Below are positions 1-64,000 of a DNA stretch of 64,000 bases, piece by piece. Every line of letters begins with the position of its first letter. Positions within the stretch are counted from its first letter, which is position 1. A program made the translations under genes and the position numbers. Source of the DNA: Octopus vulgaris (lineage: Eukaryota). Where the stretch lies: NCBI GenBank assembly GCA_951406725.2, contig OX597838.1:44330001-44394000 (forward strand), written 5' to 3'. The notes under the pieces were generated by a model, which did not search any database, was not told where the DNA came from, and worked only from the letters and a program-made list of their open reading frames with translations.

Positions 1-45
1 AGGTCCAGCTTTTTTTGAAGACACCTACACACACACATATAAAAT

Positions 46-99
<54 letters not shown>

Positions 100-589
100 A
101 TATATATATATGTCCGTATGTATGTATATATGTTTATATATAGGTACTTATATGTAGGTGTGTATATAAGCACGGAGTATTATAATTTCACTCAAGATAT
201 ATTCTATTATTTGTAAACAGAATATTATCCATATCGAAATGATATTACCGTCATTTTAATATTGTATCTCTTAATTAACTGTAAATGTAGAAATTCTCGT
301 TTTTCACCTAGCAATGCATCTTATTTCGTGGTATTCTTGAAAATAGGCGTTGTCAATGTGGTCGATTATAAATTATTTCGTTGCCTCACATCATCGCTCT
401 ATAGAATGATAAACTATGAGCGTCAGAAATTGTGTTCCAATTTGGTTGACGGTAATACATACATACATACATACATACATACATGACTATAGTTGACCAC
501 TTTTGATCGAAGAAGACCACCACTAACCATTTCCCAAGCAAAACCTCAGCATAAGTTTATAGCAGGTGCGGTCTTCGCCACCCGGGTTC

Positions 590-905
590 GTTTCCATAGC
601 TTTCATGTTATTTTTTGCTGGGATATATCGAGGTGTAGGTGTTTTATCCGATATTTGTTGGCGATATTTTCAACCAGGAACAACTTGAATGTCATAAGAT
701 GCTCTTCTTCTCGTGTGGAATTCAATATTATTTTAAACAGGGGCAGGCCAGCCGAGGTGAAAATATTCTGTCTTAGTGTGATGTAACACAAGCGTGATTT
801 GTGTAGAGGACGGGGATGAAACCTTCGTTGAATTTTAGAGTTGATACAACATCACTTGGGCAACGCTGTCGGAATATTCTCTACATCGTACAAATGATAT
901 ACGGC
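590..905 (-). mobile_element. 3' fragment of a CR1-like LINE (degenerate RT C-terminus)
   Basis: Minus strand reads RYIICTM*RIFRQRCPSD...TLRQNIFTSAGLPLFKII...EEEHLMTFK. This aligns by eye with the end of the LINE at 25520-25780 (RYIICTMWRIYRQLCPND...HNFFSSTGPALFNIV...EEQDPINFK). Confidence 0.7.
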
Positions 906-1259
906 TCACGTTGCAATCAGGTCGTTGTAATCGACTTAATCCTTTCTCTGAAATTGCCGGCCTTGTGCTAAACTTTGAAACAAATACACAAGACGGGGAT
1001 TCAAAATGTCTTTACTAGTGCCTAGTTCCTAAATATAAATGTTGCAGAATTTTTGCTTGGAATGATTGTAACATATGATCTGTATTATTTTCAGATTACT
1101 GAACAGTTTTTAGTACTTTTTAATATTTAATAAATATACTTATTTTGAAATGGTATCATTGATGGGACTGCAGCCATACTGGAGCATTATATTCAGGTGA
1201 ATTTACTCGACTACATCGGCTAAATTACATTTAGCTACATTTTATAATATATTCGGTTA

Positions 1260-1535
1260 CGACGAAGAAGGTTCCCATTGAGCCGATCAACGGAACACCC
1301 TGCTCGTGAGATCAGCTTGTAAGGGACTGAGCACTCCACTCACACGTGTACACTTAACATAGTTCTCAGAGACAAGCCCTTTGAATACACAAATATCAGT
1401 CATTGTTGCCAGCGGAGTGGACTGAAGCAATGTGAAATAAAGCGTTTTGCTCAAGGACACAAATCGTCGTCAGGTATTGAACTCACAACCTTACGATCGT
1501 GAGCCGAAAACCCTAATCAATCAGCCACGCACCTT
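1260..1535 (-). mobile_element. tRNA-headed SINE with GTGTCCTTGAGCAA core (Meta-domain-like)
   Basis: Minus strand has A-box-like TGGCTGATTGATTAGG, B-box-like GAGTTCAATACC, then TGTGTCCTTGAGCAAAACGCTTTATTTCAC. Homologous to 63520-63818. Confidence 0.75.
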
Positions 1536-1662
1536 TACTAAGTAGGGGACACGCGCATTAATATGGATGGTGATATCTGGGTTAGATAATTTAGACAGGT
1601 ATTATATCTTTGTTCAGCTCACGATAATGTACACAAAATGCATGCACTTGCATGTATGTGTG

Positions 1663-1722
<60 letters not shown>

Positions 1723-3147
1723 GTGCGCACAGGGTGAGACAGATTTCTGCAAATATGCCGTCTAATATGTTCCATTCACTGACAAGACACTGGGGGAAAA
1801 TCTCATGCTATGACAGAAAACATTATCTCTCTCAGAGCCGCACGTGCGGAACGAATCTGGAAACACGTAATTGCGAAGCAAATATCTTTTTCATAATTTA
1901 CACAGTCACAATGTATTGCACTCTTAACTGGCACATTATTATATATTCACAAAATGAATAATTTACAATTATGAACACTTCTTTATGAAGACTAATCTAG
2001 TTCCTACCACTGTAATTCCACACACGCTGTTACCAGTAGTTTCTCCGCTATGATAATGCATGCAGTTGTTCTTTTGAGATATTTAACTTAATCAGTGAAA
2101 GCACAACTGTCCATGTTACGAGAAAATGTCAACAGCAATCATCTAATTCTAATATTTCTGCCAAAAAAGCCTGGAGCGAGCGAGAGGTTGTAAGCAACTA
2201 CTAACTTGACTTCGTGACACGACTTCGATTCATTGTTAACGAAACCACATTTAAATTGCCGATTGTTCAAGAGGAAACTTGGAAGATCACCATATTAAAT
2301 TTTGACATAACTATAAGAGTACATTAGCTGCACGTCCTAGAGGCTGGCTGGTTATCTAACATGTCCGGTTTGCGAATCAAGTGCTTCTGAGTTCGCATTC
2401 AAAAGGCAATACTCTTCGCCTGTGTGTGTTTTCTGTTGAAGGTTCAATTCGCCTATGATTCACTTCGGAAGAGTATACACGCACGCACATACAAACACAC
2501 ATATTGATACATATAGATATATACACACATGTATACATTCATACATATATGTTTGCATACATACCTATACGCATATAGGTGTGTGTGTGTGTATGGGCAT
2601 GTGTGAAATATTTATATTTAACTATTTATATATTTAACTATTTAAATATTTTTAGTAATATTTTAATTTGACTAGTTGAATTGACCCATATTGTCACTGT
2701 TATTAGCATATTTTTATTTCCTTCATTTCCTATTTTTGCATTTATTTATTTATGTTAAATACCATATCTCGGTATCGTAGCAACTTCACATATTTACATC
2801 CGGTAGCTCAGCCTTCCGAATGCTGCATATCTGAAATCTTTAGATTGAATTTTGTCCAATAGTTCTTTAGCTTTATTAGTGTAGTTCAATAATTTATAAG
2901 GGGTGAAAGGGAATGTTTTGCAAGTATATTCATTTATTCATTTTTCTCTATCTATTTTCACACTTTACTCTATTTTGATTTATTTATTTTTAATTTATTT
3001 ATGTCTTTATTTATGATTTTTATGTACCCTAACTTTTTCGATATTTATAAGTAACAGATTACTTGAATGTCATCCACCTTAATCAAATATTAATAGCTAT
3101 ACACACTTCAATTAAACTCTACATACTAATTTTTATGTTGATTTAAT

Positions 3148-3701
<554 letters not shown>

Positions 3702-3734
3702 ATATAATAGCAATACTTGGAACATATCTCTAAT

Positions 3735-4260
3735 ATAATAGCACAATATGACTTTTTACCAATTATATCTACTTGAGCTTTCTTACACTTAACACTCCGG
3801 ATGACTAAATTTTTATATTCTTATTTTACAACTCCAGTACACACAACTCTTCTCCCCTTCTAAAGTGTTTACCATTTTTATACTATGGTCTTTCTGTATA
3901 AATTTTATCTGTTAACGGTTTGCAGCCATTTACTCAACATGCAGGAATTGAACACCTATTTTGTATATCTTTATCTACCTCTGAAGAAATTCAACTTTTA
4001 TATAATTTTTAATTTAATTAATTTTCTGAAGGTCTAGAATTGAAACAGCTGTAAGGGATGTTTGTCAATTTTTTAATTAATAAATAATAATTTATTAATT
4101 AACTCTCAATTTTCTCATTTATTATAATAAATAAATGTATATTAACCACGATTTATATAGTTAGGTATTAAATGTAATGTTCAATATTCTTTGTATAGGT
4201 AATTAACCAGTATTTCCATAGGATTTTGCTATCCCTGAATGAGGTTTATAACCTTTAATT
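3735..4260 (+). mobile_element. Probable PLE 3' pseudo-LTR/tail fragment
   Basis: AT-rich non-coding block containing a minimal HHR (3975-4060) and ending at a (GT)n tract, similar to the PLE ends at 19610 and 52457. Confidence 0.55.
3975..4060 (+). ncRNA. Minimal type I hammerhead ribozyme motif
   Basis: cct-CTGAAGA(3981)-AATTC...GAATT-GAAAC(4042)-AGCT-GTA-aggg. Stem I is short (cct/agg), stem II has a long AT-rich loop, and stem III is the palindrome ACAGCTGT. Confidence 0.7.
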
Positions 4261-4519
4261 GTGTGTGTGTGTGTGTGAAAAGACAGAAACAAATATTAAA
4301 GACATGAAGAGGGGAATTATATAGTTAAAATGTTTTTTGAAGAGGTAGAGAGAAACAGAGAAATATAAAGTACTTAAAATCATATAATTTATGAATTATT
4401 GTGACTGGAAATGAAATAACTAAACAAGCTAAAAAGAAAATTGCAAATCATCCCTTCTTCCTTAAATAACTTCTTTCTATTATTTTTCGTTCTTTAGAAA
4501 ATCCAAGAGCCCCGTTAGC

Positions 4520-4577
<58 letters not shown>

Positions 4578-4579
<2 letters not shown>

Positions 4580-4989
4580 TCTTTTACTCTCTTACTTGTT
4601 TCAATCATTTGACTGCATCCATGCTGGAGCACCGCCTTCAGTCAAGCAAATCATCCCCCGGACTTATTCTTTGTAAGCCTAGTACTTATTTATCGGTCGC
4701 TTTTGCGAGGTCATTAAGTTACGGGGACGTAAACACACCAGCATCGGTTGTCAAGCGATGGTGGGGGACAGACACAGATACATAAATACACACACACACA
4801 CACATATATACGCATACATGTATACGACGGGCTTCTTTCTGTTTCCGTCTAACAAATACTCTCACAAGGCTTCGGTCGGCCCGAGGCTATATTAGAAGAC
4901 ACTTGTCCAAGGTGCCACGCAGTGGAACTGAACCTGGAACAATGTGGTTCGTAAGCAAGCTACTTACCGCACAGCCATTCCGGCGCCTA
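4578..4989 (-). mobile_element. tRNA-headed SINE with internal (TG)n
   Basis: Minus-strand head AGGCGCCGGAATGGCTGTGCGGTAAGTAGC...GGTTCAGTTCCACTGCGTGGCACCTTGG. Related copies lie at 16410-16800 and 18120-18510. Confidence 0.8.
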
Positions 4990-4999
4990 TATGTGTAAC

Positions 5000-5058
5000 G
5001 CTTGCAACACAAAGGTTTCCCAAACGGTCACCCATTTAAGTACTAACTATCCTCAACG
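5000..5058 (-). pseudogene. 5S rRNA 3'-half fragment
   Basis: Minus strand CGTTGAGGATAGTTAGTACTTAAATGGGTGACCGTTTGGGAAACC...GTTGCAAGC resembles the metazoan 5S 3' half (GTTAGTACTTGGATGGGTGACCGCTTGGGAA). The 5' half is absent. Confidence 0.75.
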
Positions 5059-5061
5059 TAA

Positions 5062-5093
<32 letters not shown>

Positions 5094-6834
5094 CGTACTT
5101 TGTTTATGTATGTTCCGTCTTGTTTATCTACTTAGAGCTGCTTCTAATTGATATTTGAATTTTTTTCCATGGCATGAAACGTCGAAAGATGTAAGTAAAT
5201 GGTGTTTATATCGTTTAGCATAGAGTCCTAGTCGGTGATATGGCTTGCAAAGAGCTTTGTTCGGTAAGCGGATTTGACAAGCCAAAACAATGAAGAAACA
5301 TCAATGTCCGACCCTCCTAGAAAGGACCTGATCTGAGTTGTCTTGTTTGACTGACTTACTTTCATATATATTTTTGCACCAGGCTCATAGTGAATATATT
5401 TCCTTACGCCTAAAAGTCGCAGCCGATCCAAGAAATTAAAAACATCGAAGCAGACATATATATGCACACATCACTATTTGTACAGAGATTTGTTTGGAAA
5501 ACCCAGCCTCATTTCTGACAGAAACTCTTTGAGGATACTTTTTCAATATCTACGTTAAAATAAGCATTAATTTATATATAATAATGTTTTCTTCTTTCCT
5601 TCAAGACCACTTTATACCATTATGGTGAAATTCTTGCCCATGTTAGCCACATAAAATGAGGTTAGTGTGTGATTTAAGAAAAATTTGTTTGATATTTTTA
5701 AGAGATCGAGTTAGCAGGCAAAGACTCACTCACTGCCGCCTTCAGCGTCTGCTATCTACTTTGAAAATCAATGTTAGTGTCTTTTTATAGTAATATTTTA
5801 TGCCAAACCCACAACTACGGTGGACACTATGTTACACTTACGAACAATCCCGCTAACGTTTTCTGCTGACATTATCGTTACTACTAATAATTATTCATAA
5901 TAATAACAAAGGCAGCGTTTCCTTTATTCCAAGCTTAGAAATTCCACGGCTATTCTTTTTATCGTTTCGAACGTTAATGGGTTTTTTTTTCCTGACGATC
6001 AACAGCCGATAGCGAAACTCTCTAACAATAACATAATCAATTTCGTGAGACGTTGCTATTGTGATTTGTGTGTGATGTGAGACATAGTTAATATATGTTA
6101 CGTGTATAGGCTTTATTGTTTTTCTCGTTATTGCTATTAAGCGTCGATTAGATATTTATGTAAAAGGTTGACTAGGTTCCATGCAACTCATTTAATTGAA
6201 ATATTAAACATTCGTTAATGCGCTAATTGGGAAGAAATACGAGTTTGGGGAAGGCAAAGGCCTATCCTTATATAAAAACATAAAATAATTACATTAATAC
6301 ATGCATTTATGCAAACGAAGATCAAACACAAAGTACAACACTTTTGCAGTGTGAAAGGTGGAAAATTATCAAAAAAACAACTCTTCCCAATAAACTGCAA
6401 TATGAGAGGTATAAATGATGAGAGGTGATCATAATTCTGCTGAAATATGCAAAAATAGATTGCGACAAGTTTGTATGGATCACACATAGATAAAACGCTC
6501 AGCAGTCTGCCTTTATTTTCTAGGTTCAAACTCCGCCTTGATCGTCTTTGATTCGCATCCTTTCGCAAGCGATTAAATAATTACGAGTTGGGCACTTGGG
6601 TCTACGTCAGCGACTAGTTTCTCCACCCATCTCAAAATTCAGGCTGTGTGCCAATAGTAGAAAGAATTATAATTCAAACGAAAAGTAGTAAAAAAATTAA
6701 TAGCTCATACTGTACAGTAGCTGTGTTTTGAACAACAGACACATTCAGGTATGTCAAATACCATGAAATATGAATTCTTGATCTATTAGAACTGTATCTG
6801 CTTCCTGCGATGTATTATATTAAAGTTAATGTCC

Positions 6835-7178
6835 AAGATTCACGAGAATGCTGAGACTCCAGCTTGAACTGCAAGTGTGTTAGAGTGGCAAAGTGACGAT
6901 TGGCAGCAGGCAGCTTTATGAATTGAGTAGGAAGAAGCGTATTATTGAATGTATTCCTTATTATCTATACTCATGTAACATCATATTTAAAGATATGTCA
7001 TAACGGTACCGGAGACCAATTGTTACACCTGTTTAAACTTTCATTTCTTATGCTCATACATAATATAGATACTCATGTATAAACGAAACTGAGATTGAGT
7101 TTTAAAAAATCAATAACACAAATAATAATAGGAAAAACAACAACATGAGTAAAAATTAAAATAATAATAGTAATAATA

Positions 7179-7276
<98 letters not shown>

Positions 7277-7375
7277 CCCTTTTAAAACACAAATATGCTC
7301 TATATTGCGGCGTCAAAAATACCAAACTTCAAAGGGAGTATTCAGATCGCAGCAATACTTGGAACATATCTCTAA
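6835..7375 (+). repeat. ~540-bp direct duplication, copy 2
   Basis: Matches 3148-3701. Confidence 0.95.
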
Positions 7376-7437
7376 CTTGCGGAATGGAGCTGAGAGATGA
7401 TATAGACATAGATAAATCAAAAGATAAGTGAATAATG

Positions 7438-7533
<96 letters not shown>

Positions 7534-7535
<2 letters not shown>

Positions 7536-9548
7536 TACGCTACAAATGATAAACTAAACCGGTATTCTACAAAGGATAAAAAAACTGTACACAACAAATG
7601 ATAAACAGCTGGAAACATTTTTACAGACAATACATGGATTTACCAAAGATAGAAACATGAAATTTGGATTAGAAAACTGCGCCAAGGAAAACTTGAAAAG
7701 GGGATGTCTATGTAAGAATAGCAACATCACACTTGATAAAGAAATGAAATCAGAGAATAAGACTAAAAGTAAACATACAAATACTTAGGAATCAATGAAC
7801 TTGATACGATACAACACAGACCAATGAAAGAGAAAATAAAAGAGAATAATATAGACGAGTTGGGTTCATACTGAAAACAGAGCTCAATGCGGAAAACAAG
7901 ATAACAGGTACCAACACTTTAGCCGTCCCAGTTATAAGTTACAGCTACAATGTCCTAAACTAGACACTAAATGAACTAATCAAAACAGACAGGAAAACAA
8001 GAAAAATAATGGCAGGATTTAAGATGCACCACCCAAAAATCTGGCTGAGAAAGGTTATATATACAACATATAGACGGTGGTAGAGGCCTTATACAGCTGG
8101 AAATGTATGGAAGGTGGTAGAGGCCTTATACAGCTAGAAATGTATGGAAGGTGGTAGAGGCCTTATACAGCTAGAAATGTATGGAAGGTGGTAGAGGCCT
8201 TATACAGCTAGAAATGTTTGGAAGGTGGTAGAGGCCTTATACAGCTAGAAATGTATGGAAGGTGGTAGAGGCCTTATACAGCTAGAAATGTATGGAAGGT
8301 GGTAGAGGCCTTATACAGCTAGAAATGTATGGAAGGTGGTAGAGGCCTTATGCAGCTAGAAATGTATGGAAGGTGGTAGAGGCCTTATACAGCTAGAAAT
8401 GTATGGAAGGTGGTAGAGGCCTTATGCAGCTAGAAATGTATGGAAGGTGGTAGAGGCCTTATACAGCTAGAAATGTATGGAAGGTGGTAGAGGCCTTATA
8501 CAGCTAAAAAAACTATTACAAAATAACCACCATAGGACTACAAAAATATCTACTTCAGAAGCAAGGAAAACTTATGCAAATAGCCACAAAATACGAACGA
8601 AACCAAAAAAAGCTTTCAGTCTTTAAGGAAGCTGACAAATAAAAAAAGAAGTTATGGTAACAAACAACTATGAGGAAACAGAAGAAAAAACAAAAGCTGT
8701 AAAACAACTGAAATCCAAACTAAAACTGGAACAGCAACGAATCATGATGAAACGATGGCAAGAAAAGCCCCTTCATGGCAAATACTGTGTTAAACTAAAC
8801 GCAAAAGAAATAGACAAAGCAAAATCCCAATAATGGCCGAGAAACTCAAGAATCAAAGCAGAAACTGAAGGATTTTTAATTGCAGCACAAGATCAAATCC
8901 CCCACATCAGAAATTACCAAAAATACATAATGAAAAGAAACATAACAAGTACTGAAAAATATTTGGAGATGGACAAGAGGGCATATATTCACAGACACGA
9001 CAGAGTTGGGATCTACATTTATTGGAAGCTATGACAACACTATGGAAGACAAACAGGAAAAAAGATTGTATAGTCACACGCCAGAAAAGGTCAGAGAAGA
9101 TGAGGCAGCAACCATACTCTGGGATATGTCAATACACACAGATAGAGAAATTAAGGCCAATAGGCCAGATATAGTTTTCAGAGATCATGAAAAAGATGCT
9201 TTCTAATTGATGTATCAATAACAATAGATTACTTTCAAAAATATACAAAGGCCTGGAAATAGAGGTAACTCGAATGTGGAGTCTAAAAACAGAAGCAATT
9301 CCTATTATAGTAGGCACATTAGGTGTGATAAAAAAATATTCAGACAAATACATAACAAAAACACCAGGACTAACATATATATAACATACAGAAAATAGCA
9401 CAACTAGGCACTGCACACATCTTACATAAAACACTTTCAATACAGTAATTATAAGAGCATCACAACAAACTACAGCATATACCCAAGGTACAGAGAGCTG
9501 CGCTCGGTATTGAAGTGAAAGCACGTTATAAAAATAAGAATACTGAAT
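7534..9548 (+). mobile_element. 5'-truncated, degenerate R4/Dong-like LINE (family A) between (AAT)n arrays
   Basis: Frameshifted motifs MKFGLENCAK, YKYLGINE, LKTELNA...LAVPVISYSY, MHHPK, GGRGLIQLE, WQEKPLHGKY, ETEGFLIAAQDQ, RHDRVG and KANRPDIV (restriction-like endonuclease). Flanked by (AAT)n on both sides. Confidence 0.9.
8076..8506 (+). repeat. 37-bp minisatellite, about 11.6 copies, inside the LINE GGRGL motif
   Basis: Unit GGTGGTAGAGGCCTTATACAGCTAGAAATGTATGGAA repeated head to tail with few substitutions and no spacers. Confidence 0.95.
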
Positions 9549-9560
9549 AATAATAATAAT

Positions 9561-11337
<1,777 letters not shown>

Positions 11338-12600
11338 ATCAATAAGATGATCTTAGAAGATTGTCATAAACAACACAAAAACTTGTCAATAGCCTGGATA
11401 GACTATGAAAAGGCTTTTGATAGCCTACCACATGGATTAAGAAATGCCTGGAAAAGTATAAAATAGCGCCTACTCTGCGAAACTTATTGTCTGTAAGTAT
11501 GAGATCATGGAGAACCACACTAACTTTGAACAGTGACGTTGAATCTGTAAATGCTGGTGATTTAAAAATTTCATGTGGCATTTTCCAGGGTCACTATCAC
11601 ACTCCTTTTTTGTTTAGCCTTAATACCTCTCTCAAAATTGCTCAATGACGCACAGTACGGATATAAAATGTTGGATAAAAATATAAATCATCTCATTTAC
11701 ATGGATGATTTAAAGCTCTTTGCAAAAAATGACCAACAACTCAAGGGCTTACTAACGAGTGTTAAATAATTCAGCGATGACATCAGAATGCAATTTGGCC
11801 TCGATAAATGTGCAAAAGCTACCTTCATCAAAGGAAAAATGACATAAATATCTAACGTTAACCTTGACCAGCAGCATGTCATAAAAGAGTTAGACCCAGC
11901 GGAGAGCTACAAGTACCTAGGGATAATTGAAGGGGACGGAGTAAGGCATTCAATGATGAAGGAAAAGATCAGGAGAGAATGTTATCTCAGAGTGAGAGCA
12001 ATACTCAAGACAGAGCTGAATGCGAGAAGCAGGATCGAAGCGATGAATGCTTTAGCCATACCAGTCGTGACTTACAGTTTCAATATCGTTAACTGGTCAA
12101 TTACTGAAATATGTAATCTTGATAGAAATATACGAAAACTGTTGACAATGCATAGAATGCACCACCCTAAGGCAGATATAGAACGACTCTATCTGCCAAG
12201 AAAAGAGGGAGGCAATAACAATGAAGATTGCTACAATTGGCCTAGACACCTACCTGAAAAATTCTGTTAAAACTTGTTTCAAAACATCAAAACAAGAAAG
12301 CATCATACTCAGTAACAAAAACAGGTAAAGGAATATCTAAGTGAATTCCGAATACAACAAATTTCGGAATTAGACATACAAGAAACAAGCGCAGAAAAAG
12401 CTAAGCGCACAAAAACCCGTGCTAAAACGGCGGCCTTAGATATTCAGAATGATAAATGGAAAGAAAAACCTCTCAATGGCAAATACCCAAAAGAGAGCGA
12501 ATAATGCAGATGTTGACAAAGCCCTGAACCATCAATGGCTAATGGCCTGTGGCTTAAAATCTAAAACAGAAGGGTTTATCATAGCAGAAGGGTTTATCAT
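11338..12600 (+). mobile_element. R4/Dong-like LINE family C internal fragment (RT core) nested in family B
   Basis: LSIAWIDY..AFDS, GIFQG..LLFCLALIPLS, NHLIYMDDLKLFAK, FGLDKCAK, MHHPKADIERLYLPRKEGG. Contains stops and frameshifts, and ends in (AAT)n. Confidence 0.9.
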
Positions 12601-12601
12601 A

Positions 12602-12762
<161 letters not shown>

Positions 12763-12790
12763 CAATAATAATAATAATAATAATTATAAC

Positions 12791-13501
12791 AACAGTGGAC
12801 CACCTAATCTCTGGATGTAAAGTCTTAGTACTAGTGGAGTATAAATTAAGACATGACAGAGTTGGCCAATATCTACACTGGCTAATAAGTCGGCATTACA
12901 ATATCAAAACTGCCGACAAGTGGTATAATCACCACCCTGAGGCTGTAACTGAAGAAGAAAATGTAACGATTCTGTGAGACTTTCCAGTACATACAGACCG
13001 AACCACCAAGGCCAATAAACCAGATATTGTTGTGAAAGACCAAAACAATAAAGTTTGCTTATTGATCGACATGAGCATCCCCTGTGATCATAATATCTCA
13101 GCGAAAGAGTTTGACAAGCTCAGAAAATATAAAGACCTACTCATTGAAATTGAGAAAATGTGGCATCTCAAGGCGGTTACAATACCAGTGATCGTAGGAG
13201 CACTAGGAATGATCAAGAAGGGAACCGAAAATTATATGAGAATGATCCCTGGCTTACCATCCCTGCAAGAAGTGCAAAAGATTGTCTTAACTGGTACATC
13301 ACACGTATTGAGAAGAGCATTGTCGATGTGAGAACTGTTGCTGCTCATGTATTTTAATTTAACTTTAAAAAAAAAAAAAAATGAACGAACTACTGAGTTT
13401 GGTTTAATGGCCTACCAATATACACTATGAGTTTCTTTGCCCTAGGAGTCGGGAAGACACTCGGCAAGAAATGGAAGAAAATTTGAAAGAAGAAAAAAAA
13501 A

Positions 13502-13503
<2 letters not shown>
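12791..13503 (+). mobile_element. R4/Dong-like LINE family B, 3' part (restriction-like endonuclease and 3' UTR)
   Basis: KANKPDIVVKD...LIDMSIP...KYKDL...PVIVGALG...TSHVLRRALSM* (stop at 13331), followed by a 3' UTR and (AAT)n. Confidence 0.92.
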
Positions 13504-13548
<45 letters not shown>

Positions 13549-13551
<3 letters not shown>

Positions 13552-13870
13552 GTGGGAAATGATGAGAGTAACTGTTATCGCAGTAATTTTCGGGGTCGTC
13601 GGAGCAGTAACAACCAAGTTGGAAAAATAGATCGAAGAAATTGGAATTAAGATGAGAAGAGAGTAATCCCAAGTAACTGCCGTATTGCAGAGAGCTAGGA
13701 TTTTGAGATTGGTGTTTGGGTATTGATTGTCTTCCATGATAAATTAGCACCCAAGTACCAAAGCTTATAACCTCTGGAAAAAGATCGTGGGAGAAATCTA
13801 ACAACAGGTTGATGTCTGCTCTCACAGAATCAACCAGAGAAAGACCGAGAGATCTGAGAAGTAAAATAAT
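13549..13870 (+). mobile_element. Short 3' end of a further restriction-endonuclease-type LINE family
   Basis: LWEMMRVTVIAVIFGVVGAV...QVTAVLQRARILRLVFGY* resembles the C-terminal PVIVGALG...ILR motif, and it follows (AAT)n. Confidence 0.6.
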
Positions 13871-13874
13871 AATC

Positions 13875-14084
13875 TTTTCTACTTTAGGCACAAGGCCAGA
13901 AATTTCAGGTGATGAGAAATAGTTATTCGATTCACCCCAGTGTTCGACTGCTACTTATTTTATCGACCCCTAAAGGATAAAAAGGTTAAGTCAACTTCGG
14001 CGGAATTTGAAACTAGAAAGTAAAAAGAGACGAAATACCAGTAGGTATTTTGCCCGGCTTACTAATTGATTCTGCCAGCTCGCC
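13875..14084 (-). mobile_element. SINE with GGCGAGCTGGCAGAA head and CCTTTCATCCTTTCGGGGTCGATAAA core (Nin/Deu-like)
   Basis: Same family as 27020-27455, 28278-28465, 43870-44085 and 58895-59848. Confidence 0.75.
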
Positions 14085-14857
14085 AATAATAATAATAACA
14101 AAGTGTGAAGAAGCTGTGTGTCTAAATAGTAGACAGTAGATTCGGGTAGAAAAATAAGTCAAATGATTTATATGTGTGTGTGCAGGTAAATGTGTGTACG
14201 CATGTGCTGTGTGTTATTTTCATTCACTCTCGTTGATTAAATTTTGAGAAAATCGGATATAAAACATCTATAATGTATTTCGTTAAATAGTTAAAATTGC
14301 AAATCTGTTGGAAATGAAACTATGTGGATATTTTCCATATTATCTAAATAACTGGTAATGAAGTTTAGAGACAATTGCGCCATAGGATACATTTAAGAAA
14401 TATATCAACAATTTAATAGCCATTTAATTAACCGAAAATGCCACCGAGCCGGCAAAATGTCTCGTTTCAGACATTTTCGAAGAAAAACAAGAAATATAAA
14501 ACAGTGTCAAACAGTGTTACTGACTTTTACATTATTTCAACAAACTTAATCGTGTGTCAGCGATTAAAATATCTAAATGGTAAGAGCTAAAATCTGTTAA
14601 AAAATTAATGCTTCTGTGTGTAATAAATAAACATGTTTGGAAGTTTTTGTAAAACGAATTTCAACATATTAAATTACCCAAACGTGAAAGAGCTATTTAC
14701 TACTCTTTCTTGTCGATGCTGGTATAATTTTTTAGCTCCCAGGGCATCTCTAATCAAATATATGTATACATGCATACATACATATACACATACACATACA
14801 TACATACATACATACATACATACATACATACATACAAACATACATATATGTACGTAC

Positions 14858-14898
<41 letters not shown>

Positions 14899-14939
14899 GA
14901 TTAAAATTATATATATATATATATAAATATATATATATT

Positions 14940-15390
14940 GTTATATTTCGGAATGGTCATTTTGCCAGTTTAGCCAATAAAAACACACACACTATATATT
15001 TGGTGTTATTTTGCTTCAGTGTTATTTATTTTTTACATTAATCTTAATCTTATTTCGGCCAGAGTTCTTTCGTCACACTCCTGTGACCGCATCAGTGGTC
15101 CTTTGTTTTCTTCTTTTTTATTTGTGTCTCTCCTTACTAACCGTCAGCCATTTTGTATTTCTATTGTATGTCTTCATTTGCGCATGCTTATATCTCTATG
15201 TGCGTCTGTTTAGTTAGTGTGTGTGTGTGTGCGGGGGGTGCCTGTAATATTTGTATCTTCTGTTTATATACGTTCGTGTAATTTGTTTTTGTTGTTATTG
15301 TTTTTGTTTATTATTATTTTGTTCATGTGTATACATCCACTTATTATTATTATCATTACGTATGCTTGTATGTATGTATAACAAAAATAC

Positions 15391-15422
<32 letters not shown>

Positions 15423-15878
15423 AGTAAAAAAATATTTTAAATTAAACAAAAAAAAATTATATAGTTATTTATTTCTATTTGTTTATTTATCTGTGTATTT
15501 CATTTATTATGTTTTCGGCTTTGTTTATATTGTGACCAGTTTATTGGGTTCCTCTACCGTCATATGTTGTAGTGTGTGCTAGTGTTCCATTCCAGATTCC
15601 TATTCAGGCTAGGTTTATCTTCTATTATATGTGTAGCTTCTGTAATTTGTCTGATTGTTGCATCTGTTCTATGTGTGGACAAGATTTTAACTTCTATGTT
15701 GTTGATTGATCCCCCGTGTTCCTGTTCGGCGTGTTGGTACAGAATCGATGAGCTTTTACCTTCATCGATTCTGTACCAACACGCCGAACAGGAACACGGG
15801 GGATCAATCAACAACATAGAAGTTAAAATCTTGTCCACACATAGAACAGATGCAACAATCAGACAAATTACAGAAGCT
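14940..15878 (-). mobile_element. 5'-truncated PLE: GIY-YIG C-terminus plus pseudo-LTR, with a fold-back at the 5' junction
   Basis: Minus strand SSILYQHAEQEHGG...VKILSTHRTDATIRQITEATHIIEDKPSLNRNLEW* resembles a PLE endonuclease end. The 3' end abuts (TA)n. Perfect 117-bp inverted arms at 15635-15751 and 15762-15878. Confidence 0.75.
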
Positions 15879-16651
15879 GGACTGAACCCGGAACTATGTA
15901 GCTGGTAATCAAGCTGCTTACCACAGCCACTCCTCCACATATTTATCAATAAACATAGGTATATGTGTGTATAGACATGCATATCTTTGCGTGCGTATAT
16001 GTGTGTGTATAAATGATCGAAGCATTCTAATCGTCACCCATCCGATGACACACTTCCGCTATTTCATCCAGTACAACTTCGAGCAAACGTTCCCATATTT
16101 GTTTATCTGCTTATCATTGTTATTGTTGTTGTTGGTTACCTTTGAACTATTGTCAAACGCATTCCAGTCAGAATCAATTTATAATTATTATAAAGAAGTC
16201 GATGAATTTAACCGATAGCTTTGCATCGAAATCTCAGCTCTCAATAAATATCTTTCAAATCAACCCGCTTCTATCCAATACACAAATACGGCAAACAGAA
16301 AGAAAAAAGGCCCTGGTCGTTTTAAACTCACAAAGGCACCAGTTCTGGCAATTTCCTTTCCCTTATTCTCAAGCAATGTAGCTTAGAGCTACTCCCTATC
16401 TTACCTTATCTTCTTTTAATTGATTCAGGTTTTGGACTGCGGCCGTACCGGGTAATGTCTTAAACGGTTTTAGGCGAAAATATCGACCCCAGGAATGATT
16501 CTACTGTCTAAGTCTGGTACTTATCCTATCGGTTTCTTTCACCGAGCTTCTAATTCGCGAAAACGTAAACAAACCTCACCGGTTAGCAAGCAGTGAAGGA
16601 AGAAACACAGACGCAACGACATACGCGTACACACACACACACACACACACA

Positions 16652-16748
<97 letters not shown>

Positions 16749-18119
16749 GATGGACTTCCACACAATTTCCGTTAACTGAAGTTATTGGTCAACCCGGGGA
16801 TACAGAGGAGGAGATGAGGTTAAAACTTAGGTACATAAGTTATTTTGGATTAAACATAACTAATCCGGTAATCTTTTGATACCAAATCGTATCTGCAGAA
16901 GGCCTGAAATTTCAGGGGCCAGGTTTAGTGGTTACATTGATTCGAGTACGGACCCGATTTTGCCTGCTCGCCACCTTTCGACAATGATATAAATAAGCAA
17001 CTTTATCAATTCCTATAATTCAATACAATATATTTCTTACTGCATATTATTTAATTTCTTCCTGAATAAAGATTTTGAAATCGGTAGTGAATTGTTTTTC
17101 GGAATAAGTGATTTTGCTATCAATATTATTAAGACACGATGTTTTTGATAGTTTACGATAAATCTTTTGGGTCTGAATGAAATGATCAGCAAATGTTTGA
17201 TATAACCAAGGCATCCGTCAACAACACGGATGATTGTGAATTGATACGGTTGTACATCGCGAACGTCTTTTAGAAGCGCTTCTTTTGTGCAGGATTTGGT
17301 ATTTACCGTGATTAAAGTGTTTTGTGAAGTATGAATTTATACTATTAGGAAGGAAATTCTTAACATATTCAAATACTTATATTTATATATAATATCAGAC
17401 ACGAATATAAATATCGTTTATTACTAGATATAACTCTAGATTTAGATACTGATAAGTACAGCCTCTACAGTGAACGTATAAAAAATTGCATTAAATTAAT
17501 ATGAATTGAAAACTACTGATAATCTAGAGAGACTTAGTTAATAACATTCATAAGCTCATATCTACTCTATTCTTCAGCGGAGAATCCTTTAAACTTGTTG
17601 CTTAATACTACAATTATCCTTTAAACGAATAAACTTTAAAGATACACAATAAATTAACTTTAAAGATACACACAATAGCACTGAAATATATACGGTAATC
17701 TTTCAAACAGTGTAAATGATATATCCAATTTTCTGTAGATTTCTGTAAACATTTTAAATGAATATTACCTTATATCAATATATATATCTAAAGTGGTGAG
17801 CTGGAAGAATCGTAACTTAACTGCATTCTTCGGACTTTACATTCTGATTTCAAATGGTGTCGGGGTCAATAAAATAAAATGCTGTCGGGGTCTCTCAAAA
17901 TTGCTGGAATTGTGCCCAGCTTTGAAATCAGTATATATAAGATCTCTAATAAAAATGGCCCCTGTATAAAGTGTAAAAAGTAGTTCGGTAATTTAAGCTA
18001 TGATATTGTAACAAACCAAAGACATGCGCTCTCCGATCTGTAAAATAATGCTTTAGCATTATCTTATAGATCGAGGATTCTTCTTGTAAAGAAAAATGAA
18101 ATGCAATTATGTGGGGCAT

Positions 18120-18296
18120 ATCTTTTATCTTTTACTTGTTTCACTCATGCTGGTGCACCGCCTTGAAGAATCAACCCCAGTACCTATTTTTTAAAGCTTG
18201 GTATATATTCTATCGATTAATTTTGACGAACCACCAGGTTCCAGGGACAAAAACACACCGACACCGGTTGTCAAGCCGTGCAGGGAATATACACAG

Positions 18297-18342
<46 letters not shown>

Positions 18343-18510
18343 ATAAATACGACAAGCATCTTTCAGTGTCCGTCTATCAGGTCCACTCTCCAGGCCTTGG
18401 TCGGCCCGACACAATAGAAGACACTTGCTTAAATTGCCACACAGTGTGACTGAACCCGGAAACACGTGGTTGCGAAGGAAAATTCTTACCACATAGCAAC
18501 GCCTGCGCTT
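18120..18510 (-). mobile_element. tRNA-headed SINE (family of 4578-4989)
   Basis: Shares blocks CATGCTGG..CACCGCC, CCGGTTGTCAAGC, GGTCGGCCCGA and GAAGACACTTG with 4578-4989. Confidence 0.75.
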
Positions 18511-18552
18511 AGAGAAACTCACGATAAAAAAATTTTTTTCGCAGCTCTTATA

Positions 18553-19573
18553 TCTATATATATAAAACTCTAGTATATATATAAAACTGTAGTTGTGTGA
18601 GTGTCTGTCCCCTTCGATTTAGATTCCTAACTACTCCCACATTTTGCGGTGCAGTTTAACCAAATTCGGGTATCTTATAGTCGTGATTCATATCGAGCCC
18701 GTCTGGGTATTAGCGCGCGTCTACGATGAGTCTACGATTTAAAAAATAATTTACCATCATTTTTTATTCCATTTTAATGCATATTTTTTCGTGTGTCGAT
18801 GGCGACGGAGTTGACGTCCACGCTCACACCTGTGTTGCTTCTCCCCCTTCTTCCCTCCCTCGTGAAGCTGTGGGGAAGGGAGTGTAAGGAAATCAACGTC
18901 GTAATGCGTTGTCAAGGAGACTAGCGTTCTTTTAGAAAGACTTCATGGCTTGAAGTCGCCAAAACAGAAATCGCTAAAAAAGCTGAAACAGATCCACAAA
19001 AACAGCAATTACCGCCACACAGGGCAGGTTTCCTGTGCAAACAATTTGCACAACCGAATGTTTTAGTTGTTGCACAAATCTTTATATATAAAAGTAAGGT
19101 TGTGTGTCTGTCTCCTACGATTTAGATTCCTAACTACTCCCACATTTTGCGGTGCAGTGTAACCAAAACCGGGTATCTTATAGTCGTGATTCATATCGAG
19201 CCCTTCTGGGTATTAGCGCGCGTCTACGATGAGTTTACGATTTTTAAAAAATTTACCATAATTTTTTATTCCATTTTAATGCATTTTTTGCTATTATATA
19301 AGGGAAGTAACTCTCTAAAAATGTCTACGATGAGTCAACGATTAAAAAAAAAAATTACCATAATTTTTTATTCCATTTTAATGCATTTTTCGCTATTATA
19401 TAAGGGAAGTAGCTCTCTAAAAATGTCTACGAAGAGTCAACGATTTAAAAAAAATACCATCATTTTTTATTCCATTTTTAATGCATTTTTTGCTATTTTT
19501 TGCTATAACTCACTAAAAATGCTTATATAGTTATTTCCCTTACAAACCCGAGCAACGCCGGGCGATACTGCTA

Positions 19574-19574
<1 letters not shown>
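18553..19574 (+). mobile_element. Non-autonomous Helitron, composite with two 5' ends
   Basis: Begins TCTATATATATAAAA and ends with hairpin CCCGAGCAACGCCGGG followed by CTAG at 19571-19574. A second TC-TTTATATATAAAA start at 19079 repeats the 5' module. Confidence 0.8.
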
Positions 19575-19612
<38 letters not shown>

Positions 19613-19651
19613 TAAAAAATGGAGTTAACGCAGGTTTAAACAAGTATTTTT

Positions 19652-19737
19652 ACTTTCGACACATGTTTCGAAAATTCCACTGATACTATTCAAAAGAATA
19701 AATGGTATAAACAATGCAATCTTCTCTTCGGGAAAGT
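19652..19737 (-). ncRNA. Hammerhead ribozyme motif, CCGAAGA core variant
   Basis: Minus strand: actttc-CCGAAGA-gaagatt...aattttc-GAAAC-ATGT-GTC-gaaagt. Stem I 6 bp, stem II 7 bp, minimal stem III. Confidence 0.8.
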
Positions 19738-19939
19738 GAAAAAAAACGAAACTCGTCAATACGACATTTTAGCAAAAAATGATGGATTTGTATAGCGATA
19801 GACAGAACGCTATTAATATTGTTTAAAAAAACGTTATATGATATAACGTCATAAGTAGCTAACAGAAAGAGTAGGGATATTAATAGTGAATGTTAAATAT
19901 AAAGGAAATTAAAGTTTAAATTATATATAATGATAGAGA

Positions 19940-22252
19940 CTACTTATATGCACTAAATGTATGTTTTTGCCAATGCTTACATCTGTATGCTCGCTCTATA
20001 ACCGTGTTTACTAGAGTATTTTTAGAAAAAATAATGAAAAATAGCTCAGAATTGCAGAGAAGACAGAATTTCTTGCCTTTGTCATATGGTATCGAAATTG
20101 AGAGGATCAACCATTCTAAATGAAATTGTTCATTGTTGTCTTTTAAATCCCAAATCAGTTTGCTGAGACCGGTACTATTCCGTTTATTTCTATCCCTAAA
20201 TGTTGAGTAATGGATAGAAATTCTTTTAGATAACACTAACGATGTGCTTCCAATGTAAAATCGTACTTTATTACGAGTACTGATTATACACTGGTATATA
20301 GAATTTTTAATCTTAGAGTTACTTGACATAAATTTAATTCTATTGGAATTGACTTCAGATACAATATTAATATTTCTAGAGGGTTGGATGGTATTAGCTA
20401 AATTAATGTTAGTATTAGTAAATGTATTAATATTTATCAGTTTGTTATTATGAGAAGATATAATTTGCAAGAGATTTTTTGTGTTTGAAAAACCTATCCT
20501 AACCTTATGTGAATTAATTATAGAGTAATATCTTGAATTGTTTGGAAAATTCCTAGCAATAGCTTGACGAAACAGCAGTGGGAGATTAGATTTAATTTGT
20601 CTCCCGTAAGGAATTATTAACCAAATATTTTTACTAGTATTCATAGCGTAATTACTTTTGAAGGTGTTATATTTACTTTTAGATCGGTAATAGGGGAATA
20701 AATAAGGGTTATCTGCCTTCATTCGCTTTGTATCGGTGCGTAAGTTATGTTTGTTATCAATAATTCTTTTACGACTAGAAATCTTATCTACATTATTGAA
20801 TTTACAATTAGACTGAGCAGAATCAATGTAGAAAATTTTTTCTGTATAACCTGCTTTGATTAAGGCAGAGTTATAGAATTCAGCGTTATTATTGAATATA
20901 TCAACATTAGCAGATAATTTAGATAATCTAAATGAAATATTCTTAACTAAATTCTTAGTAATTGCTCCAGGATGATTACTAAATTTGCTAATGTACTTAA
21001 GATTGGTCAACGGTTTATGATATGGGAAGTAAGAGTCACTGTGTAAATTAAGCGTAATATCTAAAAAGTTGGCCTTCGTCAGATCGTCTTCAAAAACGAT
21101 TATTAAGCCCATTCTACTGAAAAAATTAACTAAACTATTCTTAACTTTTTGTACCTTTTGGTTGGAAACATTTTGGAGGTAAAGTAAACAATCATCACGA
21201 TATAGACCTCCATAAATGTTAGGGAACTCTTCAGCCATTTCAAAAAGAATATATATACAGACCAAATCAGCTATCTGTGCTGAATCAGAACTTCTCATTG
21301 GTATATCGAAACTATCTGGTGTGTCTTTACGGACCCACAACTTATTATCAAATTTAATAATAGATCTTCTGGCTGCCAACACAACATTAATTTCTTCTCG
21401 GGTGAGACCAGCTTTGTTATGAGCAAGCCAAAGTGCCTTACTAAGTACTATTGGATTGATAGATGAATAAAAATTGGAAATATCAAACTGGATAAACTTA
21501 GTACTCACCTTATTGGTAATAGACCTAAACCAGTCAACTACTTCAAATGAATTAGTCCATAAACTAAGTTTTAATGTTTTGATTAAATTAGGAATATATT
21601 TATCTAGTATATTTTTACTAAGGATACCGATGTCAGAGCTAGAAGGGCAGATAAGCCTTAATGACGGGTTAGTAAAAAAATTTGGTTTGTGATCCTTCAA
21701 AATGAACCGAGGTTGCTTAGGAACAAGTGGTTCTGTCTTCATTTGTAGGTTATATTTCTCTTTCATAGCCTCAATGTTGGCTTTCTTAAGTATTCTTTTA
21801 TCAGCAATTTTATATTTTTTCTGAATTTCTTTTTTAAGTAATTCCAAATAATAGTCTTTATAAAGTTTGTACAGATTTCCAGTCTTATCAGATTGAACCA
21901 ACATAGTATCCATAGAATTGATTTCTTTGGTGATGTTGCGAAGATACCTCAGATGTTTATTTCTTAGTGGTGATCATTGAAATTTTACATTTCTCACAAT
22001 GGACCAGAGATCATCTTCAAATTTCTTCAACCTTGGGTTAGGCGGCGGACTATTTTTAGATTTAAATAATTTGTTGAACTCAGATGTTTTATCATTAGTG
22101 TGTTGTTGAGTGTCATTTTTGTCAAAGAAAAAGGTAAGCCATCTTATTCGGTTGATGAATGAATTAATCTTATTGACGAGTTGTTTAAGGAAAACATTCT
22201 TAGGTGGAATAGGAATGTCCTTAAGGGATGCGTTAATATTCAATAACTCCAT
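19940..22252 (-). CDS. PLE reverse transcriptase plus GIY-YIG endonuclease (770 codons, one in-frame TGA at 21974-21976)
   Basis: ORFs 21974-22252 and 19940-21913 share a frame (VKFQ*SPLRNKHLRYLRNITKEINSMDT). Motifs: SLKDIPIP..RIRW..FF, SDKTGNLY, QFDISNFYSSI, LYRDD, FLDITL, SNHP, SIYQ..FYIGST..KRI..H, CLLC..E, CKH. Confidence 0.88.
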
Positions 22253-22396
22253 ATGCTGTAACTATTCAGTTAGCAGGTTATTAATAAACCTGATTAAAGT
22301 ATTATAAATAGATGAGTGTATTTTTACCTTGTTAACAATTAACACGGAAAAATAAATTTATATTTCACCCTATATCTGTAATGATATATATATATA

Positions 22397-23300
22397 AACG
22401 CACTATTAGAACGCACACGTGTACACCGGCAACAGATTAGAGACCCAGAGGTCCGTCAGATACCTTTGAGTAACCACCTAGCAACATGTGGTCGGAAAAT
22501 ATATATAATATTTCCATTCTACAAATTACACAGCCCAAGTGAAATCGAGAGGAAAATCAGAGAAAAGAATTTTATTGGTAAATTCGAACCCAAGCTAAAT
22601 AAGCAATAATAATAATACTTAGAGGTATTACTTCCACTGCTACGACCATGACCACTAACAACAACAACAATACTAAAGGTGATCAAGACGAAGATAGCAG
22701 GAAAATTATCTTATTTAGGGTTAAAAGTTCTATTGCCACCACCATCACCACTAGCAACAATAATTAAGGTGCTGACAATGATGATGATGACAATTGAAAT
22801 ATAAAAATATAAAAAATCTCTGACAAAGGATATTTACAACATTTCTAAAAATAACCCAACAATTGCTGCTTCGGCCAGGGTCAAGATACAGGACTCTTGA
22901 CCTGTCCAACAAAGCGTGATGCCTAAACCAATCAGCTCAACCAACCAATCAGCTTAAGTAATTGAGTGATACTACACACTGATTGGTCAGAATACAGTTT
23001 GCAAAACCTAGCACTCTGGAGCCTACCCAGCTGTATTTATAGCACAGAATCACTCATCTTGCTACAGTCAAAAATTGTGAAGCATGACTGTCAACACTAC
23101 TACATGAACCCGAAGATTGCAGAATTCAATGCATGAAAGTACTAGTTCAATCAGAATGAATATTTAACATTCTACTATTTCATTTTATTTTATTCAATTA
23201 TAATATATTATCTTATAATATATCATTATAAGATTGTAAATAAAACGTGAAAATCAGACAAGGTTGGAATTCTTTTTATTAATATATTCTTCTATACACA
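22397..23300 (+). mobile_element. 5'-truncated PLE of another family: GIY-YIG C-terminus (22397-22609) plus pseudo-LTR
   Basis: Frame not in the ORF track: ERTRVHRQQIRDPEVRQIPLSNHLATCG...FPFYKL...RKIREKNFIGKFEPKLNKQ*. HHR at 23105-23149, and the element ends at (TA)n. Confidence 0.8.
23105..23149 (+). ncRNA. Minimal hammerhead ribozyme motif, CCGAAGA core
   Basis: tgaac-CCGAAGA-t-tgca-gaattcaa-tgca-t-GAAA-GTAC-TA-gttca. Stem I 5 bp; stem III is the palindrome AGTACT. Confidence 0.8.
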
Positions 23301-23311
23301 ATCACACACAC

Positions 23312-23429
<118 letters not shown>

Positions 23430-23706
23430 TTACAGATATAGGGTGAAATATAATTAATTTAATAAAATCTAAAGGAAATGAGTCTTATGATTCTAATCCA
23501 GAAACGTACATCCATAATTAACCGAAGACTGATTTCATTATTTTTCTTCTTTTTTTTGCCATATTTGAGTTGCAAATATTGTTGTCTGTGGAGACATATT
23601 TTTGTAGTAATAGGAAATAGTAGTCCTTTGGCTGCTATTTCTAAAATTTTCGGTATGTGGTCAAATCACTTGTTGCAAAAAACCTTATTGTTATAATTAT
23701 ATTTAT

Positions 23707-23869
23707 ATATACGAAATTAATTTGTGTAAAAATCAATAAGAAGAGTATGTGTATAAAACTATTAGCAGTGCATCTAATTCATGTTGTATGAAGCATTTAT
23801 AGTAATATTAGATTCTCTTTAGATAGAGTACTCTTTTTATTGATTTTTACACAAATTAATTTCGCATAT
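23707..23869. mobile_element. MITE-like or fold-back element with 41-bp inverted termini
   Basis: 23707-23747 versus the reverse complement of 23829-23869: 2 mismatches. Confidence 0.65.
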
Positions 23870-24248
23870 TTACCCCCTTACATCGGTTGTCAATTGCATA
23901 TTTATTAGTAACATGATTGGTACTATTTGCAGTTTAAGGAATTCACGCTGAAAAAATCCAATTAGGCTTCGCACAAGCATGGATTTATACCAAATTGGTT
24001 ATTCAACCAAGAATATACCGATTCCACCAAAACATCTCTATCTTTGAATGCTGCAAGAGAAATTTGAGGACCTTGTTTGCTTTCGTATCACTTCACATCT
24101 GTCCTTTAAACGTGAAACCCCTTGGTTGCGTAGCTCAATTAGCGCCTGATAAATGTACTTATGTATGTGAAACTGTTAGTAGCCCATATAATGCATGTAA
24201 TGTGATGCATTAATAGTAATATATATATATATATATATATTGATATAT

Positions 24249-24296
<48 letters not shown>

Positions 24297-24319
24297 ATAT
24301 ATTAATATATACTGATATT

Positions 24320-25925
24320 GACGTTAGAGGAGCGAACGAAGTTGACTCTCAACATAAAATCTCAGACATAACCTTCACTGCCACTGACATCATAGCAGCA
24401 ATAAATGAGGTCAAATACTACTCTGCTGTAGGCCCTTATAGATTCCCCGCTAGTCTCCTGAAGGAATGTAGACACCAACTTGCAGTCCCTCTGACCAACC
24501 TCTGGAGAAATTCGTTAGATGCAGGTTATATACCGAAACAGTTCCTATCCCAGTCAGTCATCCCGGTTTTCAAACAGGGAAACAGATCCCTCGCACTCAA
24601 CTATCGCCCAATCTAACTCACCTCCCACATTATCAAAGTGTTTGAAAGAGTGTTAAGATCAAGGATAGCTGACTTCCTGGAGACCTAGAAACTCCTAAAT
24701 GCAAATCAGCATGGCTTTCGCTGTGGCAGGGACTGTCTAACACAGCTCTTACACCACATTGAAGATCAAAATTGTCAAATGTTGGAATCCGTGGAAAAGT
24801 TCTACACTAGATCAAGTATTTCCTGGAGAATAGAACACAACATGTTGTAGTTGATGGAGTCCACTCAAGCCCAGCAAAAGTCACCAGCGGTGTCCCCCAG
24901 GGGACTGTCATGGGTCCGGTACTCTTCATAATCTACATAAACGACCTTTCCAGTGTCGTACATTACTGCAAAGTGAAAATATTTGCTGATGACACCAAGC
25001 TCCAGCAAATCGTCAATGAAGAAGCAGACCGAACTCAACTCCAGTCTGATCTATATGCTGTGAGTCAATGGGCAGACAGAAACAAAATGCAACTGAACGA
25101 GGGAAAATTTGAGCTGATGCATTTTGGAAGAAATTCCTCACTAAAACAGCCATACTCTCTTCCTTCAGGGGAACCGCTCACAGCCTCTAACAACGTCAGA
25201 GACGTAGGTGTAATTGTTGATGATCTCAGTTGGAGTGCACACATCAACAAGAAGGTCGATATAGCTCGTAGGATGAGTTCCTGGATCTTAAGAACTTTCC
25301 GGTCCATAGAACAAGGTGTCATCATACCACTCTTCTCCTCCTTTGTACGGCCACACCTCGAATACTGCTGCCCACTGTGGTCTCCCCATACAAGAGAAAA
25401 CATCTCGAGGATTGAATCACCCCAGAGAGCACTCACTAAACGAATTGAAGGCATGGCTGCTCTCGATTATTGGGATCGCCTTAAAGCCTTGAAACTCTAC
25501 TCTCTCCAGCGTCGCCGTGAGCGGTACATCATTTGTACAATGTGGAGAATATACCGCCAACTTTGCCCAAACGACCTGAACATAAGCTTCAAGGTTCATA
25601 CGTCCCCTGCCCAATTCAAGATCACAGCATACATATACACTACAACATAATTTCTTTTCTTCAACAGGCCCTGCCCTATTTAACATTGTCCCGAAAGAGA
25701 TCAAAGAGGAACAGGATCCCATCAACTTTAAGCGGAGTCTGGATAGATTCCTTCAAAGAATACCAGATAAGCCACCCATAATTGGATACAACTCACTACT
25801 TGAATGGACCATAAGCAAAACTTGACTTAAACAGGATTCAAATAATCCTATCAGGTGGTGCTATTAAGTTAGACATGGCCTGGACCAATCATTGGTCGAA
25901 ACACATCTAAGTTTATCTAAGTTTA
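24320..25925 (+). mobile_element. 5'-truncated CR1-like LINE, RT pseudogene
   Basis: VIPVFKQG..NYRPI, QHGFR, SGVPQGTVMGPVLFIIYINDL, KIFADDTKL, VRPHLEYC..WSP, LYSLQRRRER. Contains stops and an internal deletion. 3' hairpin and (ATCTAAGTTT)2 tail. Confidence 0.92.
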
Positions 25926-27019
25926 TATATACACACACACGGAAATAAAATACAAATCAGTTTAGCACTCCATTCTCCAAATCTTCCTGGAGTTTAGATG
26001 ACTGGCAGTATATTAGCAATTTTGAAACGATTGGTTTATTATAGAATATCTGTCTGTCTACGTTAATGGATCTAAAATGTAGCTATTTTTTTTCGGAAAA
26101 GTACGAAATCCTACTACAAATTTTTGAAATTTATAACAATAAAAAAAAAGAAAATATCAGAAACATAATCAGAGGTTATAAATTCTTGAAGTAGCCTCCA
26201 TCAGTAGTTTTTGTGGAATTTGCATCTACCAACTCTCAAAAGTAGTTCATTAGCAACATAACGGAATAAGCTTAACAGATTTACCTTTAAATAACCAAAA
26301 TGGTTATCTAAAAACAAACGATTATATTTTTCGCCGAAATTATATAGCAAAACTTTTATAGCATAAACCACAATTCTTCTTCGTGTTTTACAATCACATC
26401 AGTGAAGACAGGAATGCAATACGTGTTTTGCATGTGAAACATAAATATGTCAGATGTTTTGCGCCTATCAAAGGAATGGCTTCATTTATGCTTCAAATTC
26501 TTATTATAACTTTTTTAGGTGGGTGGGGTTCAGCTAATTAATACTCGATGATTAATCATTATTCAATATGGTTTACAAACGTCTTCTTTTACGTATTGTT
26601 ACACTACATCTCTTCATCAATCGTTTGAATAATAAATCCTATGAAACTCATTGAAGAAACTTCAGCTTTTAATAGTGTGTTTTGTATGTATGTCTGGACA
26701 TGTGTATGAGTGTATATGTGTTTGTGTGTACCGGGATGTTTATGTGTGAATGTAGCAGATTAGTCAAAGGAGAATTTTATTTAAATTTGATGAGATTTTA
26801 ATTGGTTAGATGATTCTTTTATTTATTTTATTTTTTTGTTAAATTCCGGAAATGCTTGTTAGATTGTGTGGATTTCCGCGGTGAAAAACCTTCTCGTATT
26901 ACGGAACGAAGATTATTCGGTGGACAACTCTACTACAGTTTGAACTGTTATTCAGTTTCGGTTATTCCTAATCACCTGCGGCGAAGGTGATCAGGAATAA
27001 AGAGTTTCAAAGTTTGTGG

Positions 27020-27455
27020 AAGGGTGGTAAGTCAGTTACATCGACTCCCGTAGTTAATTGGCGAAGTCGAACTCAGTGGATTTTGAACTCAGAATGTAAA
27101 GACGGACGAAATACCTATTTCTATTTCTTTACTACCCTCAAGGGGCTATACACAGAGGAGACAAACAAGGACAGACAAACGGATTAAGTCGATTACATCG
27201 ACCCCAGTGCGTAACTGGTACTTATTTAATCGACCTCGAAAGGATGAAAGGCAAAGTCGACCTCGGTGGAATTTGAACTCAGAACGTAGCGGCAGACAAA
27301 ATACCAATAAACATTTCGCCCGGCGTCCTACAGTTTCTTATTTCTTTATTGCCCACAAGGGGCTAAACATAGAGGAGACAAACAAGGATAGACAAACGGA
27401 TTAAATCGATAACGTCGACACCAGTGCGTAACTGGTACTTATTTTATCGACCCTA
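27020..27455 (-). mobile_element. Tandem pieces of the Nin/Deu-like SINE
   Basis: Two near-identical tails (GAGGAGACAAACAAGG...CCAGTGCGTAACTGGTACTTAT) at about 27150 and 27370. Confidence 0.75.
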
Positions 27456-27734
27456 TTATTATAAACAAATTTGAACATTATTTCTACCGACGGGACATAA
27501 AGATACCTAAACCAACGTGCACAGATTATATGAACCAAAAAATACAACAAGAAAAGAAGAAAGGAAATGATAATATGCGCGGCATATCTGTGTGGTTAAG
27601 AAGCTTATTTTAGAATTATGTGGTTACGGGTTCAATTCCACTGAAAAGCAGGTTGGGCATATGTCTTCTACGATAGCTCTCTACGAAAGAATTTTGTTGA
27701 CGGAAAGTGTGTGGAAACCCGTTACAAACATATA

Positions 27735-27950
27735 TATATAAAGTTAATCCAAACATGAAAATACAAAAAAAAACACAATAACGCGAGGTCGGTGAACAAA
27801 TATAGTATTATTGGACGCTCAGGAAAGAAAGAAAGAAGGAGGGTTTAACATTTCGAGCGGAGCTCTTTGTCGAAATATAGGAGAAAGAAAGATCCAGAGA
27901 AGGGAAGACAGAGGGAAAAAAATCGCCAACGGTACACACGCAGTCAGGGT
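27735..27950 (-). mobile_element. Short pseudo-LTR-like element with a degenerate HHR (27844-27875)
   Basis: Minus strand ttt-CGACAAA-GAGC-tcc-GCTC-GAAATGTT-aaa. The 3' end abuts (TA)n. Confidence 0.45.
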
Positions 27951-28277
27951 TTCCACACAATCTTTCTATCTATCTATTATATATGCGCGCACATGCGTGT
28001 GCCGGTGTCTATGTCTGTGCTTGTCTCCTTCCAAAATTTGAAAACTTAGCCGGTCGCTCGGGAAGCAATGCCGTTAGAATGAGTGCTAGACTTTAAAGAG
28101 TATATACTGGGGTGGATTTGTTTCAGTAAGCCTTTCAAGACGGCACCTCAGCTTGGCTTCAGTCCTGTCACTGAAACAAGCAAAATGAATAAAAAGAAAT
28201 ATCAACTCGTATATAGAATAGCGAATGGTAAACGATCGGAAACGTTACGTTATGTTTTACATTAGAGATTTAAAGTT

Positions 28278-28465
28278 GGCGAGCTGGCAGAAACGTTAGC
28301 GCGCCGGCCGAAATGTTCTGAGTTCAAATTCCGCCAAGGTCGACTTTGCCTTTCATCCTTTCGGGGTCGATAAATAAAGTACCAGTTTTGCAACTGGGGT
28401 CATTGTGATTCCTTTGTCCTTGTTTGTCCCCTCTATGTTTAGCTCCTTGTGGGCAGTAAAGAAAT
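28278..28465 (+). mobile_element. Nin/Deu-like SINE
   Basis: GGCGAGCTGGCAGAAACGTTAG...GAGTTCAAATTCCG...GCCTTTCATCCTTTCGGGGTCGATAAA. Confidence 0.8.
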
Positions 28466-28828
28466 ATATATTTTACATTAGAGATTTATGCAAAAGCGGG
28501 GGCAAAAAAAAAAAAGAAAATAGTAAATTTGCATTTCTATATTATAAAAAGTACGCATTACTTGGGTTCGAAACTCTGTTCTGTATAATTCTGAGGGAAG
28601 AACAATGGGCAGGCAGATGGAGAACTACAAAAAGTTAACTACTTTAATAGATGGAAAACGGTCAAGGAAAATTGCATGTATTCACGTTTGATACAAAAAT
28701 TTCATGCAACCATACAAACCATGTTTACCTACCTACCTACATATCACGCCTAACTATTACACCTACCTACCGACCTTCATACACACATACATACATACAA
28801 GTGTGAATATATGTATACATCTATGTAA

Positions 28829-28880
<52 letters not shown>

Positions 28881-29036
28881 TTATGTGTGTGTGTGTGTGT
28901 GCGTATGCACGTACACATTCTTATTTACATGATTTATACAATTACTCCATACATATATATATATACATGCATAAATAGCTATCTATCTATCTCGCTATCT
29001 ATCTGTGTGTGTGCGCACATGCATAGTGTGTATGAA

Positions 29037-29079
<43 letters not shown>

Positions 29080-29835
29080 TTGCATGTATACCTATCAAAG
29101 CGATATTCCGTAAATTGAAGAATAATAGTCAATTATGAAATATTTCTAGAGTTATGCTGTCGTGTAACGTACAATCATATTTCCGTGTGTTTTATCGCTC
29201 TCGTTGATAAACTGACATCTGTGATGTGGCTATTTGTCCTGTTACCGAAATCTTTACTCTAGATTTGTTTGTCACTCTCTCTTAAACGTCTCAGTCATTT
29301 GTCTTTTCTGCTTGCAAGAAAAGCACACAATTTGAACCGTAATTACGCTGTAGACATCATATATAACTAATGCCACGCAATGCCCGACTGCAAATAACTT
29401 GTGTAATGGTTGTTAACTGTTACTCTGAAATACCGGCTTTGTAATTATCGAAAGAAGCCTTAGACAAGCAGGTCTAAGTGGATTACACTTGAATACAAGT
29501 AATATTTTACCCGGGTATGAACGAAGGAATGAAGAGAAGGAAGGAAGGAATGAACGACTATACGTTTTCATAATCGCTTGGAAATTGCACCATTGGAATA
29601 GTAATATCATAAACATAACACACTATCAACTTGGCTTAAAGCTATAACGCTGTACAGATTTGCACATATTTGCCCTTCAGTCTTCTTTCTTTCTTGTTCC
29701 CTTCCCCGGCTTCCAAGCCATCTCCACTTCACTCCTCCATACATCAAGCTATCGATCGGTCAAGAATATTTATCGCAGGTTTATTAAGTTCTCCCTGTGA
29801 CTTCGTCTGGAAGCATTTTATTCTCCTCTCTTTCC

Positions 29836-29874
<39 letters not shown>

Positions 29875-30001
29875 GCTCTGAACTTTGAGAAACATGTGAT
29901 CTATCTTTGAATTTAAATCTGTAAAGAAATGTGATGAGTGACCTATATGGTTTCTTCTGAAATATCTATCGTCCCCCCTTGCAACACTCTCATTCTTTCA
30001 C

Positions 30002-30725
<724 letters not shown>

Positions 30726-31005
30726 TCTGTCTCTTTGCCTCCATTTATTTCATAGATATTTAAATGTACTAAAGTCTCTCGTTATATAAATATACAAACT
30801 CTGCAGTCAATTGGTCATCGGTTATGCAAAATTTTTTCCTTAACTTTGGGCCGGATACGAAAGCAAAGATATGTGCTAAAAGGAAACTTACTTCAATAAG
30901 AAATTCTTCTCCACCCACACACAGTCACATGCACGCGCTTGTTCGTGCATAAACATGCATACACACGGAAATACATACATACGTACATTCCCACACACAA
31001 TATAA

Positions 31006-31043
<38 letters not shown>

Positions 31044-31939
31044 ATGTGCGTGCGTATGTGTGTGTGTATGTGTATGTACGTAAACACACACACGCACATA
31101 AAAGAGAAATTCTGTTCGTTTGTGTGTTTGTTTGTCCCATAAAGTGAAAATAAACGGTTCAAAGGAGGCAACACTTGGTGTGCACAAACCTAGGACAGAC
31201 TGCATTGGGGCAAATATTCTCAGTGGTTGCGGTAAACGTGACACCGTCTTCGTTCCTCACGTTCCATTTATATCATCGAAGTTAAGCTCTTAGTTTCCGA
31301 TCACACTTCCTGAGATTTAATAAAAGTCAGGACCAAACACTAAAAGTTGCTGGATTGCAACTTGAAGAACAAACAGAAATTCCTATATGAAATCCATTTT
31401 TTTCTATTTCATTTATTATATGTTTTTTTTTCCTTATATAATACTCACATATAGGACGAGTAAGCATATATCTGGCTGACAGGACACAGTATTCGTAATT
31501 TCATTGGGCTATCACATACTGTTGCCTTGCCTACCATTCCTCTAATATAGCGTCGGAATTTCAGCACTAACACTGACTGGATACAGCATCTGTAATTTCA
31601 TTTCACTATTTCTTGCTCTATTTCTAATCACAAAAAAGAGCTCTACTAAAAAAATCGTAAAAAAAAATAATAAAAGATCACCAAACAAACGCACGACGTG
31701 CAATGATTTTTCTATATGAGCTGTGATGTTCCACTTGAACGCCAGCCTTTCTAATGCCCTTGCAGTCAACTGGATCCTGTAAAGCTATTTTTCTATATGA
31801 TATAGCCACTTTTCTAGCTTCTGGGCCCGAGTAAAAGTAAAAGGAATTACCCGATCAACGACGGATATTACTGCTAGTATATGTGTATACACACACACAC
31901 ACACACACAGACACACACACAGACACACACACACACACA

Positions 31940-32067
<128 letters not shown>

Positions 32068-32177
32068 TACAAGGTGTAAAGTAAAGATACTGAATATTCA
32101 GTATACACCACGTGGCAAAATTATGAGTTGAAAATATGTGGAAAAAATATATAAAAAATTATTTTTCCACATATTTT

Positions 32178-32227
<50 letters not shown>

Positions 32228-32885
32228 AAATTCGGAGAACAAGAGAAGAAGAATAAGAATGGAGAATATCGCATCTTTGATTTAAATCACATGACCGACC
32301 TTCGATATGGCGAAGAAAAGGTGTAAAATTGCAGTCAAATTAATATATATGAAAATATCTGTTATCAAGGCAATACAAAACGGGTTAAATTGAAAGTGAA
32401 TTAAGAAAATATCTCGAATAGATTAACGTTAAGAAGTAATATAATTTTCTAAGAAGAGCTAGTTTTCTATTTAACTTTTGTCAGTCGATAACAAAAGAAT
32501 GAAAAAGAAAGATGGAAATACTGAGTCACGACAAGCAGAAACAGAAATTCTCCATCACGACGATTAGTCATCTGTCTATTAAATCTGCTAAAAAGATTTT
32601 AAAGAAAAATTATGCATATTAGATTACAGGAAAAGTAATAATTAACAAATTATTTATTATTGAAATATTTAAATGCTTTTCTATTTTTATCAGAGAATTT
32701 CAATGTAAAATTATTTCTACAGTTTCATAATACTACTTAAGAAGTAATTATGTATTATATTTCCTTAAAGCCTTTAAAATTACCAGTATTGTACTAATAA
32801 TGGACCACTTCATATCATAGCTTTCCGTTTAAATCCAAAATGCATTTAGTATGAATCGTAGAATTACGTACATTGTCTATCTACA

Positions 32886-32949
<64 letters not shown>

Positions 32950-34013
32950 CAGATAGCGTCTCACCACTAGCATATAATTTGGAGCGAACATGAAATCGTG
33001 AAGCATGTTACGTCAACGTGAAATGAAGTGCTTTGCTCAAGAACACAACGCAACGCCCTGTCTGGGAATCGAACCCACGGTCTCCTAATCGTGAGTGCAA
33101 CACCCTAACCACTAAGCTATGCGCATTCACATCTGCCTATCTATCTATCTAATATCTCTTATATATATGTATATATATTAAGAGGCAGTGGAAGAAGAGG
33201 GAGAGGAGGAAGAAGAAGGAGAAGAAGAAGGAGGAAGAAGAAGAAGAAGAAGAAGAAGAAGAAGAAGAAGAAGAAGAAGAAGAAGAAGAAGAAGAAGAAG
33301 GGCAGAGGACGAGAAAGAAGAGAGGGAAGAAGACGTAGAAGACGAGAAAAAAGAGGAATAATAGGTGGAGGAGGAAGAGGAGATGGAAGTGGAGAAAAAA
33401 AGGAAGGGAAGGATGAAGGGGAAGCGGGGGAAGGTGGAGAGAGTAATGGTGATGGTGACGACGAAACGTCACGGACAATTATAATATAGACGTCTTTTAC
33501 GCCTATGATGCGGATGATAGTTGCGCTGAAGATGATGATAATCTTAACGACGAGGATGATGATAGTAAAGGAGGAGGGGGATGACGACGACGGCGATAAG
33601 GACGACGAAGGCAACGATTTTGACGATGACGAAGACAACGTCAACTACGATTTTGACGACATTGACAATATCTGTTGACGACTGATCGAGGCATTTAATA
33701 TTGACATTAGTCAACAACTGTGAAATGTAATGTATTGTAATACAAGGAATATATTGAATCGACGTCTCACTCTGCGAGTAACAAATTTTATCGTCCACAG
33801 AAGGATAAAATACAAAATGAGATGTCGTTGAAAATCATTTCAGAATATCATATCTCTTGAGCAGAGACTATTTCCTAATTACATTGTGGCAAATATAGTG
33901 AAAATGGTATAATAACCAGACAATGTGAAGTTATGAATTTTATTCAATATTTGTATATTAGATAAATGCATACAAAGCTTATCACCCTGTCTTTGTCTTC
34001 CAATCTGTCTCTG

Positions 34014-34047
<34 letters not shown>

Positions 34048-34345
34048 GTACACATGTGTACGTACAAGCATACCTATATATGCGAATCAATAAATATCTA
34101 ACGAATAGCACTGTTCTTTAAAGCAACTCACCTTGTTTATGTTTACCGAAATTACTGTGTTGAAAGCAATGTGGAAATATAAACTACATGTACCTATATT
34201 GGAAGACATACGCATATGTAATATATATATACATGTATATATATATATATGTGTGTGTGTGTGTATTTGCCTCTATGTGCATATATATATATGTATGTGC
34301 ATATATGTGCATATATATATATGTATATATATATATATGTGCATA

Positions 34346-34411
<66 letters not shown>

Positions 34412-34719
34412 GCACATATATATATATACATATACGTGTATGCGTATGTGTATAATTATGCATATGTAAATATATGACACTGGAAAGAAAGCTCTGTTGC
34501 ATTTTTCACTTGATCAATTCTGTGGCTAGTCTTTCAATACTTAGCATAAATATTTACATTCTAATGTTCTTCTTACTTTCGTTAGAGATTACTTCACGTC
34601 GTAGCGTTTAAATTCGTGTTGATTTTACCCTTTAAACTGGATTTGGACTGAGAGCCAAATCAGACATCGCAAGCGAAAGGATTTCTAATCAGTCTTCAAC
34701 AATTAAATCCGCAAGAAAT

Positions 34720-35600
34720 ATTTGTTCTGTCTAAGGGACTGAATCTTTAAGTGTTCGGGCATTCCAACAATTTTGTTTCTTTTTACAAATTCACTTGAAT
34801 CTGGTTGGCTGTATTCTGTAAATATGGAGCTTCTGAAAACCGTGGTTGAAGAAAATGCAAAGCAAACTGCACCAGAAATAGCGAAACAGTTCAATTCAAG
34901 TCATATTTTTACGGAATAGGAAAACTATTTAAACGTGGTTTGTGGTTTTTTCATGATATAACTGCCTGTCAACTAAATCGCAGTTGCCCTCTGCTCGTCG
35001 TCGAAGAGTAGACTTGTGCTGAATCTTTCTTGCGTAGAACCATTCCAACTGGTGTAAAGTGCGTTCTTTATAGTTATATCCAACGAAAGCGACAAAACTT
35101 AACAGCCAACAAAAAGTAGAGTCCATCTTAAAACTAGCGCTTCTCACAAGAGTAGTTATGGTCTGTATTTTTGGTAGGATATGAAAGGTGTCTATCGTGA
35201 AGTGTTAAACTAAAATTAAACAGTAAATGCGCAGCAGTTTTGCCGTCAATTGCAAGCGCAGCGCAAAAACTTTGCAGAAAAGCGCTCATCATTGGTCAGT
35301 CCCAGAGGTGTGTTGCTATCATACGATAATGCAAGACTACGTATTGTGCAAGGCACGTGGGAAAGGATTATGGGACTAAAGATGAAATTCCTCTTACTTT
35401 CGTGATTTTGCTCCATCTGACTTTTCAAATCGTTGCAACATTATTTAGAAGAATACGATTTATTAATTTTGAAGAGGTTAAAATTGGGAGGTTTTTTTAC
35501 ACTGAAACCTGAAGTGTTTTATGCCCTAGGGAACAACAGTTTGTCAAATAGATGGGAATACTTTATCAATATGTCGGAGCTGTATTATTTTGATTAAATA
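34720..35600 (+). pseudogene. Degenerate mariner-like transposase
   Basis: Fragments EIAKQFNSSH, VMVCIFW*DMKGV, TVNAQQFCRQL, GVLLSYDNARL, FAPSDF, FYALGNNSLSNRWE and terminal YFD*. Confidence 0.75.
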
Positions 35601-36929
35601 TATTAATTAAGATCAAAGAAGCATTTGTTTCTTTCCCATCTTCTGATGCAAACGGGTTATACTTCTAAAATTGGATGCTGCATGGTTGAACTGATGATTA
35701 ATATTTCATCCTCAGCAAATATAAAAATAATGGGTAATTGTAATTGACAAAATCATAACACAAACAATGTTAACTGTCAGGCTATTTACACGTAAAACAA
35801 CAAACAAAACAGAATAGACTACATGAGTTTGACAGCGAATAATCTTAAAACACGATATATTCAACATAGTTATGCATGAAGGAACAACGAAGGCGATTAA
35901 ACGTATGTATAACGAAATATATAAAGTTCTCCAAACGTATCAGCATAACTTGCAATATCAGCTGGAATTTTTTAAACAAAGGAAAACCTTATACACTTTG
36001 CAATACTTATTGTAGTTTATCCACATTATACAAATATTAAATTTCGAAAAAAATTTAAAAGCATCACCTTTTCCCCAGTCTACATTTATTCTACCTAATT
36101 TCACTGGGCCAGAATAATATTATCTGCATCTCTCCACCTCATACATGGTTTCTTAATTTACTCATCTAGATTGTGGTTTCATAGTCGTTGTGGAAATCGT
36201 GATGTATCCGCTGCCATCAATGTTCTTTGTCAGGTATAAGGCTACCATACCCTATCACGCTGTATCTGTCTTAAATACGCGGCACAGGCACGGAGAACAA
36301 CATTTCATCTCATGCTTTCTTGTGAGAGATGGTACCCACGGCATGATGAGGAATAAACACAACAGCATCTCTGTATCAAACTCGGTGCGCTCCGATATAC
36401 AGTTTGTGCTTGGGCCTGAAACCCTGATGGTATCCTGTCTAGCACCACGTTTAATCATAGATGATTGCTTTCCAGCTGTATGGCTCGGCTCGGTCAGGAA
36501 CACGTGATTGTCAGATTTGAGCCTGATAACTTTTATTCGATCTGATAGATGACTCAGTCATTGCAGTAATACGTCCAGTGATGCCGAGCCAACATCACAT
36601 CTTCACGTGGTTTTGACCAGCAAGTGAAACAGTTAATCACAGTATGGCGTTTACGCCACATCTGAGAAAATGTTCGTAGATAGATGGAGATCAGTGATAA
36701 CCGTCCTCCCTGTCAATTAGGGAAAGAAGCATGATAGCCATCAAAGACAATGCCTCTTCCTAGAGCTTATTTTACATCACATATATATGTACATGTTTTT
36801 GCGTATGTGTCTATATTTGCGCGTGTCTAAATGAAAGTGTGTGAGGATATAAGCATTCATATATATGTGTGTCTGTGCATGTGTATTTACATATATATGT
36901 GTATATGTATATGCATATATATATATATT

Positions 36930-36986
<57 letters not shown>

Positions 36987-37854
36987 TATATATATATACA
37001 TATATATATATCCATAAACATGCAGTACTTAAGCCATAAATATAGATGCCTTGCAATATATATATATATATAGCTGTGCCTGTGTCTCTGTGTACCTGTG
37101 TGTTTTATGTGGTGTCCGTTTTGGGGCTGAGTCTGTTGCTTTGCGTGTTTATGTTCATCTCTATATACATATAGCAATACACATCCTAATAATACATGTA
37201 TACACAGGCGTATTATACGTAAACATATAAATGTAAATATATGCATATAGGCACATGCATAATGATATGTAAGTATGTATATTATTTGCGGAATCTTTTT
37301 TACAAACTGCTAATTTTTCGAAGCTCCACTGATATTTTCTACTCAATTAACCAATAGCATGATCAATGAATGGAAATACTCTTTACAAGAACTGGAATTT
37401 GTCATCCGGAAATTTGATGCCAGTACCAAAGTTTGTGAAGCAGATGTATCTAGATCAAGAGCGAATTGAATAATCACAAAACGATTGTGATATAGCACGG
37501 ACTAAAAACGCAGTGGTCCATTCGCCAAAGTAAAAGAACCGTGGTAAAAGACGTGTGGTATAATTGGCACATCAAAAGCATAAACAGCGTGCTGTTATGC
37601 CTTATACATGAACTGGAATTTTACCCTACGCCCATAAATATACACACATTGGAGAGAAGAGTCAAACATATACTCTCTCCTCGGGTCATAATAACACTTA
37701 AGTATGTATTATGTTTTCTCCAGTTCAAGCCGCAATAATTGAAATATTAGATATCTAGTGACAAAAAACAATATCGCAGAAATTATCGATTCATCTCCCT
37801 CTCCCTTTTCTCTCTCTTTCTCTCTCTCTCTCCTTTCCCCTCCCTCTCTCCTTC

Positions 37855-37889
<35 letters not shown>

Positions 37890-38125
37890 GGCTTTTAAAG
37901 AATCTTACCTTTTGGGATGGATCTTCGTTGAATCTATAAACAGGATAATGATAAAGTTCCTTCGCAAGCCATATGAACGCATAGGGACGGTTTCCCGGTT
38001 TCCATGGACAGGACGCTGGTCCATCATAGGATTACTCATTTTTGCCAGCTGAGAGGACTGCAGCAGCGTGGAAAGTGTTTTGCTCAAGAACACAACGCGT
38101 AACCTGGTCTAGAAATCGAAACCAC

Positions 38126-38407
38126 ATCATCATCATTGTTCGACCGTGGTCGAGACAATGGAATTTACTATGTTATGCCAGACTTCACGGTCCATCATAG
38201 CATTACGGAGGTCCAGTTGCTGGATGCCTGTATCCCTGGAGATTACATCAGGGTGGGAGAGTGTGCGCCCTCTGGTATCGCGAGCAGATGGCTTCCTCGT
38301 TTTCAGCTCTACAACAATGTCCAGCAAACTGGACTCTTCTACCTTTCACAAGAGATGATACAGGTGCTAGTTTCCCATATATGTGTACTTTGGTTGGATG
38401 ATACTTC
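38126..38407 (-). mobile_element. 3' end of an RTE-like LINE inserted into a SINE (host SINE about 37960-38462)
   Basis: RGRTLSHPDVISRDTG...LRNAMMDREVWHNIV* followed by a (TGA)n tail. The SINE head is split at CCACA, which is present on both sides. Confidence 0.7.
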
Positions 38408-38786
38408 CACAATCTTACGGTCATGAGTCCAATACCCTGACTACTAAGCTACAAGCCTTCACGATGACTCTGTACTAAAAAAAATTAATCCCTTTATACT
38501 AACGATAATTGATAAGATAAAAATGTGAATTTCCAAAATGGTGTCGCACTCCTTGCCACTTCTTAAGTTGATTAACAAATTATGCAAGTGCAAACGAGCT
38601 AAAACTCTGTTAACTTAGCTGTATAGTGCAAACGAGCTAAAACTGTTAACTTAGCTTCAGTTGCAACCATGCAGTTCAGGGTTCAGTCACGGTGCTTGAA
38701 ACCTTGGGCGAGTGTCTGTTACAATAGCATTGGTTAGGCGAATATCTTGTCAGTGAACTTCCCAGACGGAAACTGTGTACAAGCTC

Positions 38787-38920
<134 letters not shown>

Positions 38921-38924
38921 TATA

Positions 38925-39036
38925 TAGAAGGAGCTTCTACAGGACTAGAACTGTTTCATTCAAGAGAAATCTTCAGGAAGCTTCCTGAAGATTTCTCTTG
39001 AATGAAACAGTTCTAGTCCTGTAGAAGCTCCTTCTA
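38925..39036. ncRNA. Perfect 112-bp palindrome encoding a hammerhead motif on each strand (+ 38979-39029; - 38932-38982)
   Basis: agcttc-CTGAAGA-t-ttc-tctt-gaa-t-GAAACAG-ttctagtc-CTGTA-gaagct, centred at 38980/38981. A unique tail at 39047-39115 follows, and the unit is flanked by (TA)n. Confidence 0.85.
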
Positions 39037-39112
39037 AATAATAAATTAATTTTACTCTGCTATGTATTGAGTACCTTATTTACTGTGGTTAACCCCGAAT
39101 CAACCCGGGACC

Positions 39113-39150
<38 letters not shown>

Positions 39151-39151
<1 letters not shown>

Positions 39152-39542
39152 TAGCAGTATCTCCCGGCGTTGCTCGGGTTTGTTTCGACCCGCTGGAATT
39201 GGAATTTTTGAAAAGTAAAACTTTTGCATTATGTAGCTTGTTATTCTCTTCAAGTGAACATTTTTCTGGTTGAAATACACCGAAAAGTGGCGACACAGCA
39301 GTCAAAAAATCGTTAAAAAATAGGGATTTTCATAGAAAAAAGCACCTTTTTGATGTAAATAATTTTTGGTGTTAACATGGTCCTATTTGAATTTTATCTG
39401 CTACGGAAGAAAGAGCAACCCTTCTTCTATCATACTCTCAATTTTGGTCAACTTGCGCCGCAGGGTCTCGGAGGAGATAGTGTTAGTTGAAGGCTACCAA
39501 ACCTGGTGCACATAGGCAACTTCAGCTTTATATAGAGAGAGA
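39151..39542 (-). mobile_element. Non-autonomous Helitron
   Basis: Minus strand starts TC(TC)nTATATAAAGC and ends CCCGAGCAACGCCGGGAGATACTGCTAG, essentially the same 3' end as 18553-19574. Confidence 0.8.
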
Positions 39543-39656
39543 TAACACACACACATTAATACACATACATACACACACACATACATGTATGTATGGATGT
39601 ATGTATGTATATATGTACATCTGTCCAATTCTTGCCATGTTTTTATCCTTCACTTC

Positions 39657-39696
<40 letters not shown>

Positions 39697-39705
39697 ACAC
39701 TCACA

Positions 39706-39758
<53 letters not shown>

Positions 39759-40319
39759 GCACACACACACACCTTCTTAGCTTAAAATTTCTTTCTTTCA
39801 ACAATTGACAACTGAAGTACGCTCGCAAATTAATACTACGAAAACTTAGCGACAGAAAGTAAATTAAAAACCAATTTACCGTTTCTGTTGAGTTATCATG
39901 GCAATTCGACCGTCTGATTTTCTTAAATCCGTTTCTTTTCTTCAAGTGAACATAGTTCCTATCGATTCTTAAAGTCCTTTGTGAAATCTAGGAGTGTTTT
40001 TTTTTGTTATTTCTCGAGAAAGTTTTGTTTCCTCGACACTAAAAACTAACGGGAAGTAGACAATAGTCCCAGTACAATTGGTGTAATACTGTAACTCATA
40101 ATGTGAGAAGCTATAGCATCTACTCACCATATGTCAGTGAATTGTTGCTGTGTGTTTGCAAATGTATTCGAATGAGAAAGTGAATTGTGTTTGACGCCTT
40201 GTTTACTAATAACAAACACACACGTGTGTGTGTGTGTGTTTGAGTGTTTGTATGTAGTTGTTTGAAACGTTTGTGTTTGTCACCGTCATATATGTATATG
40301 TTTGCGTGTCTATGTGTGT

Positions 40320-40848
40320 AAAGAGAAAGTAGGAGAAAGTGTGGTAATAGAAAGAGTAAAGCATTTGAAGGGAGAGAGGGAAATCGTAAAATATTGAGTT
40401 TTCTCGAATTTTTGCTTAATTGGGGGTCAAATTGAAAGAAATTTATATGCCATGACCCAATAGAATGTACTTCGAAACATCATAGGTAAATTCCAATTGA
40501 AGAAATTGTGTGAGGAGTAAATCCTTATGTATTTATTTGTTTCTGTTTCCTCTGTATTTTTTTTGAGTAGTGGTTTAAGGTACATTTGCAAAGAGAAAGT
40601 AGGAGAAAGTGTGGTAATAGAAGGAGTGAAGCACTTGAAATGAGAGAGGCAAATCGTAGAAAATTTAGTTTTCTCGAATTTTTGCTTAATTGGGGGTCAA
40701 ATTGAAAAAAAATTATATGCCATGACCCAATCGAATCTACTTCGAAAAATCATAGGTAAATTCCAATTGAAGAAATTCTATATTGTACAAATGTATTAAA
40801 AAGAAACATAGTCACAGGCAGAGAAAATCTGCCTTTTATCATAAGATA
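40320..40848 (-). mobile_element. Repeat with two ~190-bp internal units (40320-40507, 40590-40777), possibly a Helitron 5' part
   Basis: Diverged direct repeats. Minus strand begins TCTTATGATAAAAGGC next to (TA)n. No CTAG/hairpin 3' end found. Confidence 0.45.
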
Positions 40849-40862
40849 TATATATAAATATA

Positions 40863-40947
<85 letters not shown>

Positions 40948-41278
40948 TGTAGGTATGTATATATGTTTGAGTGGATGCATATGTTAGTATTTCTCAACGC
41001 CTGCCCAGCTCACCACTTGGAAATGGGTGTTTGTTTGGTCCTTGTAACTTACTGGTTCGGAAAGAGTGACCTAGGGAATAACGAGCAGATTTTAAAATGG
41101 GTATTGGTGTCCGACGATGATTTTTCTGGGTCTGTTTTTAGGGCTCGTATTTTTAAAGACCATTTGATTCGGCCCCACGAGCCGAATCAATTACCTGACC
41201 GCTTGATGAGTTAGGTTCCTGTCATGAACCTAGAAAACTGTAAGTTGCATAGGGCCGATGCAAAGAGTTTTTAAATCC

Positions 41279-41381
<103 letters not shown>

Positions 41382-41824
41382 CACTTATGGATGCTGGTGC
41401 ATTTTCACGTATATATATAAAAGGATATATGTAAGCATACGTTTAACGATGGAAGTATATTCTTATATATATACACCCATTATATTTACACACACACACA
41501 CATATATTTATTTATATAATGTGTGTATATATACATAAACATATACCTGCATAGTTAAATGTATGCTTACGTATGCTATATATATATATATATATAATAG
41601 AAATATTAAAATTACTAATTCTCTCTAAAAGAGATTACGGCAGCGTTACTGGAAATTAATTGTTATCGCCATATTAATATGGCAGTCTTATAGATATAAG
41701 ACTAAAGCTGTCGCTGATTAGCTCCATGAGGCCATCGACTTAAGCTAGCTATTTGACACACAAACTGTGTCCATTATAACCTTCGAACAAGGGAGGTCAG
41801 CCGCTTCACACTGCCAGTCAGACA

Positions 41825-41867
41825 GCTACAGACGAGTTTCAGGGTATTTGCCCTTTGTCAATGTAGC
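41825..41867 (-). ncRNA. Minimal hammerhead ribozyme motif with U3-A8 core
   Basis: Minus strand: gctaca-TTGACAA-aggg-caaata-ccct-GAAAC-TC-GTC-tgtagc. Stem I 6 bp. Enclosed by a 12-bp inverted repeat at 41778-41789 and 41905-41916. Confidence 0.8.
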
Positions 41868-42105
41868 GTAGTCAGACCCAGCAGGTGTCACCACTGATCG
41901 TCTCTGTTCGAAGGTTTTATTTACCTAGTTTCGGCAGGGGGTGGTGATCCCTGCTGTACTCTTTCACCACTCTTTCTCTCACTCTTTCATCTGTTGGCCT
42001 GCTCGCTTAGCCAGCGGGGTGGCGTCATTCAAAAGCTAAAACAATGCGATCGCCATGTGACCAGCGATGTGTAGCAACATCTGATGGTCTGGTCGGTCAC
42101 GTGAT

Positions 42106-42137
<32 letters not shown>

Positions 42138-43869
42138 GTATACATATATGTATATATGTATATATATATATGTATATATATATGTATATATATATATATA
42201 TGTATGTATGTGTGTGTGTTGTGTGTGTGTATATGCGTGTATGTATGTATGTATTTATATATTTATGTATGTATATGTATGAATAAATATCATGAATGCT
42301 GGTGTGTGTGTGTTTGTGTGAATGCTTGCGCGATCTCATCTATTCGGTTTAGAAGTGTATATTTTCTCTACATTATGGAATTACCACCTTGTTTCTAACT
42401 TCAATTTTTTCGCTTCGCACACCATATCCATTTGCAACCGAATGTTTCGAATTTAAATACAAAATATAAATATAAATTTCCACAAATCTCAATATAATTG
42501 TTGGAAATATTCATCGCAATAAAAATCTTTATTCTCTGAAAGTTTTCCTTTGATACAATTAAAATATGATAGGAAACAACTGAAACATTTCCTCTGTTCG
42601 GAACGAGAACATGCAGAACATTTCGCGTGCTTTCTTTTTTCTCTTGTTCAGAAAATCGAAGGAACGAGCGTGATGATCTTTTTGCAAAACATCTGAAAAC
42701 ACGGACGACGGAGGAGACAACGACGACGACGACGCATGACTTGCCATCGTAGGATGCAACACAGCTGTTTCAGTTGTTTTCGGTGTTCCTGTGCTTAACG
42801 TTGCCCAGCATTTATCACAATCGTCAGCTTCATAATAATTGAATACCCCTCCTTAAAACTGCTGTTCATGTGCTAAAATTTGAACCCATTTCTATTTTTA
42901 TTGTAGATTTTGTTGTTGTTGTTTTACTAGCAAAATTTTCCATGGACATTTACCAAAGTAGAATCATCTGTGGTAGCTTCAAGAACAAATTCGACAGTGT
43001 AAGAAATTAATCTGTGTCATTATTGACATTCATTCCTTACATAGTCACCCGACTAATTATATTTGATGAGGGGTTCAATTAATCATTGGTCACGGTACGG
43101 CCGAACCCATGTGGTTTTGTATCCGATCATACTCTGTGAAAACTCGAGTATTATTGGTTCGATCCAAGTTTTGTCAGCATAATCGACGGGACAGAAACTT
43201 AATGGCGGTCCGTTGGTTAGAATCTTTCTCTCATACAAATCTCCGTCATGTTGCACATTCAGTTTATAAACACTTGTGCACTGAAAGTGCTGTTGTAAGC
43301 CGTCTCATTGGTCAGTGAAGCAGCTCAGAGGAACTTTCAGTCTCTTCTGCCGCGACATCAAAGCTGCCCGGTGCCACCTGAAAATGTAGGGGACAAAACT
43401 TACGCATAAAACCAAGAGACTTTGTTGAGTCACATGTTGTGTCTCCGGGTCGGATATTTCTATCTTCCACAAAACTCGTCCTTGCAGCATCTGGTGATGT
43501 CTTTTCTTGCTTTTGAGGCTTGTCGAAGACTCATGTGTATCGAGTGAATACTGATTCCAATAAACCCCCTAACATTTATCTGTAAAGTGGGGCGGGGGGG
43601 GTGCAGCTTGTGAATGCAGCTTGACGATCAACTGATTATTAATCTTCGAAACTAATTTCAGCAACTGAGGAAGAATCTACCCGAGCACAAAACTTGTTAG
43701 AAATAGCAGCAAAATTTCTCTCATATCAATACCTAATATACTAAGAAAAAGACAACTTCCAGTAATGTAGAGCAGATCCCCATACATGGAATCGAAATAT
43801 GCGTGATTGTTCTTCTTCTTCCACTTAAGAACGGTGTACAACTTGGGTTGCAATATAAAGCGGCAATGA

Positions 43870-44085
43870 AGGCAGCGAACCGGCAGAATCGTTAGCACGC
43901 CGGACAAAATGCATAGCAGCATTTCGTCTGTCTTTACGTTCTGAGTTCAAACTCCACCGAGGCCGACATTACCTTTCATCATTTCGAGGTCGGTAAAATT
44001 AGTGCCAGTTGATCACTTGGGTCGATGGAATCAACTTAAGCTCACTCCCAAAATCTCTGGCCTGAAGCCAAAATTTAAAATCAGT
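43870..44085 (+). mobile_element. Nin/Deu-like SINE (first of a SINE-fragment cluster extending to about 46400)
   Basis: GGCAGCGAACCGGCAGAATCGTTAGCACGCCGG...GAGTTCAAACTCC...CCTTTCATC. Confidence 0.7.
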
Positions 44086-47000
44086 GTAAAGCGGCATCTC
44101 AGTGAATTCGACTTCGCCATTCAACCTTCAAAAATATCAGTAAATCCTGGGGTAGGTAGTGGATTATTCTCTACCTCCAGCAACTTGTTCTAATATAAGA
44201 AAAACAAATTTTATTATCGTTGTTGGAGCGGAAAAAAGGCCGTTGGAGCGTCAAACAAAATATCCTCTGATATTTGTTGTGGCTCAATCCATTCCAAGCC
44301 AAATCCTTCCGAGGTCAACTTCGGTTCTTTACTTTCCGCGGTTTGATAAACAAGTCCAGTCAAGTGTGCGTGCTTTTGGTGGCGGTGGTAAGGGAGGGTG
44401 TGATGTAGTCGACCTTATCTCCATTCACTACTTTTCTTTAGTGTCTTCTCAAATGACCTTTAGAAGCGTAGAAACACCTCTAGTAGCTTCAACGTCAGGC
44501 CAATCGTGTCTGATATAATTAAAGACCTAATTCATAATTCATTTGATTTTCTTAATTGTCCTTGAGAAACATTTGGTTATTATCGCAGGTACGGTTGAAT
44601 GGTTAACCAGTTCTCTTCCCACTCACGTGGGCCTACTGAATGGCATCTTGGTCAATGTCTTCTACTCAATGCAATACAAGGATTAAAGGTTCATATTCAA
44701 CCGAGGGCTTCTGGCTACTGATAAAGCAAGTCTTAGTTAAATGTTAAGGTCGATGCGATATAAACGACTCTTATCTCTGGACTGTTTCTAAGTAAAGAGT
44801 AAAGAGAGGTGCTTTCATTGACAGGCTCGTAAGAGCCCTCGCAAAAATATCTTTGCCTTTCATCCTTTCGGGGCCGATAAATTAAGTACCAGTTACGCAC
44901 TGGGGTCTATCTAATCGACTGATTCCCCCCACCCCGCCAAAAAAAATTGGGCCATGCGCCTAGAGTAGAAAGCATCGTTAGCGCTTGGGTCAAAACATAC
45001 AGAAATTTCGTTACGAACATTTACATTCTGAGTTCAAATACACCGAGGGTTAATTCTTCCCCGAGTTAATTTTGCTTTTTTCTAGGCCTATTAAATAATA
45101 CACTTAAGTAACAACTCAATATAATCGACTATTCGCTACGCCTCAAATTTTCAATGTTTTTTTTCTTCTTTTGAATAAATTGAAAACAATTAATTTAATT
45201 ATCATGAGTAACGATGATTTTGTATTACTGTTAGCGAATGGGGCAAAATACATACAGAAATTTCGTTGTGGATGTTTACTTTCTGCGTTCAAATCCAGTC
45301 TGGGAATGCAGACTCTTACCATGAAGATGGGTGATTAATGGACAAAACGGTAGATTACCTGAATATCTGTGGTCAGATTTGTTCTGCAGCCTCCCAGGGT
45401 CGAAAAATAAAGCACAACTCAAGTTCTAGGATCTAATTAATCAACCAGCCTCTTACACTTATTTCTGACCTTGGGCCTAGGATATTATCGTTATGCAAAT
45501 TTGCTGTTTTCTTTTCTCCGTTTCCCTTCTGTTTTCTTAGATTGATTATTAACGATGTTTAAAAATGGTAGAAACATTTTAGATGTCAACCATGACTGAA
45601 ATTGTCAACCGTGACTGAAATTGATATATCTATATTACAGTTAGTATGGATGCCTTAATTAATCCTTGAGAAAGGCTTTCATTAAATATGAATGTAGCCA
45701 TGGCCGAATGGATAAGTAACGCGTTTCGCAAACATGAGAACCAGAGATCGATCTTAGTGCGTGGTATGTTCTATATAATATATGATGGTTGTCTACTCGT
45801 TAGCTGAGCATAACTATCGCTGACATCATTGTCAGCAATGCCTGAGCAAGTGTTTCAGGTTGCGTACAACTTGGACAACGGCTCAATGACTTTCACTCGT
45901 AACGTTGAGAAGCCTAGAGACAAGCAGAGTGCAGGATACCTGGCTCAGAAGAGTGAAGGGTTGCATACAAGAGTTAGCCTTCTCCAAGAGGGTTGCTTTC
46001 ACAAAGAGCAGGGGCCCCTCATTCCAAGCAGGTTTATCGTTATTATCAATTGGTGAAAGGCATTAATTGGTCGAATCGTTACATGCTTAGCGGAATTTTT
46101 GATTTCAAATGCTGCCGATTTTGACTTTGTCTTTCATACCTGCCGGAGTCGATAAAATATCTATTAAGCGCTGGGGTCGATGTAGTCGACTAACATCCCT
46201 CTCTCTAATTTTTCTGATCCTGTGTCAAATTTAGAAAGAGTTATTAACTGGCGGAATTTGGCGACTGTCTTTAACGTGTCGTATAAAATGATTAGCAACA
46301 TTCCTTCTGGCTCTTTATTTTCTAACCTCAATTTCACCGAGGTCAACGTTGGTTTTCATCGTTCCGGGATCGTGTAATCGACTAATACCCCTACCGTATG
46401 TGTGTGTGTATGTGAGTGTGGAAAGATGTGGTCGAGCATGTCACTAACGAATGCCTACCATAAAACAAAATACTTGAAAGCCAGCGATTTTCAAAGGAAA
46501 TAATTTGCGAAACACTATTTTGTACCGACTTGTCAAGAGAGAAAGCAATGCTCACCACTCACTCCGTGGCCTCCAAGAAACATAACAGGAATACTCAGTT
46601 AAATTCACCTAAGATAGCGAGTTGACGATGTTAAATGGGAATGAGCTAAAATTACTATACAAGTTTACCATGGTAAGAATTGAACTCCGGACGCAAAGAG
46701 CCGGAGTATATACTGTAAGAGATCTGGCCCTATGTTCTAACATTCCCTCCTGTCGATCATCTAAAACTGCTACGTTTTTACTGACTTCGAATGGATGAAA
46801 TACAAAGATGACCTTGGAAAGATTTAAGCTCGGGGAGCGGAGCGTCGGATTAGATGCTGCAAAGCATTCTGTCCGGATGACCAGCGACGATTTAATCCAA
46901 GAATTGTAATAGAAATCAAAATGAAACAGTAACGGAGGCAAAAAAACATTGGATTAAATGTTTAAGAAATACCAGTATTCTTTTTTGCCATTCTGGGACC

Positions 47001-48664
47001 AAAGATATATTTTGACATATATTTCATAGGTATAAATTGCGTCTTTGGTGGCAATATTGACGATGATTGGTATATATTAGTTGTACAATTGCCCTCGCAT
47101 TTTGTGCTTCTGTATTGATACAATAGAGGGACAGAAAGGGAGGTAAGTGATAAAGTAATAGAGAAAGAAAGGTGGGGGGTAGGGAGGGAGTGAAATATAA
47201 AAATTCTTGAGAGAGAAGACAGCAGGAAGACAAATGGGAATAAATGTTTAATGAGTGTATGTGAGATGCGCAACATGTTGGAGAGAGAGACAGAAAGAGA
47301 GAGAGAAAGAGAGTGAAAGAGAGAGACAGAGAGAGAGACACAGAGAGAGACAGAGAGAGAGAGAGACAGAGAGAGAGAGAGACAGAGAGAGAGGGGGGGC
47401 TGTATCTATGCATGTGTGTGCGATTGAATGTGTATATGTGTGCGAAACGTACAGTTAACTGGAGATAACAACAGATGACTCCATCGACAGGGTGTCAGGC
47501 AATTAACCGAGTAATCGATAGCTCATTTCCTGTCATCTGCAGTGTAGATTACGAAAGGTCAGGACGATAGCTTTCAGTAGTTGGCATAATCTAGCCACAT
47601 ATAATTTGATACGACAAGAGGGAACAAGCTGTTGTTGTTGTTGTTAAAGTGATGGGGTGATAGTTTATAGTTTCAGAGAACCGGCATCATTGTGAAGACA
47701 TATAACCATGTTGCTAATAAATCGAACAACTTAAAAAATGATTCATAGATCGAGTACTTTACTATGATTATGTCTAGGGGAGGGCCACACTGCGCGCTCT
47801 CACATGTAATAGTTTATTGTTAAGGAATAGAGTAGGGAAGTCTGAGAATGTTCTCATCCATTTTAAATTTCAGCAGAGAAAAACGCCTTTAATTACAGCC
47901 GCTGCTACTGCTGTTGTCTTGGCTCTGGCTGTTGTTTTAATGTTTAGAGCAAAGTCATCGCTTGACAGTTGAACAAAGAGACCTAAAAGGAAAAGTGTCC
48001 CGTTATGGTCATCCACTTTCCAGCAGGGCTATGTAGGAACCATGTAGGAACCATGTAGGAACGAGAGTATTTCAGGTATTGTTTGTCTATTTGAGACATT
48101 AAGGTTTGGTTCAAGGGATACATATAGCGGAAATGGAAATATATGAAGCATTTCTGGGTAACAGAACTACATAAAGTATGTCAGAATGACTTTAAAAAAG
48201 AAAACAAACCATGAGTGGCACCTTGGTCAATTGTCATTTACCGTTGACTCAGGGTAATACTGGCGCCATGAGTTCGTATGCGACCGAGGTCATCCAGCGT
48301 CGATCAATAAGAGTTTCAGACAAATGTTATGGTCCTTATAAATAGCTCCTATCCTTTCAAAGGTTTCTGCTCAGTTTCTATCCAAAGAAGGACAAGAATA
48401 TGTATATATATATATATATATATATATTAGAAGAAATGGGGTACTCAGAAATTCGGATGGTTTTATATTTACAGATATTTATTCGTATATTGCATGTTTT
48501 TATATATCATATAACTTAGATAACATATATTAGTGCTTTCTCCCATTCTAGTGGGGTTTTCAAATCGAACTATATATTTATATATATATATATTATATTA
48601 AATTAGAGACAAAACCACTATTAGGCAAATCATACAATGAAAAACTTAAGCCAATACCTAAGAT

Positions 48665-48696
<32 letters not shown>

Positions 48697-48767
48697 CTAC
48701 ATATATATATATATATATATATACGTATATATATATATACATATATATATATATACATATATATATA

Positions 48768-48819
<52 letters not shown>

Positions 48820-48966
48820 CATATATATACAGCCAAAGAGAAGATCGTTATAAATGGCTCCTATCCCTCCAAAGGTTTCTGCTCAATTTCTATCTAAAGA
48901 AAGACATGAATATATATATATATGTGTGTATATATATATGTGTATATATATATATGTGTTTATATA

Positions 48967-49027
<61 letters not shown>

Positions 49028-49056
49028 ATACAATATGTTACATTACTCGGTAGTCA

Positions 49057-49119
49057 AGATAAAACTCTGAGTTTCAGATGCCGAAGTGGAAATCCACAAC
49101 ACCATCTCTTCGGTTATCT
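49057..49119 (-). ncRNA. Hammerhead ribozyme motif of PLE2 (left arm)
   Basis: Reverse complement of 52295-52357. Confidence 0.7.
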
Positions 49120-49313
49120 GGCTATTTGAAAACGTTACGAAAAAATACCGTTAAAAATGAAGGGAAATTACTCTGTTATAACTCTGCTTTGCCTGCGTAC
49201 TTATACATCGCTCGCATTTTTCGTCATAAAAATTATATAAAAATACATAAAAATATATAAAAATATATAAAAATATATAAAATCTTCTTGGGACATAACA
49301 CAGAAAGCATGTT

Positions 49314-51138
49314 CTATCCGTTTTCTTTAGGGGACCAAAAACGTAACAGAAATTTAGTCACATGTGGGCATGATCCGAAAAGCTCTGTCCTTGTATTTAG
49401 ACATGTGGTAGGGTCTAAGCTGCTTTTCCAGATAAGCCATCTCTCCATGTCGCATAAACCGCACCTTCCGCTGCCGTTAGTATAGGGCTTACATCTGGCC
49501 AAAATCTTCCATTGTATGTTATAATCGACACCTTTATCTCTTAAAGACCAAATATGATTGGATAATTGTGTCGCTTTTCTTTTGTTCCAGTGCCTAAAGC
49601 TCAAAGTGTGGTTATTGAACCTGGCCTTGAAATTACCCTCTGTCAGGCCCACGTATTTCTTCGTCGAAACGGTGTCTTTAGTGGTTATAGAGTATACGGT
49701 AGCTTCATATATGATGGTCTTGGACATGCAAGCTCCATTTAGCGGGCACAATTCTTTATTCCTGCATGAACAGCTGTTTTCTTCTTGTGTTTTTTGTATG
49801 TTATGATTGATTATGTTTTTAAAATTGGTAGTTGAACTAAAACTAATTTTTAAATTGTGTCTATTGAAGAGTTTCCTATAAGCATGGTTAACTGGAAAAT
49901 GTCTATCTATCAGTGCTAGGAAATATTTACCTATATTGAAGGCCACCTCGGGTGAGTAAGGGGGCGTAAACCAGATGACCTTCCTATTTCTATTATTCCT
50001 TTTCCTTATTGTTGGGCTGGTGATAGGTGTATATTTTATTTTTTCGCTAAAACCACTATCTTTTAAAGCTTTATTATAAACTGGGGCAACGCTATTGAAG
50101 ATGTCCTCATTAGATGAGAGGCTAGAAATCCTCTTACTAATATTTTTAACTAAATTTTTGAATACTATAGGGGGATGGCATGAACCTACATTAATATAAC
50201 TTAGTCTATCATTGGGCTTCCTATAAGGCTTATAAATATTATTATTAAGATCTAAGGAAACGTCTAAGAAATTGACAACCGTCAGGTTAGTGTCTATAGT
50301 TATACTAAGTCCGAAGTGTTTCATTAACTGGATAATATCCTTCCTAAAACGATCTTGTGCTGGTCCATTTGTATTAGCTGTTAAGGCGAAGGCATCATCT
50401 TTGTAGATGGCGAAATGTACGTTAGGGAATGTCTTACTGAAGGTATCTAGGAGAAAGAGTCCAATTAGATCACAGATGCCTGCCCCATCATATGAACCCA
50501 TGCTCACATCGAAAGCGCCCTCCGTGTCGGTGTTTTTTATCCACTTTGCATTCTCACTGAAAAGTAATGTCTTTCTAGCATGGAAGATTATATCCTTATC
50601 ATTGGTACTAATTTCTATGAAGTCACTAGCGAAGATTAGGGCTTTATCTAGCAGTTCTTTAGAGATAGAGGCATAAAAATCAACAATATCGAATTGTGTA
50701 AACCTCGCTTTTTTCTTATTCTTAATAGCTTTAAACCAGTCTACGACTTCTATACTATTAGACCATTGCACTAGCCTAGTATCGGTCTTAATTTTCGTAT
50801 TTATTTTATCTAAAATTTCTTTGCTAATAATCCCTAGTTCTGACTTGGCTGGGTTGATAAGCCTACATTTAGGGTTGGAAAGGAAGTTTTCTTTGTGGTC
50901 TTTAATAGTAATAAAGGCCTCTTTTTGGGGGAGGGTTTCTATTTTTTTATCTAATTTAAGTTTAGCGGCGATGACGCTAGCTTCTTTATTAATTTCGTTA
51001 TATGTCTGTGCCCTAGCCTTAGTATAATTATTAATGATGCTGTTGTGTAAGAGTTGTGTGTATTTGCTGTTATCTACCAGGTATAAGTTCTTGGTTTTAT
51101 CCGAAAAAAGTGCTTTTTTCTTGGAGCTTTTTATATGA
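49314..51138 (-). CDS. PLE RT plus GIY-YIG endonuclease, 5'-truncated but with an uninterrupted frame
   Basis: The frame stays open upstream of the listed ORF (FSDKTKNLY...IKDHKENF..PKCRLINPAKSELG). Motifs QFDIVDFYASI, MGSYDGA, YKDD, FLDVSL, CSC..CPLNGAC, IIYEATV..YVGLTE..KARF..H, CGLC..E, LN.R.E..CPH. Confidence 0.9.
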
Positions 51139-51148
51139 TCCTTAGATC

Positions 51149-52100
51149 TTTCCTTAGATCTTAATAATAATATTTATAAGCCTTATAGGAAGCCCAATGA
51201 TAGACTAAGTTATATTAATGTAGGTTCATGCCATCCCCCTATAGTATTCAAAAATTTAGTTAAAAATATTAGTAAGAGGATTTCTAGCCTCTCATCTAAT
51301 GAGGACATCTTCAATAGCGTTGTCCCAGTTTATAATAAAGCTTTAAAAGATAGTGGTTTTAGCGAAAAAATAAAATATACACCTATCACCAGCCCAACAA
51401 TAAGGAAAAGGAATAATAGAAATAGGAAGGTCATCTGGTTTACGCCCCCTTACTCACCCGAGGTGGCCTTCAATATAGGTAAATATTTCCTAGCACTGAT
51501 AGATAGACATTTTCCAGTTAACCATGCTTATAGGAAACTCTTCAATAGACACAATTTAAAAATTAGTTTTAGTTCAACTACCAATTTTAAAAACATAATC
51601 AATCATAACATACAAAAAACACAAGAAGAAAACAGCTGTTCATGCAGGAATAAAGAATTATGCCCGCTAAATGGAGCTTGCATGTCCAAGACCATCATAT
51701 ATGAAGCTACCGTAAACTCTAAACACTAAACACTAAAGACACCGTTTCGACGAAGAAATACGTGGGCCTGACAGAGGGTAATTTCAATGCCAGGTTCAAT
51801 AACCACACTTTGAGCTTTAGGCACTGGAACAAAAGAAAAGCGACACAATTATCCAATCATATTTGGTCTTTAAGAGATAAAGGTGTCGATTATAACATAC
51901 AATGGAAGATTTTGGCCAGATGTAAGCCCTATACTAACGGCAGCGGAAGGTGCGGTTTATGCGACATGGAGAGATGGCTTATCTGGAAAAGCAGCTTAGA
52001 CCCTACCACATGTCTAAATACAAGGACAGAGCTTTTCGGATCATGCCCACATGTGACTAAATTTCTGTTACGTTTTTGGTCCCCTAAAGAAAACGGATAG
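51149..52100 (+). pseudogene. Inverted partial copy of the PLE2 ORF (thumb plus GIY-YIG), frameshifted near 51715-51735
   Basis: ORFs 51463-51729 and 51762-52100 repeat the C-terminal part of 49314-50771. Confidence 0.9.
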
Positions 52101-52294
52101 AACATGCTTTCTGTGTTATGTCCCAAGAAGATTTTATATATTTTTATATATTTTTATATATTTTTATGTATTTTTATATAATTTTTATGACGAAAAATGC
52201 GAGCGATGTATAAGTACGCAGGCAAAGCAGAGTTATAACAGAGTAATTTCCCTTCATTTTTAACGGTATTTTTTCGTAACGTTTTCAAATAGCC

Positions 52295-52357
52295 AGATAA
52301 CCGAAGAGATGGTGTTGTGGATTTCCACTTCGGCATCTGAAACTCAGAGTTTTATCT
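52295..52357 (+). ncRNA. Hammerhead ribozyme motif of PLE2 (right arm), CCGAAGA core
   Basis: agataa-CCGAAGA-gatg...catc-t-GAAAC-TCAGA-GTT-ttatct. Stem I 6 bp; there is an extra U before GAAA. Confidence 0.7.
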
Positions 52358-52453
52358 TGACTACCGAGTAATGTAACATATTGTATAGATAAATTTCCTC
52401 TATTTACATAATATTGAGGTCTCTTTCTTTCTTTTGTTATCTTACCGTTTTAT

Positions 52454-52504
<51 letters not shown>

Positions 52505-52671
52505 TGTCTTTCTTTAGATAGAAATTGAGCAGAAACCTTTGGAGGGATAGGAGCCATTTATAACGATCTTCTCTTTGGCTGTTACATTAAGGCTTATTGA
52601 AATCAAAATCGCAGGCTTATGCCGACTGACCTATCAGCATTTCACTCTCTGTTCTGACTTGTTCGGTGATG

Positions 52672-52724
<53 letters not shown>

Positions 52725-53234
52725 TTGATTGTTGATTTCATAATGGTAGCTTGTGATTGGAGTGACATCTCGTACCTATTTCTTGCAGATGGAGTGAGAA
52801 CGTGACAACCTCTCAATTAATCATTTCCACTCAGACTCGACCCTCTCACGGTTCCTCACTGTGAGGAATGCTTATAATCCAGGGCTAACCGCTTATGTTT
52901 TTTATACTACAACACATTTACCTATATCATCCTTGCCTTCTTTAACTGAGATTAATCATATCTCTCTGTCTAAACAACTCGTGTTCATCTTTTGCCTCCT
53001 TAATACCATCTGAAATGCCTCAGTTTCCATTTGAACGACATCTAGTCTCTCGATGTTCTTCAAATAAGAATGTATCTTGACTAATCACGTGGTACAATAC
53101 TACTGAAAAATTAACGGACTGTTCCAGTGATCCAAAACACATTGAATTACTATCGATTCAATTATATAATGTTGCTGTTGTTGCTGCTGCTACTGCTGCT
53201 GCTGTTGCTGTTGTTCCTGTTCAGTGAAGCAGTA

Positions 53235-53603
53235 TCCGTCCCAGAGCTCGCAAGATCGCTCCTCTGTAGTGGGGGAAGTCCGAAACGTGGTCCTTTCCTA
53301 TTCCTAAGACCCGCAGAAGAGAAAGCAGGTCAACCCCGACACCGAGAGCATCAACAGATGGATGATTGCGCATCCAGGCTCAGCGGTTGCGTAGGAAGTC
53401 GGGGACAAGAAACAGGAAGAAAGAGTGAGAGAATGTTGGGGCGAAAGAGTACAACATGGGTCGCCACCACCCTCTGCCGGAGCCTCGTGGAGCTTTAGGG
53501 GTTTTCGCTCAATAATCACACACAACGCCCGGTCTGGGAATCGAAACCGCGATCCTCCGACCGCGAGTCCGCTGCCTTAACCACTGGGCCATTGCACTTC
53601 CAC
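53235..53603 (-). mobile_element. tRNA-headed SINE with GC-rich body
   Basis: Head TGGCCCAGTGGTTAAGGCAGCGGACTCGCGG...GGTTTCGATTCCC (A and B boxes). A body block is shared with 41930-41995. Confidence 0.8.
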
Positions 53604-53854
53604 TTGCTGCTGCTGCTCTTGTTATTGTTGAACCACGACATAAACATTATCAATAAGTTTGACCTAGGCGCTACATGCAGACTATTGTATATGATGGTGA
53701 TGATGATGATGATGATTATGATGATGATGATGATGATTATGATGATGATGATGATGATGTTACTGGTAAACACCCACCTCCAACTTGATTCAAAAGGGAG
53801 CTGCATGACCAATGGCATTCAAACTGCGATCCTCTTGTCATTTGCCACTTATAA

Positions 53855-54115
53855 GGGCCTTCGCGTGGCTTAGAGGTTGGTCTGCTGCACTCATGATTGT
53901 AAGATCACGGTTTCGATTCCAAGATCACGCCGTGTGTTGTGTTCTGAAGGAAAGTACTTCATTTCACGTTGCTGCAGTCCACTCAACCGCAAATGGGTCC
54001 CCCTGCAACAGACTGACGCCAGGTTCAGTGGAAGGGTTGCGAGCTAAGCGACTTGCACACCATGGAGACTGGGTAAGCGGCATTGTGGGTCCTAAGCCTA
54101 GAAACAAGAATGTGT
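53855..54115 (+). mobile_element. tRNA-headed SINE (Meta-domain-like)
   Basis: GCGTGGCTTAGAGGTTGG...GGTTTCGATTCC...GTGTTGTGTTCTGAAGG..ATTTCACGTTGCTGCAGTCCACTC. Confidence 0.65.
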
Positions 54116-54990
54116 AGCGGTTGCTGCTGTTGCTGTTGATGATGACGATCACGATGATGATGACGATGTGATGACGACGACGACGGCGATGTTGAAGATG
54201 ATGGCGACGTTGACGATGACAACGTCGACGTGTCCCTCGATGCATTTGACTTATTTCCATCTTTTCATTTTGACCAAGACTCCGGTTTGAGATTAAACCC
54301 CTCACTTTCCCTGTAAAGAATAATAGGCCTACACCCTAGAATAAACCACTGCAAAAGAATAAAACAAACAGAAAAAGAACAAAAACACACACACATACGT
54401 ACACACGTACACAAGTATCTAGGAATTAATTGATCCTTTAATTTTCATAAACCCATTTGTTGAGTTTTTAATGAGAATTAGCTGCTATTGTTAGCAGGTC
54501 GTGTGACCTTCTTGACTGGTTCCTAATGCTGGTAACGGATATTTGCGAATGGTTAGAAAGTAAATAAATTTGATTACAGGGCGTAAAATTAAATATGATA
54601 AATTGGATATATGATATTTTTAATGGTATTCAGTGATAACCGTGAAGCTATCTATCGACAGTATCGTGTATCATGGATATATAGGATAAAGGTAAGAAGA
54701 TATCACATATATCAGCAATAATATTTCATGTCGGTTATGTACATGTAATAAATTTTGTAAATCATATGGATGTAAATAAAACACATACATATACATACAC
54801 ACACAAACACGCACACACAGACATAACAACACACGTGAACATACACACACGACACAGACGCACACACATAGACACGCTCTCACACCAACAACCAATACAC
54901 ACATTGATATAAGATATACACAAGCAGACGCATACACACATATGAGTGTGTGTTTGTGTGTAACCATCACCCCCACATATATTTATATTA

Positions 54991-55075
<85 letters not shown>

Positions 55076-55263
55076 CATATGATATTTATATATACTTTTA
55101 TATATAATTCTTTCGTAAACTCTCCCTATATTCACATATATTCGTATATGTCAATACATTAATATATATATATATATATATCTACGCACACTCACACACT
55201 ATAGAAACACATATAAGCACATATATTTATTGATCCATCTATCCATACATGTATGCATGCCTG

Positions 55264-55352
<89 letters not shown>

Positions 55353-55421
55353 ATGTATACATCTATACATGTTTGGCTGCAGGCATACATACGCATACAC
55401 ATACATACACACACGCACTCA

Positions 55422-55481
<60 letters not shown>

Positions 55482-55887
55482 CATATATACACATACATAT
55501 ACACACGCACATATATTACAGGCTCACATGGAAAAGGCATATAACTCACATGTATAAATAAGTCGGTGACACGACCAATATCGCTGAAAGCATTAGATAT
55601 ATCAGTAGCTTATATGATAAGCAAAGGATATCAAAGAGAAGGGAATGCAGTAAATAATGTTTGATAATATCTTATCGGATATTACTCGAGATCAATATTA
55701 TCACATTTCTTCTTGTTGCCGTTGGAATATGTCTTCACGTGGATATAGAAATGGTAGGTGTGAGGAAAGAAAATTATATACACCACATGACGTGATTGCG
55801 CGGAAAAGTCAGGAAGTCAGCGGTGTATATATATATATATATATATATATAAATACTTTTGCGTGTGTGTGTATATATACATGTATG

Positions 55888-55927
<40 letters not shown>

Positions 55928-56278
55928 ATATACATATGCATGTATTTGTATGTATGTATGTATGCTTTATATATATATATATATATATGTATGAATATAT
56001 TTTTATATATATATATACACACATACATACATGTATATATACACATACACGCAAAAGTATTTATATTTATATATATTTATATGCATGCATGCTTATACAT
56101 ATATACGCATAAATATATGTATACACGTATATGCAGACATACTCTTGTGCGCAAACATACATATATGCATACGTGAATATACATATGTGTGTGTATGTGT
56201 ATATATTATGTATATAATTACATGTATATATATATATTTACATATACATAAATATATGTAAATATATATATGTATGTG

Positions 56279-56369
<91 letters not shown>

Positions 56370-57102
56370 ATTTATATAGGTGGTGGGAGAGAGTGAATGA
56401 GCGAGAAAATGAAGAGAGGAAATTTTTTATTTCATCCTGACGCAGGCGTTGCACGAATTCCACAGAAAAGACGCTGATTACGATCTTGAAAGCATTGAAG
56501 TCAGCGATTCTGCCATAGAAATCCGCCGCTCCATTTGCTGCTCACCATTGTGTGCAGTTGCAGTTCAAGGGGTTACAGTGAACTACTAAATGCTTTTGGT
56601 AGGCAATACGTAAACAGAAGTCTTCATATACCTATGCATATACACAGGTACGCATACCTACATGCATACCTACATGCATGCATACATACATAAATGCATA
56701 TATACATACATGCCTGCATGCATGCATATATGCACGCGAGCTCACATGCATACAAACATGTATGCATGCACGCATACATACATGCGTTCACACATAGATT
56801 AATACTTACATACATATATGTCTACCTCCATGCATACATACCTCTATACACGCATACATACATGCATGCACATATATATACATGCTTGTATTGCGTACAT
56901 ATATGCATGCAAGCACTCATGCATACACACATGCATACAAACATGTATGCATGCACACATACATACATGCGTATTTATATACATGCATAAATACTTACAT
57001 AGATACATACATACATGCATGCATACATACATGTGTACGTATAAGCATACATACATACATACATACATACGTACATCCATCCATCCATCCATCCATACAT
57101 AC

Positions 57103-57133
<31 letters not shown>

Positions 57134-57184
57134 CATACATACATACATACATACATACATACATACGTACATACATATATACAT

Positions 57185-58330
57185 AGAACATGTACATCAG
57201 CGGCTTGTTTATCTTGCATATCTCTAATGATGTAAACTACGGGTACCTTAGAATCTTTGAGAAGGATGCACACGCTGGTGCTGTGACCAATGCTACAAAA
57301 GAGTACTTCTGTGGACTCAAGAAAATATGCAACTCAGAGTTGCCTACGTCTCACAATGCCATATCTCACAATGCTTTTGAAGTGCCTGTGCTAGTGGAAA
57401 CATTTGGGTTTGTAAAATGGACACTCGACGAGAAAGGTACAGCCTAGAAAGGTACTGGACATCACTGACGACTTCCTGATTAACAGCGGCGGATGGCATC
57501 TGTGTGAGGCGAACTGATGGCAGTAGAATCCTATGCTCAGTCTAAACAGCGTTTGAATGAACGGCACCGCTGCTGACGACTGAGAACTCGTTAGTCGTCG
57601 AACGCCCTTTCCCCTCGGCCGACCCCCTCGACAGCCGCGTGCCTAACACACGGACACACACACTCGTCGTGCTCGTTATCGCCACCATGGCTTTCGAATG
57701 AACAGTAAAGAAAGAAATGAGTACATTCCATATATATTCAAAAATGAGAGCAAAAACAGCTTCAAATCGGTGAAGAACTACTGTGCAGGTACTCTGAAAA
57801 TACAATTGTCTCATGCGACCCAAAGGAGGCTAGACTGACCTACCTAAACAGAAGCTTGGAAGAGAAACAGGCATCACACCAACAAAAAGTAATGGTTGGG
57901 TACATATCTCATAAGAGTAACTCCACCTTGACCTATAATCGATACTTTACATCCCACCTCGAAGGATATGCCTTCGCTATCAATTTACAGAGGATAACTT
58001 CTAAAGACTTAAGTAAAGAAGACGGACAAAGATATCATCAAAGCACCACGTTGTGATAAACGATGTCTGTTCTGCTATATCAGTGTGGGGAATATCACCC
58101 ACGTCATCAGTAGCGGCTCAAAATTGTCTACGAAAGCCTACCTGCCCTTGGGGCATGATATAATTGCAATGCTATGCACAAGAAGGACTGTCTGGACGTA
58201 TACATCAAAGGTCTATCGGGACCTGCAGGTACTGACAACTTTAAAAACAAAGAATACAAGTGGAACACACCAATAAAAACAGAAATTCGGTGCAAACATA
58301 GCAGTCCTGATATTGTTCTGTCTCAAAAAG
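57185..58330 (+). mobile_element. Old degenerate R4/Dong-like LINE fragment
   Basis: YGYLRIFE, SHNAFEVPVL..FGFVKWT, HLEGYAFAI, CDKRCLFC...ITHVISS, LGHDIIA, CKHSSPDIV. Confidence 0.7.
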
Positions 58331-58894
58331 CCAACGATGGTTTGGCTAGTTTCCCTTGCGAATTCTTTTTCTCACAGATTCCTCTCCATCTGGACGGCCA
58401 AGGTCCCTCAATAACGGGTTTCAGGAAACCATAGTTGAGGAAAATTCAATGGAAACTGCGCGAGAATTTATAAAGCAGTTCGATTTTAGTGGCCCTTCAA
58501 TCCTATGAAACCTTGCGTCTTTCATCGTCTAACTACTTCACAGTTTAACCAAAGTTCTGTCGTGTTCGTGTATCATTGATGAGTGGACTGCGTACGGAAA
58601 CTATTCTGCGACGGACCGGCGTCCCGTCGAGGGTGGGGGTGGAATTTATTCGCTATAGACATCAAGAAACTGACCTTTATTAATCAGCATGACTGGAGAA
58701 GGTAACTTTAACTTTCACTAATCTACGGAATTTTATCCTGGGAGAATCATCTCAAGTGAGGCAAAGTGGATCCTCTGTAATCGTACCCAAAGAAAATGCT
58801 CATGATTGGAAATGCTCCAAACGGGGAATACACTCCCAAAATATTGGCTTGAAATTTTGGCACAAGCTTGAAGGACGGATCGTGATGATTACAA

Positions 58895-59848
58895 CCAACA
58901 CCGAAAGGATGAAAGGCAAAGTCGATCACGGCGGAATTTGAACCTTGTACGTAAGGACGGACGAAATGCCGCTAAGCATTTTATCCGGCGTGCTAGCGAT
59001 TCTACCAGCTCGCCACCTTACACCCCCTAAATGTAATGTTATATGTTTCTTGAGATATGAAGGAAGTCACATATGAAACAGTAAGCCAAAACGAAACAAT
59101 TACGGCGGAGAAAACATTGTCATCAATGGGAAGCGTTGCCAAAATGATCAATCATAAAGATGTGTCTTACACTGTAATGCAAGCCACTCAGGAGAAGTTT
59201 AAGGCACCAAATATGGGCGTCTTGCCTTATTTTCTTCACTCTCTTGACCTTACTCTATCTGACAAGCATATTTTTCAGATGATTGTAGCATTATTTAGAG
59301 AGGAAATAATTTATTGATTTTGAAGATGTTAAAGTGGTATTAAATGCTTCTTTGCTTTGAAATCTGAAGAATTTTTGCCCGAGGATTAACAATTTACAAA
59401 ATAATTAGTGTTATGTTATCAATAATGATAATTTCAAATTTTTGCACTAGGCCAGCAAGTTTAGGGCAGGGGTAAGTCAATTATATCGATAGAAGTTGCT
59501 CAATTTGTACTCATTTTATTCACAACGAAATGTCTCGGTGGAATTTGAACTTCGAGCGTGAAATCACCAAAATTGCCGCAAAGCATTATGCCTGCTATAC
59601 TAACGGTTCTGCCAGCTCGCCGCCCTAATGAGTGCAAATATGGATTTCAAATGTTGTCAGAAGGCCAGTAACTTCGCGGGTGGAGTAAGTCGATTATATC
59701 GACCCCAGTCTCCAACTGGTAATTATTTTATCGTCTCCGAAACGATGAAAGGTAGAGTCAAACTCGGCGAAATTTAAACTCAGCACATAAAGACAAACTG
59801 CGAGGTATTTCGCCCCGCGTGCTAAGGGATTTGCTAGCTCGGTGCCTT
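58895..59848 (-). mobile_element. Three Nin/Deu-like SINE copies (58895-59018, 59440-59627, 59645-59848)
   Basis: Each has GGAATTTGAAC/AAATTTAAAC and a CCAGCTCGCC/CTAGCTCGG-type terminus on the plus strand. Confidence 0.7.
59060..59430 (+). pseudogene. Mariner-like transposase C-terminal remnant
   Basis: NETITAEK, VLPYFLHSLDLTLSDKHIF (degenerate YSPDLAPSDYHLF), FALKSEEF..RG. Similar to 35200-35600. Confidence 0.6.
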
Positions 59849-59940
59849 AAAGGAGAAGAAGTATTATCTTGATTAAATATGCTGAATAAGAACAAAGAAA
59901 GTTCTCTTTCATATCTGGAAATGGACAGAACTTTATTTCC

Positions 59941-60001
<61 letters not shown>

Positions 60002-62008
60002 AGAAGTACGCACACACACAGAAGTACGCACACACACAGAAGTACGTACACACACACACAAACATACACACGCACGCATGCACACGCGCACACACATGTT
60101 CTCACAGACGGACACGCCCACACACACACACACACACACAGATACATACATACATATGATTATATATATATAAAGATAAATTTACAGAGACTGATGGATA
60201 TCAGTGTCGTCAATACTTCTATTATGTGGAGAAAGTGACATAAAGAATGGAGCAATTTACCGTAGGCAATAGAATGCTTAAAATTCTGGACAGACTACTT
60301 TTCAGGATGAAGATGAGTGACTGGAAGCAAAAGGAAGTTATTAGAATTAGACCTACTTACACACCGCTGTGGAGCTCTTTTGAGTACGTTATGCATTTGC
60401 CTTAGCCATAATACTATCTTCAGCTATTTGATCCATAACTTATTCTCTTAAAAGTGAAACCAGCTCGAACCTGATTTGACCTAGGTGTAGTGGTCACTAC
60501 AGTGTGCTTCCTTCCTAACCCACATTTCCGAACACTCGAGCCGAAGCCACACCACCGGATGTAGATTCATGCATTACACAGAACAATATATATAATTTAA
60601 GAAATAATTAAATGAATGAGAAATACGGTTGGTATCGACAGTAGTGTTATAACAAGACAGATTTCATTTCCCAAGAAAATAAAACGTAGACAGCTGATGC
60701 GTAGTTAAATATTTACTGAGGAATATAATGAAAGCAACCATATTAAATGGAAAATTTCCTTCCATCTTTTAGTGCGCATCTGCGACCAAAATTTTGTTTA
60801 CATACTAAACAGTTTCTGGTTTTCAGCGACAACATCAGTCACCACATAAAGTAATATGAGAGTGGTTTATGGAAGAGATAATGTTTAAAACTGAATGTTA
60901 TTTCATATGTAAACAAGTAAGATGGAATCATAATTGAAATCCTGTTACACTTTAGAAGGATTTGAATTGTAATCCAAAAGTCCAACCTTCAACACTTCTC
61001 GCAGTTATGGCTTTACAGAATCAATAGATGCTTACCCAATGCATATACACACATGCATGCATGCATACATTTCGCTTCTCTTTCTCCTGTCAGAAGGAGA
61101 AAGAGAAAAGAAAGAAGAAAATGAATAAAAAAAGTAAATAGATAAATAATAAATAAAAATCACAAGTACAGTGTAATATACAAATCTATATACATACACA
61201 CGGGACAGAGGTACTAAAACATACACACACACACAGACGTCAACGCAAGAGCAGTTAGAGATACATAGCGCAAAGGACAGAATGGAATAAGCAGGACAAG
61301 AGGAGACACATGGGACAGAATTATTCTTGAGGTCACAGAATATGGGACGAAAATATCTTGACAGACGTATAAACTAAAAGTGATTCGAATGGAAACTAAA
61401 GTGGAAATGGAATAAATAAAGCATGGAGTTAATTGGCAGAAAATGATAATAAAGAAAGAAAAGAAAAGAAAAGAAAACCAACCATCTACAAGTGCAACGA
61501 TGTTTGTTTCAACACAAGTGTTCACATAACAAAACACCCTCTAAACTCTATAACATAGCCCTTAATTTGACGGGAAGGAGTAGGTGGGTACGTTGGTTTA
61601 AATAGTAGCATACTTGTCACGAAAAGAGGTGCGGATTCGAGTTCCGTGCGTACAAAAAATCCCATTTTCCATCTAGGGTTTTATGCCCCAAAATTTGATT
61701 ATTTTCTTTAGCCAATACACGGTGATCGCCTACAAGCTTATAAGATATTGTTTCTATTTTCAGAATATATATATACATATATATGTGTCAGAAGACAGGC
61801 GTATCAAGTTAATCATGATTGTACTGCATGAACAAGGACCATCCGCATGCATCCATCGCTATAGGACTTCATTGAATATAAAAATGATCAAGGAATGAAA
61901 TGATAGTGAGACATATGTACGTTATTCGGTTTAAATGACAAAATCTTCTACAGCATGTTTGCTACGTACAAATATATATATACACATATATATATATATA
62001 TATGTGTG

Positions 62009-62045
<37 letters not shown>

Positions 62046-62751
62046 ACACACACACACACACACAGAACACACATATATATATATACTTAGATGAATAGAC
62101 GGAAAGATGGATAAATATAGAGATAGAATGATAACGGACATTAGGAACTTGCTATGTATTTCTTCATGTGGGTATGAAAGTGTGTGCATCTATATTAATA
62201 ACTACTCCTATGTGCCTTCTTGTAAGTGGCATCTTTTCAGTAAAATATGGCGTCTGTTATTTTTCTCTGCCGGATAAAACAAACGCTGCCAGACACTTTT
62301 TTTTATTTATTTATTTTTATTTATTTATGTTTTGGAGAGACAGTGCATTATCGGCTACCAATCAAATAACATAGTTTCAAATCCAAAGGCAAAAGCGAAT
62401 AAAATATCTGATATCATCTTTAAATTATGCTAACATTACTCTTTCGAGATTCTGTAGATTTTTTTCAAGAATAGCGAGAGATACATGAGGAACATAACTC
62501 AATCTTATCTGTGACGTTACTAAAACGCCATTTTGAATTTCAAGATTAAAAGAACAGTGATACAAAACTCCAAAAAGATATCGCTCGATTCATGTATTTT
62601 AAACGCTTCAACTCACTTTTAAAATTACCGTGATGTTTGAACCCGTATTACTCTACCGTTCTTCGTCTTCGCAGTTTTAGGTCTCACATATGTATCCTTG
62701 GTTTAACACAAAGATTATTTATTTGGCAACATACTTTGACTTTATCTTCAC

Positions 62752-62752
<1 letters not shown>

Positions 62753-62789
<37 letters not shown>

Positions 62790-62816
62790 TACTACTACTA
62801 CTACTACTACTACTAT

Positions 62817-62893
<77 letters not shown>
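62753..62893. repeat. (TAT)n-(TAC)n microsatellite
   Basis: Direct inspection. Confidence 0.98.
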
Positions 62894-63217
62894 TCTTTTG
62901 AGGGTTACAAATGAAAGAGACATTTGTTCACCTCGTCTTTATAGATAATTTTTTTTCTGTTTTCTTTTGTCTTAAAAGAGAAACAAGTGAATTTTTTTTA
63001 TTGTTTTAGAAAACAAGTAATATAGTTTTAACAAAACTAAAAGTCTGTCAATAAATATTGGCTGAGCACCATTAAAGAAGTTTGACTGCCAAAATACATA
63101 CATAGGTCTGCACATATATAAAAATTATACGTATACATATACGTATGTATGTATTTATTTATGTATGTATATATATATATCATTTACACACACATATATG
63201 TATGCAATATATATCTT

Positions 63218-63280
<63 letters not shown>

Positions 63281-63519
63281 GTATGTTTATATATTATTAG
63301 GTTGTATACATAATTCCAACCCTGTGTACTCTATGGGTCTCTTTATATTTTTGCCCCGTATCAAGGCAGGGTTTTGTTTATCTCACAATCACAAATTGAT
63401 TTTAACGATCACCGTTTACTTTCTCCTATTTCACACTCCGCGCAGCCAATTATGCTCACAAGCACATCTGCACATATAGGAATGTAAGCATATAAATATC
63501 ATGAAATGATTTTATAATG

Positions 63520-63818
63520 TGCGAGGTGTAGCGATTAGAGTATTGGGCTCACGGTTGCAAGGTCGTGAGTTCGATTTCTCGCAGCGTGTTGTGTCCTTAA
63601 GCAAGACAATTTATTTCCCGTTGGTCCAGTCCGCTTGGCTGGCAAAATTGAGTTTTAGCTGTATTTTAGCTGAGTTTGTACCTCGCTGAAGCACCTTGAC
63701 AACTACGTTAAGGGTAAGCGTTGTTGGATTTCTCAGCCGCTTGTACGTTAATTTCACAAGCAGGCTCTTCAGTTGATCGAATTAGTTGGAACCCTCCTCG
63801 TCGAAACCGATGGAATGA
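63520..63818 (+). mobile_element. tRNA-headed SINE (Meta-domain-like)
   Basis: GAGTTCGATTTC..GTGTTGTGTCCTTAAGCAAGACAATTTATTTC. Body homologous to 1260-1535. Confidence 0.75.
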
Positions 63819-64000
63819 TGTGAGTGTGTGTGTGTGTATGTGTGTATGTTTGTGTTTGTGTGTGTATGTATGTATGTATGTATATATATATATATATACA
63901 TACATATAAACACATACATATATGTATATACATACATATATGTACATATATATATATATAAAAACATACATAAATATATATGCGTGTGTTTATGTGTGCA

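Follow-up and report, generated by a model that had tools for sequence, protein, structure and literature searches.

A probable fold-back repair scar brackets a head-to-head Hydra-clade Penelope-like element pair in a TA tract of Octopus vulgaris

INTRODUCTION

How does DNA that does not belong to a retroelement come to lie, in opposite orientations, on both sides of that element's insertion? The question is raised by a locus of Octopus vulgaris in which two head-to-head Penelope-like elements (PLEs) are enclosed by two TA tracts, beyond each of which lies the same 82 nt of sequence, one copy inverted relative to the other. How PLEs complete integration and form their inverted arms is itself an open question (PMC8557442, PMC11167929). 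We analyzed the locus within the 64-kb stretch of assembled DNA that contains it (the window, to which all coordinates refer unless another locus is named). The duplication is real and probably a product of repair, and the inverted flank is most likely a fold-back repair scar.

RESULTS

Architecture of the locus

The 3.75-kb quasi-palindrome proposed in a previous, sequence-only reading of this DNA spans positions 48829-52582 (3754 nt). It is closed by an exact reverse-complement run of 95 nt (48829-48923 and 52488-52582, 0 mismatches), composed of 82 nt of unique sequence, denoted here flank X, and 13 nt of TA; the chance expectation is ~2e-37 under an iid model. The window contains 0 N. From left to right, the locus consists of the following features.

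48333-48398, plus strand: older copy of X, 88% identical (8/66 mismatches), with the same TA-side boundary as X
48670-48828, no strand: outer-left TA/CA composite tract (22 CA and 0 TG over 48670-48831), joined to the left X with 1 nt of microhomology
48829-48910, plus strand: left X copy, an exact match; probably the derived copy, judging by its junction with the outer TA tract
48911-49022, no strand: left TA tract with TG interruptions (0 CA, 8 TG); candidate primer end for the left arm
49023-51138, minus strand: left Hydra arm, 5'-truncated, with the reverse transcriptase (RT) and GIY-YIG frame and the 3' UTR, without a tail
49057-49119, minus strand: putative hammerhead motif of the left arm from a pattern scan (core CCGAAGA starting at 49113)
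51139-51162, no strand: head-to-head junction, a perfect 12-nt tandem repeat with the palindromic hexamer AGATCT in each unit
51149-52391, plus strand: right Hydra arm, shorter, with a frameshift at 51715-51730
52295-52357, plus strand: putative hammerhead motif of the right arm from the same scan (core at 52301, GAAAC at 52339)
52392-52455, plus strand: PLE tail of ~64 nt, right arm only; candidate second RT start site
52456-52500, no strand: right tract, pure (TA)n; candidate primer end for the right arm
52501-52582, minus strand: right X copy, running on into unique sequence (52583-52670); probably the original copy

Most of the geometry described in the earlier reading stands, with small shifts of coordinates. 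The two flank copies outside the TA tracts are indeed exact inverses, with the right copy starting at 52501 rather than 52500. The left arm, said to reach about 0.9 kb further into RT, does so by 872-888 nt, and the tail is confined to the right arm (~52392-52455). The stutter at the junction is real, although it is a perfect 12-nt tandem (51139-51150 and 51151-51162) and not a 10-bp one, and the diverged third copy of the flank, placed at 48335-48400, occupies 48333-48398 (8/66 mismatches).

The inner pair is a Hydra-clade PLE

By motif criteria, the inner 3.4 kb is an ordinary PLE of the Hydra clade, with known biology. The left arm retains an open frame of 619 aa (49314-51173, minus strand), the first codons of which cross the junction; among the 120 of 1203 matches listed, its best relatives are 42-52% identical. 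A GIY-YIG domain lies C-terminal to the RT (residues 492-534, E=0.0027, below the gathering score) and carries the signature residues IIY..YVG. The RT motif reads YKDD and aligns with homologues that have YRDD; Pfam RVT_1 gave no match on this frame. The criteria given for Hydra PLEs are DKT, a CxCX5C linker, CxxC plus CxH, and absence of CCHH (Craig et al. 2021, PMC8557442). In the octopus frame, DKG is changed to DKT (residue 25), the linker is present (CSCRNKELC at residue 468), CxxC (CGLC at 571) and CxH (CPH at 602) lie near the C-terminus, and there is no Cys between IIY and YVG, that is, CCHH is absent. The N-terminal RWK region was removed by the 5' truncation; in close homologues that extend this far, the motif reads RWK or RWR. 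A hammerhead pattern with stems I-III, a putative ribozyme with a variant core, occurs in the 3' regions of both arms (52301 and 49113), in a layout that matches the Hydra entries of File S2 in PMC8557442. An Rfam search over 47500-54000 gave no hammerhead match and only weak, microsatellite-driven ones. Both sides of the pair adjoin (TA)n, the insertion target.

Thus placed, the element shares with Hydra PLEs (PMC8557442) the C-terminal GIY-YIG domain, DKT, the CxCX5C linker, CxxC and CxH, and the absence of CCHH, as well as the hammerhead, the (TA)n target, the inverted 5'-truncated copy, and the tail on one arm; octopus Hydra elements are listed in the supplement of the same study. It differs in the length of the tail (~64 nt here vs the 30-40 given there for PLEs), in the hammerhead core (CCGAAGA vs CTGANGA in the Hydra entries), and in the inverted flank duplication, which is not described for Hydra elements in the accessible part of that source. 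The literature covered, largely without subscription papers, yielded no account of an inverted flank duplication at PLE sites.

Between the two arms, compared over 49023-50260 and 51149-52391, there are 3 isolated substitutions and a complex cluster (51715-51730) of 2 substitutions and a 5-nt insertion, which puts the right arm out of frame. The sequence-only reading called the pair a PLE fold-back. We rejected an origin from one folded-back PLE molecule: the tail is missing from the longer arm, and the arm that carries it is not long enough to have templated the other. Each arm begins at its own RNA site, the known tail pattern of PLEs (PMC8557442, PMC3846280, PMC11167929): 5'-truncated inverted copies of which one is tailed are the norm for these elements (PMC8557442, PMC3846280), and a PLE protein in vitro nicks both strands, extends each of them, and initiates on the RNA at two positions with the tail between them (PMC11167929). 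Priming of each arm at its own (TA)n end and from its own start site would account for the tail on only one of them. A second, small head-to-head pair of the same pattern is located in the window at 38915-39116; it has no inverted flank.

Flank X is not part of the element

X lies outside both start sites of the Hydra element and is not part of it. All three X copies are found within 4.3 kb and have a common TA-side boundary; no further copy was detected in the other ~60 kb of the window. Several possible PLE affiliations were examined. The idea that a Hydra ORF begins in X, prompted by a PIPPK-like reading, was rejected (0.2 bits; the maximum for 300 random pieces was 3.7, and genuine N-termini scored 39.8 and 63.5). 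Comparison of X with four PLE 3' ends from the window showed no similarity (28-187 of 200 shuffles), the pattern scan detected no hammerhead in X or in the sequence that continues it, and a search of the PMC8557442 supplement with four short X motifs returned only scattered chance matches. A search with an X pattern produced 0 matches in GTDB, a collection uninformative for animal sequence.

The outer ends of the two X copies are of different kinds: the left one meets a TA tract, sharing 1 nt of microhomology with it, and the right one continues into unique DNA. The X-side outer junctions both read TGT|ATAT. The third copy is in direct orientation relative to the left X and is followed by a TA tract of its own; it may be the product of a previous fold-back that copied this right flank. 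Homology of this copy beyond 66 nt was considered and discarded as not significant (31/300 and 64/300 shuffles). The islands at 48428-48570 and 48594-48669 were likewise rejected as PLE tails, with 1 of 16 comparisons reaching 4/200 shuffles, on AT-rich sequence.

Recurrence of inverted pairs ending in TA

For partners within 5 kb of each other, the window yielded 22 inverted pairs, 8 of which have TA at both inner ends. Four of these 8 have non-simple arms (22358/23453, 48336/52563, 48829/52582, and 55831/56082), a combination found in 0/8 cases among mirror-repeat controls. Three of the four pairs bracket PLE pieces: two are at the focal locus, where 48336/52563 pairs the third copy with the right X, and one is ambiguous. 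The ambiguous case, a 39-nt pair (22358-22396 and 23415-23453), encloses a PLE fragment and lies directly beside a full-length Hydra element, of which it could be the tail. The fourth pair is PLE-free: its 88-nt arms (55831-55918 and 55995-56082) enclose only simple sequence and span two adjacent tracts, and its 43-nt core, with 1 mismatch, is unique in the window. The existence of this pair counts against any process that requires a PLE insert. A scan of 47 TA tracts in the window revealed no clear case of inverted flanks directly across a single tract.

The sequence-only reading had suggested comparing PLE insertions with PLE-free TA tracts. Within the window, inverted flanks occur at 2/3 TA-flanked PLE sites vs 1/42 of the comparison set (Fisher P=0.009), or at 1/3 vs 1/42 when the ambiguous case is set aside (P=0.13); these tests are post hoc and the counts are very small.

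Among six Hydra loci from outside the window, one (L002) has a clear inverted copy of ~210 nt bracketing the Hydra arms. It is built from three components (30 nt of flank, a complete TIR element, and an interrupted microsatellite) and so is more than one element. L003 is a possible further case, with outer arms that align around a mini-PLE over 695 columns with 23 mismatches, but may instead be a long-TIR element on a chimeric-looking contig. The sequences of L001 and L004 end without flanks, L005 shows ~63 nt of the right flank, and no such pair is present in L006, which is a fragment.

DISCUSSION

Fold-back copying of the flank as the preferred explanation

We put at about even the chance that this locus records two known processes stacked on each other, namely, a fold-back copy of the flank made at a TA tract and a two-strand insertion of a Hydra element. 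The chain of events would begin with a break or nick in a TA tract beside the right flank, leaving a 3' end that terminates in (TA)n. Being self-complementary, this sequence would let the end, once resected, fold back and prime the synthesis of 82 nt over the neighboring DNA. The copied end would then be end-joined to the TA tract on the opposite side, producing the arrangement flank-(TA)n-inverted flank. A Hydra PLE would cut the central TA tract, with reverse transcription primed from both strands and two RNA start sites used, one before and one after the tail, and the two truncated cDNAs would be joined head-to-head with a 12-nt slippage repeat. The first break could come from a PLE endonuclease or from the fragility of TA tracts, with the fold-back occurring before, or at the start of, the insertion.

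The closest parallel is the fold-back insertion at breaks in yeast, in which an inverted copy of one end, 10 to over 150 bp long, is joined to the other end with 0-5 bp of microhomology (Yu et al., PMC11724301). The octopus locus resembles these insertions in the inverted copy of the break end, its length range, the little microhomology at the far junction, and the loop between the copy and the template. Here, the inverted copy next to the presumed break is 82 nt long, the priming homology is present in that both copies end in (TA)n, and the microhomology at the distal junction is 1 nt. The differences from yeast are that the priming homology consists of (TA)n and that the loop holds a 3.4-kb retrotransposon pair. 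In another respect, the locus departs from the simple scheme: the TA tracts next to X match over only 13 nt, beyond which the left tract has TG interruptions absent from the right, whereas a simple fold-back would leave matching tracts, so that a large loop or a later loss would have to be invoked.

Similar events are known at L1 insertions. Inverted duplications of 52-220 bp at the target accompany 0.3% of these insertions (process C in PMC10191854), and one was primed by TA/AT homology (Fig. 4 in 10.1101/2024.12.14.628481). As in the octopus, tens to hundreds of base pairs of host flank are inverted at a retroelement insertion, with TA/AT priming in that one case. Unlike the octopus arrangement, where the copies bracket the insert, the L1 copy is found next to its template, toward the 5' side, with a direct target site duplication (TSD) retained; furthermore, such duplications are rare for L1 and apparently repeated at these TA sites. 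The Penelope elements of Adineta vaga (PMC3846280) share the head-to-head arms, the optional tail, and palindromic sequence at the inverted junction, but are flanked by direct TSDs of 8-10 bp, whereas none is discernible here inside (TA)n. That a direct TSD is invisible inside (TA)n has been stated for Naiad/Chlamys (PMC8557442). The flank copies in the octopus are inverted, not direct as in a TSD from staggered nicks; the inverted flank acts like a fold-back inverted duplication and not like a TSD.

The direction of copying, from right to left, is weakly suggested by the polarity of the tracts and by the extension of the third copy. Tract polarity flips at X, yet 12 of 23 other tracts are mixed, and 11 are uniform; the reach of the third copy into the right flank is not significant. 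The identity of the X copies does not date them: at the divergence of the arms, zero differences in 82 nt are expected with P=0.77, so X is undatable relative to the arms and to the insertion. Accordingly, the inverted duplication may predate, accompany, or follow this insertion. The earlier proposal that integration or repair made the inverted duplication thus holds in part. The inverted flank that is not part of the element and repair synthesis as its best source are retained, but its tie to this particular insertion is not, given the PLE-free pair at 55831-56082 and the above probability, and neither is the idea that it takes the place of a direct TSD, which would be hidden in (TA)n.

Alternative explanations

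The order of the two events could be reversed. After the insertion, the left TA tract would suffer a break or a stalled replication fork, at which the 1.25-kb arms would pair as a hairpin and place the left TA end against the right TA tract; 82 nt would be copied, and the strand would be rejoined. Such an arm-guided template switch accounts for the asymmetry of the TA tracts without an extra deletion, better than fold-back first; it is also in line with 0 differences in X vs 4 events in the arms, with the yeast finding that fold-back priming is driven by breaks close to inverted repeats (PMC10622511), and with the apparent post hoc enrichment of inverted flanks at TA-flanked PLE sites. Still, it leaves unexplained the PLE-free pair at 55831-56082 and the single-arm case at 22358-23453, and the flank copies at L002 carry substitutions, whereas the pLTR arms have none (small numbers). 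We consider the template switch unlikely in its own right; combined, copying of the flank by fold-back or by template switch, in either order, commands about two thirds of our confidence.

A quite unlikely reading dispenses with host DNA duplication. X together with 52583-52670 would be the end of another TA-targeting PLE, itself arranged as a small head-to-head pair, and the Hydra pair would have inserted into the TA tract within it. The corresponding geometry would be a short arm of 82 nt and an arm of 170 nt with an 88-nt tail, separated by an internal TA tract. Both outer ends do adjoin TA tracts with the same TGT|ATAT junction, which fits two RT start sites; tails of ~64-70 nt occur in the window; and the 22358/23453 pair can be read as the ~30-nt tail of the adjoining full-length Hydra. 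But X and its continuation lack a hammerhead, whereas the mini head-to-head PLEs that we inspected all carry the core (38915-39046 in the window, 8052-8268 and 8741-9086 in L002, and 9079-9280 in L003). X has no similarity to Hydra coding sequence or tails, its short motifs find only chance matches in the PMC8557442 supplement, and L002 remains unexplained.

Independent insertion of a young, TA-associated repeat, with two copies facing each other by chance, is improbable. The diverged third copy of X is compatible with such a repeat, and another TA-adjacent repeat end does occur twice in the window (19542-19585 and 39140-39183, inverted, 19.5 kb apart, 1 mismatch in ~34 nt). Against this stand the clustering of the three X copies within 4.3 kb, with none in the other ~60 kb, and the identity over 82 nt of two copies that bracket the insertion exactly.

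An assembly or read fold-back artefact is very improbable. It is known that the inverted structures of PLEs cause difficulties in assembly (PMC8557442), and polishing could have homogenized both X copies, but substitutions, an indel, and a canonical tail distinguish the arms, the TA tracts and the outer flanks differ, the window has no N, and the same geometry is found also with diverged arms (8/92 and 7/88 mismatches). Least plausible of all is 3' transduction, in which read-through RNA of a donor locus would have brought X along: host DNA can travel with PLEs (PMC3846280), but the arms differ in the tail and in the TA tract before X, which would call for two donors, each with X downstream.

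Implications for Hydra-clade PLEs and TA tracts

Beyond fold-back copying at this one site, a more general reading, which we regard as doubtful, is that TA-targeting Hydra PLEs routinely create, or preferentially cut, TA-centered fold-back palindromes. Either the endonuclease cut would trigger the fold-back, or the palindrome would extrude as a cruciform and its two TA loops would be nicked, each priming one arm. If so, inverted flank copies would be a regular signature of Hydra integration, repeatable at one locus, with the 88% identical third copy representing an earlier round, and TA palindromes would explain the head-to-head twin arms. If inverted flanks are tied to Hydra insertions, they would provide a countable genomic footprint of a repair intermediate, and a systematic link would lend itself to a simple in vitro test with TA-palindrome targets. 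In repeat libraries, inverted flank copies would inflate PLE boundaries and could be mistaken for assembly errors. If, on the other hand, these are generic TA fold-backs, TA tracts in such genomes would often yield small inverted duplications.

Hydra-like element and adjoining inverted pair

Three features of the window lie side by side:

19610-22357, minus strand: near full-length Hydra-like Penelope-like element (PLE), ATG at 22254
22358-22396 / 23415-23453: exact 39-nt inverted pair, TA-centred (TA at the inner ends of both arms)
22397-22609: endonuclease C-terminus of a PLE fragment, between the arms of the 39-nt pair

The reading frame of the Hydra-like PLE is interrupted by a stop near 21975. 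The element has its hammerhead motif at 19731 and its 3' end in a TA tract (19575-19609). The 39-nt pair encloses a 0.9-kb PLE fragment with a hammerhead at 23110, and could be either a fold-back copy, that is, an inverted duplicate of flanking DNA, or the tail of the adjoining Hydra element.

Other PLE pieces and inverted repeats in the window

15635-15878: hairpin of endonuclease-like coding sequence, perfect 117-nt arms, 10-nt spacer
23979-24077, plus strand: Hydra N-terminal fragment (39.8 bits)
38915-39116: miniature head-to-head PLE end, two hammerhead motifs
19542-19585 / 39140-39183: one TA-adjacent repeat end in two copies, inverted relative to each other, 1 mismatch
32126-32182: 21-nt inverted pair, AT-rich 15-nt spacer
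55831-56082: TA-centred inverted duplication without PLE, 43-nt core, 1 mismatch
10460-11350 and 24811-25650: non-LTR retrotransposon fragments (zf-RVT and RVT_1 matches)

The miniature PLE end is flanked on either side by TA tracts, carries a tail in its right arm only, and lacks an inverted flank. The coding hairpin presumably derives from a GIY-YIG PLE. Ahead of the Hydra N-terminal fragment lies a 41-nt inverted pair (23707-23869) whose arms show 2 mismatches. A TA tract immediately follows the 21-nt pair; the TA-adjacent repeat end we take to be Helitron-like.

Hydra loci outside the window

Among the six outside loci with Hydra PLEs (L001-L006), L002 contained the following:

3916-4154 / 8268-8475: inverted flank copy, enclosing Hydra arms and a mini-PLE hairpin
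8741-9086 and 9110-10549: additional mini hairpins

At 4545 of L003, bacterial-looking sequence passes straight into a PLE arm. All six contigs are catalogued within bacterial MAGs. Since their Hydra PLEs are of animal type and they also contain microsatellites and TIR elements, they are probably host DNA.
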